From contig JAPPMG010000053.1 of the NCBI GenBank assembly GCA_028819215.1, positions 30,280 to 94,279 on the forward strand: a stretch of 64,000 nucleotides of DNA. The letters run 5' to 3'. This stretch comes from Bryobacterales bacterium (GTDB lineage: Bacteria > Acidobacteriota > Terriglobia > Bryobacterales > UBA6623). Shown in pieces: positions 1 through 64,000 of the stretch. A model generated the notes under the pieces. The model searched no databases, was not told where the DNA came from, and worked only from the letters and a program-made list of their open reading frames with translations. A program made the position numbers and the translations under genes. The number at the start of each line of letters is the position of its first letter. Within the stretch, counting starts at the first letter, position 1.

Positions 1-179
1 GGACACTCCACGAGTGGAAACTGCACGCGATTGCGAACGGTCCGCTTCTCCGTCGACGCTGCGGCTAGGCCGAGCCGAAGCAGGTTGGCAACGACTTCCC
101 GTAGCTTGAGGTTCTCCTCAGCCGCCTGAACCTTGACAGCCCGCATCAGTTCGTCTGGCAGGTCAAGAGTAGTCTTCAC
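1..179 (-). CDS. Ribbon-helix-helix (VapB-type) antitoxin, N-terminal part; the gene runs off the left edge of the window
   Basis: Not in the ORF track because there is no stop in the window. Own translation from GTG at 179: VKTTLDLPDELMRAVKVQAAEENLKLREVVANLLRLGLAAASTEKRTVRNRVQFPLVEC. The KTTLDLPDEL..RA.K..A opening is typical of RHH antitoxins that precede PIN toxins. Third-codon positions are GC-rich in this frame. Confidence 0.6.
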   Translation of the reverse strand, partial: MKTTLDLPDELMRAVKVQAAEENLKLREVVANLLRLGLAAASTEKRTVRNRVQFPLVEC

Positions 180-511
180 TCAATAATTATACCAGAATTA
201 TGGTTTTCCAGCATCGGATTCTCGGTGACGGTATCGGCTGTCGCGCTGCCGATCACACAGACCAAAGACACCTTGTGCAATATGCTGGCACGAAGGGTCG
301 AACACAGTGAGTAACATGATGTCAGACGCTGGACTCTCGCTACGAGATCCGGGCATGGTCGTTACCCTCCTAATCGCGCAACGCACTGTGGATTCGCCGC
401 GTAATGATCGCTCACGAAACTGGTGGATTCTAGTGCGAGTGCAAGCGTGCCAAGGCCGGTATTGGCACCCACCAAACACCATGTGTCCGCATCGTCTCCA
501 CACGTAGCGCC

Positions 512-2239
512 ATGAAGGATCCGGTTGCCTGGTACGACAAGCACGCAAGCACAGTTGCGGCGCGGTACGAGTCCGTTAAACCGGACTCCCTGTATAGCTG
601 GCTAACCGACCTGCTGCCCGAACCGCCAGGTCTCGTACTCGATGTGGGTGCCGGATCCGGGCGCGACGCTGCCTGGCTCGCCGCCAAGGGCTACGAGGTG
701 TTCGCCGTCGAGCCTTCGAAGGCAATGCGGCGGGTCGCCAGGATGCTGCATCCCACTGCCTCTGTGCGCTGGGTCCACGACTCCCTTCCGAAGCTGGACT
801 ACACGGTGCGATCGGGGCTCTCCTTCGATGTGATCCTGCTCAGCGGAGTATGGATGCACGTCCCTCCGGGGCAGCGTCCCAGGGCCTTTCGCAAGCTTGT
901 CAACCTTCTCCGGCCAGGTGGCATCATTGCCATCTCCCTGCGGATCGGTCCCGAGGAACCCGAGCGCGGAATGCACGGCGCGGACAGTTCGGAAATCGAG
1001 TCGCTAGCGAAGAAGCACGGGACGATCGTCCATCGTGCAGTGGAGCGCGAGGATCTCTTGGGCCGCGACGGGGTCCGGTGGAAGAACTACGTCCTGCGGT
1101 TTCCGGACGACGGAACAGGCGCGCTGCCCCTGCTCCGGCACGTGATCCTGAACGACGACAAGAGCTCGACCTACAAGCTCGGCCTCCTACGCTCGATTTG
1201 CCGCATCGCGGATGGCTCCGCCGGGCTTGTGCGGCTCACTGAGGACGACAAACTCTCGATTCCGCTTGGGCTGGTTGCGCTGACCTGGCTGAGGCTGTAC
1301 AAGCCGCTGCTCGCGGCTAGCTTCCCACAGAATCCGAAGAATGTTCGCGGAGGAATCCACCTCCGGTTCGCCCGCAAGGATTTCGACAGGCTCGTGGCAT
1401 TCTCCCATCTGGACATGAGAGTGGGGGTTCGGCTCGGCCCGACCGACGCGGTAGCGCTCCACGGCGCTCTCCGCGATGCGGCCGAAACGATTCGGATCAT
1501 GCCCGCCCACTACATGACGTTCCCGGACGGGACTCCTATCCTCCCGGTGAACCGCACTGCGAGGCTCCCTCGGGCGCTAACACCCGACGTCATCGACGAA
1601 CCGTACTTGCGCAGTTTCGGTGAGATGCTCGTTCCATGGAGAATCTGGCAGGCCGTGCAACGCTTCGCAGTCTGGATCGAGCCGGCGCTAGTGGAGGAGT
1701 GGATCCGACTCATGCAGCGGTATGCGGAAACGCAAGGCCGAGACTTGCCAAGGGATCGCGCCGCTGCAGCGATGGTATGGTCCGACCCCACGCGAGACGT
1801 TGGGATCGCAAAGCGGCAGGCGCGAGATCTGCTGGAGTCCAGCAAGCTTTACTGTGTTTGGAGCGGCAAGAGGCTCTCAGCGAGGTCGCTCGACCTCGAT
1901 CACTGCTTTCCTTGGTCAGCTTGGCCGTGCTCGGACCTCTGGAATCTCATGCCCGCTAATCGGTCGGTGAACCAGAACGAGAAGCGAGCGAAACTGCCAA
2001 GCGCGACGCTTATGCTGGCCGCCCGTGACCGCATTATGTCTTGGTGGGAGGCGGCGTACGGGTCGTCAAGCCCTCTGATTCGAAAGAGGTTCGAACTTGA
2101 GGCTGCGTCCAGCTTGCCAGGCGTCCTGCCATTGGACGCAGATCTCGACTCGTGTTTCGAAGGAGCCTTCGCACAGCGCACCAAACTGCGCTACGACCAG
2201 CGCGTACCGGAATGGTCGGGAGAGAGATACGTCGGGTAG
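512..2239 (+). CDS. Fusion protein: class I SAM-dependent methyltransferase (N-term), unassigned ~250-aa region, HNH nuclease (C-term)
   Basis: 575-aa ORF. SAM motif I is VLDVGAGSGRDAAWLAAKGYEVFAVEPS, followed by DVILLSGVWMHV and LLRPGGIIAISL. The C-terminal CVWSGKRLSARSLDLDHCFPWSAWPCSDLWNLMPANRSVNQNEKRAKLP is an HNH core. Confidence 0.75.
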   Translation: MKDPVAWYDKHASTVAARYESVKPDSLYSWLTDLLPEPPGLVLDVGAGSGRDAAWLAAKGYEVFAVEPSKAMRRVARMLHPTASVRWVHDSLPKLDYTVRSGLSFDVILLSGVWMHVPPGQRPRAFRKLVNLLRPGGIIAISLRIGPEEPERGMHGADSSEIESLAKKHGTIVHRAVEREDLLGRDGVRWKNYVLRFPDDGTGALPLLRHVILNDDKSSTYKLGLLRSICRIADGSAGLVRLTEDDKLSIPLGLVALTWLRLYKPLLAASFPQNPKNVRGGIHLRFARKDFDRLVAFSHLDMRVGVRLGPTDAVALHGALRDAAETIRIMPAHYMTFPDGTPILPVNRTARLPRALTPDVIDEPYLRSFGEMLVPWRIWQAVQRFAVWIEPALVEEWIRLMQRYAETQGRDLPRDRAAAAMVWSDPTRDVGIAKRQARDLLESSKLYCVWSGKRLSARSLDLDHCFPWSAWPCSDLWNLMPANRSVNQNEKRAKLPSATLMLAARDRIMSWWEAAYGSSSPLIRKRFELEAASSLPGVLPLDADLDSCFEGAFAQRTKLRYDQRVPEWSGERYVG

Positions 2240-2368
2240 GCGCCACCGCAGGTGCAATCAACACGTCGGTAGCAGTCTGGCGGGCGAATCCCCGTGCCGA
2301 TAGCCGATCAGGTCGAATCCGTTGCTCGATAGCAGGCTTCCGACGGGGGCACGCGTACGTGCGACCGC

Positions 2369-2653
2369 TCAACCGTCGGCGCGCTCAAATCCGAACGTCA
2401 GCCGCATACCTGTTGCTTCGGCATATCGGCGCAGGGTCCTGACCGACGGCGAAAACGTGCCTCCCTCCAGCCGCGCAATCGCCGACTGTGTGGTGCCGAT
2501 ACGCGCTGCCAGTTCGGCTTGTGTCAACTTCGCGGCCGTGCGGGCATGGACCATTGCCTCCACCAACGCATACTCTTCATCTGCCCGCACGTATTCCTCA
2601 CGGAACGCCGGGTCTTTCATGAAGCGCTCTTTCAGATCCTTTGATTTCGCCAT
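2369..2653 (-). CDS. XRE-family helix-turn-helix protein, HigA-like antitoxin
   Basis: Start moved to the ATG at 2653 (MAKSKDLKERFMKDPAFREEY...). AKLTQAELAARIGTTQSAIARLEGG is a classic HTH_XRE motif. Size (~94 aa) and layout match HigA-type antitoxins. Confidence 0.8.
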   Translation of the reverse strand: MAKSKDLKERFMKDPAFREEYVRADEEYALVEAMVHARTAAKLTQAELAARIGTTQSAIARLEGGTFSPSVRTLRRYAEATGMRLTFGFERADG

Positions 2654-2767
2654 GTATACACCTGCTTCATTCGCTCCTGGGCTGCGGCTAACGCCTGCCG
2701 CGGCATCCAGCGCATCGAGAAACACGCCCTTACTGAGACTCTAACCGGCGAGCAGCCAAGTACGACA

Positions 2768-3931
2768 TCATTCGACTATCGCGTCAGACCAAAGCTGCTC
2801 GAGAAAGCGCTCCCATGGCAGAATCCAAATCCCGTCGTTCGTACGCCGGGCGTCGCGCTCGTTGCACACTACTATCGCCTGCCGTGGGCTATGCTCGTCC
2901 ACGTATGCGCGGATGCTCCTCAAATCAGGCGGATGCACACGCGTGCTCCCCTTGACCTCGATCGCAACCTCGCCTTCGCGCCCGAGAACGAAATCACACT
3001 CCAGCCCAGATTTGGTGCGCCAGAATCGCAGGGGAAAGTCCCGTTCTCGATAGCTACGGTAGGCGAGCAGTTCCATGAGCACCAAGTGCTCAAGGGCCCG
3101 CCCGAACTCCTGCCCCGCGGGCCGTTCGATATTGCGACCCATCAAGTGGCCCGCAACGCCAACATCGAACAGGTAGAACTTGGGCGCACGCGTGATGACC
3201 TCCCGCGAGCGTCTCCGACTGAACGGCTCGAGCAGGGTGCCAACCAGCGTGTCGACGAGTATCTGAAAATACTCCCGAACCGTCTTTGAATCGACGCCGC
3301 AATCCCTAGCGATGTTGCTGGAATTGAGGAGTTCGGCGTGGCTGAACGATAGTGCGTCGAAGAACCGCGAAAACGCGGGAGCGTTCCTGACCAACCCCTC
3401 GTCGAACACCCCCTCCTTCAGATAGTCGTCGACGTAGCCAGCGAGTGCGCGCCGGTGCTGCTTCGTGTCGTAGTGCTGGGGAATCAGCCCGCGGTTCAGT
3501 GCTCGCAGCAGATCGAAGTCGGGAATCTCCGCATAGGTCAGTGGATGCAGACCGAAGCGCCAAGCCCGCCCTCCGAGCATGTTGGCGTGCCCCCGCTTGA
3601 GCTTCCGCGCACTGGATCCGCAAAGTACGAAGCCGAGGCCTTTGTTCTCTATCAGTCGGTGGGCCTCGTCGAGGAGTGCTGGCACCTTCTGCACTCCGTC
3701 GATGATGATTGGGCCGGTGAAATTAGTGCCACTCAGGGCATCCAATTGTTCGGCGAGTGCCCAAGGGCTCCGGGTAAACTCCAGCAGCAACCTGGTGTCC
3801 AGCAGGTCAAAGCGCACCGCATCCGGAAATCGCTGGCGAAGCAGCGTGGACTTGCCGGTCTTGCGCGGACCCCAGAGAAAGGCCGACTGCCCTTTGGGAA
3901 GTTCTAGGCTGAGGATTCTCTCGTAGCTCAC
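2768..3931 (-). CDS. AAA+ ATPase with C-terminal DUF4143 (AAA_14/DUF4143, COG1373-type)
   Basis: 387 aa with a GTG start. Walker A is LWGPRKTGKSTLLRQ, Walker B-like is FVLCGSS. The C-terminal WRTKSGLECDFVL...EVAIEVK resembles the restriction-endonuclease-like DUF4143 end of this family. Confidence 0.85.
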   Translation of the reverse strand: MSYERILSLELPKGQSAFLWGPRKTGKSTLLRQRFPDAVRFDLLDTRLLLEFTRSPWALAEQLDALSGTNFTGPIIIDGVQKVPALLDEAHRLIENKGLGFVLCGSSARKLKRGHANMLGGRAWRFGLHPLTYAEIPDFDLLRALNRGLIPQHYDTKQHRRALAGYVDDYLKEGVFDEGLVRNAPAFSRFFDALSFSHAELLNSSNIARDCGVDSKTVREYFQILVDTLVGTLLEPFSRRRSREVITRAPKFYLFDVGVAGHLMGRNIERPAGQEFGRALEHLVLMELLAYRSYRERDFPLRFWRTKSGLECDFVLGREGEVAIEVKGSTRVHPPDLRSIRAYVDEHSPRQAIVVCNERDARRTNDGIWILPWERFLEQLWSDAIVE

Positions 3932-3942
3932 AAGCAGGAGTG

Positions 3943-3985
3943 TATTCCGAAATAGGTCAACTAATTCGGAGTATATTCCGATTTA
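3943..3985. promoter_or_regulatory. Three copies of a TCCGA(A/T)-centred motif just upstream of the ATPase gene; candidate operator
   Basis: tATTCCGAAAT (3943-3953), its inverted copy AATTCGGAgt (3963-3973) and tATTCCGATTT (3975-3985). They lie in an A/T-rich patch 12-55 nt from the GTG at 3931. Confidence 0.25.
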
Positions 3986-4103
3986 TCAGGATCTGTCAAG
4001 GCCGCCCGACGATGATCACGCCCTCCCTTTACGGATCACTTATCCGGTATCGGTCGTACAGCCAAGGTTCGCTTGGGCTAGCCGCCCAGAGTAACGCTAC
4101 GCA

Positions 4104-5003
4104 TCACAGCGATGGCAGTCCGCTCACCTCGACCGTGAACGGGAGCGTGCTCACCTTCCCCTTGCGCCGTACCTGTACCCACATTCGGTACATGCCCGGT
4201 TCCGGGAAGATCACATTCATCTGGATCAGCTTTCCGCCATCGGCAATGCTGGGGTGGCCGTGCATCATCGTGACCAGATCGTCCTTGACGGCGAGCATGT
4301 GCGCCCATGCACCTAGGTACTTCTGCAGCCCCCGGGCCGTGTTGAGCTCGAAAAACAGCAGCGTCAGAAGACCCGCTAGGGGCTCGGGCGGATCGGTACG
4401 CAAAGAAACTCTGACGTTGCGGCCCCGTTTGGGCTCTCTGTCGGCAGCCAAGCTAGGGGCCAGCGTCTCCAACGGCTCCTCGAATCCCGCCGTGGTCAAC
4501 GTCATCGGCATCATCTGCGGAGTCCCGCCGGTCGGGTAGAAGTCGCCCATCAGCCGGTACACGCCCGGCCGGTCAAAGACCGCTTCGATCCGAAAGATGC
4601 CGTCGTCGCCAAGCGTGGGATGCTCGTGCCGGAACACCTCAAGGTCGTGGCTCACCCAGAACAGGTGGAAAAGCTTCTCGTGGACAAGCTCGAAATCGGT
4701 CTGGCGCCCTCCGTTGTCGGGCCGCAAGACCTCGAAGCCCAACTCCACGGGCTCGCCCACCCGAACCGCTGCCGGAGTCGTCGTCAAGCGAACCTGGTAC
4801 TCGGCTGGCACGGGCAGGCCGAAGACGAGCTGCATCCCGCAACGGGAGCACACTCCCGCACTCTCGGATCGGATATCCGGGTCCATCGGGCAGACGAACG
4901 GAAGCGCTTCGAGGGGAACCGGGTCGAGCTTCAAGCCCTCGACAACGCTCTGTCCGAACAGGGGGGTCAAGGCCAGCACGGCGAGAGCACATAGCAGCCG
5001 CAT
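4104..5003 (-). CDS. Secreted protein with heavy-metal-binding (CxxC-type HMBD/YHS-like) domain
   Basis: Start set at the ATG at 5003, giving signal peptide MRLLCALAVLALTPLFGQS. CPMDPDIRSESAGVCSRCGMQLV is the short Cys-rich metal-binding module seen at the N-termini of Cu/Ag-related periplasmic proteins. The rest is unassigned. Confidence 0.6.
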   Translation of the reverse strand: MRLLCALAVLALTPLFGQSVVEGLKLDPVPLEALPFVCPMDPDIRSESAGVCSRCGMQLVFGLPVPAEYQVRLTTTPAAVRVGEPVELGFEVLRPDNGGRQTDFELVHEKLFHLFWVSHDLEVFRHEHPTLGDDGIFRIEAVFDRPGVYRLMGDFYPTGGTPQMMPMTLTTAGFEEPLETLAPSLAADREPKRGRNVRVSLRTDPPEPLAGLLTLLFFELNTARGLQKYLGAWAHMLAVKDDLVTMMHGHPSIADGGKLIQMNVIFPEPGMYRMWVQVRRKGKVSTLPFTVEVSGLPSL

Positions 5004-5091
5004 GGCTCGCTGCCGTGTGCGGCAACACCCCGCAACGATACCGGTGAGTGACGGTCGCAGCGACATTAGCCGACCCTGCTCGCGCATCGGA

Positions 5092-6114
5092 TCACCGCTT
5101 CACCCATTTCTGCAAGAGCGGCGGGCTCGCGCGGGGCTGGCGTGTCAGCCCGGCAAAGACGTTTCCGAGATTATCCGCTCCCAGTCCCTCTGGATCGGTC
5201 CCGCGGATGAAGGCCAGCACCTTCCCGTCCCCAGCTCTGCCGATTCGGATTCCATTCTCGCCTCCGGGATTGCGCACGGCGCCGGCGATCCTCTTGCCCG
5301 ACTCGGAGTCGGAAACGAGCAGGAAGTCACCGGATATGATTGCGATCCCGCTGGGGCGGCCGAACTGTCGCCAATCATCCACGAAGTTCATGTCCTGATC
5401 GAAGATCTGGACTCGATCGTTCGAGCGGTCGGCCACGAACAACCGGCCTCGCGAATCGAACGCCAGCGCGTGCGGGCCATCGAACTCACCAGGGCCTGAG
5501 CCCTTCTTTCCCCACTCATCGACATACTCGCCGGCGCTGGTGAATCGCACCAGCCGGTCGCCGTCCTGCTGGCTGGTCGAGGGACGCGGGAAATGGCCGT
5601 CGGCGACGATGATGTCGCCGTTCGGCGCCACCGCGCATGCGGTCGGCGCGATGAACGTGTCCTTGCCCGCCTTCGACACGCCAGCCTTGCCCAGCGTCAG
5701 GAGCAACTCACCGTCCTGGCTGAACTTGAAGAACTGGTAGCCCCGCCCTGCCTTGGACGAGTCGTCTCCGAAGGGGCCGCTGTCGCCCGCCCAGAGGTTG
5801 CCATCTTGATCCATGCAGAAGCCATGAGCCTGCACGAACATCCCCTCGCCGAACGCCTTGACGGCCTTGCCGGAGGAATCCAGCTTGATGATCGGCGGGT
5901 CCGAGCGATGGTGCAGCCACGCCCCGCCCTCGCCGTCTGGAATGATCCCGATGGACGAGCCCCACAGCACCCCGTCAGGCAGTTTGCCCCATCCCTCGAC
6001 CATGCGATAGGGATTAGCTAGGCCATCGATGCCGACCTGAGCGGAAAGGGCGACAGCGATGCTGAGAACCGAGGCGCAAACGGATAGAAGCCTCGTGCAG
6101 GCTGCTACGGGCAT
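5092..6114 (-). CDS. Secreted NHL-repeat six-bladed beta-propeller protein
   Basis: Start set at the ATG at 6114 (MPVAACTRLLSVCASVLSIAVALSAQ signal). NHL-type repeats include GEFDGPHALAFDSRGRLFVADRSNDRVQIFD, PNGDIIVADG and PSGIAIISGDFLLVSDSESG. Confidence 0.7.
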   Translation of the reverse strand: MPVAACTRLLSVCASVLSIAVALSAQVGIDGLANPYRMVEGWGKLPDGVLWGSSIGIIPDGEGGAWLHHRSDPPIIKLDSSGKAVKAFGEGMFVQAHGFCMDQDGNLWAGDSGPFGDDSSKAGRGYQFFKFSQDGELLLTLGKAGVSKAGKDTFIAPTACAVAPNGDIIVADGHFPRPSTSQQDGDRLVRFTSAGEYVDEWGKKGSGPGEFDGPHALAFDSRGRLFVADRSNDRVQIFDQDMNFVDDWRQFGRPSGIAIISGDFLLVSDSESGKRIAGAVRNPGGENGIRIGRAGDGKVLAFIRGTDPEGLGADNLGNVFAGLTRQPRASPPLLQKWVKR

Positions 6115-6235
6115 GAATCCTCGTTCACCTCGTGTGGCATGAGCCCGGCGAGATCCTCGCTGCGAGTGGGACAGGCCCGGCGTCAAGCGCCGCGGCAGAT
6201 CAAGGATAGCTCGGAGTCTGCGGCTCGGCCCGCCG

Positions 6236-7171
6236 CTAATGGACATCTTCGAAGAACGAGCCCATGCGGCGGAATTTCCTGCAGCGGCCCTCGACCAGTT
6301 CGTCCCCTGATTGATCCGTGAGCGCCTCAAGGCTGCGCTCTAACGCATCGCCGAGCAGAGTGGCAGCCTGGTCCAGGTCTTCGTGCGCGCCGCCCGGCGG
6401 CTCGGCGATGATCTCGTCCACCAAGCCGAGTTCCTTGAGATCCGTGGCCGTCAGCTTCAACGCGTTTGCCGCAAGCTCAGCCTTGCCCGAGTCCCGCCAC
6501 ACGATCGCCGCGCAGCTCTCGGGCGAGATCACGCTGTACACAGCGTTCTCCATCATCAGAACCCGATTGCCCATGCCCAGCGCCAAGGCGCCGCCACTGC
6601 CGCCCTCGCCAATACAAATCGCGATCAGAGGCACCTTCAGGTTGGCCATCTCATAGAGATTGCGGGCGATTGCTTCCGCCTGGCCGCGCTCTTCGGCGTC
6701 TTTGCCCGGATAGGCTCCCGGCGTGTCCAGCAGGGTCACGATGGGCCGTCCGAATTTCTCCGCAAGCTTCATCGTGCGCAGGGCCTTGCGGTATCCCTCC
6801 GGGCGCGGCATGCCGAAGTTGCGATGCACGCGCTCCTCCGTCTTGCGGCCCTTTTGCTGGCCAATGGCCATCACCTGCCGCCCGCGAAACGATCCGAACC
6901 CGCACACGACCGCGGGGTCGTCGCCAAAGACACGATCGCCGTGGATCTCAGAAAACCCGTCGACTAAGCATGCAATGTAGTCCAGCGAATGGGGCCGCCG
7001 CGGGTGCCTGGCCAATAGCACGTGCTCCCATGCGGTGCGCTCGGCGGCCGCTGACTCCCCTTTCGGCTCTTGGGCTTGACTCGCCTTGCGTGGGCCTGCC
7101 GCTGACACATTTCTCATTTTACGGCGTTGCGAGGCTGGGCGAGCCGACTCGCACCCGGGCGACTCTGCCAA
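6236..7171 (-). CDS. accA: Acetyl-CoA carboxylase carboxyltransferase subunit alpha
   Basis: ARHPRRPHSLDYI...GDRVFGDDPAVVCGFGSFRGRQVMAIGQQKGR...RNFGMPRPEGYRKALRTMKLAEKFGRPIVTLLDTPGAYPG...GEGGSGGALA are hallmark AccA motifs. The ORF-track start is TTG. An ATG at 7117 is an alternative. Confidence 0.9.
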   Translation of the reverse strand: MAESPGCESARPASQRRKMRNVSAAGPRKASQAQEPKGESAAAERTAWEHVLLARHPRRPHSLDYIACLVDGFSEIHGDRVFGDDPAVVCGFGSFRGRQVMAIGQQKGRKTEERVHRNFGMPRPEGYRKALRTMKLAEKFGRPIVTLLDTPGAYPGKDAEERGQAEAIARNLYEMANLKVPLIAICIGEGGSGGALALGMGNRVLMMENAVYSVISPESCAAIVWRDSGKAELAANALKLTATDLKELGLVDEIIAEPPGGAHEDLDQAATLLGDALERSLEALTDQSGDELVEGRCRKFRRMGSFFEDVH

Positions 7172-7410
7172 GCGACCGTGCTAGCGATAGGACACAAGCC
7201 GGGTGGGTTGCCGGCGAAGAGGGCGTGACGCAGCGGGAGCTAACGGGGACCCTTAGCATGAGGACACAGTCCGGAATCATGGAATCGATCCGAGTCCGCC
7301 AAACTTGAGCTGTCTGGAATTGCATTGGCTTACGCGCGGACTGACCGGAAGCACAGGATCCGGCCTGCCTAGATCGAAAACGTACGGATAGGGAATCTAA
7401 GGAGGTCCCG

Positions 7411-7908
7411 GTGTCAATCAGAACACTTCTTGTCACCTTCTCAATCGCGCTCGTCGCGTTGTCGCCAAACTCACGTGCGGCCGAGACTCCTCACGAGGAG
7501 ATCGTCGCCGAGCTTTTCGAGCTCCAGCAGCTCAACAATCTGATGGTCGAGACGGCCGAACTGTCAGCAAACCAGGTCATCAAGGTGCTCATGGACATTG
7601 CTCCGAGCATTAGCCCAGAACTTCGTGCCCGAATTCACAAAATGATGCGCTGGGAGGTATTGATTCTGGAGCCCAAGCTGATGCAGAGGTTCCACGAGTT
7701 CATGACAAAGCACTACACGGCTGAGGAGCTCCGCGAGTTGCATTCGTTCTACAAGAGCGACGTGGGGCAGAAGTCCGCTGGACTCACGCCACTGCTCATG
7801 CGGGAGACCATGTCTTGGAAGCGTGCTGAAGCCGGCAAGTCGATGCCTGGCACCTCCGGCGCAGGATCGGACGATCTCAAGGACGGGAAAGAGCAATCGA
7901 AGCCCTGA
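7411..7908 (+). CDS. Secreted DUF2059-like protein
   Basis: The GTG start is preceded by AAGGAGG. The signal peptide is LLVTFSIALVALSPNSRAAE. ELRELHSFYKSDVGQK resembles the FY.S..G.K signature of DUF2059. Confidence 0.55.
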   Translation: MSIRTLLVTFSIALVALSPNSRAAETPHEEIVAELFELQQLNNLMVETAELSANQVIKVLMDIAPSISPELRARIHKMMRWEVLILEPKLMQRFHEFMTKHYTAEELRELHSFYKSDVGQKSAGLTPLLMRETMSWKRAEAGKSMPGTSGAGSDDLKDGKEQSKP

Positions 7909-8118
7909 CCGAAGAGATTCGATCATCGCTGAAGGGGTCTGGCCTCCTCGAGCTCTGCCCGGTCTCGCACAGCCATCACCGTCGCCCGCCGATGCAACGC
8001 CTCCACCGTGTCGGCGCGCGGCCTCCCGCCCTACTGCCGGATTAACCCGGGCCCGTACGCCTCCAGGCTGCCGACAAACGCGGACAGCCCCTCGCCCGGC
8101 CCGTTGCGCTAGGCGACC

Positions 8119-9654
8119 GTGTTCAATCTCCTTGCATACACTGAAGGCGTGGTCTTTCGAGCGATCTGCACAGTAGTTGCCGCCGTGATTCTGGCGGCAC
8201 CGCTAACCGCTCAAGCGGACGAGCAGCTGATCGCCGACGTTCGGATGTTCACCGTCATGGCTGCGATCAACGCGGCCGGCTATGACGATGGCCTCTCGTC
8301 AGAGGCGGACCACCCGGCCCGCAAGGCCCTCCGCCAAGAACTCGAATCGGTGGATTCGAGCATGCGAAACCGCCTGCGCACGTACTACGAACAGCACAAG
8401 CTCGATGACTCCGAACTCGACCTGGCACAGTACATTTCATTCGCCTTGATGTGCGGCGAGCCGCCCTTCTTCGACCTCAGGGCAGAAGTCCCCACGGACC
8501 TGCCGCTCGACGTGCGGGCGATCCGAGGCCTGTCCGCCCTGCTGCGCGAATTCTACGAAGTCGCTGACATCGAAGGGCTCTGGCAGCGCTACCAGCCCGC
8601 CTACGACGAGGCGATGCTGCGCTACCAAGATCCGCTGATCGAGTCGGTGTTCGAAATCAACGGCTACCTGCGCGTGCCTTCGAGCAGCCGCGAGGCGCGC
8701 GGCTTCAAGGTTTACTTCGACCTGCTGGCCGCGCCAGGCAGCATCAACATGCGTTCCTACGGCGGCGATGTGAAGATCGTCGTCCACTCCTCGTCGCAAG
8801 TGCGCACTGAGGAAATCCGCGCTGCCTATCTGCTGCACCTTCTCGACCGGCTGTCCATTCGTTACGCGGAAGTGGTGGCCAAGAAGGAGTCGCTCGCTCG
8901 CATGGCGTTGTACGCACCGGCCCTGGACGATGCCTACAAGTCCAACTTCCAGCTGCTGCTGACCAAGTCGCTGGCCCATGCTGTTCAGACCCGCATGCGC
9001 TACGAGCCAGAACAGAAGAAGCTGGAGCGCATTATGGACCACACCCGCAACGGCTTCATCCTGGCACCCTACTTCTACGAGAAGCTGGCGGAGTACGAAA
9101 AGCAGCCGCAATCCTTCCGTCGCTACTACGAGACCCTGATCGACGACATCCGGGTGCGCCAGGAGGCAGAGCGGATCCAGCAGGTGAAATTCGCCGAACG
9201 CCCCGCGCGCAAGGCACCCGCGCCGCGCCGAGTGGCCCGTCCAGCGGTCTCCGAAGAGGACCAGTTGCTGTCCCAAGCCGAGGGACTGTTGCAACTCAAC
9301 GAGCTGGACGAGGCGCGCAAGCTCTACGAACGGGTGTTGCAGGGCGACGGCAAGGGCCGCGGCCAAGCCAACTACGGTCTCGGTCGCATTGCCTTGGACG
9401 AGGCGGATCCGGATCTGGCTTTAGAGCACTTCGCTGTTGCGGCCGAGGGCGACAGCGATACGCGCATTCGCGCGATGGCCCACATCTACATGGGACGAAT
9501 CCACGATATCTTCGGGAATCGCGACCTCGCCGTGAGCCACTACCAAAGTGCCCTGGACACAGGCGACACCTCGCCCATCATCCGGAAGTTCGGCGAACAA
9601 GGCTTGGCAGAACCGTTCACGGGTATGGACGAAGAGGACGCGGGCGAACCGTAG
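8119..9654 (+). CDS. Secreted hypothetical protein with C-terminal TPR repeats
   Basis: 511 aa. The N-terminal hydrophobic segment ends in ..APLTAQADE. The C-terminal EGLLQLNELDEARKLYERVL...ANYGLGRIAL...ALEHFAVAA...IYMGRIHDIFGNRDLAVSHYQSAL is TPR-like. Confidence 0.6.
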   Translation: MFNLLAYTEGVVFRAICTVVAAVILAAPLTAQADEQLIADVRMFTVMAAINAAGYDDGLSSEADHPARKALRQELESVDSSMRNRLRTYYEQHKLDDSELDLAQYISFALMCGEPPFFDLRAEVPTDLPLDVRAIRGLSALLREFYEVADIEGLWQRYQPAYDEAMLRYQDPLIESVFEINGYLRVPSSSREARGFKVYFDLLAAPGSINMRSYGGDVKIVVHSSSQVRTEEIRAAYLLHLLDRLSIRYAEVVAKKESLARMALYAPALDDAYKSNFQLLLTKSLAHAVQTRMRYEPEQKKLERIMDHTRNGFILAPYFYEKLAEYEKQPQSFRRYYETLIDDIRVRQEAERIQQVKFAERPARKAPAPRRVARPAVSEEDQLLSQAEGLLQLNELDEARKLYERVLQGDGKGRGQANYGLGRIALDEADPDLALEHFAVAAEGDSDTRIRAMAHIYMGRIHDIFGNRDLAVSHYQSALDTGDTSPIIRKFGEQGLAEPFTGMDEEDAGEP

Positions 9655-10060
9655 CTCGCGCCATAGTCGTCATCAAGCCACTAGATTCGTACCGGCGTTG
9701 CCGGCCCGCCCGCCGAGACGATCGCGGAACCGCACTGCTAGGCGTTCCGGCAAGGCCGTCTATGCGGCCAAAGACTTCCCCGGCACTGATGGACGCCAGG
9801 CCGAAGCCGTCAAGGGCAATCGAACCGAGACGGGCGGCTCGGGCCGCGGTCGCACCATCTCGGTGACTAGGTTCGTATCGACCAGCCAACTCAGCGCGGA
9901 GGTCGCTCGCTGTCTTCGCCGCCGGAGACGAGCGGCCGGTAGCTGACGCGTGCCGGAGGAGGCAGGTCGACGCCATGCTCCACTCCGAAGTGCCGCGCAA
10001 AGGCTTCAGGCGGCTCTCGGTCTTCGGGCGCTTAGCGCGGTCGGTGCTGCTAGAACTCAT
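9617..10060 (-). CDS. Possible small hypothetical protein (very uncertain)
   Basis: The ATG at 10060 is preceded by a strong Shine-Dalgarno (aacAGGAGGcacccagATG on the minus strand), and GC3 is high in the first ~55 codons. The product is Ser/Arg/Ala-rich, has no recognisable motif, and overlaps the 3' end of the TPR gene. Confidence 0.25.
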   Translation of the reverse strand: MSSSSTDRAKRPKTESRLKPLRGTSEWSMASTCLLRHASATGRSSPAAKTASDLRAELAGRYEPSHRDGATAARAARLGSIALDGFGLASISAGEVFGRIDGLAGTPSSAVPRSSRRAGRQRRYESSGLMTTMARATVRPRPLRPYP

Positions 10061-10398
10061 CTGGGTGCCTCCTGTTCAGCCGACTGATGGTGTACGCGCC
10101 GCCGCACTATCACACTATTTCATCAGGTAGGTTGGGGAGACCCTGATTGCCCAGCACAGTGATACTAGAGGTCCCGACATTGGGCTTGGCATGTAGGGTC
10201 AGACTCGACTTCTCGGAGGTCGCGGACCGGGTTCGCTTGGGACCCGGCCGACGCGGGGTTGAGGTTTTCCGCGGCAAAGCGGCCGAGGCCGCGCGGGCAG
10301 CGCACTCGCTCCGGCTCGACAACACTCCTGCCGCTTGCGCAAGGAGACGCCACCCGCTGTATTACGATGAAATTTGGCGACTAGCGACCTGTTGAAGC

Positions 10399-10989
10399 AT
10401 GCCGGAGCAAGAGGGAATCGACCAAGAGACTGAGGGCACTCCCGGCGAGGCCGCTCCCCAAGCGGACCTGCCGGAGAGCATGAATGGCGGTGGCAGCGCC
10501 CCTGCCGAACAAGCCGAACCCGAGGTCGATGTCCAGCAGCTGCAGGAGCAGCTCTCGGAGGCACGTCAAGAGCGCGACGAGATGCTGGCCAAGCTGCAAC
10601 GCTCGCAGGCGGAATTCGAGAATATCCGCAAGCGGCTGCAAAAGGAGAAGGATGGCGTCGTGCGCTACGCCGCCTCTGACACGATTCAGTCGCTGCTGCC
10701 GATCATTGATGATTTCGAGCGCGCCATCAATGCAGACGGCGTTCCTGCCGAGATCAAGAAGGGCTTGGAGTTGATTCACCGGCGCATCTTCGAGGTCTTC
10801 TCCCGGGCCGGCCTGGCGGAAGTGGACCAGCACGAGACCTTTGATCCCAACCTGCATTTCGCCGTCGACCGGGCGCCGGCCACTGAAGACCAGTCGGACC
10901 AGCAGATTCTGGAGGTCTACCAGAAGGGCTACCGCTTCAAGGACCGCCTCATGCGAGCCTCGATGGTGAAGGTCGCGGTCAAGGAATAG
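10399..10989 (+). CDS. grpE: Nucleotide exchange factor GrpE
   Basis: LAKLQRSQAEFENIRKRLQKEKD...LLPIIDDFERAI...GLELIHRRIFEVFSRAGL...DPNLHFAV...GYRFKDRLMRASMVKV is canonical GrpE. Confidence 0.92.
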   Translation: MPEQEGIDQETEGTPGEAAPQADLPESMNGGGSAPAEQAEPEVDVQQLQEQLSEARQERDEMLAKLQRSQAEFENIRKRLQKEKDGVVRYAASDTIQSLLPIIDDFERAINADGVPAEIKKGLELIHRRIFEVFSRAGLAEVDQHETFDPNLHFAVDRAPATEDQSDQQILEVYQKGYRFKDRLMRASMVKVAVKE

Positions 10990-11022
10990 CTTCCGGAGCG
11001 TCCGGGGCCGAGGACCGGCAAG

Positions 11023-12126
11023 GTGCAGAAGCGCGACTACTACGAGGTGCTCGGCGTCCCGCGCGGGGCGGACGAGGCCCAGTGCAAGCGGGCCTACCGC
11101 AAGCTCGCCATGAAGCACCACCCGGATCGCAACCCGGGTTCCAGCGAAGCCGAGGAGAAGTTCAAGGAGGCTTCCGAGGCCTACGGCGTCCTGAGCGACC
11201 CGGAAAAGCGTCAACTGTACGACCAATACGGCCACGAGGGCCTGGCGGGCGCCGGCATGGGCGGCTTCAACGCCAACGACTTTCCGGACATCTTCGGCGA
11301 CCTCTTCGGAGAATTCTTCGGCACCGGAACGCGCCGGGGCCGCTCGCGCGCACAGAGCGGCGAAGACTTGCTATACGAGCTGGAGATCGACTTCGAGGAC
11401 GCGGCCTTCGGCTGTTCCAAGGAAATCCAGATTCCGCGCAACGAATCGTGCGAGCGCTGCGACGGCTCCGGCGCCGAGCCAGGAACCCGTCCGGCCACTT
11501 GCAATCGCTGCGGCGGCCGAGGTCAGGTGCACACCCAGCAGGGCTTCTTCATGATGAGCCGCACATGCTCGTCCTGCCGCGGCACCGGGCAGGTCATCCA
11601 GCATCCGTGCTCGACCTGCAGGGGCCGCGGCCTGCAGCAGGTCCAGCGCAAGCGCAAGGTGGACATTCCCGCCGGGGTCGACGACGGGATGCGCCTGCGC
11701 CTGTCGGGCGAGGGCGGGGTCGGCAGCCACGGTGGCCCGCGCGGAGATCTCTACGTCTTGATCCAGGTGCGCGAGCACGAAGTCTTCAAGCGTGAAGACG
11801 CCGACATCCACTGCAACGTCCAGATCAACGTCGCCCAGGCCACGCTCGGCGCGAAGGTCTCGATACCGACGCTGGAGGGCGAAGAGATCCACACCATCAA
11901 GCCCGGCACGCAGTCGGGAGCCAGGCTGGTTCTGCGCGGCAAGGGCATCCAACGCGTGCGCAGCAGTCGGCGCGGAGACCTCTACGCGCACGTGCACGTT
12001 CGGATTCCGAAGAAGCTCAGCCGCGAGCAGCGAGAGCTGTTCGAGCGACTTGGAGACGCGCTCGTAGCCGGCAACGATCCAGACGAGGAGAGTTTCTTCG
12101 ACAAGCTGCGCGACGGCTTCCGCTAA
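11023..12126 (+). CDS. dnaJ: Molecular chaperone DnaJ
   Basis: J domain [34 protein letters not shown], a G/F region, and four CxxCxGxG zinc motifs ([32 protein letters not shown]). GTG start. Confidence 0.95.
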
Positions 12127-12162
12127 GGCCCAGAATCGCTCGAGATGGGCTAAGATCAATCC

Positions 12163-14370
12163 GTGTCCGCACGGGCCGTCGCCGCGAGCCTTGCGCTGCT
12201 GCTCTTGGCCGGGTCTCTAGCGACCCCAGCGCAGGGCCAGAGCGCACGTCTGGTCGACCAGATCACGCAGCTCATCTCCTCCCAGCGTGGAATCAGAATC
12301 TACGATTGGGTCAATTTCACGATCAAAGACCGCCAGGTCACCCTGACAGGGACGGTTTCGAATCGAACGCTCAGGAGCGGGATCGCGCGATCCGTCCGCA
12401 AGCTCGAGGCGGTCGATTCGGTAGTGAACGAGCTAGAACTGTCCTCAACGTCCGGCGACGACATGGGAATCCGGATCAATGCGTACTGGCGCATCTACGG
12501 GCATCCCGAGATCCGGCGACTAGCACCGGATCAATCGGCGCTCAAGCAGCGCCTCCGACGCTCGCCAGAGGACACCCAGCGAGTGTTGCTCCAGCCGATC
12601 CACATCGTGGTCGAAGACGGCCACTTGACGCTAGAGGGCGAACTCGAGCAACAGCGCGAAAAGTGGGTGGCGGAAGAACAGGCCTATGCCGTGCTTGGCG
12701 TGCGCTCGGTGACGAACAATATCGTCGTTACCGGCACGGACACGGAGGAGCTGCGCCCGATCGACTTCGAAAACGACCCATGGTGGCGTGATTCCCAGTC
12801 CCTTGATGAACCGGTCGTGCGCGTCGAGAACCCCGGTGGCGCGGTTCGCGTGAGGGTGGTGAACACCGAGCGCGTGCGCCTGCGCAGAACCAGCCGCTCG
12901 CGGCCGGTACAGGCGGGAGACACGACCACGACGCGCTTGGGACGCAAGACGAGGATCACCGCCAGTCCGGCTGACGGAGCGCAAGTCGATCTGGAGATCG
13001 ACCTGCCCTACGGACAACGCTTGGAAGTCGAGACTGTGGACGGCCCGATTTTGATCACCGGGTTGGTCCGGCGAGCGGACCTCAAGACGAGCTTCGGACG
13101 GGTCGAGCTGGCCGTCCCGTGGAAGTCGGTTAGGTTTGCCGCTGCCCTGAGCCGTAGACCCGCGCATGTCGACATCCCGCGGGACCTGCGCGCGTCGATG
13201 CGCTCGCCCGGGCAGCCTCCTGAGGGATCTGCCTGGCGGATTGAGGACGTCCGCGACGAGCGCCGGAGTCTGTACGGAAGAATTCGCCTCGAGGGGATAC
13301 GGCCCGATGCGATCGTCCTGCGGGAAGCCGCGATCCCCGAGGACTCTCCGATCAGGATGCACTGGCAGGCTAGCGAGACGCTCAGCACCATGTTGCAGCG
13401 ACCGTATCGCATGCGCATGAGCCGTCGCGACGGAAGCGAGCCGCCGCTTGACGAGATGCCTCCTGAAGCGCCCGACGAGACCGTCCGATTCAACTCCGAG
13501 GTCCGGCTGGTGCAGCTTTCGGCTTCCGTGGTGGATGAACAGAACAGGCCAGTTCCGGGATTGGGGCGGGATGATTTCGAGGTGCTCGAGGACGGGGTGG
13601 CGCAGGAAGTCGGGATCGTGCAGGACGTCGATGCCGAGTTCAACCTGATCCTGCTGCTGGACTGCAGCACGAGCACCCTGGTGGACCGCAATGCTGTGCT
13701 CGAGGCCGCCAAGCAGTTCGTGCTGGCCGCCCGGCCGACAGACCAAGTCGGGATCTACGTGCTTTCGGACGCATACCTGCAGGTGGTCAGCCCGCTCACA
13801 GCCGATCGCGAGGCGCTCCTGGGCATGATTGAGCAGATCCCGCGGCTGTCGGGCGGCACGCCGCTCTACGATGCAATCACCCTCTCTTACGCGCAAGAGC
13901 TTGCGCGACGACGGTGGGAGCGCAACGCTCTGGTGGTCATCAGCGACGGCATGGACAACGAGATGCTGCCGAGGAACAGGCGCTCCGTACCGTCGGTGGT
14001 AGCCTTCGAGGATCTGCTGCGGGTGGCGGCCGAGATCAACAGCGTGATCTATCCGATCTTCCTCGAGCCCGAAGAGTTCGGCGTGAGGGTCGAGCGGAGC
14101 TGGCGCGAGCGCCAGCGCCAGTCGACGGACCGAGCCCGGAATCGCATGCAGCAGCTGGCCGAGCGGACGGGGGGTCAGCTCTTCCGGGCGAAGTCGATGC
14201 GCGACCTTGACAGGGTCTACGAGCAGGTCGCCGAAGAGTTGCGCAGCATCTACACGCTGGGCTATTACCCGTCCAACCAAGAATTCGACGGCGAGTGGCG
14301 GCGGATCCGGGTGCATGTCAACGGCCACGCTGCCCGCGTCCGGACGCGACCCGGGTACTACGGCTGGTGA
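12163..14370 (+). CDS. Secreted BON-domain / VWA-domain protein (TIGR03436-type 'VWFA-related acidobacterial' C-terminal half)
   Basis: Signal peptide ALLLLAGSLATPAQGQS. Two BON-like units are present (YDWVNFTIKDRQVTLTGTVSNRTLRSGIARSVRKLEAVDSVVNEL and IHIVVEDGHLTLEGELEQQREKWVAEEQAYAVLGVRSVTNNI). The C-terminal VRLVQLSASVVDEQNRPVPGLGRDDFEVLEDGVAQEV...NLILLLDCSTST...GGTPLYDAI...VVISDGMDN is a VWA/MIDAS-type domain. Confidence 0.8.
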   Translation: MSARAVAASLALLLLAGSLATPAQGQSARLVDQITQLISSQRGIRIYDWVNFTIKDRQVTLTGTVSNRTLRSGIARSVRKLEAVDSVVNELELSSTSGDDMGIRINAYWRIYGHPEIRRLAPDQSALKQRLRRSPEDTQRVLLQPIHIVVEDGHLTLEGELEQQREKWVAEEQAYAVLGVRSVTNNIVVTGTDTEELRPIDFENDPWWRDSQSLDEPVVRVENPGGAVRVRVVNTERVRLRRTSRSRPVQAGDTTTTRLGRKTRITASPADGAQVDLEIDLPYGQRLEVETVDGPILITGLVRRADLKTSFGRVELAVPWKSVRFAAALSRRPAHVDIPRDLRASMRSPGQPPEGSAWRIEDVRDERRSLYGRIRLEGIRPDAIVLREAAIPEDSPIRMHWQASETLSTMLQRPYRMRMSRRDGSEPPLDEMPPEAPDETVRFNSEVRLVQLSASVVDEQNRPVPGLGRDDFEVLEDGVAQEVGIVQDVDAEFNLILLLDCSTSTLVDRNAVLEAAKQFVLAARPTDQVGIYVLSDAYLQVVSPLTADREALLGMIEQIPRLSGGTPLYDAITLSYAQELARRRWERNALVVISDGMDNEMLPRNRRSVPSVVAFEDLLRVAAEINSVIYPIFLEPEEFGVRVERSWRERQRQSTDRARNRMQQLAERTGGQLFRAKSMRDLDRVYEQVAEELRSIYTLGYYPSNQEFDGEWRRIRVHVNGHAARVRTRPGYYGW

Positions 14371-14416
14371 TCGCGAGTTCTGCGGCCACAGATGCCTAGG
14401 CGCTAGCTGCAACGAC

Positions 14417-14436
14417 GATCGGCGGGCCCGCCGATC
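14417..14436 (+). terminator. Perfect 20-bp GC-rich palindrome downstream of the BON/VWA gene; hairpin, possible terminator
   Basis: GATCGGCGGGCCCGCCGATC lies 47 nt after the stop at 14370. No U-tract follows. Confidence 0.3.
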
Positions 14437-14473
14437 CCCAATGTCAAGCGGGGTGCAGCACAGGTGCGAACCA

Positions 14474-14500
14474 ATGTATACTGATGTGTATAGATTAGAT
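14474..14500 (+). promoter_or_regulatory. A/T-rich element with direct TGTATA repeats upstream of sufB; candidate suf promoter/operator
   Basis: aaTGTATActgaTGTGTATAgattagat is the only A/T-rich patch in the 165-nt gap. It lies 36-62 nt upstream of the sufB ATG and contains -10-like TATACT and TATAGA. Confidence 0.35.
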
Positions 14501-14535
14501 GCCACTCCCCAGTGGTGCTAGTCACGAGCCGAGCC

Positions 14536-15984
<1,449 letters not shown>

Positions 15985-16015
15985 GCGGCCGACCGAGGGG
16001 AGAAAGAGCGAGCAA

Positions 16016-16786
16016 ATGCTGCAAATACGGAATCTGCACGTCAGCATCGACGGCCAGAAGATCCTGCGCGGGATCGACCTAGATGTCCAGCCCGGCACGG
16101 TTCATGCCGTGATGGGGCCCAACGGATCGGGCAAGAGCACGCTGGCATCGGTGCTGGCCGGACGCGACGGCTACGAGATCGAAGAGGGCTCGGTGACATA
16201 TAACGGCCAGGACCTGCTGGATATGGACCCCGAGATCCGGGCCCGCGAGGGCGTGTTCCTAGCCTTCCAGTACCCGGTCGAGGTGCCGGGCGTGACGACC
16301 ATGTATTTCATGCGCGAGGCCGTCAACGCGGTGCGCAAGCATCGCGGCGAAGAGGAGCTCAGCGCCGGGGAATTCCTCAAGCTGGCCCGCCAAAAAATCG
16401 ACCCCTTGGGCATGGAGGCCGACATGCTCAAGCGCGCCATCAACGAGGGCTTCTCGGGCGGGGAGAAGAAGCGCAGCGAGATTTTCCAGATGGCGATGCT
16501 GGAACCGAAGCTGGCGGTGCTCGACGAAACCGATTCGGGCCTGGACATCGACGCGCTCAAGATCGTCGCCGACGGCGTGAACTCGTTGCGCAGCGCCGAT
16601 CGGTCGTTCGTGGTCATCACCCACTACCAGCGCCTGCTCAACTACATCGTCCCCGACTACGTGCACGTGCTGTCGGACGGCAGGATCGAGCTGTCGGGCG
16701 ACAAGAACCTGGCTTTGGAACTTGAGTCGCGCGGCTACGGCTGGATCAACGACGATGTCGTTCCGCAGGCGGCCGCGGGAGTCTGA
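16016..16786 (+). CDS. sufC: Fe-S cluster assembly ATPase SufC
   Basis: LQIRNLHVSIDGQKILRGIDL...GPNGSGKSTL (Walker A), FSGGEKKRSEIFQ (signature), AVLDETDSGLD (Walker B). Confidence 0.95.
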   Translation: MLQIRNLHVSIDGQKILRGIDLDVQPGTVHAVMGPNGSGKSTLASVLAGRDGYEIEEGSVTYNGQDLLDMDPEIRAREGVFLAFQYPVEVPGVTTMYFMREAVNAVRKHRGEEELSAGEFLKLARQKIDPLGMEADMLKRAINEGFSGGEKKRSEIFQMAMLEPKLAVLDETDSGLDIDALKIVADGVNSLRSADRSFVVITHYQRLLNYIVPDYVHVLSDGRIELSGDKNLALELESRGYGWINDDVVPQAAAGV

Positions 16787-16787
16787 C

Positions 16788-18065
16788 GTGCCAGCGATTG
16801 CTGACAGAGCCGACGTCTACCTCGAGCGCTTCAACGACGCTCTCGCCCGCTCTGCGGACGAGCCGGGCTGGTTGCTGGAGCGCCGCAAGCGCGCCATGGA
16901 GCGCTTCTTGCAGCTAGGCATCCCCTCTCTCAAGCACGAGGAATACAAGTACACCGACCTGTCGGCGCTCGCGGATGGCCGGCTGCTGTTTGCAACGCCG
17001 CCCGGCGGCGCCGACGCCCTCCCCAGCTACGCGGCGGGCGGTGCTTCCAACCTGGCGACCGGGACAGGCCCGCAGGTGCTGGGTCGCGTCCCGCACGGTG
17101 CCCGCGTGCAATCGCTGGCAGAAGCGCTGCGCGCCGAGCCAGACTTGGTGCAGCGGCACCTAGGCACGATCGCCGCTTACGACGATCACGCGCTCTGCGC
17201 CGTCAACACGGCATTCTTTTCCGACGCGACCGTCATCACGGCCGAGCGCGGCGCAGTGCTGGACGAGCCGATCCAGCTCGTGTTCGGGGACGGACCGCAG
17301 GGCAGCTTGCCACGCGTGCTAATCGTGGCAGGGCGAAACTCCTCGGTCCAAGTGGTGGAAACATACGCCGGTTCTGGCGCCTATTGGCGCAACGCGGTCA
17401 CAGAGATCCATGCCGAGGAGAACGCCCGCGTCGACCACTACCGGGCTCAGGTCGAATCGCTGGACGCCTACCACACCGGCAGGCTGCAGGCGTCCCAACA
17501 GCGCGACAGCTATGTGAGCTCGTTTTCGATCAGCTTCGGCGCGACAGTCGCGAGGAACGATATCGGCACCCGGCTGAACGGGTCGGGGTGCGAGTGCTCG
17601 CTGGACGGGCTTTACGCCGTGCGCGGCGACCAATTGGTCGACCACCACACAAGCATCGACCACGCCATGCCGCACTGCAACTCGCACCAGCTCTATAAGG
17701 GCGTGCTGGACGACAGGGCCAAGGGCGTGTTCAACGGCAAGATCTTCGTGCGGCCTGACGCACAGAAGACGGATGCGGTGCAGAGCAACAAGAACCTGCT
17801 GCTCTCCGACGAGTCCGAGGTCAACACCAAGCCGCAGCTTGAAATCGATGCCAACGACGTGCGCTGCACGCACGGAGCAACGATCGGCCAGTTGGACTCA
17901 GAGGCTGCTTTCTACCTACAGTCGCGGGGCATCGGAGCGGATCGGGCGCGCAACCTGCTCACCTACGCATTCGCCGCCGACGCCTTGGAACGCATCAAGG
18001 TCGCCCCGCTCAGGGAGCACTTCGAGTCCCTGCTGCTGAATCGCTTTGCCTCGCAGGAGTCGTAG
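16788..18065 (+). CDS. sufD: Fe-S cluster assembly protein SufD
   Basis: Start set at the GTG at 16788, 1 nt after the sufC stop, with GGGAG 7 nt upstream. The C-terminal NKNLLLSDESEVNTKPQLEIDANDVRCTHGATIGQLD..AAFYLQSRGI is the SufB/SufD beta-helix signature. Confidence 0.9.
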   Translation: MPAIADRADVYLERFNDALARSADEPGWLLERRKRAMERFLQLGIPSLKHEEYKYTDLSALADGRLLFATPPGGADALPSYAAGGASNLATGTGPQVLGRVPHGARVQSLAEALRAEPDLVQRHLGTIAAYDDHALCAVNTAFFSDATVITAERGAVLDEPIQLVFGDGPQGSLPRVLIVAGRNSSVQVVETYAGSGAYWRNAVTEIHAEENARVDHYRAQVESLDAYHTGRLQASQQRDSYVSSFSISFGATVARNDIGTRLNGSGCECSLDGLYAVRGDQLVDHHTSIDHAMPHCNSHQLYKGVLDDRAKGVFNGKIFVRPDAQKTDAVQSNKNLLLSDESEVNTKPQLEIDANDVRCTHGATIGQLDSEAAFYLQSRGIGADRARNLLTYAFAADALERIKVAPLREHFESLLLNRFASQES

Positions 18066-18090
18066 TGGGAGGGCCGAAGGGAGCGCGATC

Positions 18091-19335
18091 GTGACGACCG
18101 CAACGGCAGTACCGGATCGCCTCGACACCAAGGCGCTGCGGGCGGAATTCCCCGCCCTGCAGCAGCTCGTGCACGGCCGCCCGCTGGTCTACCTCGACAA
18201 CGCCGCTTCGTCTCAAACGCCGCGCCCGGTGATCGACGCGCTGCTCGAGTACTACGAGAAGGATCGCTCAAACGTCCATCGCGGGGTGCATGAGCTCAGC
18301 CAGCGGGCCACCGACAAGTACGAGTCCGCTCGCCTACGCGTCCAGCAGTTTCTCAACGCGGCGGAACCGGAAGAGGTGGTCTGGACGCGCGGCGCCACAG
18401 AGAGCATCAACCTTGTCGCCGCAAGCTGGGGACGGACCCACCTGGGAGCCGGCGATGACGTGATTATCTCGGCCATGGAGCACCACTCCAACATCGTTCC
18501 GTGGCAGATCCTGTGCCAAGAGAAGGGTGCCAACCTGCGCGTCATCCCGATGAACGTCGCCGGCGAGCTGCTGGTGTCCGAATACGACAGCCTGCTGTCT
18601 CCGCGCACCAAGATCGTGGCCGTGACCCAGGTGTCGAACGCGCTGGGGACGGTCAACCCGGTGCAAGAGATCGCTGCCAAGGCGCACGCCGTCGGCGCTG
18701 TGTGTCTCGTCGACGGTGCCCAGGCGGCGCCGCACATGCCGGTAGACGTCCAGGCTCTGGGTTGCGACTTCTTTGCACTCTCGGGACACAAGATGTGCGG
18801 CCCGACCGGCATCGGGGCGCTGTACGCTCGCCGCGCCCTGCTGGAGGAGATGCCGCCTTACCAAAGCGGCGGGGACATGATCTCGTCGGTGAGTTTCGAA
18901 AAGACCGTGTACAACGATCTTCCCTACCGCTTCGAAGCGGGCACGCCCATGATCGCGGCGGCGATCGGAATGGGTGCGGCGGTGGACTACTTGAATCGCG
19001 TCGGCATGGATCAGATCGCCGCCTACGAAGCCGAGTTGCTGGCCTACGGTGCCGACAAGCTCGGTGCGATCCAAGGCCTGCGCCCGATCGGAACGGCGAA
19101 AGACAAGGCCGGCGTGCTGTCCTTCGAGGTGGAGGGCATCCATCCTGCCGACCTGGGCACGATCCTGGACCGCCAAGGAATCGCGCTGCGCGTGGGTCAC
19201 CACTGCGCCGAACCGGTCATGCAGTTCTACGGCGTCAGCGCGACCACGCGCGCGTCCATCGCGTTCTATAACGACCGCGAGGATTTCGACGCGCTGGCGG
19301 ATGCCATCGAAACCGCCAAGGAGATATTCGCCTGA
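18091..19335 (+). CDS. sufS: Cysteine desulfurase SufS
   Basis: Start set at the GTG at 18091. LRAEFPAL...YLDNAASSQTP, HHSNIVPWQ, SGHKMCGPTGIGALY (PLP lysine) and RVGHHCAEP (catalytic Cys loop) are group II desulfurase motifs. Confidence 0.93.
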   Translation: MTTATAVPDRLDTKALRAEFPALQQLVHGRPLVYLDNAASSQTPRPVIDALLEYYEKDRSNVHRGVHELSQRATDKYESARLRVQQFLNAAEPEEVVWTRGATESINLVAASWGRTHLGAGDDVIISAMEHHSNIVPWQILCQEKGANLRVIPMNVAGELLVSEYDSLLSPRTKIVAVTQVSNALGTVNPVQEIAAKAHAVGAVCLVDGAQAAPHMPVDVQALGCDFFALSGHKMCGPTGIGALYARRALLEEMPPYQSGGDMISSVSFEKTVYNDLPYRFEAGTPMIAAAIGMGAAVDYLNRVGMDQIAAYEAELLAYGADKLGAIQGLRPIGTAKDKAGVLSFEVEGIHPADLGTILDRQGIALRVGHHCAEPVMQFYGVSATTRASIAFYNDREDFDALADAIETAKEIFA

Positions 19336-19859
19336 TGTCGATGCTGAAGCTAGGCCTGAACCAGGCGTCGTCCGACGCGCCGGAAGAGCAGCGGACCGCG
19401 CAGGACGAAACGCCCGCGAGCGGCGGCCTCAACACGGGAGCCCTGGCGGCGGCTCCGAAGTACGGCGACTTCATCCCGAGCATGCACTCGAACATGCCGC
19501 TGACTTCGCCCCTGCCCCCGAAGGAGCCGGAGTATGCGCCGGACGCGTCCTTGGAGGAGAAGGTCGTCGCAGTGCTGAAGACCTGCTACGACCCGGAGAT
19601 CCCGATCGACATTTACCAGCTCGGGCTGATCTACAAGGTGATCGCGCCGCGATCTCCGGATCAGCCGGACAAGGTGAAGGTCTTGATGACCCTCACCGCC
19701 CCCAACTGTCCAGCCGCACAGACGCTTCCGGCGGAGGCCAAGTACAAGATCGAGCGGCTGCCCGACGTGGCGGACGCGGAGATCGAGATCACCTTCGATC
19801 CTCCGTGGACGCCCGAGAAGATGAGCGAGGAAGCCAAGCTCGTCCTAAACCTTGTCTGA
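19335..19859 (+). CDS. DUF59/SufT-like Fe-S assembly protein with ~70-aa N-terminal extension
   Basis: The ATG overlaps the sufS stop (TGATG). VVAVLKTCYDPEIPIDIYQLGLIY...LTAPNCPAA...DPPWTPEKMSEEAK is the MIP18/DUF59 core. Confidence 0.8.
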   Translation: MSMLKLGLNQASSDAPEEQRTAQDETPASGGLNTGALAAAPKYGDFIPSMHSNMPLTSPLPPKEPEYAPDASLEEKVVAVLKTCYDPEIPIDIYQLGLIYKVIAPRSPDQPDKVKVLMTLTAPNCPAAQTLPAEAKYKIERLPDVADAEIEITFDPPWTPEKMSEEAKLVLNLV

Positions 19860-19868
19860 GGTCCAATC

Positions 19869-20366
19869 ATGCAACTGAGCGCCCAAGAAGAATTCGGCCT
19901 GCGCTGCCTGCTGCGACTGGCCCAAGCCGGGCCGGACGCCATGATGAGCATTCACGAGATCTCGCGCGCAGAAGGGATTTCGATGCCGCACGCGGCGAAA
20001 CTGATGCGCGTCCTGCGCGAAGGAGGCTTGGTAGCGAGCGAGCGGGGCCAGGCTGGTGGCTACCAGCTGGCGCGGCCGCCGGAAGATATCACCGCGAAAC
20101 AGGCCATCCACGTGCTTGGCGGGGAGTTGTACGGCGGAGAGTTCTGCGGGCGGTTCTCCGGGCACGAGGACCACTGCACGAATTCGATCGACTGCTCGAT
20201 CCGGTCTCTGTGGAGGGCGGTGCAATCGGTGGTCGACCAGCTGCTGACCCGCACGAGCATTCGCGACTTGATGTGCGCGGAGCAGGAAATGGACCGATTC
20301 GTGGGAGACCTAGTCGTGCTAACCGGTTGCACTTCCCCGTCAGCGATCAGGGCGAACCATGGCTGA
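19869..20366 (+). CDS. Rrf2-family transcriptional regulator with three-Cys cluster-ligand motif
   Basis: MQLSAQEEFGLRCLLRLA...MSIHEISRAEGISMPHAAKLMRVLREGGLVASERGQAGGYQLARP is an Rrf2 wHTH. FCGRFSGHEDHCTNSIDCSIR supplies three Cys. Confidence 0.85.
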   Translation: MQLSAQEEFGLRCLLRLAQAGPDAMMSIHEISRAEGISMPHAAKLMRVLREGGLVASERGQAGGYQLARPPEDITAKQAIHVLGGELYGGEFCGRFSGHEDHCTNSIDCSIRSLWRAVQSVVDQLLTRTSIRDLMCAEQEMDRFVGDLVVLTGCTSPSAIRANHG

Positions 20367-21438
20367 CCAGAAGCAATTCGAGGACGCGCTGAGCGGCGTC
20401 GTACACCCGGACTACGGCAAGAACATCGTCGAACTGGGTCTGATCACGGACCTCGCGGCAGCGAACGGCTCAGTGGCGTTCAAGCTGCAGAACACCGTGG
20501 CCGACAGCGAGCGCGCGCCTGCGCTGCTTCAGGCAGCCATCGCCGCCGTGCAGGCGGTCGATCCGCACGTGCAGGTGGATGCCTCGGTCACGAATCGAGC
20601 TAGGGCGAATCCAGCGGGCGGCAGCGGGAAGGGCTCCATTCCGGGCGTACGAAACGTTATCCCTGTCGCCTCGGGCAAGGGAGGCGTTGGAAAGTCGACG
20701 GTGTCAGCCAACATCGCGCTCGCGCTGGCGGCGACCGGCGCCAAGGTCGGCTTGATGGATGCGGATGTCTACGGTCCGAGCATTCCGCTCATCATGGGCG
20801 CGACGAGCGGACCGCAGCAGGGCGGCCGGGGCATAATCCCGGTAGAAGCGCAAGGCATCCCGATCATCTCCACGGGCTTCTTCATCCGCAAGGATCAGGC
20901 CGTTGTGTGGCGTGGCCCGATGCTCGCCAAGATGGTGGAGCAACTCACCAACCAAGTGGAATGGGGCGAGCTGGACTACCTAGTGATCGACCTGCCGCCA
21001 GGTACGGGCGACGTGCAACTCAGCCTCTGCCAGCGGTTGGCGCTGACCGGTGCGCTAGTCGTCACAACGCCGCAACCGATGGCGGTCAACGTCGCGGAAA
21101 AGGCGATCATCATGTTCCAACAGCTCAAGACGCCCCTACTGGGCGTAGTGGAGAACATGAGCTACTACGAGTCGCGCTCTACGGGCGAGCGGGAATACAT
21201 CTTCGGTTCGGGCGGGGCCGAGAAGATCGCCGAGCGCTGGAGCATCCCGGTTCTGGGCAAGGTGCCGCTAGCAACCACCGTGCGCGAGACCTCGGATGAC
21301 GGCAAGCCGATCGTGCTGGCCGACCCAAGCGCGCCAGCGGCCCAGGCCTTCGTCAACGTGGCGCAGCAACTCGCCGCCCAAGTGGCGATGCATAACCTGA
21401 AGGCCGCGAGCGAGGAGATGGTTCAGATCAACTTCTGA
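20359..21438 (+). CDS. apbC: Mrp/NBP35/ApbC-type Fe-S cluster carrier ATPase (N-terminal DUF59)
   Basis: The ATG overlaps the rrf2 stop (ATGGCTGA). VASGKGGVGKSTVSANIALALA (deviant Walker A), LDYLVIDLPPGTGD, VENMSYY. Confidence 0.9.
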   Translation: MADQKQFEDALSGVVHPDYGKNIVELGLITDLAAANGSVAFKLQNTVADSERAPALLQAAIAAVQAVDPHVQVDASVTNRARANPAGGSGKGSIPGVRNVIPVASGKGGVGKSTVSANIALALAATGAKVGLMDADVYGPSIPLIMGATSGPQQGGRGIIPVEAQGIPIISTGFFIRKDQAVVWRGPMLAKMVEQLTNQVEWGELDYLVIDLPPGTGDVQLSLCQRLALTGALVVTTPQPMAVNVAEKAIIMFQQLKTPLLGVVENMSYYESRSTGEREYIFGSGGAEKIAERWSIPVLGKVPLATTVRETSDDGKPIVLADPSAPAAQAFVNVAQQLAAQVAMHNLKAASEEMVQINF

Positions 21439-21459
21439 CCTGGCTGAGCGGGAAGCGTG

Positions 21460-22236
21460 CTACAGGTGGTTGGCACCCGTCTCGGCCACGAGCTGCGAAG
21501 CGCGCAGCAGCCCATCCACGGTGCCGGCGTCGGTCCACCAGCCCTCCAGCTCTTCCCACTGCATCGAGCCGTCGGCAATATAGCTGTTGTTGACATCGGT
21601 GATCTCAAGTTCGCCACGCGCTGATCGCTCGAGCTTGGCGATCCGGTCGAAGACCGTCCCGTCAAACAGGTAAATGCCCGTCACGGCATAGCTCGACGGG
21701 GGCCGTTCGGGCTTCTCCTCGATCGCGACGATGCGCCCGGACTCGAAGCGGGGCACTCCGTAGCGGCCAGGGTCGGGGACTTCCTTGAGCAAGATCCGGG
21801 CGCCCTGCTCCTGCTCGCGAAAGGCGTTGACGGCAGCGACCACATTGCGCTCGATGATGTTGTCGCCGAGCATCACGCAGAGCTGCTCCCCTTCTGAAAA
21901 GTGGCGGGCCAGATCCAACGCCTCGGCAATCCCTCCCTCGCCCTCTTGGTAGGTGTAGTCGAGGTGCTTGAGCCCGAATTCGCGTCCGTTGCCGAGCAGG
22001 CGCAAGAAGTCACCGGCGTTGCGGCCGCCGGTGACGATCATGATGTCTTCGATCCCCGCGTTTACAAGCGTCTGGATCGGGTAGTAAATCATCGGCTTGT
22101 CATACACGGGCAACAGGTGTTTGTTGATGATCCGAGTGATCGGGTCGAGGCGGCTTCCCAAGCCACCCGCCAAGACTACGCCCCGCACAAGCTCTTGATT
22201 GTAGTTGGAATGAGTATTCTGCCAGCGATGGGACAC
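21460..22236 (-). CDS. Sugar-phosphate nucleotidyltransferase (glucose-1-phosphate thymidylyl/uridylyltransferase-like, short form)
   Basis: GVVLAGGLGSRLDPITRIINKHLLPVYDKPMIYYPIQTLVNAGIEDIMIVTG...GIAEAL...LGDNI is the NTP_transferase signature. Confidence 0.85.
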   Translation of the reverse strand: MSHRWQNTHSNYNQELVRGVVLAGGLGSRLDPITRIINKHLLPVYDKPMIYYPIQTLVNAGIEDIMIVTGGRNAGDFLRLLGNGREFGLKHLDYTYQEGEGGIAEALDLARHFSEGEQLCVMLGDNIIERNVVAAVNAFREQEQGARILLKEVPDPGRYGVPRFESGRIVAIEEKPERPPSSYAVTGIYLFDGTVFDRIAKLERSARGELEITDVNNSYIADGSMQWEELEGWWTDAGTVDGLLRASQLVAETGANHL

Positions 22237-22791
22237 CGCTAGCCTTGATGTCGCCAGGCATTTGGGGCGGGCGAGAAACCAGACCGCTCAACACCACGCC
22301 CTCAAGTCGGCCGAGGCGCTTCGATGCGGCCGTTCTTTCAGCCGCGGCGCTGCCCGCCGTGCGGCTCAGGTGAGAATGTCTCCCGGCAACCGACCGCGCG
22401 ACGGCGGCGGCGACGCAGATTCGTCGTGCACTCCGGCGGCTCCCTGTAACGCGCTCAAGGCGCTTCAGGAACTCGCCGAGTACAAGCCTCGCCTGTACCT
22501 GGCTTGAGCGGGCCAGCCAATCCGCCGGCCTACGGGACTCTGCCCTAGGCGCCGGCCCGCTACTGGCCCGTTGCCACCAGCTGCTGTGTCACTGGCCGAT
22601 CCAGGTTCGCGCTGCAGCTTGCGACACCCCATTCGCCCCTGCACGCGGCAGACTGCTGCCGCAAGAGTCGAGGGCTTGCAGGTTGCAGCTTGCGTCCGAA
22701 GCCGACTACCGAGTCAGCCTAGGCGCACAAAGCCGCCCTAGAGCGTCACAGGAGCCGGGCGCGAAGACCCGCTATTTCGACCAGATTCGTG

Positions 22792-23118
22792 TCAGCCTTT
22801 GAGGCGATTGACAATCCTCATAGCAAGGACCGTGGCGACGCCACCGTTCAGCGACGTACCGATGGCACCCATGGCACCGTCCAGCTGCGCGCCGATCGCA
22901 GGTATGCTGCTGAGCGCATCCGCACCCGCTGCCGCCCCGACCGCAATGGTGACGATCAAGTATGCGTTCGAGTCCTCGGCATCGACCGCAATGGCGGCGT
23001 AAACGATGCCTCCGATAACCAGAACGAGCATAGCGATGTTCGCCGGGATCAGGTCGGGCGCGAAGCCCACCACGAGCGCAATGAGCGCGCCGAGACCGAT
23101 GAGAATTCTGTTAAGCAT
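22792..23118 (-). CDS. Small integral membrane protein, function unknown
   Basis: 108 aa and almost entirely hydrophobic Gly/Ala/Ile-rich segments (LIGLGALIALVVGF..., MLVLVIGGIVYAAIAV, LIVTIAVGAAAGA). No motif recognised. Confidence 0.5.
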   Translation of the reverse strand: MLNRILIGLGALIALVVGFAPDLIPANIAMLVLVIGGIVYAAIAVDAEDSNAYLIVTIAVGAAAGADALSSIPAIGAQLDGAMGAIGTSLNGGVATVLAMRIVNRLKG

Positions 23119-23448
23119 TTCGTCCTCCGGTATTTAGACTTGATTCCCTGGGCGCGCCATCTTCCCGATGACGAGTTGCCACAGGAACTGCGCGCCCCGG
23201 CGAACGGTAGCACGGTTTGAAGTATGAGAGTTGGAATTTTTTCTATGAATTTTTGGAATCGGGCAGAAAATCGGCTCTGAGCGCAAGTTTCGGCAAGTTC
23301 TGCAGTTCCCTCAGAAACTGGGCTGGCCTCCGAATCGATCCAATTGGCGGTCCGAGTTCGAGGTCCGCCGCGCACGAGGAGCCATCGTTCGAGCGCCCAG
23401 ACTGCGATTGTCGCGATCTGCCCAGCCGCTGGCGGCACGCAGGCAGCG

Positions 23449-24789
23449 CTATCCGTGAGTCGCGAAGAACTCGCGCATCCTCTGCCGCAGAAGTCCCACC
23501 GACCCCAGCACGGCAATCAGGTTGGGCACGGCCATCAGGGCGTTGAGCGTGTCGGAAATCTTCCAGATCACCTCAAGTCCCCCGACCGCACCGACATAGA
23601 CCGCGACCACCCAGGCCCAGCGGTACGGCAGCTTCGTTCGCTCACCGAACAAGAAGGCGAAGCCCGTTTCTCCATAGAAGGCCCAGCCGATGGTCGTCGA
23701 GAAGCCGAACGGAGCGAGCGCGAGCGTAATGAACTGGCCGCCCCATTCCCCGGGCAGCCCAAGGCTGAACGCCTGGCTCGTCATTTCCACGCCGGTCAGC
23801 CCCGACGACCACACGCCGGTGGACAACACCGTGGCGGCCGTCAGCGTGCAGACCAGCAGCGTGTCCACGAACACGCCGAAAATCCCGTAAGTTGCCTGCC
23901 TGACCGGATGGTCGGTGACGGCGGTCGCATGCACCATGGGAGCGCTCCCCAAGCCGGCCTCGTTGGAAAACAGACCCCTAGCAATCCCCGACTGCATGGC
24001 GCTGCGGACCGTTGCCCCCGCAAACCCTCCCAAAGCGGCCTGTCCCGTAAAGGCAGAGCTGACAATGAGTTCGAATACCCCTGGCAGCGCACTCCAATTC
24101 GACATCAGCACAAACAAGGCAGCTGCCACATAGAGAACGCACATCACTGGCACGAGCACGGAGGCGACTTCGGCAATGCGCCGGATTCCGCCCAATACCA
24201 CCAGCCCGGTCAGTGCCGCCAATACCAATCCCGTCACCCAGTCCGGGATGCCGTAGGTCGCACGCATGGCCGTGGCGATCGTGTTGGCCTGGGTCATGTT
24301 GCCGATGCCGAACGAGGCCATCGCGCAGAAGGCTGCAAAGAGCACTCCAAGCCACGCCAGGTTGAAGCGATTCTTCAGCACGTACATGGCACCGCCGCGC
24401 ATGATCCCCGCAGCGTCCTTTTGCCGGTACTCGAGCGCAATGGCGATTTCGGCGAACTTGGTGGCCATGCCGACCAGTCCCGTGAAGAACATCCAGAACA
24501 CAGCGCCCGGGCCGCCGCTGGCGATGGCGATCGAGACGCCCGCGATATTGCCCACCCCCACGGTCGCCGACAGCGATGTTGCCAAAGCCTGAAAAGGCCG
24601 CACGGTTCCCTCGCCGACAGCTTCACCGTGGCGGCCGAGCACCTGCCTGGCGGCGAAACCGAAGCGGCGAAACTGAACCCCTCGAGTGGCGATCGTGAAG
24701 ATGATGCCCGTCCCGATCAGGGCGATCATCATGGGTGGCCCCCAGACGATGGAATTCACGCTACTATTGAGATCTAGAAGCCAGTCCAT
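23449..24789 (-). CDS. Alanine/glycine:cation symporter (AGCS family)
   Basis: Start set at the ATG at 24789 (MDWLLDLNSSVNSIVWGPPMMIALIGTGIIFTIATRGVQFR...). ALATSLSATVGVGNIAGV, GGPGAVFWMF and FSNEAGLGSAPM are AGCS signatures. Confidence 0.9.
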   Translation of the reverse strand: MDWLLDLNSSVNSIVWGPPMMIALIGTGIIFTIATRGVQFRRFGFAARQVLGRHGEAVGEGTVRPFQALATSLSATVGVGNIAGVSIAIASGGPGAVFWMFFTGLVGMATKFAEIAIALEYRQKDAAGIMRGGAMYVLKNRFNLAWLGVLFAAFCAMASFGIGNMTQANTIATAMRATYGIPDWVTGLVLAALTGLVVLGGIRRIAEVASVLVPVMCVLYVAAALFVLMSNWSALPGVFELIVSSAFTGQAALGGFAGATVRSAMQSGIARGLFSNEAGLGSAPMVHATAVTDHPVRQATYGIFGVFVDTLLVCTLTAATVLSTGVWSSGLTGVEMTSQAFSLGLPGEWGGQFITLALAPFGFSTTIGWAFYGETGFAFLFGERTKLPYRWAWVVAVYVGAVGGLEVIWKISDTLNALMAVPNLIAVLGSVGLLRQRMREFFATHG

Positions 24790-24804
24790 AAATTGGCCGC
24801 TCAA

Positions 24805-24823
24805 ACAATTATAGGAGAATTGT
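24805..24823. promoter_or_regulatory. Inverted repeat ACAATT-N7-AATTGT in the 86-nt divergent AGCS / larA-like promoter gap
   Basis: acaattataggagaattgt has perfect 6-bp arms and is A/T-rich in a GC-rich genome. Confidence 0.25.
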
Positions 24824-24875
24824 AAAGGAACTCTGCCAGACGCGCTTCGCTCGGCAATCCACTGGAGCACACGCA

Positions 24876-26147
24876 ATGCAGGTAAGACTGGCGTTCGACC
24901 GCGAAGGAACCACCGTCGATATTCCCGACGAGCTGGACACACAAGTACTCCGACCGCGCTTCGCAACCGGTCTGGCAGACGAGGACGCGGCACTGGCTGC
25001 TGCCATCGCGAGCCCGATTGGCTGCCCGAGCCTCGAGGATCTCGCACGAGGAAAGAAGAGTGCTGCCATCGCGGTTTGCGACATCACACGCCCGGCACCG
25101 AACAAGACCGTGCTGCCGCACGTGATCGGCGCCCTGCAGGCCGGAGGCATCTCGCCGAGTGCGATCACGATCATGATCGCAACCGGCCTGCATCGCGAGG
25201 CAACGGCCGAGGAGCTGGAGGAAATCGTCGGGAAGAACATCCTGAAACACCATCCCGTGCATTCCCACCGTGCGCGCGAAATCGACGAGCAGGCGTTCTT
25301 GGGGGAGACTGCCGGCGGGACCCAGGCATTTGTTGACGAGCGCTTCGTCGAAGCAGACTTGCACATCACGCTTGGGTTCATCGAGCCGCACCTGATGGCT
25401 GGATTTTCGGGCGGGCGCAAGTTGATCGGCATTGGGCTGGCGGGCGAGAGGACGATCAAGCGCCTGCATAGCCCGCTCTACATGCGGGATCCGAAGGCAA
25501 CGGAGGGGTCGTTTCCCGACAATCCGCTGCACCGCGAGCTGCTTGAGATCGCGGCCATGGCCGGTCACGACTTCATGGTCGATGTGGCGTTGACCGACAC
25601 GCGCGCGATTGCGGCCGTCTTCGCGGGAGAGCCGGTTTCCGCTCATGCGCAGGGCGTAGAGTTCGTGCGGCAGTCAACCTTGGCCACGCTTGACCAGCCG
25701 GCCGATGCCGTAATCACAACATCGGGAGGATATCCGCTGGACCTGACCTTTTACCAAGCCGTCAAGGGCCTGACCGCCGCGGCGCACATCGTGCGGGAGG
25801 GCGGCGAGATCCTTCTTGCGGCCGCCTGTAACGAGGGCTTGGGAGGGCCCGAGTTCAGCCAGCTGGTGCGCGAATCCGATGACTTCTCGGAACTGCTTGA
25901 CCTGCTCTCCGAGCGGACCGTGCGCGTCGACCAATGGCAAGCGGAGAAGCTGGCCATGGTCGCGCAGCGGGCACAGCTCTCTTTCTGCGTACCGGGGCTT
26001 TCAGAGGCGGACCGGTCCAAACTGTGGGGCCCCAGCCACGCAGATGCGCAGGAAGCGGTGGACGGACTGATGGGACGGTTGCGAGACGGTGCGCGAGTCA
26101 TTGTGATCCCTGAAGGCCCGTACGTGTTTTCGCAGCTGCAGAATTAG
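24876..26147 (+). CDS. LarA-like nickel-pincer-dependent 2-hydroxyacid racemase/epimerase (DUF2088 family)
   Basis: CDITRPAPNKTVLP, IATGLHRE, GFIEPHLMAGFSGGRKL (tethering Lys motif), then TTSGGYPLDLTFYQAVKG. Confidence 0.8.
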   Translation: MQVRLAFDREGTTVDIPDELDTQVLRPRFATGLADEDAALAAAIASPIGCPSLEDLARGKKSAAIAVCDITRPAPNKTVLPHVIGALQAGGISPSAITIMIATGLHREATAEELEEIVGKNILKHHPVHSHRAREIDEQAFLGETAGGTQAFVDERFVEADLHITLGFIEPHLMAGFSGGRKLIGIGLAGERTIKRLHSPLYMRDPKATEGSFPDNPLHRELLEIAAMAGHDFMVDVALTDTRAIAAVFAGEPVSAHAQGVEFVRQSTLATLDQPADAVITTSGGYPLDLTFYQAVKGLTAAAHIVREGGEILLAAACNEGLGGPEFSQLVRESDDFSELLDLLSERTVRVDQWQAEKLAMVAQRAQLSFCVPGLSEADRSKLWGPSHADAQEAVDGLMGRLRDGARVIVIPEGPYVFSQLQN

Positions 26148-26382
26148 CGCGAGCCTCTGGCGCAACGGCTGCTGCTCCGCAACACGGCCGAAATCGCGAC
26201 ATCGTGCCGAGCCCGCAAGGCGTGTGCCGCAGCACCGCCGACAAGCGCCTGACCGCCGAAGCGCTTGTGGGTGAGATGGCCTAGTTGCTGCCGATCCGGA
26301 ACACCCGGGGGAGAGAGCGCGGCAAATGACTCGGCAACGAATGAGTGAATTCGGCGAGCTGCGGGCATAATGGCGAGGAGCA

Positions 26383-26781
26383 ATGATGAGGACATTCACG
26401 GATTCCAGCGAAGCTCAGCACGAGCGGGTGCCGTGGGGCACGCTAGCTTGGTTCAGCAGTCCAGGCTCTACCGGCACGGCGAACTTGGTGGTTGTCGAAG
26501 TGAGATTCGATCCAGATAGCGGCCACAACTTCCACAAGCATCCCAATCAAGAGGAAGTCATCTATGTGGTGGAAGGAGAGATTGAGCAGTGGGTTGGCAC
26601 GGAAAAGCGCACGCTCAGAGCAGGCGACTCAGCATTCATCAGCAAGGACGAAGTACATGCCTCATTCAATGAGCGCGACCGGGCCGCCAAAATCTTGGCC
26701 ATTCTAGGTCCCTCAATCGGGCAAGACGGATACGAGCTTGTCGACGTATCGGAGGAAGAGCCCTGGGCATCCATACGTTAG
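26383..26781 (+). CDS. Cupin-domain protein
   Basis: 132 aa. GHNFHKHPNQEEVIYVVEGEIE...LRAGDSAFISKDEVHASFN are the two cupin His-containing motifs. Confidence 0.7.
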   Translation: MMRTFTDSSEAQHERVPWGTLAWFSSPGSTGTANLVVVEVRFDPDSGHNFHKHPNQEEVIYVVEGEIEQWVGTEKRTLRAGDSAFISKDEVHASFNERDRAAKILAILGPSIGQDGYELVDVSEEEPWASIR

Positions 26782-26829
26782 TGCCCTGCGGCCATTCCGA
26801 GCTGGGGTGTATGCAGTTCCGGCCCCGGA

Positions 26830-27684
26830 TCACTGCCGTAATTCGATCTCTTTGAAAGCCAGCACCTGCGCCGTGATTGCCCGCTCGGTGGGGAGGCGCT
26901 CGACGCTGCTGGCTCCGAAGAAGCCCACGATGCCCTCCGTACGCTCCAATACGTAACGCACGTCCTCCGGCTCGCTGAGCGGGCCGCCGTGACAGATCAC
27001 CAAGATCTCGTCGCGTTCCCTCTTGGCCGCATCATGGATGGCCTGGACTTCCGCGACGGCTTGATCGAGCGTCTTCGCGGTTCGCGCACCGATGGATCCC
27101 TTTGTCGTAAGACCCATGTGCGCGACCAAGACGTCGGCACCCGCTGCCGCCATCTCGACAGCCTCCTCCGGGCTGAAGACGTAAGGGGTCGTGAGCAGGT
27201 CCAGCTCGCGGGCGATGCCGATCATTTCCACTTCCTTCGAGAAGCTCATCCCCGTCTCCTCCAGGTTTTGCCGGAATAGCCCGTCGATCAGCCCCACGGT
27301 TGGAAAGTTCTGCACGCCGCTGAATCCGATCGCCTTGATTTCCCGGAGGAACGCATGCATCAAGCGGAACGGATCGGTACCGCAGACGCCGGCAAGGACC
27401 GGCACATCCCGCGCAACGGGAAGTACTTCACAGGCCATTTCGACGACAATCCGGTTGGCGTCACCGTACGGCATGAGTCCGGACAGGGATCCGTGCCCGG
27501 CCATGCGGAAGCGGCCAGAGTTGTAGATCACGATCAGGTCCGCCCCGCCCGACTGGGCACACTTCGCCGAAATCCCAGTCCCTGCACCTGCGCCAATGAT
27601 CGGGACTCCGCGAGCCACCTGATCCCTGAGTCGCGCGAGAACGACTTCCCTGGGAACTCCAAGCGCTTGCGAGCTGTGATTCAT
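26830..27684 (-). CDS. Phosphoenolpyruvate hydrolase-like TIM-barrel protein (equivalent of the Tm-1 C-terminal half)
   Basis: [52 protein letters not shown]...[10 protein letters not shown]...[30 protein letters not shown] matches my memory of the PEP_hydrolase-like family that follows UPF0261 genes. Confidence 0.7.
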
Positions 27685-27711
27685 GTCCTTGCCCTCGGTG
27701 GTCTCTGCATC

Positions 27712-28941
27712 CTATCGCGTGATCCCCGCGTTATCCGGCTGCCCGAGGAGCTGAAGGAGGCCCGTGGCCACCGCGTCGGCAAACTGCTGGTCGTTGATGC
27801 TTGCGTCCAACTCGACAACCGGGATCTCCGGGCGGAGATCCGCCTTGATTGCTTGGAACAGGGCCTCGTCCGCCTCGGGCCAATGGAAGGGCTGTCCCGG
27901 CGCAGAGATGACTGAGATCCCCCGCAGCGGCAGATAGACCGCCACCGGCCCCGTGGACGCGTTCAGCTTCTCAGCCAGCCGGCGTCCGAGTTCCCGGTTC
28001 TCCTCGGGTGTTGTTCGCATCAGGGTCACATTGGGATTGTGACGGTAGAACTGCCGCTTGCGATATTGCTCCGGAATCGACTCGGGAGCCCAGAAATTCA
28101 CCATGTCCAGGCAGCCTGGCGCAACCACGGCGGGAAGTCCGGCTCGGGCAGCGGCTTGCAGACGCGTCGGACCTGCACTCAGCACTCCCCCGGCGAGGTC
28201 ATCGGCCAGTTCCGTCGTTGTCACATCCAGCACCCCCGTGAAGAAGCCGGACGAGACGAGGCTCTCCATCGTCCGGCCCCCGGTGCCGGTCGCGTGGAAG
28301 ACCAGGACCTCGAACCCGGACGACTGCAGGATCGCTCTGGCCGCTTCGACACATTGGGTGGTGTTGCCGAACATCGAAGCCGCGATCATCGGCCTGTCCT
28401 CGCTCGCCGGGACGTCCGCCTGGGTCATGGCCACCACTGCCGCGGCCGCTTGGGCGATCACTTGCCGACTGATCCGGTTCAAGCCGCTGATGTCCACGAT
28501 GGACGGGATCATGGTGATGTCCTTCGAGCCTACGAACGCCGCGACGTCTCCTCCAGCGAGCGTGGAGATCATCACCTTGGGCACGCCCATGGGCAGGGCT
28601 CTCATCGCGGCTGTCGCGATCGTCGTTCCCGCGCTACCGCCGATACCGATCGCGGCCTGTATGCGACCCTGCTCGAAGAGATCCGGCACGATCTTCTCGA
28701 CTCCTCGGGTCATTGCCGCTACTGCCCGGCCGCGATCTCCTGATTCAGCTAGCGACTCGGTGCGCTCGCCAGCTGCGCGAGCCACCGTATCGCGCGCAAT
28801 GTCTGGCTCGATTGCTGGCGACTCGAATATTCCCGTGTCGATCATTAGGGTGTCGCATCCGCCACCGCGGATCTGTTCGGCGAGGAACGCGACTTCCGTC
28901 CCCTTGGTGTCAAGAGTTCCGATGACGGCGACAGTCAGCAC
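27712..28941 (-). CDS. UPF0261 family protein (Tm-1 N-terminal-like putative ATP-binding domain)
   Basis: VAVIGTLDTKGTEVAFLAEQIRGGGCDTLMIDTGI...GIGGSAGTTIATAAMRALPMGVPKVMISTLAGGD...FHATGTGGRTMESL is the UPF0261 pattern. It lies 27 nt upstream of its usual TIM-barrel partner. Confidence 0.75.
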   Translation of the reverse strand: MLTVAVIGTLDTKGTEVAFLAEQIRGGGCDTLMIDTGIFESPAIEPDIARDTVARAAGERTESLAESGDRGRAVAAMTRGVEKIVPDLFEQGRIQAAIGIGGSAGTTIATAAMRALPMGVPKVMISTLAGGDVAAFVGSKDITMIPSIVDISGLNRISRQVIAQAAAAVVAMTQADVPASEDRPMIAASMFGNTTQCVEAARAILQSSGFEVLVFHATGTGGRTMESLVSSGFFTGVLDVTTTELADDLAGGVLSAGPTRLQAAARAGLPAVVAPGCLDMVNFWAPESIPEQYRKRQFYRHNPNVTLMRTTPEENRELGRRLAEKLNASTGPVAVYLPLRGISVISAPGQPFHWPEADEALFQAIKADLRPEIPVVELDASINDQQFADAVATGLLQLLGQPDNAGITR

Positions 28942-29266
28942 GACGACCTTGAGTCTAGGAAATCACGGGACCGCGTGCGCGGAGGGCGTTTCGGCGCTGG
29001 CAGCGAACCAGCGTTCGGGCGTATATTAGACTGCGCACCTTGAGGTGGACAGCGTAAGGCCGCAGCTTTGTCAGGACCAGGCGACATCGGGCGTCGCGCT
29101 GGATTGGAGTGATTCTGGCAGAGAGCGCTGAGCGCGCTGGAGGATCGCACGCCGCGCGGCAGCAGCCGAGGCGAATGCCGGCTAGTGTGGAGCAGCGGGA
29201 GCATTCGAGTTTGGGGCCGAAGAACACGGCTCGATCCACCAGCCAATGATTGAGAGGAACTGCGAT

Positions 29267-30562
29267 ATGAGACAACGTGCAAGAACCGGAGACACGGCTT
29301 CGAGACCGATGAGCCGACGCGATCTTCTCGGCCTAGCGGCGATTCTCGCCGGCTCCGGAAAGGCGGCTTCGGGGCAACAGCCATGGCCGCTAGAACCCGG
29401 CCTCGAGATCACGGATGTCCGCGTCGTGAGAACCCGTGCGAAGAACCCGCTGCCGTCCTACGAACCGACTCCGGGCTCGTACTGGAGCACCCGCGAGGCG
29501 GCCCGGCCGATCGAGATTCACCCCGAGTACACCGGCAAGCGGGGCCCGGGATCCAAGTGGATGCCTGACCGGTCCCTAGGCAGCGCCACCATCGAGGTCA
29601 GCACGAACAAGGGATTGAAGGGCTACGGCCGCGCCGGCTCGGCGGGGGGTCCCTTCGTCGAGCCGGCCCTGAAGAAGCTGCTGGTCGGCAAGAACCCGCT
29701 GGATGTGGAGCGCCTCTGGGACGTGATGTGGCGAGCGACGCTGTTCTACGGCCGCGCCGGGGCGGTGGTGCACGCGATCAGCGGCGCGGATCTTGCTCTG
29801 TGGGATCTCGTGGGCAAGGCATTCGGCGTCCCGGTGTACAAGCTTGCCGGGGGCAGGACTTGGGAGCGCATTCCCTGCTACGCCACCGGAAACGACGTCG
29901 AGCAGAGCTTGGAATTCGGCTATACGAAGGTCAAGCTGGCCCTCCAGCACGGCCCTCCGGACGGTCGCGAGGGCCTCAAGAAGAACGTCGAGCACGTCAA
30001 GCGGACACGCGAGCTGGTGGGTCCGGACGGAGAAATCATGATCGACTGCTGGATGGCACTCTCGGAGGCGTACACGATCCAGTTGGCGCAGGAATTGGAA
30101 CCGTACCGGGTCTACTGGCTTGAAGAGGTGTTGATGCCGGACGAGTACGACGGGTTCGGGCGGCTTAACTCCCAGATCACCTCCACATTCCTCGCCACCG
30201 GCGAACACGAGTACACACGCTACGGATTCGGGCGGCTGGCCCACTATGGGGCGGTCGACATCTGGCAGCCGGACATCAACTGGTGCGGCGGGATGAGCGA
30301 GATGAAGAAGATCGGCGCAATGGCTCTGGAACAAGGGATCCAAGTGATTCCCCACGCCGGCGGCGCTACCGACTGCATTCACTACCTCGCCACGCTGCCT
30401 CAGATGACATGGGCCGAGACTACGATTCCAGCTCCGGGCGGCCCACAAGAGGTCTACGAGATGTTCGCCGAGCAGCGACTTATGAGCCGCGGGCCGGAGG
30501 GCGTGTACATCCAGCCGTCCGAGGAGCCTGGATTCGGCTGGAACTTCGAGGTGGCAGGCTGA
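29267..30562 (+). CDS. Enolase-superfamily (mandelate racemase/muconate lactonizing) enzyme with Tat signal peptide
   Basis: The ATG at 29267 has GAGGA 8 nt upstream. The twin-arginine motif is MSRRDLLGLAAILAGSGKAASG. ISGADLALWDLVGKAFGVPVYKLAGG, IMIDCWMA, YWLEE, LATGEHE and IWQPDINWCGG are MR/MLE metal-ligand and barrel motifs. Confidence 0.85.
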   Translation: MRQRARTGDTASRPMSRRDLLGLAAILAGSGKAASGQQPWPLEPGLEITDVRVVRTRAKNPLPSYEPTPGSYWSTREAARPIEIHPEYTGKRGPGSKWMPDRSLGSATIEVSTNKGLKGYGRAGSAGGPFVEPALKKLLVGKNPLDVERLWDVMWRATLFYGRAGAVVHAISGADLALWDLVGKAFGVPVYKLAGGRTWERIPCYATGNDVEQSLEFGYTKVKLALQHGPPDGREGLKKNVEHVKRTRELVGPDGEIMIDCWMALSEAYTIQLAQELEPYRVYWLEEVLMPDEYDGFGRLNSQITSTFLATGEHEYTRYGFGRLAHYGAVDIWQPDINWCGGMSEMKKIGAMALEQGIQVIPHAGGATDCIHYLATLPQMTWAETTIPAPGGPQEVYEMFAEQRLMSRGPEGVYIQPSEEPGFGWNFEVAG

Positions 30563-30607
30563 AACGGGGCCGGCACGCCCCTCGGCCGTTCAAGGGAGGC
30601 ATTTGCA

Positions 30608-31828
30608 ATGCATCGTCGTAGCATCCTTAAGCTCGCACCGGCAGCGCTCGGACCCTGCCTGCCGGCGTTCCTGGCAGCGCAACGGCGGAATCAGCAATCC
30701 CGGGTCCGGATCACCAAGATCGAGACCTTCCGGATCCGCATTCCACCGGAAGGCGGCCAGCCGCCCGACCCGTTTCGCATCTACGCCTACCAAGTCAACC
30801 GGGTCCACACCGATTCCGGGATCGTCGGCACCTCATTCGTCCGGGGCGACACTGAGCTCATCGAGCGCTGGGCCAAGCCCGTGCTCGAAGGCGAGGATCT
30901 CTTCGCCGTCGACCGACACCTCCGGCGCCTCCAGATGCAGCGCGGCGAATCCGGCGTGCAGGGCTGGTCAGGCGTCGAGCATGCCATGTGGGACGCCATC
31001 GGGCGGGCGGCTGGCCTGCCCGTGGCGCGACTGCTGGGTGGATCGCGAGACCGACTGAAGGTCTACCGGACCTGCGTGTTCCCGGGCAAACCGGACCAGT
31101 CCGACGTGCCGTACGAAACCCAGGCCGAATATGCCGTCCGGCTCAAAGAAGCCGGGTACGGAGCCATGAAGGTGCGCGCTTGGCGGCCCCGGCCCATGGA
31201 CGACGTGGAAATGCTGGCCGTCGCGCGCCAGGCTGTCGGCGAGGACTTCGAGATCATGTTCGACCGGACGGCGGTGCGGCCGGGATGGGTGTGGGACTAC
31301 GACACAGCCCTGCAGGTGGCTCGCGGCATGGAGCGCTACAACGCCCGCTGGTTGGAAGAGCCGTTCGACGGCCACGACCTTGAGGGGCCCGCGCGGCTGG
31401 CCGCTGAGGTCGACATCCCGATTACTGGCGGGGAACTCGGCAAGAGCATTCACCAGTTCCTAGCATTCTTGACGCACAAGACGTACGACGTGCTGCAGCC
31501 TGACACGCGCATCTGCGGTGGCATCTTGAACGCCCGCAAGATCAGCATCCTGGCCGAGGCATTCCATGTCCCGTGCATCCAGCACGGCACGAACGGCCTT
31601 TCGCTGGCCGGCTACATCCAGGCCGGATGCGCGATGCCCAACTGCGACTACCAAGAGATGATCGGCCAGCCTAACCTGCCGGAAGAACAATGGTCGCCGG
31701 CGCTGCGGATTCTGCGCACCCCCCACGTCTTCGAGATTGAGAACGGCTATGTGAAGCTTCCGGACCTGCCCGGACTTGGCCTTGATATTGACGAAGACGC
31801 GATCGAGGAGTACCGGGCCCGAGCCTGA
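30608..31828 (+). CDS. Second enolase-superfamily (MR/MLE) enzyme with Tat-like signal peptide
   Basis: AGGGAGG lies 8 nt upstream of the ATG. The N-terminus is MHRRSILKLAPAALGPCLPAFLAAQ. VEHAMWDAIGRAAGLPVARLLGG, IMFDRTA, RWLEEP, ITGGE and LQPDTRICGG are present. Confidence 0.85.
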   Translation: MHRRSILKLAPAALGPCLPAFLAAQRRNQQSRVRITKIETFRIRIPPEGGQPPDPFRIYAYQVNRVHTDSGIVGTSFVRGDTELIERWAKPVLEGEDLFAVDRHLRRLQMQRGESGVQGWSGVEHAMWDAIGRAAGLPVARLLGGSRDRLKVYRTCVFPGKPDQSDVPYETQAEYAVRLKEAGYGAMKVRAWRPRPMDDVEMLAVARQAVGEDFEIMFDRTAVRPGWVWDYDTALQVARGMERYNARWLEEPFDGHDLEGPARLAAEVDIPITGGELGKSIHQFLAFLTHKTYDVLQPDTRICGGILNARKISILAEAFHVPCIQHGTNGLSLAGYIQAGCAMPNCDYQEMIGQPNLPEEQWSPALRILRTPHVFEIENGYVKLPDLPGLGLDIDEDAIEEYRARA

Positions 31829-32133
31829 CCGGATCGCCGAAACGGGGGAAGAAGCCCCGCTGGAGGGCATCATGCAGTTCGATGTCACCTGCAGTGACAG
31901 CCGGGGGTGCGTTGAGCCGTCAGAGTTTGCCGAGGGGGCCAATGATACTCAGGGCAGGACGCCTTCGAGTGTCGGCGGGCCGGGCAGAGAACAGAAGTCG
32001 AGATCGATTCGCATATGTCTCGCTGGATCTTGGACCCGGCCGGGTCTCCGGCGTGCGAGCGCAAACACGGGGTCGGCACTAGGCGGTCTCGCCGGTGCCG
32101 GTCGGACGATCGATCCAGACAATGGAGGGACCC

Positions 32134-33315
32134 ATGCGAGAAGATGACGCCATGCGAGTGACGAGACGAGACTTGGGAAATGCGGCACTAGCCGGAGCTG
32201 CTATGCGACTGGCGCCCGCCGCGGCACAGCAGCAATCCCGGTGGAACCCCTTGGTACCGGGCACGCAAGCGCCGGAGGCAAAGGAGCGGATGGACCGGCC
32301 CGATACGAAGCCCTTGCAGCTGGCATCGGCCGACCCTTTTGCGCCGGACGCCGGGATCGGAATCGGTCATCGCTTCCCCCCACAGCCTGAGCAGGAGGTC
32401 TTCGATTTCTATCGCGCGTCGGGCATCGAGTACGGCAGCGTGCTGGCACGCCTGGGAGAAGTCAACTACGACTGGATGGCTCGCATGAAGGAGCGTATGG
32501 AGGAACGAGGCGTCCGTTTGCTGAACGTCAACGTCGTCGGACTGCATTGTGACCCGGTCATCGTCCTGGGGCTCTCCGGGGTCGAGGAGAAGCTGGAACT
32601 GTACCGGCAGTTCCTGCGCGACGCAGGTAAAGCGGGAATTCCGTACACCACGTACGGGCACATGGCAAATCTACGGCTGCGCTACGGGGTGACGGCGCGC
32701 GTTCCGACCCGCGGGCAGCGGGCGCGCCAGTTTGACGCGAACGTGGCGACGAGTTTTCCGCTCTCGCACGACCGCAGCTATTCCGAGGACGAGATCTGGA
32801 ATTCGTTCACGAGGTTCGCGAAAGCCGTTGTCCCGGTCGCCGAAGACGCCGGAGTGCGCATCGGCCTTCACCCTGATGATCCGCCCTTGCCGACCCTTGG
32901 CGGCGTGGCGCGAGTGTTTCGCAACTACGAGGGCTACAGGCGCGCCCTCGAGATCACCGACAGCCCAAACTTCGGGTACTGCTTCTGCATGGGCACGTGG
33001 GCGGAGGGAGGCGAGAGGACGGGCAAGTCCGTGATCGAGATGATTCGCGAGTTCGCACCCCAGGGAAAGATCTTCAAGGTACACTTTCGCAACGTTGACC
33101 AACCGATGCCACGGTTCACCGAAACCTTCGTCGACGACGGCTACATCGACATGATCCAAGCGCTCAGGGAACTGCGGAAAGCAAACTTCAACGGCGTCAT
33201 CGTTCCCGATCATGTTCCCGGCATGAGGCCGATGGGCGACAGCAACACAGCCTACACGGTGGGCTACATGCGAGCGTTGAGGGATGTCATCAACCGCGAG
33301 TTTGCCGAGGGGTGA
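32134..33315 (+). CDS. Mannonate dehydratase (UxuA) family protein with Tat-like signal
   Basis: The start at 32134 has GGAGGGA 4 nt upstream; alternatives are 32095, 32122 and 32152. The N-terminus is MRVTRRDLGNAALAGAAMRLAPAAAQQ. FAKAVVPVAEDAGVRIGLHPDDPPLPTLGG...KVHFRNV...VPDHVPGM parallels E. coli UxuA ([30 protein letters not shown]...THLRST...RPDHG). Confidence 0.8.
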   Translation: MREDDAMRVTRRDLGNAALAGAAMRLAPAAAQQQSRWNPLVPGTQAPEAKERMDRPDTKPLQLASADPFAPDAGIGIGHRFPPQPEQEVFDFYRASGIEYGSVLARLGEVNYDWMARMKERMEERGVRLLNVNVVGLHCDPVIVLGLSGVEEKLELYRQFLRDAGKAGIPYTTYGHMANLRLRYGVTARVPTRGQRARQFDANVATSFPLSHDRSYSEDEIWNSFTRFAKAVVPVAEDAGVRIGLHPDDPPLPTLGGVARVFRNYEGYRRALEITDSPNFGYCFCMGTWAEGGERTGKSVIEMIREFAPQGKIFKVHFRNVDQPMPRFTETFVDDGYIDMIQALRELRKANFNGVIVPDHVPGMRPMGDSNTAYTVGYMRALRDVINREFAEG

Positions 33316-33466
33316 CCGAACGCTGCCGGCTGCCTCGGATCCGACCCCCGAGGTCCAAGATACTGTGCCTCTCCCGACGTGCGGGCTTCCGCAGCCGCTT
33401 TCGTCACCCACCGCGCGGCCGCTCCCAATTCTGCGGCGCTATACTCCTGCCGTGCTCTGCTCTCCC

Positions 33467-34426
33467 ATGCGACTGTTGGCCGTCGGTCTCGTGTCCCTAG
33501 CCTGCGCTTCCAGCACCGGCGCGGATGTTGCCAGCGAACTCCAAAGGATGCTCGCCAGCCATCCAGACGCCGATGCCAACGCGGACGGCGCACTCACCCA
33601 GGAAGAAGCCGCAAACTACATCTTCCACACGAGACAAGGCGGCCGCATGAACCGCGGGCCGGGCATTCGGAACCGGAGCTTGATCGACGCTTACGAAGCG
33701 CGCACGCACGAGTCAATGCCATACCGCCTTTTGAAGCCGATTCACATCGAATCCGGGAAGCGCTATCCGCTGATAGTCAGTCTTCACGGTTCCGGCGGCG
33801 TCGGCGACGACAACCTGAGCAATCTCCGGTTCTGGAACGGCGTCATGGCGCAGCAGCAGTGGCGGCAGAAGTACCCCTGCTTCGTGTTAGTCCCGCAACG
33901 ACGGCCAGGAGGTATCTGGGGACCGAAACCCGACGTGCCCGGAACGGAAGATCTCTTTGTCCGCGACGACTTGAACCAAGCCTTCGAGATTATCGAATCG
34001 CTCCAACAGGAGTTTCCGATTGACTCCGACCGCATCTACGCGCTGGGCTCGTCGGGGGGTGGTGCCGGCACGTGGAACATCGTTGTCGCTCGACCAGACA
34101 TGTTCGCAGCGGCGATTCCGGTCTGCGCACGATTCAATCCCGCCCACGCGTCCAGATTGGCCCATCTGCCAATCTGGGTGTTCCACGGCGATGCCGACCA
34201 GCTCATCTCGGTCGAGCATTCGCGTAGCGCGTTCGCCGCCCTACGCGAGGCGGGGGGCAATATCAAATACACGGAGTTGCGGGGCGTCAGGCATTCGTCA
34301 TGGATCCAGGCCTTCACCTATGTCGGCGACGACGAGTCGAAGGGATACCTGACGCGGCTCGGAAGCGAGGAATCCGATCCCACCGCCGACGTCTGGGAGT
34401 GGCTCTTCGCGCGCCGGAAGCAGTAG
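33467..34426 (+). CDS. Secreted alpha/beta-hydrolase esterase with an N-terminal EF-hand-like loop
   Basis: Start set at the ATG at 33467 (MRLLAVGLVSLACASS). DANADGALTQEE is a DxNxDGxxxxxE loop. PLIVSLHGSGG, the nucleophile elbow ALGSSGGG, and FHGDAD...RHSSW complete an esterase-type catalytic triad. Confidence 0.75.
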   Translation: MRLLAVGLVSLACASSTGADVASELQRMLASHPDADANADGALTQEEAANYIFHTRQGGRMNRGPGIRNRSLIDAYEARTHESMPYRLLKPIHIESGKRYPLIVSLHGSGGVGDDNLSNLRFWNGVMAQQQWRQKYPCFVLVPQRRPGGIWGPKPDVPGTEDLFVRDDLNQAFEIIESLQQEFPIDSDRIYALGSSGGGAGTWNIVVARPDMFAAAIPVCARFNPAHASRLAHLPIWVFHGDADQLISVEHSRSAFAALREAGGNIKYTELRGVRHSSWIQAFTYVGDDESKGYLTRLGSEESDPTADVWEWLFARRKQ

Positions 34427-34573
34427 CTGACAGAAATCAAGGCTCCTTCGCCCACAGGCGTCGAAATGCGGATCGTCCGAGTCGACGGAGCCGAACGGCT
34501 GCTTCCTGAGCTGCCTCACCGAATTGCTGGAATCGAGCGGCGATTCGTCGGAGCGGATCCCGCCCGCGACGCT

Positions 34574-35796
34574 CTATCGAACCTCGTGATAGTCGGAACT
34601 AGCGGTCAGGCCGTCGCTCCGGACGTTCACGAACCACGCGGTCGCCATATCAGGCAGGTCGGCGGTCACTAGCCAGGCTTCGCCTGCGCGGGAGAGCTTC
34701 GCGGCCGATTGCCTCCACTCTCGGGAGCCCGTGAAGCCCGAGTCACTTGTCCAGACGAGCGCGGCACCATCGAGCGGCTTGGCAGCCCTGAACCGGACGC
34801 GCACGGTGCCGTCAGTGAGGTCGGACTCGGTCTTTGCGAGCCAAGGCTCTCCCGAACTGACGACGCTGTCAGCGAAAGCGTAGCTGTCAGGCGGATTCCA
34901 GCCCGCCCGGTGGCCGTGTCTCATACCCGGTATCAGAGAAACCATGCGCGGGCCCGGAGCGGAGCGGTAGCAAGCGGCTTGAGAGTCGAGCGGGAAGGCT
35001 GCGTCGCCGGGCCATGAAAGCCACAGCACTGGAGTGCGCACGCGATCCATGCGCACCATCGGGTCCCAGACCTCGCGGTAGAGTCGATTGCTGCTGAGGG
35101 CCTCTCCCCAGTGGTTGGCGGAGTCGAAAAGATGCCCGCATCCATAAGTGGGGATCGCAAACGCAAAGCGCGAGTCGATGCCGATGACGGTGGCGGTGAT
35201 GACACCGCCCCGGAGATTCCCATCAGCCCTACGTTCTCGGCATCAACCTGGGGCAAAGACCGGAGCAGAGAATTCGCGAGCACCGTATCCGCCACGGCGT
35301 GGTACATCCACTGGTCCCGCAAGGGTTCGGAGGAGTCAGCGTAGATCCCGTCGCGCTTTGGACCGGGCCAGGCATGTCGCTTCCAGGACCGCCTGGCACC
35401 GGCCGGAACTTGGTCGGCCTCATCGGTCTGGCCTTCGACGGCAATCGAGATCGCGGCGTAGCCGCGTTCGGTCCATTTCTCGACCCATTCCCGAAAGGCC
35501 GTGCCGCCCCCTCCGTGGACAAGCACAATGGCGGGAACCTTGCCGTCGCGAATCTGCGGAAGGCCCAGCCATGCGAAGACCCTGGTGGGTCTGCCCTTCC
35601 AAGCCAGTCCCTCGAAGTAGATCGCCTCTAGACCGCCATCGTTGGCGAAGCCTTCCGCAGGGAATCGGGCAGGTGCTGCCGTAAGGTTGCCAAGCTCGAG
35701 CACCAGTCGCTGCCCTTCAGCGAAATCCCCCGCAGCAGCGAGATGGGCCGCCGGGACCAGCAATGCAACCAAGAGCTGGAAGAAGCTGACTCTCAT
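34574..35796 (-). pseudogene. Acetylxylan-esterase-like alpha/beta hydrolase interrupted by a 1-nt frameshift at the GxSxG nucleophile elbow (pseudogene or assembly error)
   Basis: ORF 34933..35820 reads sensibly up to ...NVGLMGISG and then turns to junk. Shifting one base at the C-run 35208-35211 gives GGVITATVIGIDSRFAFAIPTYGCGHLFDSANHWGEALSSNRLYREVWDPMVRMDRVRTPVLWLSWPGD..., which joins ORF 34574..35059. The signal peptide is MRVSFFQLLVALLVPAAHLAAA. Confidence 0.75.
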
Positions 35797-36013
35797 TGCC
35801 CAAGGCCTCGCAATAGCCATCGCACGGCGCTCTGCTGTAGCTTGACATTTTTTTGGATTGCCCGCAGCGACGAAATCTTCAGCTCCTATCGAAGGCTATA
35901 GTTGGACCCAAGGAAAATGACGGGCGGGATGTCTACTGCGCCTCAGGCCCGTCTCGGCGGCAGGCCGCGTTCCCGTACGGGCAGACGAATCACCCCGGCA
36001 CTCGGCGCACGCA

Positions 36014-36757
36014 TCAGTGCGAAAGGATCTGGCTGAGGAACAGCTTGGATCGATCACTCTCGGGATGGGCGAAAAACCGTTCCGGAGGAGCTGACTCGAC
36101 GATTCTGCCTGCGTCCATGAACACCACTTCGTCGGCGACGGTTCTGGCGAATCCCATCTCGTGCGTGACGACGATCATCGTCATGCCGCTCTGGGCGAGA
36201 TCGGCCATCACGTCCAGAACCTCCTTGATCATCTCGGGGTCCAGCGCCGACGTCGGCTCGTCGAACAGCATGATCCTTGGCTGCATGCACAGCGACCGGG
36301 CGATGGCAACCCGCTGCTGCTGGCCTCCTGAGAGCTCCCCGGGATACTTCTCTGCCTGTTCAGGGATTCTGACGCGGGCGAGGTATTCCATCGCCCGGTC
36401 CCGAGCCTCGGCCCTCGACAGCCCGCGGACCTTGTTCGGCCCGAGCATGCAGTTTTCGGCAACCGTCAGATGGGGAAAGAGGTTGAATTGCTGAAACACC
36501 ATTCCGACCTCCTTGCGGACTGCTGCGACACTCTTCGAATCGTCGCCGAGTTCGTGCCCGTCAACTACGATCCGTCCCTCCTGATGCTCCTCGAGTCGGT
36601 TGATGCAGCGGATCAGGGTGGACTTGCCTGACCCTGAGGGGCCGCAGATCACCACGCGCTCGCACTCGCGAACCTGGAAATTGATGTCCTTGAGAACGTG
36701 GAAATCACCGAACCACTTGTTCACGTCCTCAAACTCGATCACGACCCTGGCAGGCAC
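36014..36757 (-). CDS. Polar amino-acid ABC transporter ATP-binding protein
   Basis: [10 protein letters not shown] (Walker A), [15 protein letters not shown] (signature), [11 protein letters not shown] (Walker B), VVTHEMGFA. Confidence 0.93.
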
Positions 36758-36776
36758 TTGGACTCCTTCTGGACCC

Positions 36777-37667
36777 TTATTGTCCCGCCACCGCCATGCG
36801 CCTCTCGAGTCGGTTGAACAGCAGCGCGCAGCAAAAGCACAGGCCGAAATACAGCGCGGCGACGGTGATCCAGACCTCGAACAAGCGGGTCGTCGACACG
36901 GCAGTCTCCACCGCTAGGTACGTCAGCTCCTGGATCGAGATCAGCGACACAATGGAGGAGTCCTTCACCAGCGTGATGAACTGCCCGGCCAGCGGGGGAA
37001 CCACCCGCTGGACGGCCTGGGGAAGGATGACGTGCTGCATGAGCTGCCGGCGGGAGAGCCCGACGCTGCGGGCGGCCTCCGTCTGGGTCCTGGGGACCGA
37101 CTGGATGCCGGCCCGCACGATTTCCGTCACGTAGGCGCCCTCCAACATTGCGAGGCAGAGGACTCCGGAGATCACGTTCGGAATGAGGTTCGACGGCCCG
37201 AACAGGACTTCCAGCCAGGCCAGCGTCCGCGGGGAGGCGTCCCGGACGAACTCCTCGACGCCGAGCAACGGCATGATCTGGCTGCTGACGAAGAAATAGA
37301 AGATGAAGACGAACACCAGCGGCGGGATGTTGCGGACCAGCTCGACGTAGGCCCGGCTGAGCATGCGGGGAAATAGGCGCCTGCCCGTGCGCATGATGCC
37401 GAACACGACGCCGATGATCGCGGCCAAGGCGATGCCCCACAGCGCAAGCCGAAGCGTCGTGGCGAGACCCTGCATCAGCAGATTCGCGACCCAGCGCTGC
37501 TGCTCTTCGTCCCAGCGATACAGGTAGCCCGGGATGCCGGACCAGTCCCATCGGTACTCCAGCACCGAATCGACCCGGTAGCCGACGTAGGCAGTCGCGG
37601 CGATCAGCACGGCGAAGACCAGAACATCGACCCAACCCAGCCGGAGTCTCTTGCGATGCGATGCCAT
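36777..37667 (-). CDS. Amino-acid ABC transporter permease
   Basis: Multi-pass hydrophobic protein with the EAA loop [25 protein letters not shown]. Confidence 0.9.
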
Positions 37668-37697
37668 TTTCTTGTTCGCCGCCGGGTCTGCTACGGG

Positions 37698-38582
37698 CTA
37701 TTCGGAGTCTTCGTCCAAGTCGACCTGTCCGGCCCAGGCCGTGGTCTTGAACCAGTAGGCGTGACGCTCCTCCAGCCATCCGTTGCCAGTGTTCACCAAG
37801 ATCCAGTTGGAGAAGAAGTTGAGCGCGTCCGGATCGCCCTTGCGCAGTCCGAACGCCTCGTTGCCCTGCTCCAGGTTGTCCGTGGTCGGCAGGAAGAGCT
37901 TGTCCGCGTGGCGGTGGACTAGCAGCGTCGGGTTCGGATACGACGAGGCGAACGCGTGGGCGTTGCCGTTCAGGACTTCCTGCGCCGCTTGCGATTCGTC
38001 ATCGAACTTGCGCGTCGTCGCCTTCGGAAACCGCTCTTCCACTGCGCCGCAGGCCGTGGCGCCGCGCCGGCAGACGAACGTGACTTCGGAACTGTTGTAG
38101 TCGTCGGGCCACGTCATGCCCGCGGCGAGCTCGCTGCTGGCTGCGACTCCCAGCCCGGAATGCGCGTACGGCACTGTGAAGTTGACGGTCAGGTTGCGTT
38201 GGGCCGTGACGCTGAGGCCGCCGATGATCACGTCGAACTTGCCAGCGAGCAACGCCGGAATGATCCCGTCCCAGGCCGTCGGGACGAATTCAACGGCAAC
38301 CCCCATGTCCGCCGCGAGCTTCTTCGCGACGTCGATCTCGAACCCGACCAGCTCTCCTTTTTTGTTCCGCATCGCCCACGGCACGAATGTTGACATGCCG
38401 ACCTTCAGCGCCCCGCGCTTCTGGATCGTCTCGATGACGCTCTCGGACGAACGCTCGTGCCGGACCCGCTGCTCGCAGGCTCCAGTAGCGACCGCCATGG
38501 AGAGCGCGGCAGCCATCCCAAGCACCAACGCAGCATCAGTCAATCTCATCGCTTTCTCCTTTCCCATGCGAGTTCCTTGCAA
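37698..38582 (-). CDS. Amino-acid ABC transporter substrate-binding protein (family 3)
   Basis: An N-terminal signal or lipoprotein-like segment (AALSMAVATGAC). GALKVGMSTFVPWAMRNKKGELVGFEIDVAKKLAADMGV...PTAWDGIIPALLAGKFDVIIGGLS is the SBP_bac_3 pattern. Confidence 0.9.
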   Translation of the reverse strand: MQGTRMGKEKAMRLTDAALVLGMAAALSMAVATGACEQRVRHERSSESVIETIQKRGALKVGMSTFVPWAMRNKKGELVGFEIDVAKKLAADMGVAVEFVPTAWDGIIPALLAGKFDVIIGGLSVTAQRNLTVNFTVPYAHSGLGVAASSELAAGMTWPDDYNSSEVTFVCRRGATACGAVEERFPKATTRKFDDESQAAQEVLNGNAHAFASSYPNPTLLVHRHADKLFLPTTDNLEQGNEAFGLRKGDPDALNFFSNWILVNTGNGWLEERHAYWFKTTAWAGQVDLDEDSE

Positions 38583-38600
38583 AACGGGCAGACCGCAACC

Positions 38601-39530
38601 TCAGGCGCATGTCCGAACGCGGCGCTCAAGATAGCTCATGAAGACCGACAGCGCGACGGTCAGCCCGAGGTAGATGGCGGCGACCGTCATCCAGATCTCG
38701 AAGCTCAGGAACGTATCCGCGACCAGGTTGCGTCCCGCGGTGGTGAGGTCGAACACGGCGATGACGCTGACGATCGCCGAGTTCTTGACGAGCGAGATGA
38801 TCAGCCCGGTCAGCGGGGGGAGCATCAGGGGCACGGCCAGCGGGAGGATCACGTAGCGGTAACCCTGCGCGCGGCCGAGGCCGAGGCTGTCGCTCGCCTC
38901 GTGCTGGCCGCGCGGGACGGACAGGACTCCGGCCCGGATCACCTCGCATGCGAACGCTCCCTCGAAGACCGAAAGGCATGCTACCCCGACCCAGAACCGA
39001 TCAAGGCCGATAATCGGTCCGAGGACAAAGTAGAACAGATACATCTGGATCAGCAGCGGAGTGTTGCGAACCGCCTCGATATAGACCTTCGAAACGGCCC
39101 TGCCGGCCAGGGAGTCCGACAGGCGCAGCAACGCCGTCACCAGCCCGATCGCCAGGGCCAGCACGACGCTGCAGGCGGTGATCTTCAAGGTCACCGCCAA
39201 CCCCTTTGCCAGCGGTCCCCATAGCAACTCGCCATCGACCACTTCGAAAATGAACTGCGGGACGCGGTACCACTGCCAGTGGTAGTCCATGCCCATGGCA
39301 CCCGAGACCACCAGCCAAATCAGGGCGCCGCAAAGCACGAGGAACTGAACGGTGTCGAACCAGGGAGCGTTCCACCAGCGCGCACGGCGGACGAGCTTCG
39401 GCGGGCGCCGGGCAGGGACCGGCGCGGCGCCGGTGGGTGAAACGTCCAGACCCGGGGAAACCGTCTCTTCGACCCGTGCCCGGCGGGTCTTTCCCGGCCG
39501 CCATGGGAGCAGAAAATGCCGAAAGTTCAT
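38601..39530 (-). CDS. Amino-acid ABC transporter permease (with ~100-aa N-terminal extension)
   Basis: ATG at 39530; the ORF-track TTG at 39602 is an alternative and neither has a clear SD. The EAA loop is QHEASDSLGLGRAQGYRYVILPLAV. Confidence 0.85.
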   Translation of the reverse strand: MNFRHFLLPWRPGKTRRARVEETVSPGLDVSPTGAAPVPARRPPKLVRRARWWNAPWFDTVQFLVLCGALIWLVVSGAMGMDYHWQWYRVPQFIFEVVDGELLWGPLAKGLAVTLKITACSVVLALAIGLVTALLRLSDSLAGRAVSKVYIEAVRNTPLLIQMYLFYFVLGPIIGLDRFWVGVACLSVFEGAFACEVIRAGVLSVPRGQHEASDSLGLGRAQGYRYVILPLAVPLMLPPLTGLIISLVKNSAIVSVIAVFDLTTAGRNLVADTFLSFEIWMTVAAIYLGLTVALSVFMSYLERRVRTCA

Positions 39531-40221
39531 AGGAGCTGTCGGAGACTGCTGTTGTCTAGGAACAAGTCGGGCCGCGGACCATCGGCCAAGGTGACGCGGC
39601 AACGCCGCCTAGCGATTTGCCAGCACCTCCATGGCTATCCGCCGCTTCACCGAGGTCTGCGTGATGATCCGCTCGGAGGTCGGGGTCACAGTGCACCCCG
39701 CACGGGACGGAGAATCGGCGTGCGCTACCGGACCGCGGAGACTTCGCTTCGCGACTTGGTTGGAACGCGTGCTCGCGGATGGCTGTCGATTCAGACTCCT
39801 AGTCACCGTGCGACTATTTTCGCCCACCACCTGCCGGGCTCTTGCAGGACGGCTCGCATTCGAACCCTTCGACGGCCAGTCGTTACTGGCGAAGCCGGTT
39901 CGAGACGGTTCATTGGAACATCCTATTCGTGCCTCAAGATTCCGCTGATTGCGTGTAGCAACCGCAACGTCTCGGAGGTTGGAAAGGGATCCTCCGCACG
40001 CTGGCCTGTTCGAGACTGGCGTGGCAGGACTCCAACCCGCGATCAGTCCGTGCTAGGGAGTCATCCCACCGCCGCGGCTACAGATCCTTCCTCTGTTTCG
40101 CACGCCTTGACACCGGCAGGCAGACCTCCTCCAACAACCTCTTGCTAGGGACACAATTGGGGGGCAACATCTCGTGGAAATTGAATAACTTCAATTAAAT
40201 CATACAGTTAAGGGAGGGGAA

Positions 40222-40297
<76 letters not shown>

Positions 40298-40371
40298 AAG
40301 CCTAGATTCATCATACCAGCCCGCTTAGCCGTACGTTCCAGGCTGTGTGATACCTTTACGTTGGGCAGCGA

Positions 40372-41706
40372 ATGACCTCCCGAACGAGCGAACGGGATCT
40401 GGCCCGGATGGCCGAAGAGGTGCCCAATCCCATGAGCCGACGCTCTTTCATGGGAGCCGGCGCGGCCTCGGCCGTGGCCGCAGGCTCGGCCAGTGCGGCC
40501 GCGCCAAGCGACCGGGTGAACGTCGGCATGATCGGAGTCGGCGGACGAGGCCGGAGCCTCCTGCGCGGGTTCGGCAGCTTGCCCGACGTCCACGTTTCCT
40601 ACATCTGCGACGCAGATCAAGCATCGCTGGAGCGCGCTCTCCAGACGCTAGCCGAAGGGGGCAAGCCGCAACCGCAAACCACCCATGACATGCGCCATGT
40701 ATTCGATGACCCGGAAGTCGACGCCGTTGTCGTGGCGACGCCGGATCATTGGCACGCTCCGGCCACGATTCTGGCATGTGATGCAGGCAAGGATGTCTAC
40801 GTCGAGAAGCCCCCCTCGCACAACATCCGCGAAGGCCGGCTGATGCTCGACGCGGCCCGACGCAACGCCCGCATCGTGCAAGTCGGCACGCAGGCGCGCA
40901 GCCGTCCGTCGACTCGCAAGGGAATCGAGATCGCACGCTCGGGAGCCTTGGGCGACGTTCTGATGGCGAAGGCGTGGAACGTCCAACTCCGCAAGAACAT
41001 CGGCCGCAAGCCGAACTCGCCGGTGCCCAAGGGGGTCGACTACGAGACGTGGCTGGGACCCGCTCCTTGGATCCCCTTCAATGAGAACCGCTTCCACTAC
41101 AACTGGCACTGGCATTGGCACTTCGGCACGGGCGACGCGGGCAATGACGGCGCGCACCAACTCGATATCGCGCGCTGGGCGCTGGGCGTGGACATGCCCG
41201 AGAGCGCCAGCGGCATGGGTGGGAAGATCTTCTTCGACGACGACCAGCAGACTCCCGACACGATGAACGTGACGTTCCAGTACGGCGGCAAGGCCATGAT
41301 CTGGGAAATGCGCATCTGGAACCCCTACGGCCTGGAGGGGCAAGACAACGGCGTTGCCGTTTATGGCACGGATGCGTCGATCCAGATCGGCAGATGGAAT
41401 CGGCGCTGGGGCTACAAGCTGTACGACAATAAGGGCAAGCTGGTTGAGCACAACGACGCGGATGACGAGGCGGACGATCACATGCGCAACTTCATCGAGT
41501 GCGTCCGCACTCGCGAATTGCCTGCGGCCGACATCGCAACAGGGCACCTCTCCGCAATCCACTGCCATCTAGCGAACATCGTGTCCCGCACAGGCCGCAC
41601 CCTGGCTTTCGACCAAGAGACCGAGACCATCGTGGGCGATCCCCACGCAAACCTGTACGTGAAGCGTGCGTATCGCACGCACTGGAGCACGCCCAAGGGC
41701 GCCTAG
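40372..41706 (+). CDS. Gfo/Idh/MocA-family oxidoreductase with Tat signal peptide
   Basis: The twin-arginine motif is MSRRSFMGAGAASAVAAGSASAA, so the likely true start is 40432. The Rossmann motif is VNVGMIGVGGRGRS. EKPPSHN and the C-terminal alpha/beta domain are present. Confidence 0.85.
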   Translation: MTSRTSERDLARMAEEVPNPMSRRSFMGAGAASAVAAGSASAAAPSDRVNVGMIGVGGRGRSLLRGFGSLPDVHVSYICDADQASLERALQTLAEGGKPQPQTTHDMRHVFDDPEVDAVVVATPDHWHAPATILACDAGKDVYVEKPPSHNIREGRLMLDAARRNARIVQVGTQARSRPSTRKGIEIARSGALGDVLMAKAWNVQLRKNIGRKPNSPVPKGVDYETWLGPAPWIPFNENRFHYNWHWHWHFGTGDAGNDGAHQLDIARWALGVDMPESASGMGGKIFFDDDQQTPDTMNVTFQYGGKAMIWEMRIWNPYGLEGQDNGVAVYGTDASIQIGRWNRRWGYKLYDNKGKLVEHNDADDEADDHMRNFIECVRTRELPAADIATGHLSAIHCHLANIVSRTGRTLAFDQETETIVGDPHANLYVKRAYRTHWSTPKGA

Positions 41707-41897
41707 CGGAGACACTCGAACAACACATGCAGCCCGAATCGGACCCCGATCATCAACCTCCACGAAGCAAGCCCATTCGTCCCGGGCCCGGCCAGCGCAG
41801 CGGCCGGTCACCGTACTCCGACAGCCAGACCAGCCTGATAACGAGTGTCCGCGAGCGGCGCTCGGGATCCCGCAGAAGCCGCGCGAGCTGAGCCGCG

Positions 41898-43142
41898 ATG
41901 ACGTACCTGCTCATCTGCGGCGGCCTGACGGTCCTGATCTCGGCGATTTGCTCGCTGCTCGAAGCCACGCTCTACTCCACGCGCATGAGCGCTCTGGAAG
42001 CGGAAAGGGCCGATGGCGAGCGAGCGGAAAAGGCCGAGCGATTCATTGCGATGAAAGCTGACATCGCCAGGCCTACGTCTGCCATCTTGGTGTTGAACAC
42101 CATCGCCAACACGGCCGGCGCGGCGATCTGCGGCATGTTGGCCGCTCGGTTGCTGGGGGCGCAGTGGGTGCCCGCCTTCTCCGTCGGGCTGGTGCTGGCC
42201 ATCCTGTTCGTCGGCGAGATCCTGCCAAAGACCTACGGCGCGACGCACTGGCGCTCGATCTGGCACAGGATCGTCTGGCCGCTGGTCGTGCTGCAAAAGG
42301 TCCTCTCCCCGGCCGTCAAGATCACCCAGAAATTCGCAGACCTCTTCACGGGAGCACGCGGCACCCCAGCCATCACCGAAGACGAGATCCAAGCGAGCAT
42401 CGAGCTAGGCGGGCAGTCCGGAGAGCTGACACCCTCCGAGCTCGAGCTCCTCAGCGCCGTGTTCCGCTTCGACGACATGCTCACCCGGCAGGTCATGGTG
42501 CCCCGTCGCGACGTGGTGTTCTTGGATGTTCGCAAGCCGGCTTCGGAATGCTTCGAGCTTGCTCGCAAGTCTCGCCACACTCGCTTTCCCCTTTGCGAGG
42601 GATCTTTGGACGAGGTCGTCGGGCTGGTGCACATCAAGGACCTGCTCGGCTTGGCGGCTGACGAGAATCTGGACCTCAGGTCTGTCTCTCGGGAGCTCTG
42701 CCATGTCCCCGAGACCATGCCGATCAGCGAGCTGATGCACGAGATGCAAAACACCCACCAGCACATGGCGCTCGTCGACGACGAGTACGGCTCGGTCGTT
42801 GGCATCGTCACGATGGAAAACGTGGTCGAGCAGATTGTCGGGGCGGTGCAGGACGAATTCGATTCGGAAGCGCCGGAAGTGGAGCAAGAGAGTCCGGGCG
42901 TCTACCTGGTGAACGGCTCGGTGCCCCTGGAACGCCTCAACCGCGAGGTGAGTCTCAGCCTCGAGTCGACTGACGTGGACACGCTCTCCGGCCTTCTAGT
43001 CAGCCGCATCGGACGCCTGCTGGGGGCTGGCGACACGGTGGAGCTGGAAGGCGCCACCGCCGAGGTCATCGAGGAACAGGGCGGGCACGCGGTCCGGGTC
43101 AAGCTCATGCTCCAGTCTGGCGACGAGGGAGCAGACCTGTAG
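41898..43142 (+). CDS. HlyC/CorC-family transporter (CNNM/DUF21 + CBS pair + CorC_HlyC)
   Basis: N-terminal TM segments with EILPKTYG, CBS-region MVPRRDVVFLD...HTRFPLCEGSLDEVVGLVHIKDLL...LVDDEYGSVVGIVTMENVVEQIVG, and a C-terminal transporter-associated domain. Confidence 0.88.
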   Translation: MTYLLICGGLTVLISAICSLLEATLYSTRMSALEAERADGERAEKAERFIAMKADIARPTSAILVLNTIANTAGAAICGMLAARLLGAQWVPAFSVGLVLAILFVGEILPKTYGATHWRSIWHRIVWPLVVLQKVLSPAVKITQKFADLFTGARGTPAITEDEIQASIELGGQSGELTPSELELLSAVFRFDDMLTRQVMVPRRDVVFLDVRKPASECFELARKSRHTRFPLCEGSLDEVVGLVHIKDLLGLAADENLDLRSVSRELCHVPETMPISELMHEMQNTHQHMALVDDEYGSVVGIVTMENVVEQIVGAVQDEFDSEAPEVEQESPGVYLVNGSVPLERLNREVSLSLESTDVDTLSGLLVSRIGRLLGAGDTVELEGATAEVIEEQGGHAVRVKLMLQSGDEGADL

Positions 43143-43152
43143 GGCCTGCGGG

Positions 43153-44175
43153 CTAGAAGACGACTCCCAGACCGGTAACGACGCCGTAGTCGTTGCGCGC
43201 GACCATTGCCGCCGGCCGCGTGTCATAACGGTCGAACAGACGCAGCGAGTACGTGAAGCGGCCGGCGATCGGCACGCGGAATGTCCCGTCGTACTCGACC
43301 CGCACATCGGAGCCATCGAGCAGGTTGGGATGGATCGTCAGCTGCGTGTCGACGCTGACGACGCCTAGCAGCAATGTGGACCACTCCACTCCGCCGAAGG
43401 ACTCGAATGTCGATTGATTGGCTTGATCGCGCAGCCGCTCGTGCACGTAGGCCGCGCCGCCCAGCAGCGACAGCGTTGTATTGCCGGTGCTCCGCACGCG
43501 CCAACCCATGCCGCCGCCGAGCCGGCTGCGCAAGTCCAGCAGGCGGCGCTCGTTGCGCTCCAGGCCGGTCAGCGCATAGGCGAAGCTGCGGTCGTTCAGG
43601 AAGCGGTCCAGGCGAGCGTTGAGCGCATGCCGGCTCTGGGAACGCGCCCCGTCCTGTCTGGCAAACAGCGAGTTGATCCGCCCAGAGAACTGGTACTGCG
43701 CAGAGGTGTAGCCCGCCCTGATTCCGGTCGAGGACTGCATCTGGTTCTGGTTGCCTCTGGCAACGCTGTAGCCGATGTCTGCTGAGCCGTCCAGGGCCGA
43801 GATCACCTTTCGCGCGCCGCGTCTCGGGGTGCCGCGCACGACCCGAGCGACCTCCGCTGAAGGGACGGATACCGGCTCGCGAGACTGCTGCGAGACCACG
43901 ACGCGGGCGCCATCAAGGGTCAGCCGCCCGTCGAGACGCTGCCCGTGCGCCGTCAAGACCGAAAAGTCGGCTTCGGTCTGGAGCTCGCGGATGTCGCTCC
44001 ACTCGATCTGCACCGTGCCGGCTAGGTCCGACTGCAGCGTCAGCTTGCCATCCGAGACTCGGCGCACGACGCCAGTCAGCCGATCCCCGTTGGCCAGCGT
44101 CACGATATCTGCGGGCAAGGCCGCTTGGCCCGCAAGAGCGAGGAGAAGGCCGAATAGAGTGCGAGGGAGATGCAT
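43153..44175 (-). CDS. DUF481-family outer-membrane beta-barrel protein
   Basis: A signal peptide, then LANGDRLTGVVRRVSDGKLTLQSDLAGTVQIEWSDI, alternating beta-strand pattern, and a C-terminal aromatic end ...VTGLGVVF. Confidence 0.7.
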   Translation of the reverse strand: MHLPRTLFGLLLALAGQAALPADIVTLANGDRLTGVVRRVSDGKLTLQSDLAGTVQIEWSDIRELQTEADFSVLTAHGQRLDGRLTLDGARVVVSQQSREPVSVPSAEVARVVRGTPRRGARKVISALDGSADIGYSVARGNQNQMQSSTGIRAGYTSAQYQFSGRINSLFARQDGARSQSRHALNARLDRFLNDRSFAYALTGLERNERRLLDLRSRLGGGMGWRVRSTGNTTLSLLGGAAYVHERLRDQANQSTFESFGGVEWSTLLLGVVSVDTQLTIHPNLLDGSDVRVEYDGTFRVPIAGRFTYSLRLFDRYDTRPAAMVARNDYGVVTGLGVVF

Positions 44176-44283
44176 GGCGAGGGAACTGGAGGGTCCGCAG
44201 TCCCAAGGGCGGACAGCGGACCTCTTCTCTCACTCTAAGGCCCCGGACGCGGCGCGAACGGCAGCGCCTGCTGCAGCCGATGG

Positions 44284-45156
44284 CTAGTGGCTGGGACCCG
44301 CCGCCGCGGCGGTGGGATCGCCCGGCTGGGGCAGCCGCGGGGGCAGCGGGACGAGCCCGTCCGGATCAAACAGCCGCCCGGGCAGAAAATCCGAAACTCG
44401 GGGGCCTTGCAAGGCGCGCACCTTGATGTTTCGGTACCACACAGGGTGGTTGTGGTGAGTCAGCGCGATGTGCCCGGGCCCCTTGAAACCGAAGCCCGGG
44501 ACGCGCTTGAACTTGGTCTGCTCGACGCGCGCGAACATGTCCGGGGAGTTGAACTCGTACTCAAGGATCTTCGTGCCGTTCAGCCAGTGTTCGCCGTGGG
44601 TTCCGCGCACCACGATGCGCGAGGTGTTCCATTCGCCGGCAGGGCGAACCGGCTTGTCAGCGACGGGCTGGTAGAGCAGGTACAGCGAGCCGCAGCTGGA
44701 GTACTCCCACCCATTCCTGCGGCGGTTCAAGGCGTCATCGTCCAAGAGCTGATACTCCGGGCCGGTAGCCCTCAGCATCGATCGGCGCTTCGCTTCCGGA
44801 CTCAGGTGCGGCCGGTAGCCGGGCCCGGCCCAAGCCTTCTGAACCAGGTACTTGACACCGCTGTTGCCGCCCTTGACGAGCTTCCAGTCGAAGGTCAGCT
44901 CGAAGTTCTCGAACTGGCTCACGGTCACGATGTCGCCGCCGCTGTTGTCGGCCAGGGTCCGGATCGTGCCGTCCTCGATCGCCCACGAGCTGGCGGGAAA
45001 CGGCGTGTCCTGAAAACCCTCCCAGCCGGTGGAGGTCGAGCCGTCAAAGAGCAGTTGCCAGCCTTGAAGCTTTTCCGCTTCGGTCAAGCTGTTGTGCGAT
45101 GGTTCCGCCAGTCCGAGGCTGGCTGCGAGAGTCGCTAGTAGGATGGTGCGCAGCAT
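44284..45156 (-). CDS. Secreted DUF1080 (3-keto-disaccharide hydrolase-like) protein
   Basis: The signal peptide is MLRTILLATLAASLGLA. GWQLLFDGSSTSTGWEG-type opening (GWQLLFDGSTSTGWEGF), FELTFDWKLVKGGNSGVKY, WNTSRIVVRGTHGEHWLNG and GHIALTHHNHPVWYRNIKV are the DUF1080 jelly-roll pattern. Confidence 0.8.
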   Translation of the reverse strand: MLRTILLATLAASLGLAEPSHNSLTEAEKLQGWQLLFDGSTSTGWEGFQDTPFPASSWAIEDGTIRTLADNSGGDIVTVSQFENFELTFDWKLVKGGNSGVKYLVQKAWAGPGYRPHLSPEAKRRSMLRATGPEYQLLDDDALNRRRNGWEYSSCGSLYLLYQPVADKPVRPAGEWNTSRIVVRGTHGEHWLNGTKILEYEFNSPDMFARVEQTKFKRVPGFGFKGPGHIALTHHNHPVWYRNIKVRALQGPRVSDFLPGRLFDPDGLVPLPPRLPQPGDPTAAAAGPSH

Positions 45157-45201
45157 GGTTGATCCCGAGGTTCAAGCATAGCCGATCGAGCGCTTGCAGG
45201 C

Positions 45202-48200
45202 TCACCGCACGAACAAGAATTCCGCTGCGTTGAAGACGGCATGAGCAAGATCGGCCCAGATGGCCGGGTCATCGAGCCCGGCCGAGTCGCGCAAGCGCAC
45301 CTGGCTGGCCAGGAAGCCTTCGATCTCTGAGATTTCCGACTCTTCCGGCGGCCTGCCGTATGCCCGCAGGTACATGTCCTCGATGCGCTCCTGCGTGCCC
45401 TCGTGCGCCCGCAGCGTGCGCTCGGCCCAAAGCCGGGCCTGGCCGTTGACGAACTCGTTGTTGAGCATCAGCAGTGCTTGGGAAGCCACGGCCGAAACAC
45501 CCCTGCGGCCCTCGGTCGAGATCGGCAGGGGGTAGTCGAAGGCCAGGAAAAGCGGCGGCAGGAAGTTGCGCCGCACCTGCAAGTAGATGCTGCGCCGGCC
45601 GAGGCCGTCCAGCGGCCCCGACGCGGGCTTGCCACGGCCGTCCTGGTACTCGCTTATGTGCGGCGGCACCCCGGGTCCGCCAACGGACGGATCCAGCGCC
45701 CCGGAGACAGCCAGCAGCGAATCGCGGACGGCCTCGGCCTCAAGGCGGCGGACCGGGAAGTGCGACAGCAGGCGGTTCGACGGATCCAGCGCCTCGGCCC
45801 TCTCCGACGGCGCGCTGGACGCCCGGTACGTGCTCGAGAGAACGATCTCGCGGTGCAGGTCCTTGACCGACCAGCCCGAGTCCATGAACTTCCGCGCCAG
45901 GAAGTCCAGCAAGGCGGGGTGCGTGGGCTCCTCGCCCATGCGGCCGAAATTGTCTGGGCTCGCGACGATGCCTCGGCCGAAGTGGTGGTGCCATACGCGA
46001 TTGGCCATCACGCGGGCGGTGAGCGGGTTCTTCTCGCTGGCCACCCACTGCGCCAGCTCCAAGCGCCCCGAGCCGTTGCGGTACGGATCCTGCTCGCTGC
46101 CGGCGATCACCTGCAAGAACTGGCGGGGTGCGATCTCGCCCGCATTCTTGTGGTTGCCGCGGATATGGATCGGCGAGTCGGCGGGCTGCCAGTCCCGGCT
46201 CGACATCGCAAACATCGAAGCGGGCACGGCTTGGTCGAGCCGGTCGCGGCGGGACGCGAGTTCGGAATAGCGCCGAAGCTCATCCTCGGCAAGGAACTCC
46301 GCTGCTTGATCGCGCCGGGTGTGGCCGAGAATTCCCGACAGCAGCGCGTCGTCCGCCGGGCCGCTCGCTGCCGCGGACAATGTTCGGGCCAGAGCCTCGT
46401 AGGCCAGAGCGAGATCGGGCAAGGAACGAATCGTCTCGTCGGCGAGCAGGTCCAGAACCCGGGCGCTGACCGGCCCGGAAATCGGCGGGGGCTTGGGCGC
46501 GGACGAGAACACGATCTGGTCCACGGTGATCGAGCCCGCCCGGTCGCGGTCCACGATCTCGATCGAGCAAATGCGCCCGCGCTCCTTGGTCATCGCGATG
46601 GTGTGCCAGCGCAGGCGACCGCTGCCGTCGGGCATGGCATGCCCGGACTTGTGCTCGTCGGCGATCACGGTGACGCGCGCCGGGGCATCTTCCTTGAGGC
46701 GGCGGTCGTATTGCGGACCCGCGAGCCGCACGTGGACATACTTGGCGGGCATGCGGAACTTCTCCGTGGTGAGCGTTCCCACCAACGCTTCGGCGCCACT
46801 GCCCGAAGATGCCGCCACCGCTTGGCCCCAGTGGCCGCCCAAACGCTGAGAAGGCGGGACGGCGCGAACCGGGCCGGATCCGAAGCCGGCGCCGTTGACG
46901 GCCCACTTGCCAAAGCCTGCCTCGAAGTCTTCGAAGATCTCGTCCCCGCGCTCGCTCCAGAGCTGGTGGCCGCGATCTGCCTTGGCCGCCCATTCGGACA
47001 TCTCACGCCGCATGCCAGCGAGGAGCTCTGCGACCTCAGCAGCCCCTTCGACGGCCCGTGATTTCGCGATCTTGGCGAACGGATACAGCGGGTGCGAAGG
47101 CTCCTCGGCCGCGAAATCCAGTTCTGCCGCCAACCCGTCCGAATCCTCCGTGCTCGCTTCCTCTGCCGCTGCAACGAGCCGCTCGGCCAGCCCCTCTACA
47201 GCCCGGCCCCGGGCGCCCTGGAGCATGCCCGCGATCTGTCCGTTGATCCCGCCAATCTCCCGGTCCGCCGCCCGAATCGCGCTGGCCCGCTCCGGGGAGT
47301 CGATGCAGGTCTCGTCCATATGCGTAGAAGCTAGGATTCCGAACAGCGAGTAGTAGTCGGCGGTGGGGATCGGATCGAACTTGTGGTCGTGGCAGCGGGC
47401 GCAGGCCACGGTCAAGCCTTGGGTGGCCTTGGTCAGCACGTCGATCTGGTTGTCGATCTGGTCAGCCCGCGCCTTGACCGAGTCGGTCGGAGAATTGAGG
47501 ACCTCCCACAGCCAGTACATGCCGGAGGCGATCGGGTTGACGTAGTGCGTGCCGTCCGCCGACAGTCTCGGCGGCATGAGGTCGCCTGCAATCTGCTCCT
47601 GCAGGAAGCGGTTGTAGGGCAGATCGCTGTTGAACGACTCGATGACGTAGTCGCGGAACCTCCAAGCATCGAGCTTGTTGTTGTCGAACTCGTGACCGTT
47701 CGTCTCGGCCCAGCGCACCAAGTCGAGCCAGTGTCGCCCCCAACGCTCGCCGTAATGGGGCGAGTCGAGCAGCCTTTCGACGACGCGCGAGTAGGCCCCC
47801 GGGGCTGTGTCGGACAAGAACGCTTCCAGATCGGCGGGGGTTGGCGGCAAGCCGGTCAGGTCGAAGGCGACCCGTCGCAGCATCGTCCGACGATCGGCTC
47901 CGGCGGGCGCCTCCAATCCCTCGGCTTCTAGCCGGGCGAGGATGAACCGATCCACGTCAGTGCGCGCCCAATCCGTGTTGCGCACTTCAGGCCGCGCCGG
48001 CTGGCCTACCGGCCGAAAGCTCCAGAACCGCCGGCCCTCCGCTAGATCAAGGCCGGATTCTTCGACCTCTGGCGCCGTGGCGGAGCGGGGATCCGGCGCG
48101 CCCATCCGAATCCAGGACTCGAGGTTAGCCACTTCCTCGTCCGAAAGCCTGCCCGATGGCGGCATTTTCAAGTCGATCGAGGAGTATGAGACCGCCTTCA

Positions 48201-48450
48201 GCAGCAGGCTGGAAGAAGGGTCCCCCGGAGTGATCGCCGGCCCCCGGCTACCGCCTTGCAGGAGCGATTCCTTGGAGTCGAGCCTCAGCTGTCCCATGGC
48301 CATCGTGTCGCCGCTGTGGCAGGCGTAGCACTTTTCTGCCAGCAGAGGACGGATGTGGCGCTCGAAATGCTCGAGTCCGGCCGAGCCTTGGGCGGACAGG
48401 GCCGGGAGAAGCAGCAGCGCACCCGAATATAGGAATAGCTGTCTCAACAT
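45202..48450 (-). CDS. PSCyt1/PSCyt2/PSD1 (DUF1549/DUF1553, 'planctomycete cytochrome c') large secreted protein
   Basis: Start set at the ATG at 48450 (MLRQLFLYSGALLLLPALSAQG). The heme-type motif is LLAEKCYACHS. RLDLTG-like VAFDLTGLPPTP, HYGERWGRHWLDLVR.AE (DUF1549) and CARCHDHKFDP...Y (DUF1553) are present. Confidence 0.85.
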   Translation of the reverse strand: MLRQLFLYSGALLLLPALSAQGSAGLEHFERHIRPLLAEKCYACHSGDTMAMGQLRLDSKESLLQGGSRGPAITPGDPSSSLLLKAVSYSSIDLKMPPSGRLSDEEVANLESWIRMGAPDPRSATAPEVEESGLDLAEGRRFWSFRPVGQPARPEVRNTDWARTDVDRFILARLEAEGLEAPAGADRRTMLRRVAFDLTGLPPTPADLEAFLSDTAPGAYSRVVERLLDSPHYGERWGRHWLDLVRWAETNGHEFDNNKLDAWRFRDYVIESFNSDLPYNRFLQEQIAGDLMPPRLSADGTHYVNPIASGMYWLWEVLNSPTDSVKARADQIDNQIDVLTKATQGLTVACARCHDHKFDPIPTADYYSLFGILASTHMDETCIDSPERASAIRAADREIGGINGQIAGMLQGARGRAVEGLAERLVAAAEEASTEDSDGLAAELDFAAEEPSHPLYPFAKIAKSRAVEGAAEVAELLAGMRREMSEWAAKADRGHQLWSERGDEIFEDFEAGFGKWAVNGAGFGSGPVRAVPPSQRLGGHWGQAVAASSGSGAEALVGTLTTEKFRMPAKYVHVRLAGPQYDRRLKEDAPARVTVIADEHKSGHAMPDGSGRLRWHTIAMTKERGRICSIEIVDRDRAGSITVDQIVFSSAPKPPPISGPVSARVLDLLADETIRSLPDLALAYEALARTLSAAASGPADDALLSGILGHTRRDQAAEFLAEDELRRYSELASRRDRLDQAVPASMFAMSSRDWQPADSPIHIRGNHKNAGEIAPRQFLQVIAGSEQDPYRNGSGRLELAQWVASEKNPLTARVMANRVWHHHFGRGIVASPDNFGRMGEEPTHPALLDFLARKFMDSGWSVKDLHREIVLSSTYRASSAPSERAEALDPSNRLLSHFPVRRLEAEAVRDSLLAVSGALDPSVGGPGVPPHISEYQDGRGKPASGPLDGLGRRSIYLQVRRNFLPPLFLAFDYPLPISTEGRRGVSAVASQALLMLNNEFVNGQARLWAERTLRAHEGTQERIEDMYLRAYGRPPEESEISEIEGFLASQVRLRDSAGLDDPAIWADLAHAVFNAAEFLFVR

Positions 48451-48580
48451 CTGGAACTTCCAATCAATCATACGACCTTGCCAGTCGGCCCGTCCTTGGT
48501 GTGGCACCACTGGAGCGGTTTGCGCGAGAACTGGCACGGGCTTCCCCGGGTGCAAGCCACCGAGGCTCTATAGTGGTTCC

Positions 48581-49123
48581 GTGCGGCTATACCTTGTCCC
48601 CACCCTTGCGATCGCTCTAGCAGGAGCGGCTCTTGCGCAGCCGGAGGGCATGATCCCGCGCTGGCAGGTCGAAGAGCTTTCCCAAGGTGTTGTGCAGAAC
48701 ATGGAGACCGCGCGAAAGGTCGTGGAGCAGCTACGGCCACAAGAATGGGTCCAAGACGGAGCGCCGTCCGCTTACATCGACCAGCACCAGTCGCTGCTGC
48801 AGGAAATGGAGCAGGTCAGCCTGGCTGCGCAAGCATTGGGCCGGGATCCGGAGAGCCTCACGTATGCGGTGGACGCGTTTCTCTGGCTGGATCGCACGGA
48901 CGCACTCATGGGCTCGATAGCAGCCGGCGCGCGCCAGTATTACAACGCTGCCGTGGCGGAGCTGTTGGATTCGGCCCGCAACCGCAATTCGGACGGCATC
49001 GCTACCGTCAAGCAGTACCTGCGCCAGTTGGCCGAGCACGTGGAGGGCTCGATGCGCGTGGCGCACCGAGAGGCCCAGCGCTGCCGGGCGGCAATCGTCT
49101 CCGAACCGCCCGACGGCCGATAA
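48581..49123 (+). CDS. Secreted hypothetical protein
   Basis: An in-frame GTG at 48581 gives VRLYLVPTLAIALAGAALAQPEG. The rest is predicted helical with no recognised motif. The longer ORF-track start (48353) overlaps the neighbouring gene's 5' end. Confidence 0.45.
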   Translation: MRLYLVPTLAIALAGAALAQPEGMIPRWQVEELSQGVVQNMETARKVVEQLRPQEWVQDGAPSAYIDQHQSLLQEMEQVSLAAQALGRDPESLTYAVDAFLWLDRTDALMGSIAAGARQYYNAAVAELLDSARNRNSDGIATVKQYLRQLAEHVEGSMRVAHREAQRCRAAIVSEPPDGR

Positions 49124-49212
49124 GCGGCCGGGCGCACCGCAACCCTTACGCTCACATGCGCAGTCTAGTGCGGCCCTGGCCTAGCCAGTCGGGCACGCGG
49201 CTCGCAGAGCGA

Positions 49213-50241
49213 TCAGAACGAGCCGCCGCGCTCCTCGAAGTGCGTGGGCTTGCCCAAGCCCGAGCCTCCCGCGAGGATCCACTTGGAGATGCGATCGACC
49301 ATCTCGTCCAAGCCAGTCGCCGGCGGGCCGAGCAGCGCTGCGCACTGGCGCGCGTCGCTGAGCAAGGCTGTAGGTTCCTCGGCTCCGCGGTAGATCGGCT
49401 CCACGCCCAGGACGCGGCCGAAGCGCTCGGCGATCGCGCGCACGCTTAGCGCCTCCGTTCCGGTCACGTTCAAAGTCAGCGGCGGTGTCGAGCAGTGCTC
49501 CAGCAGACGCAGCGCGATCGAATTGGCGTCCCGCTGCCAGATCACGTTGACATAGCCCATCGCCAGGTCGATCGGGCTGCGGTTGCGTACCTGATCGGCT
49601 ACGTCTCGCAAGACGCCATAGCGCGGCTCGACGGCGTAGTTGAGACGCAGTATTGCGGCGGGCGTGCCGTGTAGTTCGCTGAAGTACTCGAACAGGCGCT
49701 CGCGGCCCAGCACCGACTGTGCGTATTCCCCGACGGGTCCGGTCGGCTGGCGCTCAGAGGGGCCGGGGCCGGGAGCGGCGCTGAAGGGATAGACGTTTCC
49801 GCTGGAGAACACCACTGTCCGCGCTCCGGGAAACGTCTCGGCCACCAAGGCCGGAAGGTACGCATTGGCCGCCCAGGTCCGGCCGGGGTTGCCGGCGGTG
49901 CCGAACTTGTGGCCTGCCATGAAGATCACGTTGGGCGCGCGCGGCAATGCCGCCACGTCCCGGCGAGACAGCAGGTCGGCTCGGATGGTCTCCACACCCC
50001 AGCGCTCCAAGCGCGGGCGCACGCCGGGATCGCTGAAGCGAGCCACGCCGATGACGCGCCTCGGCCTTGCGGCAGTGTCGGAGGCCCTTCGCGCCAGACG
50101 GGCCAGCGTCGGACCCATCTTGCCGCCGACTCCGAGCACCAGAATGTCGCCGTCGAGACGGCGCATCAGATCCGTGTCAGCCTCGCTCGGACGGGACAGA
50201 TCGGCGTCCAATCTGTCGGAGTCTGCCGCGCTGACAGGCAC
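49213..50241 (-). CDS. NAD-dependent epimerase/dehydratase-family protein
   Basis: The Rossmann motif is ILVLGVGGKMGPTLARLA, and the body is SDR-extended-like. A GTG start at 50241 directly abuts the upstream stop. The ATG at 50166 (MRRLDGDILVLG) is an alternative. Confidence 0.75.
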   Translation of the reverse strand: MPVSAADSDRLDADLSRPSEADTDLMRRLDGDILVLGVGGKMGPTLARLARRASDTAARPRRVIGVARFSDPGVRPRLERWGVETIRADLLSRRDVAALPRAPNVIFMAGHKFGTAGNPGRTWAANAYLPALVAETFPGARTVVFSSGNVYPFSAAPGPGPSERQPTGPVGEYAQSVLGRERLFEYFSELHGTPAAILRLNYAVEPRYGVLRDVADQVRNRSPIDLAMGYVNVIWQRDANSIALRLLEHCSTPPLTLNVTGTEALSVRAIAERFGRVLGVEPIYRGAEEPTALLSDARQCAALLGPPATGLDEMVDRISKWILAGGSGLGKPTHFEERGGSF

Positions 50242-51030
50242 TTAGCCGCTTGCTACCAGTTCGTCCGGGAACAGGGCCACGCCCTTCGGCGGGGGCAGGA
50301 AGTCCCTCAGCAGGTGGAGTCTCAATCGAATGTACCTGCTGGCGAGCTGTTTCGGGCCGTTGTCAAGGTCGATGTCGCAGCACAGGCCGTGCAGGTACAG
50401 CGCCAGCGTGTCGGCAAGTGCCGCGTCGCGGTAGGCGTCCAGACAGCGCTGCCTGTCTTCTGCGTCCGCCGCAAGCGCGAGCAGATCCTTCTTGCAGAGC
50501 CACGCGAATTCGTTGACCTCGCCGTGTGCGTTCTTCTTCAGCTCCGTGTCCAGCAACAGGTTGAACATCTCGCAAAGCTCGGCGTCAGCATGTTCGATGA
50601 CGCGCGAGGCAAGTGCTTGGTAGAACAGGACATGGGAGTCGAAGTAATCGTCGCTGCGAATGGCCACGAAGATGTAGTGCTCCGTCTTGGTCTTCTGGTA
50701 GTCGGAGAACCAGCGCTTATCTCCGGACGGCTCGGCGAAGCTAATCCGAACAACGCCGCCCCCCTTCTCCGAGCTTGCTTCAGCGGCTAGGAACGGCACC
50801 AGCACCAAGCGCAAGTTGGGAATCAGGCTCAGAACCTTCGGCGGTAGCGCACTAATCGGATCGAAGACCAACCGCTGGCGTTCCTTCTCGTCCAGCGGCT
50901 CTACAGAGAAGTAGGAAACATGTTCGTTGATCGGAATCAAGACCTCGCGGCAGCTGGCGACGAACTCCTTGGTGGGGATCCCTCGTGCGTCGTTCAGCTT
51001 GGCGGGGGACAAGGCCTGTGCGCTCGACAC
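50242..51030 (-). CDS. Hypothetical protein, no recognisable domain
   Basis: 262-aa ORF with normal-looking composition and GC3 bias. Its stop TAA is immediately followed by the GTG of the epimerase ORF. No motif known to me. Confidence 0.55.
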   Translation of the reverse strand: MSSAQALSPAKLNDARGIPTKEFVASCREVLIPINEHVSYFSVEPLDEKERQRLVFDPISALPPKVLSLIPNLRLVLVPFLAAEASSEKGGGVVRISFAEPSGDKRWFSDYQKTKTEHYIFVAIRSDDYFDSHVLFYQALASRVIEHADAELCEMFNLLLDTELKKNAHGEVNEFAWLCKKDLLALAADAEDRQRCLDAYRDAALADTLALYLHGLCCDIDLDNGPKQLASRYIRLRLHLLRDFLPPPKGVALFPDELVASG

Positions 51031-51230
51031 GTTCCCTTGATTTTATCAGAGGACTTGGCGTTTTTGCCGCCGCGCTGCGGCCCTGAACCACGCGTGGCAG
51101 AGGCACCATTCCTAGGGCCTGCAGCATGCAGCCCGACGGTGCCTGAAGGCAGATCTAGCGCTCGATTCGGGCGCCGCGGTTGCGCCTCGGAGCGATGAGC
51201 GCTGGCCGGAAAGTAGTATGGTCTAGCGAG

Positions 51231-53009
51231 ATGACCGAGCATCCGACCGTCGAAGGCGCGCCCCCGACTTCAGGCGAGCAAGTCTACACGCCCCAGCCCG
51301 GAGAGCGGCAGATGACTGCGCGGTCCATTGTGGCGGGCTGCCTGCTTGGGGGCTTCATCTCATGCATGAACATCTACATGGGCTTGAAGATCGGCTGGTC
51401 GTTCGGAGGGTCGCTCATCGCCGCGATTCTCGGGTTCGCGCTGTTCATGGTGATGGGACGGTCCCTGTCCGTGCTGGAGTGCAACATCACCCAGACATCC
51501 GGTTCGGCCGCGGGCACGATGGCCTCGGCCGCGGGGCTGCTTTCTTCGATTCCCGCGATGGGCATGCTGGGATACGAAATCCCCATGCCCGGCCTGTTCC
51601 TTTGGGGCCTGTCAATCGCCTATCTGGGAGTATTCTTCGCCGTTCCCCTGCGCCGCCAGATGATCGATGTCGACAAACTGCGCTTCCCGACCGGAACCGC
51701 GACGGCGGAGACGATCCTGGCGATGTTCGCCAAGGCCCAAGAAGCGGTCGACAAGGCCCGCGCGCTGCTCTGGGCAGGGGTGGCTGCCGGCACCTTCACG
51801 CTGGCAACCTACTTCCTGCCAGCTCTGGAAATGCCGCCAGCGGAGTTCTTGGGAATCGGCGCCCTGGCGGTCGCAGCAGGTTGGGGATTTCGGCTCTACC
51901 TCGGCCCCATGCTGTTCGGGGCAGGCATCCTGATCGGACCCCGGGTCGGCGCCAGCCTGGCCCTGGGAGCCATCGTGGCTTGGGGGATTCTGGGGCCTTG
52001 GGTCCAGGCCAACGGCTGGGCGCCGGGCGGCGTGATGAGCTACACGGACGGCCCGAGAGGCTGGCTGCTGTGGCCCGGCGTGGCCATCATGGTCTCAGAG
52101 GCCCTGATGTCGCTGGCGCTGAATTGGCGCACCTTCCTACGGACATTCCGGAGCGGGCCCTTGATCGGATCGGGCGAGGCCGGGGCGGACCGAATTCCGA
52201 CCGCATGGTGGCGCAACGGCCTGGCAGTCGCGGCGGTCGGCACCGTCACCGCCGCTTGGTACTTGTTCGAGATTCCACCGCACCTCACGGTAGTGGCCCT
52301 GATCCTTTCGTTCGCCCTGGCGGCGGTGGCGGTTCGCTCCACCGGGGAGACAGACATCAACCCGGTTGGAGGCATGGGCAAGGTCACACAGCTGGTCTAC
52401 GGCGGGATCGCTCCGGGCAGCACGGCTACCAACCTGATGGCAGCAGCCATCACAGGAGCGGGCGCCTCGCAGGCAGCGGACATGATGCAGGACCTCAAGA
52501 CCGGCAAGCTGCTCGGCGCGTCGCCGCGACGCCAGTTTGTCGCGCAGCTGTGGGGCCTGGCGGCGGGTGTGCTGTTCTGCATTCCGGCCTACCTGCTGGT
52601 CACCAGCGCCTACCCCCTTGGAGGGGATCAACTGCCCGCTCCCGCGGCCTTCGCTTGGAAGGCGATGGCCGAGCTGCTGACTCAAGGGCTGGAGGCTCTT
52701 CCGGCCAATGCTGTGCCAGCGGTGGCGATCGGAGCGGTCTTTGGCGCATCGCTGGCCTGTCTGCGGAGAGTGCCGAAGCTGGCGCCGTACCTGCCCAGCG
52801 GGCTGGCGGTCGGCATCGCCTTCATCGTGCAGGCATTCTTCTCGCTGGTAATCTTCTTCGGCTCGGTCGCGCTGGTGATCTGGCGACGCGTCAACCCGAG
52901 CCAAGCCAAGAAGCTCAGCTTCGCGGTCGCATCGGGCCTAGTGGCGGGCGAGGGAATGTTCGGGATCTTCAAGGCGGCGATGACCCTGCTGGAAGTGCCT
53001 ACGCTGTAG
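51231..53009 (+). CDS. OPT-family oligopeptide transporter
   Basis: Start set at the ATG at 51231. SIVAGCLLGGFISCMNIYMGLKIGWSFGGSLIAAILGF, PLRRQMIDVDKLRFPTGTATAE and GETDINPVGGMGKVTQL are OPT signatures. About 16 TM segments. Confidence 0.88.
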   Translation: MTEHPTVEGAPPTSGEQVYTPQPGERQMTARSIVAGCLLGGFISCMNIYMGLKIGWSFGGSLIAAILGFALFMVMGRSLSVLECNITQTSGSAAGTMASAAGLLSSIPAMGMLGYEIPMPGLFLWGLSIAYLGVFFAVPLRRQMIDVDKLRFPTGTATAETILAMFAKAQEAVDKARALLWAGVAAGTFTLATYFLPALEMPPAEFLGIGALAVAAGWGFRLYLGPMLFGAGILIGPRVGASLALGAIVAWGILGPWVQANGWAPGGVMSYTDGPRGWLLWPGVAIMVSEALMSLALNWRTFLRTFRSGPLIGSGEAGADRIPTAWWRNGLAVAAVGTVTAAWYLFEIPPHLTVVALILSFALAAVAVRSTGETDINPVGGMGKVTQLVYGGIAPGSTATNLMAAAITGAGASQAADMMQDLKTGKLLGASPRRQFVAQLWGLAAGVLFCIPAYLLVTSAYPLGGDQLPAPAAFAWKAMAELLTQGLEALPANAVPAVAIGAVFGASLACLRRVPKLAPYLPSGLAVGIAFIVQAFFSLVIFFGSVALVIWRRVNPSQAKKLSFAVASGLVAGEGMFGIFKAAMTLLEVPTL

Positions 53010-53139
53010 CGCCGGCCGGATTCCGCCTGAATGCGGAGCTCGGGCGCTGCCGGCCGGAACGCTCTCCAAGCTGGATCGCCCACTCCGGCTGATGCCCGCG
53101 CTACACTGCGGGCGAGCGACCAAGACTGGAGGCCCCGCT

Positions 53140-53964
53140 ATGAGATACCGACTATCTTTCGCCCTGATCGCCTGTGCCGGCCTGTTGGCTCAGTCCGGCT
53201 TGAAGGTCGAATCCATCGATCGCAGGGTTAGCCCCTATGTGCTGGAGCGGCTCCCGGCGTCTGACCGCGTCCTGTTCGACAAGCTGGCGCGAGCCCCGCT
53301 GGAGGCTGTCTGGTCGCAGTTGGTAAGCAGGGGCTACGAGCATTGCTTCATCAATGAACTGGATGCCTTGCACCCGGACCGGCGGCTTGTCGGAAGGGCG
53401 CGCACGATGCGGTACTTGCCGACGCGCCCCGACCTGCGCGAGGAGATCTATGCCAAGCGCAAGCAGCTCAACTACGTTTCCGCCGAGGAAGCACAGCCGG
53501 GAGACGTACTCGTGTTTGACTCTGGCGGCGACACCCGCTCGGCGGTCTCGGGCGAGATTACCACCGTACGATTCCTCGCCCGCGGCGGCACGGGGCTCAT
53601 CGTGGACGGGGCATTGCGCGACGTGCCCGAGATCGCGGGCATGCCGCTGCAGGTGTACCAAAGGCGCGGGCAAGCCGCGGCCGTGCGGCCCAATCTGATG
53701 AGCGTCGACTACCAAGTGCCGGTACGCATTGGCAACGTCACCGTCCGCCCGGGAGACCTGCTGCTCGGTGAGCGGCACGGGGTCTTGGTCATCCCGGCAG
53801 CACTGGCAGAGGAAGTCTTGGATGCCGCGCTATCGAAGCAAGACCTTGAGAGCTTCCAGCGCAAGCTGCTGCTGGAAGGGCGCTCGATCTATGGCGTCTA
53901 CCCGCCAGACGAGAAGACCTTGCGAGAGTTCGAGGAGTCTGGCAAGGGTGCCGAAAGCCGATGA
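53140..53964 (+). CDS. RraA-family (RraA / HMG-CHA aldolase-like) protein with N-terminal signal peptide
   Basis: Start set at the ATG at 53140 (MRYRLSFALIACAGLLAQSG). GDVLVFDSGGDTRSAVSGEITTVRFLARGGTGLIVDGALRDVPEI and VRPGDLLLGERHGVLVIP are the RraA fold motifs. Confidence 0.75.
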   Translation: MRYRLSFALIACAGLLAQSGLKVESIDRRVSPYVLERLPASDRVLFDKLARAPLEAVWSQLVSRGYEHCFINELDALHPDRRLVGRARTMRYLPTRPDLREEIYAKRKQLNYVSAEEAQPGDVLVFDSGGDTRSAVSGEITTVRFLARGGTGLIVDGALRDVPEIAGMPLQVYQRRGQAAAVRPNLMSVDYQVPVRIGNVTVRPGDLLLGERHGVLVIPAALAEEVLDAALSKQDLESFQRKLLLEGRSIYGVYPPDEKTLREFEESGKGAESR

Positions 53965-53990
53965 CGGCGGGCGCGCGACCGGGCTGGGGG

Positions 53991-54067
53991 TGGTACCGAC
54001 GGATGGATTCGAACCATCGACCTCCTGATCCACAATCAGGCGCTCTAACCAACTGAGCTACGTCGGC
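53991..54067 (-). tRNA. tRNA-His (anticodon GUG), CCA encoded, no G-1 encoded
   Basis: Minus-strand read: GCCGACG TA GCTC AGTTGGTTA GAGC G CCTGA TTGTGGA TCAGG AGGTC GATGG TTCGAAT CCATC CGTCGGT A CCA. The base 5' of G1 is C (plus-strand g at 54068). The pair 1:72 is G:U and the discriminator is A. Confidence 0.88.
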
Positions 54068-54260
54068 GTTGGCGCGGCCCTGCAGCCGCCGCGGCGTGGT
54101 CAAGGGCGAGCCACTCCCCTGTGCCTCCAGAATACACGATCCTTCGGTTCGCCTTGCCCGGTCGTCGCGCGCGGCGAGGCCTGTCAGTTGCTGGGCGGCA
54201 CGGACCTCTACCCCGGCCCGCGCGTTGGGGAACTTCGCCATCGTCCCGTCCAAACCCGTG

Positions 54261-55829
54261 ATGCTGCACAATGGTTTCGTGATCGGCCGACGCCGCTTTC
54301 TCGCAGCATCTGCGGCACTTCCCTTCGCCGCTCGCAGCATCGCTCGCGCCGAGACCTCGGCACGGGGACTCCGGCTCACATACAAGGTCGCGTCTCCCCC
54401 GAAACTGCCGCCGCCGCTTGACCCCGGGCCGGATCCGAGGATCGAGGTCGAGTTCCAAGGCAGCGGGCGCGCCGCCCGCTGCAGCCTGGGCCTGCAAGTC
54501 CTGCTGGACGGCGAGCCGCACCTGCTGCCGCTGGCGATCTGGACGGAGGATCCCCGAGCCTATTGGCGCATGCGCGAAGCGCTCCACCTGCCAGCCTTGC
54601 GAGGGGCGGTCCGGTGGGCGGACGACGCCTGGACACTTGCAGTCTCTGGACGGGACGAATTCTCGGCCAGAGCCACGCCACCTGCCGCCGAAGCGGATGC
54701 GTCCGCGGAGGACCGTCCATGGCTGTCGTACCGGCACCAACTGTCTCCCAGTTGGGCAGAGGGCCCGCTCGGCGATCGGCCCGTAGAGCTGTGGCGCTCG
54801 CCCACGGCGAGCGCGGCAGGCGCAACGCAAGCCACCTCAGCCGAGACCTCCGGCAAACTCGGCGGCTGGCTGGCCAGGCTCGGGGCATCCGGCCCGGTCT
54901 CCGCGCACGTCGTGCCGGACCGCTCGGAACGAGAACAGGAGTTCGCACGGCATGTCGCCGCATCGGACTTCGAACCCTTCGCGTTGCGGAACTACTCCGG
55001 AGGCTCGCTGGGACTGCCGGAAATCGACACGCAGTTTTCCGGCGCGGCCGCCCTGGAGGCGTACCGCGGCCAAAGCCGCGTCCGCCTCCCAGGGTTGCTC
55101 ATCGTGTCCGTAGACTGCGTCGCGAATCCGCACGTAGTCGAGCGCCTCGTCCCAGCGCCGTGCATCGCCGACCCCAATGCCCTAGTAAGGGTGATGGCCA
55201 TCCGCGGCCTCAACGATCCCTCCCTCGACGAGGCCTGGCTGCTTGCCCGCTGCGGCATTGACGGACAACGGGCTTGGTACGCGATCTCGCACTTGAAGAA
55301 CTCCCTGGCAGGCAGCGAGTTCGGCCGCGAGGCGTGGGGGTACCCGACCCAAGATGGCGAGGCCCACGCACTGCTTGGAGCGAATCGCTTCACGTCTTCG
55401 GTAATGCGCGGCAACCTGAGCCTGTACCGGGCCGACGGATCCTACGGCGGATTCTCGACAGGCACATCGCTCAACGAGATGCTGGTAGTGACGCTGCGGC
55501 CAAAGATTGGTGCCGGCTCAGAGCCTCGCCGTGGAGAGCTGCTGCTACAGCCGTGGTACTACCAGGGCTTGCGCAAGCCCCTCAACCGCCAGAGCCTCTA
55601 TGCGGCGTTCACCGCACCGCCGGACAAGGACGCCAGCAACCCGTGGAACCGGATGGGACCTGTCGACGCGTACTGGGCAGACATCTACGACGACGCCGAC
55701 CTGCAGCGCCTGCCAGCGGCGCTGGCGGGCGAGGTGCCTGACATCGCGCCCTACTACCGCGACCGTTGCGACGGCCACCTGCCGTGGGAGCCTCGGCCAG
55801 CCGGCGCTCAAGAACGCACGTCAGACTAG
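54261..55829 (+). CDS. Tat-signal hypothetical protein; C-terminal half possibly acetoacetate-decarboxylase-like
   Basis: Start set at the ATG at 54261 (MLHNGFVIGRRRFLAASAALPFAARSIARAE). GREAWGYPTQDGEA resembles the REiwG.PK motif of the ADC family (from memory, weak). The rest is unassigned. Confidence 0.5.
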   Translation: MLHNGFVIGRRRFLAASAALPFAARSIARAETSARGLRLTYKVASPPKLPPPLDPGPDPRIEVEFQGSGRAARCSLGLQVLLDGEPHLLPLAIWTEDPRAYWRMREALHLPALRGAVRWADDAWTLAVSGRDEFSARATPPAAEADASAEDRPWLSYRHQLSPSWAEGPLGDRPVELWRSPTASAAGATQATSAETSGKLGGWLARLGASGPVSAHVVPDRSEREQEFARHVAASDFEPFALRNYSGGSLGLPEIDTQFSGAAALEAYRGQSRVRLPGLLIVSVDCVANPHVVERLVPAPCIADPNALVRVMAIRGLNDPSLDEAWLLARCGIDGQRAWYAISHLKNSLAGSEFGREAWGYPTQDGEAHALLGANRFTSSVMRGNLSLYRADGSYGGFSTGTSLNEMLVVTLRPKIGAGSEPRRGELLLQPWYYQGLRKPLNRQSLYAAFTAPPDKDASNPWNRMGPVDAYWADIYDDADLQRLPAALAGEVPDIAPYYRDRCDGHLPWEPRPAGAQERTSD

Positions 55830-57145
55830 GTGACTTCGGCGCGCGCCTTGCTCAGGCGCTCGTCGAGCGGCAGAAATTCCTGCTCGCCTGGCCCGGCATA
55901 GATCTGGCGCGGGCGGGCGATGCGCTTTTCGGGATCCGACATCAGCTCTTCCCAATGGGCCAGCCATCCGGCCACGCGCCCCAGCGCGAACAGTACCGTG
56001 AACATCTCGATCGGGAAGCCCATGGCCTGGTAGATGATGCCCGAGTAAAAATCGACGTTCGGGTAGAGCCGCCGCTTGACGAAGTAGTCGTCCTCGAGAG
56101 CGATCCGCTCAAGTTCTGTCGCAAGATCGATCTTGGGATTCTTGCCGGTGATCTCAAACACTTCCGCCGCAACTTTTTGCAAGATGCGGGCGCGCGGGTC
56201 ATAGTTCTTGTAAACGCGGTGGCCGAATCCCATCAGGCGCCGCTCGCCGGCCTTGACCTGGCGCATGAATTCCGGGATCGCGGAAGCGCTGCCGATCTCG
56301 TCGAGCATCGCCAGCACAGCTTCGTTGGCACCGCCGTGCAGCGGGCCGTAGAGCGCCGAAGCGGCCGCGGCCACTCCCACGAAGGGATCCGCGTCTGCGC
56401 TGGCCACCTGGCGCATCGTCGAAGTGGAGCAGTTCTGTTCGTGCTCGGCGTGCAGGATGAACAGGGTGTCGAGGGCCCGCGCCAGAACCTTCAGGTCATG
56501 CTCATTGGTCTCGCGGCGGGTGCCGCTCCACAGCATGTGGATGAAGTTCTCGGTATAGCTCAGCCCCAAGTCGGGATCCGGATAGGCGTAGCCCTGGCTC
56601 TTGCGGTAGACGTAAGCGGCCACCGTAGGCATCTTGGCCACCAAGCGCAGCTGCTGGCGGAATCGGTTGCTGGGGCTGTCGATCTGCTTGGCGTCCGGAT
56701 AGAAAGTTGACAGGGCTGCCACGGTGCTGACCAACACGCCCATGGGATGGGCGTCGTACAGGAACCCGTCCATGAACTTCTTGACGTTCTCATGGACGCG
56801 GGTATGCTCCATCAGCTCCGTGTCCCACGCTTCCAGCTCGTGGCGCGTGGGCAGATCGCCGTTGAGCAGGAGGTAGGCCACCTCGGTGTAGGTGCAGTTC
56901 TCGGCCAGCTTTTCGATCGGGAAGCCGCGATACCGCAGGATTCCCCTAGCGCCGTCGATGTAGGCGATCCGACTGGTGCAGGCGGCGGTATTGGTGAAGC
57001 CGGGGTCGTAGCTCAGCATGCCGAACTCGCCGGGATCCTGGCGGATCTGGCGCAGTTCAATGGCCCGAACGGACGCGTTGGAGATGGCGAGCTCGTACTC
57101 GCTTCCTGTGCGGGAGTCAGTAATGCTGAGCTTGCCCTCGTCCAA
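55826..57145 (-). CDS. gltA: Citrate synthase
   Basis: GFTNTAACTSRIAYIDGARGILRYRGFPIEKLA, LFILHAEHEQNCSTST, GPLHGGANE, MGFGHRVYKNYDPRA and NVDFYSG are canonical citrate synthase motifs. Confidence 0.95.
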   Translation of the reverse strand: MDEGKLSITDSRTGSEYELAISNASVRAIELRQIRQDPGEFGMLSYDPGFTNTAACTSRIAYIDGARGILRYRGFPIEKLAENCTYTEVAYLLLNGDLPTRHELEAWDTELMEHTRVHENVKKFMDGFLYDAHPMGVLVSTVAALSTFYPDAKQIDSPSNRFRQQLRLVAKMPTVAAYVYRKSQGYAYPDPDLGLSYTENFIHMLWSGTRRETNEHDLKVLARALDTLFILHAEHEQNCSTSTMRQVASADADPFVGVAAAASALYGPLHGGANEAVLAMLDEIGSASAIPEFMRQVKAGERRLMGFGHRVYKNYDPRARILQKVAAEVFEITGKNPKIDLATELERIALEDDYFVKRRLYPNVDFYSGIIYQAMGFPIEMFTVLFALGRVAGWLAHWEELMSDPEKRIARPRQIYAGPGEQEFLPLDERLSKARAEVT

Positions 57146-57267
57146 GACACCCTCCCGTGACGCCCCCGGTGGGGACGCAACGGTTCCCAGAATAACAAAC
57201 CCAAACTGGGAATCCGATAAGACGCTCGGAGGGTCCTGGGACTATACTCTGGGGGGGCTATCGGTCG

Positions 57268-58395
57268 ATGCCAGCAAATTCTCTTACCCGGCGCGGTCTG
57301 ATCCGCACTGCCGCAATCGTGCCGCTCTCCGCGGCCTCCACCACCGCCGCGAACTCCGCGGTCTCGGTCGGGATCATCGGGCTCGGCAGCAGGGGCAGCA
57401 GCCACGCCCGCCACATCGCCGGCCTGCCGCAGGCCCGGCTGGCGTCGGTGGCCGAGATCTCCGACGCTTCCATCGAGAGAGCGAAGCAACGGGTGTCCCT
57501 AGACGGCATTCGCCTGCATAAGGATCTCAACGAGGTGCTTGCCAGCGATGTCGACGCTGTCATCATCGCGACCCCGGTCTACATGCATCCGGAGCACTTC
57601 GAGGCCGCGATCCAAGCCGGCAAGCACATCTACATCGAGAAGCCCGCCGCCGCGGACGTAGAAGGGGCCAAACGGGTGATGCGCCTGGCCGATGCGGCCC
57701 CGCGCCACCTCAACATCACGTTCGGCTTCCAGCAGCGCCACGGCGACGTGTACCACGCGGCGAAGAAGCTGATCGATTCGGGCGAGATCGGCAAGATCAA
57801 CCTAGTCCACTCGCATTTCCTCAAGAGCGGCATGACCGGCAAGGAACCTGTCCGCCCCAAGCCGACCGACCCGGCCGACAGGCTGGCCCAGTGGAAGCGC
57901 TGGCGCGACACCTTCGGCGAGATCATCACCGAGACGTTCTGCCACAACATTGACGCGATGAACTGGTTTGTCGGCGCGCACCCCCTCAAGGCCATCGGCA
58001 CGGGCGGGCGCGCCGTGATGAAATACGGCGACCTGCTAGACCATCTCAACGTCACGTTCGACTATCCCGGCAACATCCAAGCCAACTTGGCTGGCGCGTA
58101 CATGTGCCCGTCGTTCTACCGGGAGGTCTACGAGCGCTACTTCTGCCAGGACGGCGTGGTAGAAACCGCCCGCGGCTACTGGCGGTTTCACAGGGCGCGC
58201 AACGACGTGCTGGAAGAGAAGTCTCCGCACGACATCACGATTGACGCCTTGGAGGAGTTCTTCGGGCGCATCCTTGACGACAAACCCGCTAACACCGGCG
58301 TCCGCGGCGCCGAGAGCACGCTGACCTCCCTATTGGGCGAAATGGCGATCGCACACCGGGCCGAGGTGACGTGGGACCAGATGATGAACGCCTGA
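57268..58395 (+). CDS. Gfo/Idh/MocA-family oxidoreductase with Tat signal peptide
   Basis: MPANSLTRRGLIRTAAIVPLSAASTTAANS, the Rossmann motif VSVGIIGLGSRGSS, and EKPAAAD. Confidence 0.85.
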   Translation: MPANSLTRRGLIRTAAIVPLSAASTTAANSAVSVGIIGLGSRGSSHARHIAGLPQARLASVAEISDASIERAKQRVSLDGIRLHKDLNEVLASDVDAVIIATPVYMHPEHFEAAIQAGKHIYIEKPAAADVEGAKRVMRLADAAPRHLNITFGFQQRHGDVYHAAKKLIDSGEIGKINLVHSHFLKSGMTGKEPVRPKPTDPADRLAQWKRWRDTFGEIITETFCHNIDAMNWFVGAHPLKAIGTGGRAVMKYGDLLDHLNVTFDYPGNIQANLAGAYMCPSFYREVYERYFCQDGVVETARGYWRFHRARNDVLEEKSPHDITIDALEEFFGRILDDKPANTGVRGAESTLTSLLGEMAIAHRAEVTWDQMMNA

Positions 58396-58459
58396 CCAGT
58401 CGCGCCGCGCGGGTCGTATAGTCCCGAATCGTGGCAGGAGAGGGCCCGGGAGAAAAGCA

Positions 58460-59593
58460 ATGATCCGACGACGTGTGGTGCGCGCTGTGCTCGCGGCGCT
58501 GTTTGCGCTGTGTGCCCTGACCGCCTACGAATCAGCCAAGACCGAGGCGCTGATGGCAGACGCCGCCAACCGATTCCTGGAATCGCTCGACCGCATGCAG
58601 CGCATGGGGACGGTGTTTGCGATGGACTCCGAGGAGCGCACCAACTGGCACTACTTCCCCGAGCCTGGATTCACGGACGAGTACGGCTACGTGCGCAACG
58701 GGATCACGTTCAAGGACATGGACCCGAAGCAGCGCCATCTCGCCTACGGCCTGCTCAGCACGGGACTGGGCCGGGCTGGATTCGTCAAGACCATGAACGT
58801 AATGGCGCTCGAGGAGATCGTCCGCGCCATCGAGGACGACCAAACGGGCTACCGCGACACCGAGCGCTTCCACTTCACGTTCTTCGGCGAACCGGGCATG
58901 ACGGGCGACTGGGGCTGGCGGGTCGAGGGGCACCACGTCTCACTCCACTACTTTGTCCGGGACGGCAAGCTGGTGGCGTCGAGCCCGACATTCCTCGGGG
59001 CGAATCCTCATGAGGTCCCGCAGGGATTGCACAAGGGCATGCGGGCGCTCGAGCGCGAAGAGGACATGGCGCGGGCGTTGCTGGTATCGCTCGATGCCGG
59101 CCAGCGCAAGCAGGCGATCTTCGACAAGCAGGCTCCCTACGACATCGTGACGATGGCCGACAAGCGGGCCAAGCTGGACGGCGAGCCGCAGGGCATTGCC
59201 GCGTCGGAACTGAGCCCGAACCAGTATCAAGACCTGCTCGCCCTGATCGGGGAGTACGCCGCGACGATGCCGCCGGAGGTCGCGGCCCGGCGCATGAAGG
59301 CAGCCGCGCAGACGCCCAAGGGCGAGCTCTTCTTCGGCTGGGCGGGGGACATCGACCGGCCGGCCGCAATGCCCATCGAGATCGGCAGCAAGACCACCGA
59401 GAACCGGCATCTGGCCGGCAACTACTACCGCATCCAGTCGCCAACCTTCCTGATCGAATTCGCCAACACACAGAACCAAAGCAACCATAGTCACGCGGTC
59501 TGGCGCGAATTCGAAGGAGACTTCGGATACGACGTACTAGCCGCGCACTACCAAGGCGATGGCCATGGCGCTGAGACAGTGGCGGCGGACTGA
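58460..59593 (+). CDS. Secreted DUF3500-family protein
   Basis: A signal peptide (VLAALFALCALTAYESA). RTNWHYFP, DWGWRVEGHHVSLHYFV, FLGANP and the C-terminal NHSHAVWREFEGDFG match my memory of DUF3500. Confidence 0.65.
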   Translation: MIRRRVVRAVLAALFALCALTAYESAKTEALMADAANRFLESLDRMQRMGTVFAMDSEERTNWHYFPEPGFTDEYGYVRNGITFKDMDPKQRHLAYGLLSTGLGRAGFVKTMNVMALEEIVRAIEDDQTGYRDTERFHFTFFGEPGMTGDWGWRVEGHHVSLHYFVRDGKLVASSPTFLGANPHEVPQGLHKGMRALEREEDMARALLVSLDAGQRKQAIFDKQAPYDIVTMADKRAKLDGEPQGIAASELSPNQYQDLLALIGEYAATMPPEVAARRMKAAAQTPKGELFFGWAGDIDRPAAMPIEIGSKTTENRHLAGNYYRIQSPTFLIEFANTQNQSNHSHAVWREFEGDFGYDVLAAHYQGDGHGAETVAAD

Positions 59594-59775
59594 GCCAACA
59601 GGCCGTGGCGGCTACGCCATTAGGTTCGGCGGATGTCGCCGCACACGTGATTTCGACACTCCGGATCGAACGACGACCAAGGCTCGCGCGACGGCGGGAC
59701 GCCGTCAATCTTGTCGCCAGAGCCGCCGCTTCGGGCGGGCACGCTAGCGGTCACTCGTCGGCAGGGTCTGGGACA

Positions 59776-60612
59776 TCAGTGGCCGCCCCAGGCTCGATGC
59801 ATTTCCGTTGTCGTCAGATCCAAGAACCCCTTGACAATCCACTCCCTTCCCAAGTCAATGAAGTCGAAGGCCCCATTGATCCCCTTGTCGAGGGGGGCTC
59901 CGCGAGCGGTTAAGGTCAGAACGAAGATCGGCGATTGATCTTCCTCCTTCCACGCCGGCGTCAGGGAAACGTGGAGTCTTCCCAACGGGCTACCCGAGTC
60001 ACTCCGAATCACAAATCTCTGCTTGACGCTCCCACCTTCTGGTTCGGGCAAGAAAGAGCGCTGTTGCGCAGTGCACGTTCGAAGGACCCCTTCAATCTCT
60101 CCGTGGCCGCGCCATGCTTCGCAGGGCTCGATGTGGTTTACGTAGGTGATTTCGCATTGGTTGATCGCAACCTTGCCAAGCTTCTCGTCGGTCAGAAACT
60201 CTTGGAACTCCCATACCTCGTGTCGGAAGTTCGTGCGGATGCGCTCATAGCGGGGATAGGGAGTCGAGGTTTTCCCTGTCTTGCGCCATTTGTGAATCAA
60301 TCTGTCTGCCTGAATTTGAATCAGTTCCGTTTTCGATTCGTTCAAGAAGCATACCCGCGGCAGCGGAGGCTTTCCTTCAATCGTCACTTCCTCGGGCCGC
60401 GGCGACGGCGCTTCGAAGGTCTCGCGCGCGGCGCCTAGGGGTTCGCGCTCTTCCACCAGTGGAAATGTGTTGCGGAACCTATGCCACAGCACGCCGACAT
60501 GGGCCAGGCTGAGCCCCGGTAATGGCTGATACTGAAGCGACAAGGCCGTTTCCACCAAGGGTGGATCTCGAAAGTCTGGCAGATCCTTCGGCCTGAACAG
60601 GCGAGTCGTCAT
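59776..60612 (-). CDS. TIGR04255-family conserved hypothetical protein
   Basis: 278 aa. The N-terminal FRDPPLVETALSLQYQPL follows the aPlvEa..elrF opening I associate with TIGR04255. The gene is visibly more A/T-rich than its surroundings. Confidence 0.55.
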   Translation of the reverse strand: MTTRLFRPKDLPDFRDPPLVETALSLQYQPLPGLSLAHVGVLWHRFRNTFPLVEEREPLGAARETFEAPSPRPEEVTIEGKPPLPRVCFLNESKTELIQIQADRLIHKWRKTGKTSTPYPRYERIRTNFRHEVWEFQEFLTDEKLGKVAINQCEITYVNHIEPCEAWRGHGEIEGVLRTCTAQQRSFLPEPEGGSVKQRFVIRSDSGSPLGRLHVSLTPAWKEEDQSPIFVLTLTARGAPLDKGINGAFDFIDLGREWIVKGFLDLTTTEMHRAWGGH

Positions 60613-61583
60613 CGGATCACTTTCGGCCAGATTCGTTCCAGCATATTCGGCTTACGCCCGGTTCAGAAACACATCAAGTCTAAACGATATCGCACGGTTC
60701 TCCTGATAGTTTTTTCACAGCCTCGCGAATTCCGCGGGCTGCCCGGATCGTCGACTCGGCCCGCGGTTCGCCCGTGGGCCTGAATGGATCCTTGACCGTG
60801 CCGAAATGGCCAGGGCTGGGCGACAACATGACTAGAATGGCCGCCGGCGTGTTGTCCATTCCGGATGCTGCCCGTCGATGGCAGTCGCCGCACGGAGCCG
60901 CTGTGTCTGGACGAGCCGGAGCGCTCCCACCCCCCAAGTGCCGTCTTTCCACGGAACTCTCGCCCGTCAAACCGACGTCGTCTCGCTGATCAGCCCAAAC
61001 AACGAGTTTGCCTAGCCAGCGGAGCGAGCCAAGCTGGCCCGGATCATGCCTCCCCCTGCCTGGGGGCGAGCGCAGAAATGGCTTGTCGGTTCGGACAGGG
61101 AGTGATGGTCTAGCTTCAGCATGGACAGGTCTTCGTTCCTATACACGCCTTCTAATCGACTGACTGGCCATGCCATGACGTCGAACATGCCATCTAGGTG
61201 CTCGCTGGGAGTCGCAACACCGTATCGTACCCTCGCCACTCCGGCAGGGGGCCCGGGGATCGGCCAATAGGGCGAAAGGGCTGCGTTCGCCCTTTGCCGT
61301 CAGGCTAGCTGAGTCAATGACTCGCTGTCCCTTATCGCGCTCGGCGGCCGATGGAATCGGTTGCCGATGGCGTCAACGCGCCCGGACTGGCGCACTAGGC
61401 CCGGGGCAGGCGGTTGCGGCACACGGGGCAGCGGCGAGCTCTTGAGCCGGCTTTTCCCGCAGAGGCCGGCTTCACAATGCAATTCGGCTGAATCGTTGGG
61501 AAGCTTGCCAGCTCGACGTGCGAGAATACCGTCGACGATTCTGGAATCGTTGAATCAAGAAAACGTTCGGACCGCACAGAGCC

Positions 61584-62279
61584 ATGAAAGCCCGTCGATT
61601 GCCAGCCTTGCTCCTCGGCCTCCTGATGGCCGCATCGATGGTCAGCGCCGCCGATTGGGAAGACCTCATCACGCCTGGACTGGAAGCATGGGAGTCACTC
61701 GGTGACGGCATCTGGAGGGTCACTGACGACGGCACGCTGGTGGGATACCGGAGGCCAGCGACCGATGCCCTGTTCGGCGAGTCCGAGACGATCACCAGGC
61801 AGCAGTTCGAGGACTGGTTCAGGGTGCAGTCATGGCTGTACACGAAGCAGGAATACGGCGAGTTCGACCTGCATGTCGAGTACTGGATCCGCGTTCCGGG
61901 CAACAGCGGGATCTCGATTCGCGATCCGACGCGCGCAAGCTTCGCCATCGTCCAACCGGCCGACTATGAGAAGACGCCGGCCCACAACGGATACGAGGTG
62001 CAGATCAACGGTTCGAGCGGCTCGCGGAGCCCGAGCGGCAGTCTCTACACCTTCGTCACGGCGACGAACGGCCTCCAGCGGGACGGCCAGTGGAACTCGT
62101 TCGACATCGAGTCGAGGAACGACGGGATCCGGGTCTGGGTCAACGGCGAGATTGCCGCCGAGCACGGCGGCGATCCGGGCAGGCCCAAGATAGGACCGAT
62201 CGGCCTGCAACTCCACGATCAGTTCAATTTCGTCATGTTTCGCAACATTCGCATCCGGGAAGTCGGCCCGTCCCGCTGA
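61584..62279 (+). CDS. Secreted DUF1080 (3-keto-disaccharide hydrolase-like) protein
   Basis: The signal peptide is LPALLLGLLMAASMVSAADWEDL. GDGIWRVTDDGTLVG, EFDLHVEYWIRVPGNSGISIR, WNSFDIESRNDGIRVWVNGE and GPIGLQLHDQFNFVMFRNIRI are present. Confidence 0.8.
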   Translation: MKARRLPALLLGLLMAASMVSAADWEDLITPGLEAWESLGDGIWRVTDDGTLVGYRRPATDALFGESETITRQQFEDWFRVQSWLYTKQEYGEFDLHVEYWIRVPGNSGISIRDPTRASFAIVQPADYEKTPAHNGYEVQINGSSGSRSPSGSLYTFVTATNGLQRDGQWNSFDIESRNDGIRVWVNGEIAAEHGGDPGRPKIGPIGLQLHDQFNFVMFRNIRIREVGPSR

Positions 62280-62280
62280 G

Positions 62281-63696
62281 ATGGCTCGCTTCGTCACGGC
62301 ACTGCTGCTCGCCGCGTCGATCCCCCCTATCCACGCCGCTGACTGGCCGCAGTTCCGCGGGCCCAATGGATCCGGGATTTCGGACGCGGTCAACGTGCCG
62401 GTGGAGTTCGGTGTCGGCAGGAATGTTCTCTGGAAGACGAACCTGCCTCCCGGGCACTCCTCTCCCGTCTTGGCGGGCGACCGCATTTTCGTTACCGGGG
62501 CCGAAGGGGAGAAGCTGCTGACGATGTGCCTGCGCCGTGAAGACGGGCGCGTCATGTGGCGGCGGGAGGTGCCCCGGACCCGGGTCTCTGAGATGAACCG
62601 GCTGAATCATCCGGCTTCTCCCAGCCCGGCCACCGACGGAAGCAACGTCTACGTCTTCTTTGGCGATTTCGGCTTGCTCTCCTACGGCCCTGACGGCAAC
62701 GAGCGCTGGAGGGTGCCATTGGGCCCCTTTGACAATTGGATGGGCATGGCGTCCTCTCCGATCGTTGCCGATGGCAAGGTGGTGCTGGTATGCGACCAAG
62801 ACAGCGATTCCTTCATGGTCGCCGTCGACCGGGACACCGGGGATCTCGTCTGGCGGACGGAGCGGTCCGAGTATACGCGGGGGTTCGCAACGCCGAGCGT
62901 GTATCGGGGGGCCGGCGGCCCGCCGCAGGTGATCGTGCCCGGGGCCTATCAGGTCGGCGGGTATTCGCTCGCCGACGGCGCGAAGCTCTGGTGGGCGCGC
63001 GGGATCGCGTTCGAAGTGAAATCGCTGGCGGTCATGGACAACGGAATGCTCTACGTGCACGGATGGTCCTCGACGGGCAACTCCGTCAACGAGAGGCTGC
63101 CGCCCTACGCCGACGCGCTGTCCAAGCATGATGCCGACGGAGACGGGAGGTTCTCCGAGGGGGAGGCTTTCCTGCCGATGATGCGGGACCGGTTCGGCAG
63201 CTACTTCGATTTCGACCGCGACGGCTACGTCGACGAAGGGGATTGGAACAACACCCAGATGCGGCTGGCCGCCAGGAACGCCTTGCTGGCGATCCGGCTG
63301 GGCGGCAGGGGGGACTTGACCGAATCCGGAATTGTCTGGGCGTACCGCAAGGCGCTCCCCAACGTCCCCTCGCCGCTTCTGTACCGAAACGTTCTCTACC
63401 TGGTGAAGGACGGAGGCATCCTGACCAGCCTGGACCCCGAGAGCGGAGCGGTCTCCAAGCAGGGCCGCCTGCCGGGCGCTCTGGGCCGGTATTGGGCATC
63501 GCCGGTGGCGGCGGACGGGAAAATATACGTTGCCAGCGAGGAGGGACGGGTGACCGTGCTGCGAGCTGGCGCGAAGTGGGACGTCCTGTCCACGAACGAT
63601 CTGGGCGACGACGTGTTCGCCACTCCGGCGATCGAACCGGGCAGGATCTACGTCCGCACTCGTCAGGTCCTGTACTGTTTCGGCGAGAGCAACTAG
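62281..63696 (+). CDS. Secreted PQQ-like (BamB-type) beta-propeller protein with an inserted EF-hand pair
   Basis: The ATG is 1 nt after the DUF1080 stop. The signal peptide is MARFVTALLLAASIPPIHAADWPQFRG. Repeated SSP.v.gd.i.v propeller motifs are present. The EF-hand loops are DADGDGRFSEGE and DFDRDGYVDEGD (63130-63243). Confidence 0.8.
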   Translation: MARFVTALLLAASIPPIHAADWPQFRGPNGSGISDAVNVPVEFGVGRNVLWKTNLPPGHSSPVLAGDRIFVTGAEGEKLLTMCLRREDGRVMWRREVPRTRVSEMNRLNHPASPSPATDGSNVYVFFGDFGLLSYGPDGNERWRVPLGPFDNWMGMASSPIVADGKVVLVCDQDSDSFMVAVDRDTGDLVWRTERSEYTRGFATPSVYRGAGGPPQVIVPGAYQVGGYSLADGAKLWWARGIAFEVKSLAVMDNGMLYVHGWSSTGNSVNERLPPYADALSKHDADGDGRFSEGEAFLPMMRDRFGSYFDFDRDGYVDEGDWNNTQMRLAARNALLAIRLGGRGDLTESGIVWAYRKALPNVPSPLLYRNVLYLVKDGGILTSLDPESGAVSKQGRLPGALGRYWASPVAADGKIYVASEEGRVTVLRAGAKWDVLSTNDLGDDVFATPAIEPGRIYVRTRQVLYCFGESN

Positions 63697-63745
63697 CCCT
63701 GGCCACGAGACTGGCCTGCGGCGTTCATGGGAAAGGAGTCAACTC

Positions 63746-64000
63746 AGATGTCAACAAGCCGCAGACAATTCGTGAAGAAAGCCGTCATCAGTGCCGGCGC
63801 CGCCGCTGCGGCGGCGCGCCGGTCACAAGCTCAAGCCGCCCCTAGCGACACCGTGAATGTCGGAGTCGTTGGATTCCGCAGTCGCGGCCGGTCTCACATT
63901 CGCGAGTTCTTGCGGATGCCCGGCGTCCGGGTTGGCTACCTTTGCGACATCGACGAGCGCCTGTTTCCCGATGCCGTCGCCGAGGTGGAACGGACCGGTG
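63746..64000 (+). CDS. Gfo/Idh/MocA-family oxidoreductase with Tat signal, 5' part (runs off the right edge)
   Basis: Not in the ORF track. Own translation after AAGGAG: MSTSRRQFVKKAVISAGAAAAAARRSQAQAAPSDTVNVGVVGFRSRGRSHIREFLRMPGVRVGYLCDIDERLFPDAVAEVERTG. Confidence 0.8.

Follow-up and report, generated by a model that had tools for sequence, protein, structure and literature searches.

A methyltransferase-X-HNH protein of Bryobacterales, proposed as a defence nuclease of a new, methyltransferase-coupled kind

A stretch of 64,000 nucleotides from a Bryobacterales contig, referred to here as the window, carries a gene for a single polypeptide composed of an N-terminal methyltransferase (MTase), a middle region named X and a C-terminal HNH nuclease core. 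Judged from its sequence, this MTase-X-HNH protein looks like a new kind of MTase-coupled defence nuclease. The gene is an intact member of a large, undescribed and horizontally mobile family, and a role in conflict or defence, by any sub-mechanism, is given a probability of about two in three (0.65-0.7).

Gene and protein organization

The protein is an exact match to MDE0108253.1 of NCBI, from a Bryobacterales MAG. More than 120 full-length homologues of about 575 aa were returned, showing 54-99% identity; with these and the exact NCBI match, the gene cannot be taken as a chance ORF. The sequence-only reading had described the 575-aa ORF as an MTase, an unassigned middle part and an HNH nuclease in one chain, and all five peptide strings quoted in it were located, at aa 42, 132, 207, 257 and 460. 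The features of the gene are as follows.

512..2239, + strand: MTase-X-HNH gene, 575 aa, ATG start, stop codon at 2237-2239 (ORF list)
512..1096 (aa 1-195), + strand: class I SAM-dependent MTase domain, TehB/Methyltransf_11-25-like (Pfam E 1e-15, PDB and Foldseek matches)
635..673 (aa 42-54), + strand: SAM-binding motif I, VLDVGAGSGRDAA (residue conservation)
836..859 (aa 109-116), + strand: post-beta-4 segment LLSGVWMH, at the position of motif IV and not of DPPY type
1097..1846 (aa 196-445), + strand: middle X domain, mixed helical and beta, no relative by Pfam, PDB profile or Foldseek
1121..1204 (aa 204-231), + strand: X signature, ALPLLRHVILNDDKSSTYKLGLLRSICR (invariant residues)
1847..2011 (aa 446-500), + strand: HNH (His-Me finger) core of HNH_4/Cas9 type (Pfam HNH_4, PDB profile search)
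1898..1984, + strand: predicted catalytic segment D463-H464 ... W477-N478 ... N487 ... K491 (alignment to Cas9 DxDH ... N ... N ... K)
2012..2236 (aa 501-575), + strand: C-terminal helical tail, predicted helices 505-517, 521-534 and 545-561 (AF2)

The AF2 model of the full-length protein was compact (pLDDT 88.7, pTM 0.85). The HNH region was predicted with less confidence once the MTase was removed, and this gap between the two models may be a weak sign of coupling between MTase and HNH. In a divergent set of members, mean pairwise identity was 35% for X and 36% for the MTase, all domains evolving at a similar rate; as read from these alignments, all domains are under strong purifying selection across deep divergence. 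No curated family among the Pfam, PADLOC and NCBIfam profiles spans the whole protein, and the literature searched yielded neither a description of the architecture nor a mention of these accession numbers, in line with the earlier statement that the domain combination belongs to no known restriction-modification (R-M) or defence family. In the databases, the fused proteins are annotated only as "methyltransferase". Promoter and terminator scans returned nothing.

Methyltransferase domain

The N-terminal domain possesses a Rossmann-like fold, a GxGxG motif I and an acidic residue after beta-2, by which class I SAM-dependent MTases are recognized together with Pfam scores above cut-off. Within aa 30-143 it was matched by Methyltransf_25, 11, 12 and 23 (E 1e-15 to 3e-12), all above their cut-offs, with 58.3 bits for Methyltransf_25 (cut-off 27) and 57.9 bits for Methyltransf_11 (cut-off 21.2). 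PDB sequence search and Foldseek gave matches to cg3271, TehB, UbiG and TPMT, the Foldseek probability being 1.00 for TehB, UbiG and cg3271. In the family alignment D44, G46, G48, G50, E67 and D90 are invariant. The motif I residues D44, G46, G48, G50, R51 and D52 as well as V113, W114 and H116 are invariant in both the fused and the stand-alone MTases; of 75 copies taken from genome loci, 74 retain motif I in full. The same holds on the substrate side, where Y8, Y19, W114, H116, R144, R152, D181, R185 and W190 are invariant in fused and stand-alone proteins alike, a sign that the domain may truly act as a catalyst on a common substrate and not simply sense SAM. Among 44 representative fused proteins, three (P0122, P0126 and P0218) show degenerate SAM motifs along with an intact HNH core, a condition hard to tolerate if the protein had no self-protection other than methylation.

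The domain is not a DNA MTase of the classical types, as had been noticed from the sequence alone. A regular-expression search found no [DNS]PP[YFW] motif in the window protein, and it was matched by none of the Pfam families N6_Mtase, MethyltransfD12 and N6_N4_Mtase, which rules out an N6-adenine or N4-cytosine amino-MTase. A C5-cytosine MTase was likewise ruled out, since there is no Pfam DNA_methylase match, no PC motif IV in the MTase domain and no ENV motif VI in the protein; the sole 'PC' occurs at aa 472, within the HNH region. Membership of TehB (19.8 bits, cut-off 20.4) and of TPMT (15.7 bits, cut-off 26) fell below the Pfam cut-offs, and the scores against the NCBIfam TehB models were far under theirs.

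X domain and HNH core

The middle part of about 250 aa, which the sequence-only reading could not assign, found no match in Pfam, PHROG, NCBIfam or PADLOC. Pfam searches with sub-fragments and with 16 divergent members, PDB searches with three sequence profiles (A2, A6 and A8) and a Foldseek search, in which the C-terminal part modelled on its own was compared with PDB and BFVD, all returned no relative. Comparison by hhalign with the DUF3427 part of a SauUSI-like enzyme gave no assignment, and there was no detectable similarity to the SRA, SBD/wHTH, PUA and DUF3427 readers. Neither the fused family nor the MTase-less sister family described below varies at five residues of X: D215, K217, Y221, K222 and L225. 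The signature to which they belong lies at the start of a predicted helix (aa 220-235, AF2) and is recognisable in a split-gene protein (L160). X is the likely nucleic-acid reader.

HNH nucleases are defined by a beta-beta-alpha-metal core with a catalytic His, an Asn and a metal-ligand Asn and by a Pfam score above cut-off. The window protein belongs to the HNH_4 (His-Me finger) family by sequence, and cleavage itself is predicted from its residues. HNH_4 matched aa 448-496 with 23.2 bits (cut-off 22), or 26.1 bits when the C-terminal part alone was searched, and it matched 16 of 16 divergent members tested. The best relative in a PDB profile search was the HNH domain of Cas9 (E 2e-5 to 1e-6), with which D463, H464, N478, N487 and K491 align. 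In SpCas9 numbering, the D, the H and the two N of this segment are D839, H840, N854 and N863. Of 38 divergent members 37 keep the HNH catalytic residues, as do 74 of 75 genome-locus copies, so the HNH core proposed earlier stands. A zinc finger in the HNH region was considered and dropped because C465 and C473 vary among divergent members. In the tail, W511, W512, F527, E530 and W568 are conserved.

Split forms, sister family and MTase partners

Stand-alone MTases of about 200 aa can be aligned with the MTase domain from one end to the other, and this alignment together with common residues (Y8, Y19, LDxGxGxGRDA, E67, P68, R73, W87, D90, VWMH, R144, G146, R152, D181, R185 and W190) was used here to define a family. 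The window domain falls within it by the family alignment. It is 31-45% identical to the nuclease-adjacent stand-alone members (E 5e-33 to 1e-51) and 31-50% identical to the effector-paired stand-alone family overall, with the family-specific residues in common, and a reciprocal search gave 882 members of this nuclease-associated family.

Several kinds of partner were found. In one split form (L160), a 204-aa MTase gene is followed with a 4-nt overlap by a gene for a 392-aa X-HNH protein (hhalign probability 96.6%), and a second split form was found in Burkholderia (L121, probability 92.4%). In a Streptomyces locus (L115) the genes also overlap by 4 nt, and only the pre-HNH helix and the HNH region align (probability 92.2%). 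Elsewhere the stand-alone MTase is paired with SauUSI-like PLD-helicase-DUF3427 enzymes (at least 10 loci; PADLOC mREase_IV, E 2e-119), with wHTH-like-HNH_2 proteins and, in lambdoid prophages, with a protein of 2-3 TM segments next to int. In the split forms and in the SauUSI-like pairs, the MTase gene comes first and overlaps the gene for the nuclease. The partner nucleases are whole enzymes with both a reader and a nuclease part, and not simple effector domains. On this comparative evidence, the MTase of about 200 aa goes repeatedly with nucleases of several types, a point absent from the earlier reading, and the occurrence of one MTase family with unrelated effectors follows the usual sensor-effector pattern of a conserved component with variable effectors.

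X-HNH also occurs without the MTase, in a sister family of about 385 aa with at least 975 proteins on plasmids or mobile elements. Its members are located in cargo regions of mobile elements, beside CRISPR III-B, NucS, GmrSD_N, HNH_2, AcrVA2-like and UmuDC genes, and one of them was labelled 'McrA' by one source. A conserved small upstream partner was sought for this family and rejected, the five upstream ORFs not being mutually homologous. X-HNH is thus an autonomous module, which the earlier reading had not mentioned either.

Distribution and genomic context

At least 572 species genomes of many phyla and 9 plasmids carry the three-part architecture, and the fusion forms more than 1300 clusters at 50% identity. 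Outside its own clade, similarity to the window protein is 53-60% in every phylum. Cross-group pairs reach up to 72-88%, and some clades have a vertical-looking coherence at 85-96% identity. Sponge symbionts and soil Acidobacteriota are rich in members of the family. Frameshifted, decayed copies are also present (P0208, P0211 and P0248). The family was found neither in 50,697 phage records nor among the PADLOC v2 models; X-HNH was carried by no phage in the same records or in IMG/VR, and the IMG/VR matches to the fused query consisted solely of stand-alone MTases.

All-against-all clustering of ORFs from 80 genome loci revealed no conserved neighbour or operon partner across 76 loci. The biggest neighbour cluster, an ABC-type protein, was present at 20 loci at variable distance. 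Toxin-antitoxin (TA), IS, Ssp and restriction genes are among the neighbours, with SspC/SspD DNA-modification genes adjacent at five loci, and housekeeping genes are also many (Opp transporter, sulfatase, nitrate reductase and aminotransferases). No intron or intein association was noted in the neighbour Pfam survey, and around the window gene neither flanking repeats, beyond short matches at chance level, nor a target-site signature were found. In the window, the gene is flanked as follows.

3..179, - strand: start of an ORF that we take to be an RHH/VapB-like antitoxin, running off the window edge (translation VKTTLDLPDELMRAVKVQAAEENLKLREVVANLL...)
2369..2725, - strand: Xre-type HTH_3 protein, 118 aa, convergent with the window gene (Pfam HTH_3 E 4.5e-12)
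2768..3931, - strand: AAA_14 + DUF4143 ATPase, 387 aa (Pfam; PADLOC candidate PDC-S01 E 2.4e-51)

The flanks are those described from the sequence alone, where their position on either side of the gene was read as the logic of a defence or addiction module. This argument holds in part. The plasmid copies, the TA, IS, Ssp and restriction neighbours, the similarity across phyla, the split form and the alternative nuclease partners are consistent with a mobile conflict gene; the flanking ATPase and TA genes, on the other hand, are convergent or divergent neighbours kept only in close relatives, the synteny of the ATPase being limited to L003, L006 and L008. The findings that would have spoken against the earlier proposal did not appear: the homologues occupy no biosynthetic or housekeeping operon, no profile covers the whole protein and the HNH catalytic residues are kept.

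Relation to known systems

Type IIG/IIL restriction enzymes possess a gamma-class N6-adenine MTase with NPPY/DPPY, a target recognition domain (TRD) and an N-terminal PD-(D/E)XK nuclease. Like those of MmeI and BpuSI type, the window protein joins MTase, recognition region and endonuclease in one chain encoded by a solitary gene. It differs in its TehB/Methyltransf_11-like MTase without motif IV, its C-terminal HNH and a middle part with no recognisable TRD. Membership was rejected on the non-DNA type of the MTase, and the PADLOC REase_MTase_IIG models gave no match. Type IV modification-dependent HNH enzymes such as McrA, ScoMcrA and TagI are recognized by a known reader of modified DNA (SRA, SBD-wHTH, PUA/EVE or DUF3427) in front of the HNH. 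X-HNH resembles them in layout, with a reader-like N-terminal domain before a C-terminal HNH, and its sister family is solitary and borne on mobile elements; type IV enzymes, in contrast, are not known to have a fused MTase. Among solved structures, the HNH domain of Cas9 (HNH_4) comes closest to the nuclease core, with aligned D-H ... N ... N ... K segments, but only about 55-70 residues are in common and the window protein has no RuvC, guide RNA or CRISPR context. For aa 1-195, TehB, TPMT and cg3271 are the best sequence and fold matches, with a motif I of 'GxGxGR(D/N)', whereas the true family is that of the undescribed nuclease-associated MTases and not TehB/TPMT.

Genes for enzymes like the type IV enzyme SauUSI (PLD nuclease-helicase-DUF3427) overlap or abut an MTase or MTase-X-HNH gene at 15 or more related loci; none is present in the window and only 1-2 of 76 loci near the window clade have one. 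SauUSI itself has no MTase partner (PMC3141236).

The sole match of the window protein in a defence library was PADLOC mad2 of MADS (E 4.7e-20, aa 24-174), which covers only the generic MTase fold. The match was judged generic because HHpred PDB-hit alignments of MTases underlie the MADS profiles and because stand-alone MTases match mad2 equally well. MADS is an eight-gene operon, mad1 to mad8, with a specific mad2 methylase. The genes mad1 and mad3-8 are not found in the window, where the neighbours are the Xre protein, the DUF4143 ATPase and the putative RHH antitoxin, and MADS membership was rejected.

Proposed function

The protein is proposed to be a self-contained, horizontally mobile nuclease of conflict (defence) type. 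X, with its basic helix and invariant D-x-K-x-x-x-Y-K, would seat the protein on nucleic acid and the Cas9-type HNH core would be the cutter. The TehB-like MTase would bind SAM, probably methylating a substrate that is not sequence-specific, and act as a control module deciding when cutting is allowed, its SAM occupancy or methyl-transfer state licensing or restraining the nuclease. We infer from sequence comparison that the target may be DNA, that the MTase may control the nuclease and that the role may be anti-phage or anti-plasmid. Such gating or sensing is tentatively preferred over classical self-marking, as one possible sub-mechanism held at well below even odds, in parallel to the pairing of this MTase family with other effectors at other loci. 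The proposal is supported by the coupling of MTase and X-HNH in both fused and split forms, the unrelated effectors found with one MTase family, the autonomy of X-HNH in the sister family, the degenerate SAM motifs beside an intact HNH in some members, the lack of DNA-MTase motif IV and TRD, the similar evolutionary rates of the domains with the compact AF2 model, and the plasmid copies, cross-phylum similarity and missing conserved neighbour. It is weakened by the invariant substrate-side MTase residues, by partner nucleases that are already complete reader-plus-nuclease enzymes, by the many housekeeping neighbours and by the absence from phage records and PADLOC v2.

The evidence can be read in other ways. 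Pairing of an MTase with a nuclease is the hallmark of R-M, and a non-canonical R-M system in one chain, with the MTase marking host DNA and X-HNH cutting unmarked DNA, would fit the gene order (MTase first and overlapping in split and SauUSI-like pairs, N-terminal in the fusion), the strongly conserved SAM-binding and substrate-side residues, the equal evolutionary rate of MTase and X and the SspC/SspD genes at five loci. The mark could sit on the backbone or at a base position not usually methylated, which would agree with TehB/TPMT-like chemistry. This is nevertheless unlikely: [DNS]PP[YFW], PC/ENV and TRD are all missing, a minimal Rossmann domain of 200 aa leaves little surface for duplex DNA, the sister family is viable without an MTase, members with degenerate motif I retain an intact HNH, and the prophage partner is a membrane protein and not a nuclease. 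Equally doubtful is a broader reading, in which the TehB/TPMT-like MTase would be the shared core of an unrecognised multi-effector immune family with new chemistry or logic, and X a DNA or ligand reader of a new class. Its forms would be MTase-X-HNH, split MTase and X-HNH, and MTase with a SauUSI-like enzyme, a wHTH-HNH_2 protein or the prophage membrane protein; the MTase might methylate a DNA backbone phosphate, a phosphorothioate or a nucleotide, or else guard the SAM pool against phage SAM lyases.

The annotation as methyltransferase only, the housekeeping genes nearby, the clades with vertical-looking coherence and the small-molecule substrates of the best MTase relatives could all be accounted for by a housekeeping nucleic-acid enzyme (for example RNA or DNA modification plus processing or repair) or a small-molecule MTase with a nuclease or DNA-binding appendage. 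That is improbable for a gene lacking any conserved operon partner in 76 loci and distributed patchily, plasmids included, whose MTase occurs time and again with restriction-type nucleases and lies in accessory regions of prophages, and whose sister family resides in mobile-element cargo. Least credible, at long odds, is a selfish element in which a homing or addiction HNH nuclease persists by post-segregational killing or homing and the fused MTase protects the carrier. Solo genes in variable locations, plasmid copies, IS/TA neighbours, the decayed copies and the frequency of HNH nucleases among homing enzymes agree with it; strong purifying selection on all domains over deep divergence, the missing repeats or target-site signature at the window gene, the missing intron or intein association and the absence from phage genomes do not.

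Significance

Should MTase-X-HNH prove to function in defence or conflict, a further single-gene system, widespread and found in many phyla, would be known. Its MTase is outside every DNA-methylase class, and a true module would then imply either a new nucleic-acid modification chemistry or a SAM-linked control of a nuclease. The analysis also brings forward three further objects: the uncharacterised X domain of about 250 residues with its sharply conserved D-x-K-x-x-x-Y-K helix, the plasmid-borne X-HNH nuclease family of about 385 aa, and the MTase of about 200 aa that accompanies SauUSI-like type IV enzymes and lies beside the integrase in enterobacterial lambdoid prophages.

Gene and domain organization

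The MT-X-HNH protein is composed of an N-terminal class I SAM methyltransferase (MTase, aa 1-195), a middle domain X (aa 196-445), an HNH core (aa 446-500) and a helical tail. Its gene and the neighbouring ORFs are placed as follows.

512-2239, + strand: MT-X-HNH gene, ATG start, 575-aa ORF
3-179, - strand: start of an ORF cut by the left edge of the window, translation VKTTLDLPDELMRAVKVQAAEENLKLREVVANLL...
2369-2725, - strand: Xre HTH_3 protein, downstream of the ATPase gene and convergent with MT-X-HNH
2768-3931, - strand: AAA_14+DUF4143 ATPase, PADLOC candidate system PDC-S01 (E 2.4e-51), convergent with MT-X-HNH

The protein is identical to NCBI MDE0108253.1 from a Bryobacterales MAG (Acidobacteriota), and more than 120 full-length homologues of about 575 aa were returned by search with 54-99% identity. 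The ORF is a real gene. An AlphaFold2 model from 44 homologues was confident and compact (pLDDT 88.7, pTM 0.85). In the divergent set, pairwise identity averaged 36% for the MTase, 35% for X, 47% for HNH and 32% for the tail, and these parts evolve at similar rates. The copies P0208, P0211, P0248 and L127 629-1453 have frameshifted or truncated C-termini and are decayed genes or assembly errors.

Pfam matched Methyltransf_25/11/12/23 on aa 30-143 (E about 1e-15) and HNH_4 on aa 448-496 (23.2 bits, or 26.1 bits with the C-terminal part scanned alone, at a cut-off of 22 bits). This agrees with the N-terminal MTase and C-terminal HNH of the sequence-only reading, whose quoted peptides were all found in place. 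The MTase belongs to the class I MTase clan. By sequence and Foldseek its fold matches cg3271, TehB, UbiG, ChlM and TPMT, all of them class I MTases of the small-molecule or RNA type, but it scores below the family cut-offs of both TehB and TPMT. The SAM-binding residues D44, G46, G48, G50, E67 and D90 are invariant in the family alignment, as is the VWMH segment after beta-4. Neither [DNS]PP[YFW] nor ENV is present in the 575 residues, as first noted from the sequence.

The protein is a member of the HNH_4 group. Its HNH core aligns with the Cas9 HNH domain in PDB profile search (E 2e-5 to 1e-6), and D463-H464, N478, N487 and K491 fall on the Cas9 catalytic D-H, N, N and K positions. Of 38 divergent family members, 37 retain the catalytic residues; the cysteines of the HNH region are not conserved among them.

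Domain X and its MTase-less sister family

The middle region of about 250 aa had been called unassignable, and it stayed so. Residues 196-445 gave no match in Pfam (including 16 divergent members each scanned alone), PHROGs, NCBIfam, PADLOC or PDB sequence profiles, and Foldseek found no relative in PDB or BFVD for the C-terminal part when it was modelled separately. Conservation within X peaks at ALPLLRH-ILN-D-K-SSTYKL-LLR, where a predicted helix (220-235) begins.

Tblastn identified plasmid-borne proteins of about 385 aa, annotated as HNH endonuclease domain-containing, in Nostoc, Leptolyngbya, Tolypothrix, Deinococcus and Hymenobacter. At 20-25% identity, their alignment to aa 196-575 runs from the first X helix through to the C-terminus. 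D215, K217, Y221, K222, W259, Q273, P331, W379, W397 and the HNH residues are invariant across both families. The sister family numbers at least 975 proteins, every one of 380-400 aa. X-HNH is an autonomous module. Its genes lie in plasmid or mobile-element cargo and adjoin type III-B CRISPR, NucS-domain, GmrSD_N, HNH_2, AcrVA2-like, UmuDC, PIF1 and YAcAr genes. In plasmid regions of Leptolyngbya, Nostoc, Hymenobacter and Deinococcus (L083-L087) they stand amid nuclease and defence genes, including NucS-domain, thermonuclease, Uma2, DUF262, NurA, an XPB-like helicase with DUF790, and CRISPR III-B. Small ORFs directly upstream of sister-family genes share no homology with one another. One of them, an 84-aa ORF in Deinococcus radiophilus pRadio3 (L086 5726-5980), gave a weak, non-significant Ada_Zn_binding match (E 0.019), a mere curiosity given a possible backbone-methylation link.

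Distribution and gene neighbourhood

With one genome scanned per species, a pattern search detected fused-family relatives in at least 572 genomes of Acidobacteriota, Alpha-, Beta- and Gammaproteobacteria, Cyanobacteria, Rhodothermales, Myxococcota, Nitrospirota and Actinomycetes, where the taxonomic labels of several MAGs may be unreliable. Sponge-symbiont MAGs form a large share (loci L001-L080: SB066x bins, Poriferihabitaceae, Porisulfidus, Marinacidobacterium). Searching aa 196-575 against 1.84 billion representatives of 50%-identity clusters gave 1358 matches, the full-length ones being about 555-630 aa with X beginning near residue 200. Beyond its own close clade, the window protein shares 53-60% identity with its relatives in each phylum, and some cross-group pairs reach 72-88%. 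Nine plasmid copies of the fused gene were found (Roseomonas, Azospirillum, Sphingobium, NGR234, Pseudoalteromonas) and none in 50,697 phage records.

Clustering of all ORFs within 10 kb at 80 loci revealed no conserved neighbour gene. The Xre and AAA_14/DUF4143 pair is common only to the close Bryobacterales relatives L003, L006 and L008. The 3-179 ORF, presumably an RHH/VapB-like antitoxin, had been described as toxin-antitoxin debris; it looks instead like a gene start severed by the window edge. Mobile or conflict neighbours include PIN, HigB, BrnT/A, IS elements, AbiEii-like ATPases, mREase_IV, type II MTases and PDC-S01/S27. Five loci (L033, L034, L036, L067, L071) have SspC/SspD near MT-X-HNH; in Vicinamibacterales and Marinacidobacterium genomes, SspC and/or PAPS_reduct (SspD-like) directly adjoin it in two orientations, the L034 SspC scoring E 7e-300. 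Housekeeping operons, including Opp, sulfatase and nitrate reductase, are also found nearby. In L030, L042 and L043 (here 4528-8721 and 12002-13390), a 1333-1398-aa protein without Pfam or PADLOC match is encoded upstream and a PDC-S27-like ATPase_2 protein downstream.

Stand-alone MTases and their partners

Scanning IMG/VR with the family alignment gave only stand-alone MTases of about 200 aa, 34-42% identical to aa 7-198. This family of at least 882 proteins aligns end to end with the window MTase and shares Y8, Y19, R73, W87, D90, VWMH, R144, G146, R152, D181, R185 and W190. In enterobacterial lambdoid prophages (L097-L109 from IMG/VR, L113, L116-L119), the gene overlaps a preceding gene for a 2-3-TM protein of about 205-219 aa. 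This cassette adjoins int in phage phi458 (Orf2/Orf3; L113, OP434518 2336-3519) and a NACHT gene in a Klebsiella prophage.

Other partners are nucleases. A divergent X-HNH gene follows the MTase with a 4-nt overlap in the metagenome locus L160 (407-2196; hhalign probability 96.6%) and 56 nt downstream in Burkholderia (L121 1739-3539; 92.4%), over about 278 columns; these pairs are split versions of the window protein. In Streptomyces (L115 4001-5601) the MTase overlaps by 4 nt the gene of a 336-aa protein, of which only the pre-HNH helix and HNH region align (about 108 columns, probability 92.2%). A SauUSI-like PLDc_2-helicase-DUF3427 gene (PADLOC mREase_IV, E 2e-119) follows the MTase in Spiribacter and seven to eight metagenome loci with gaps of -4 to 44 nt, and lies upstream with a 4-nt overlap in Marinobacter.

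MTase abutting or overlapping the SauUSI-like gene: L122 4001-7927 (Spiribacter); L114 873-4597; L159, L176, L182, L189, L190, L191, L198

The Spiribacter SauUSI-like copy has a Peptidase_S24 insert and adjoins SoFic and SLFN-helicase genes. An upstream SauUSI-like gene overlaps the fused MT-X-HNH gene in 4 metagenome loci and is adjacent in 3 more; of the 76 loci closest to the clade of the window protein, only 1-2 have one beside the fused gene. In L199 (4980-6724) and L149 (28-1606) the MTase adjoins a wHTH-like-HNH_2 protein gene. The N-terminal domain of these nucleases carries the wHTH-like motif SPHK[VI]CM[IL]LAV, reminiscent of the X helix SSTYKLxLLR.

Relation to known systems and possible function

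The sole defence-library match of the protein is mad2 of MADS, the methylation-associated defence system (PADLOC, E 4.7e-20). It is no evidence of membership, which was rejected, because it is confined to the generic MTase fold, unrelated stand-alone MTases match equally well, and, according to the MADS preprint, HHpred alignments of PDB hits served to build the MADS profiles. The protein would work like type IIG/IIL fused R-M enzymes, but it lacks both their defining DNA-MTase motif and the TRD. It likewise resembles reader-HNH type IV enzymes, but X showed no match to a known reader domain. It does not belong to the fused R-M enzymes, nor apparently to the type IV group. In the literature searched, no description was found of the MT-X-HNH architecture, the sister family or the nuclease-associated MTase family. 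The homologues showed no constant biosynthetic or housekeeping setting, no profile placed the whole protein in a characterised family, and the HNH residues were conserved; the sequence-only reading had named the opposite of each as speaking against its proposal of a defence module.

Fusion, fission and translational coupling show the MTase and X-HNH to be functional partners. This MTase also pairs with several unrelated reader-plus-nuclease proteins and a membrane protein. Such varied partners, carriage on plasmids, a patchy distribution and neighbourhoods with conflict genes (the defence-island association being judged qualitatively), point to a conflict or defence module of any sub-mechanism, with a probability of about 0.65-0.7. 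A housekeeping role is unlikely, and a selfish homing or addiction role is very improbable.

Within the defence reading, the MTase may gate or sense for the nuclease, which we hold tentatively. Effector diversity, the viability of X-HNH without an MTase and the lack of a DNA-MTase motif or TRD would favour it, as do P0122, P0126 and P0218, 3 of the 44 representatives, in which the SAM motifs are eroded yet HNH is intact. The same observations stand against R-M-like self-marking by an unconventional methyl mark. In favour of self-marking are a gene order in which the MTase comes first and the conservation of a catalytic-looking pocket; it is rather doubtful. The invariant substrate-side residues suggest genuine catalysis on a common substrate, which would argue against gating. 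That the protein is categorically new, with new modification chemistry or SAM-pool guarding, is also rather doubtful. The window protein is a kind of predicted methyltransferase-coupled nuclease, and its family would probably serve in conflict or defence.
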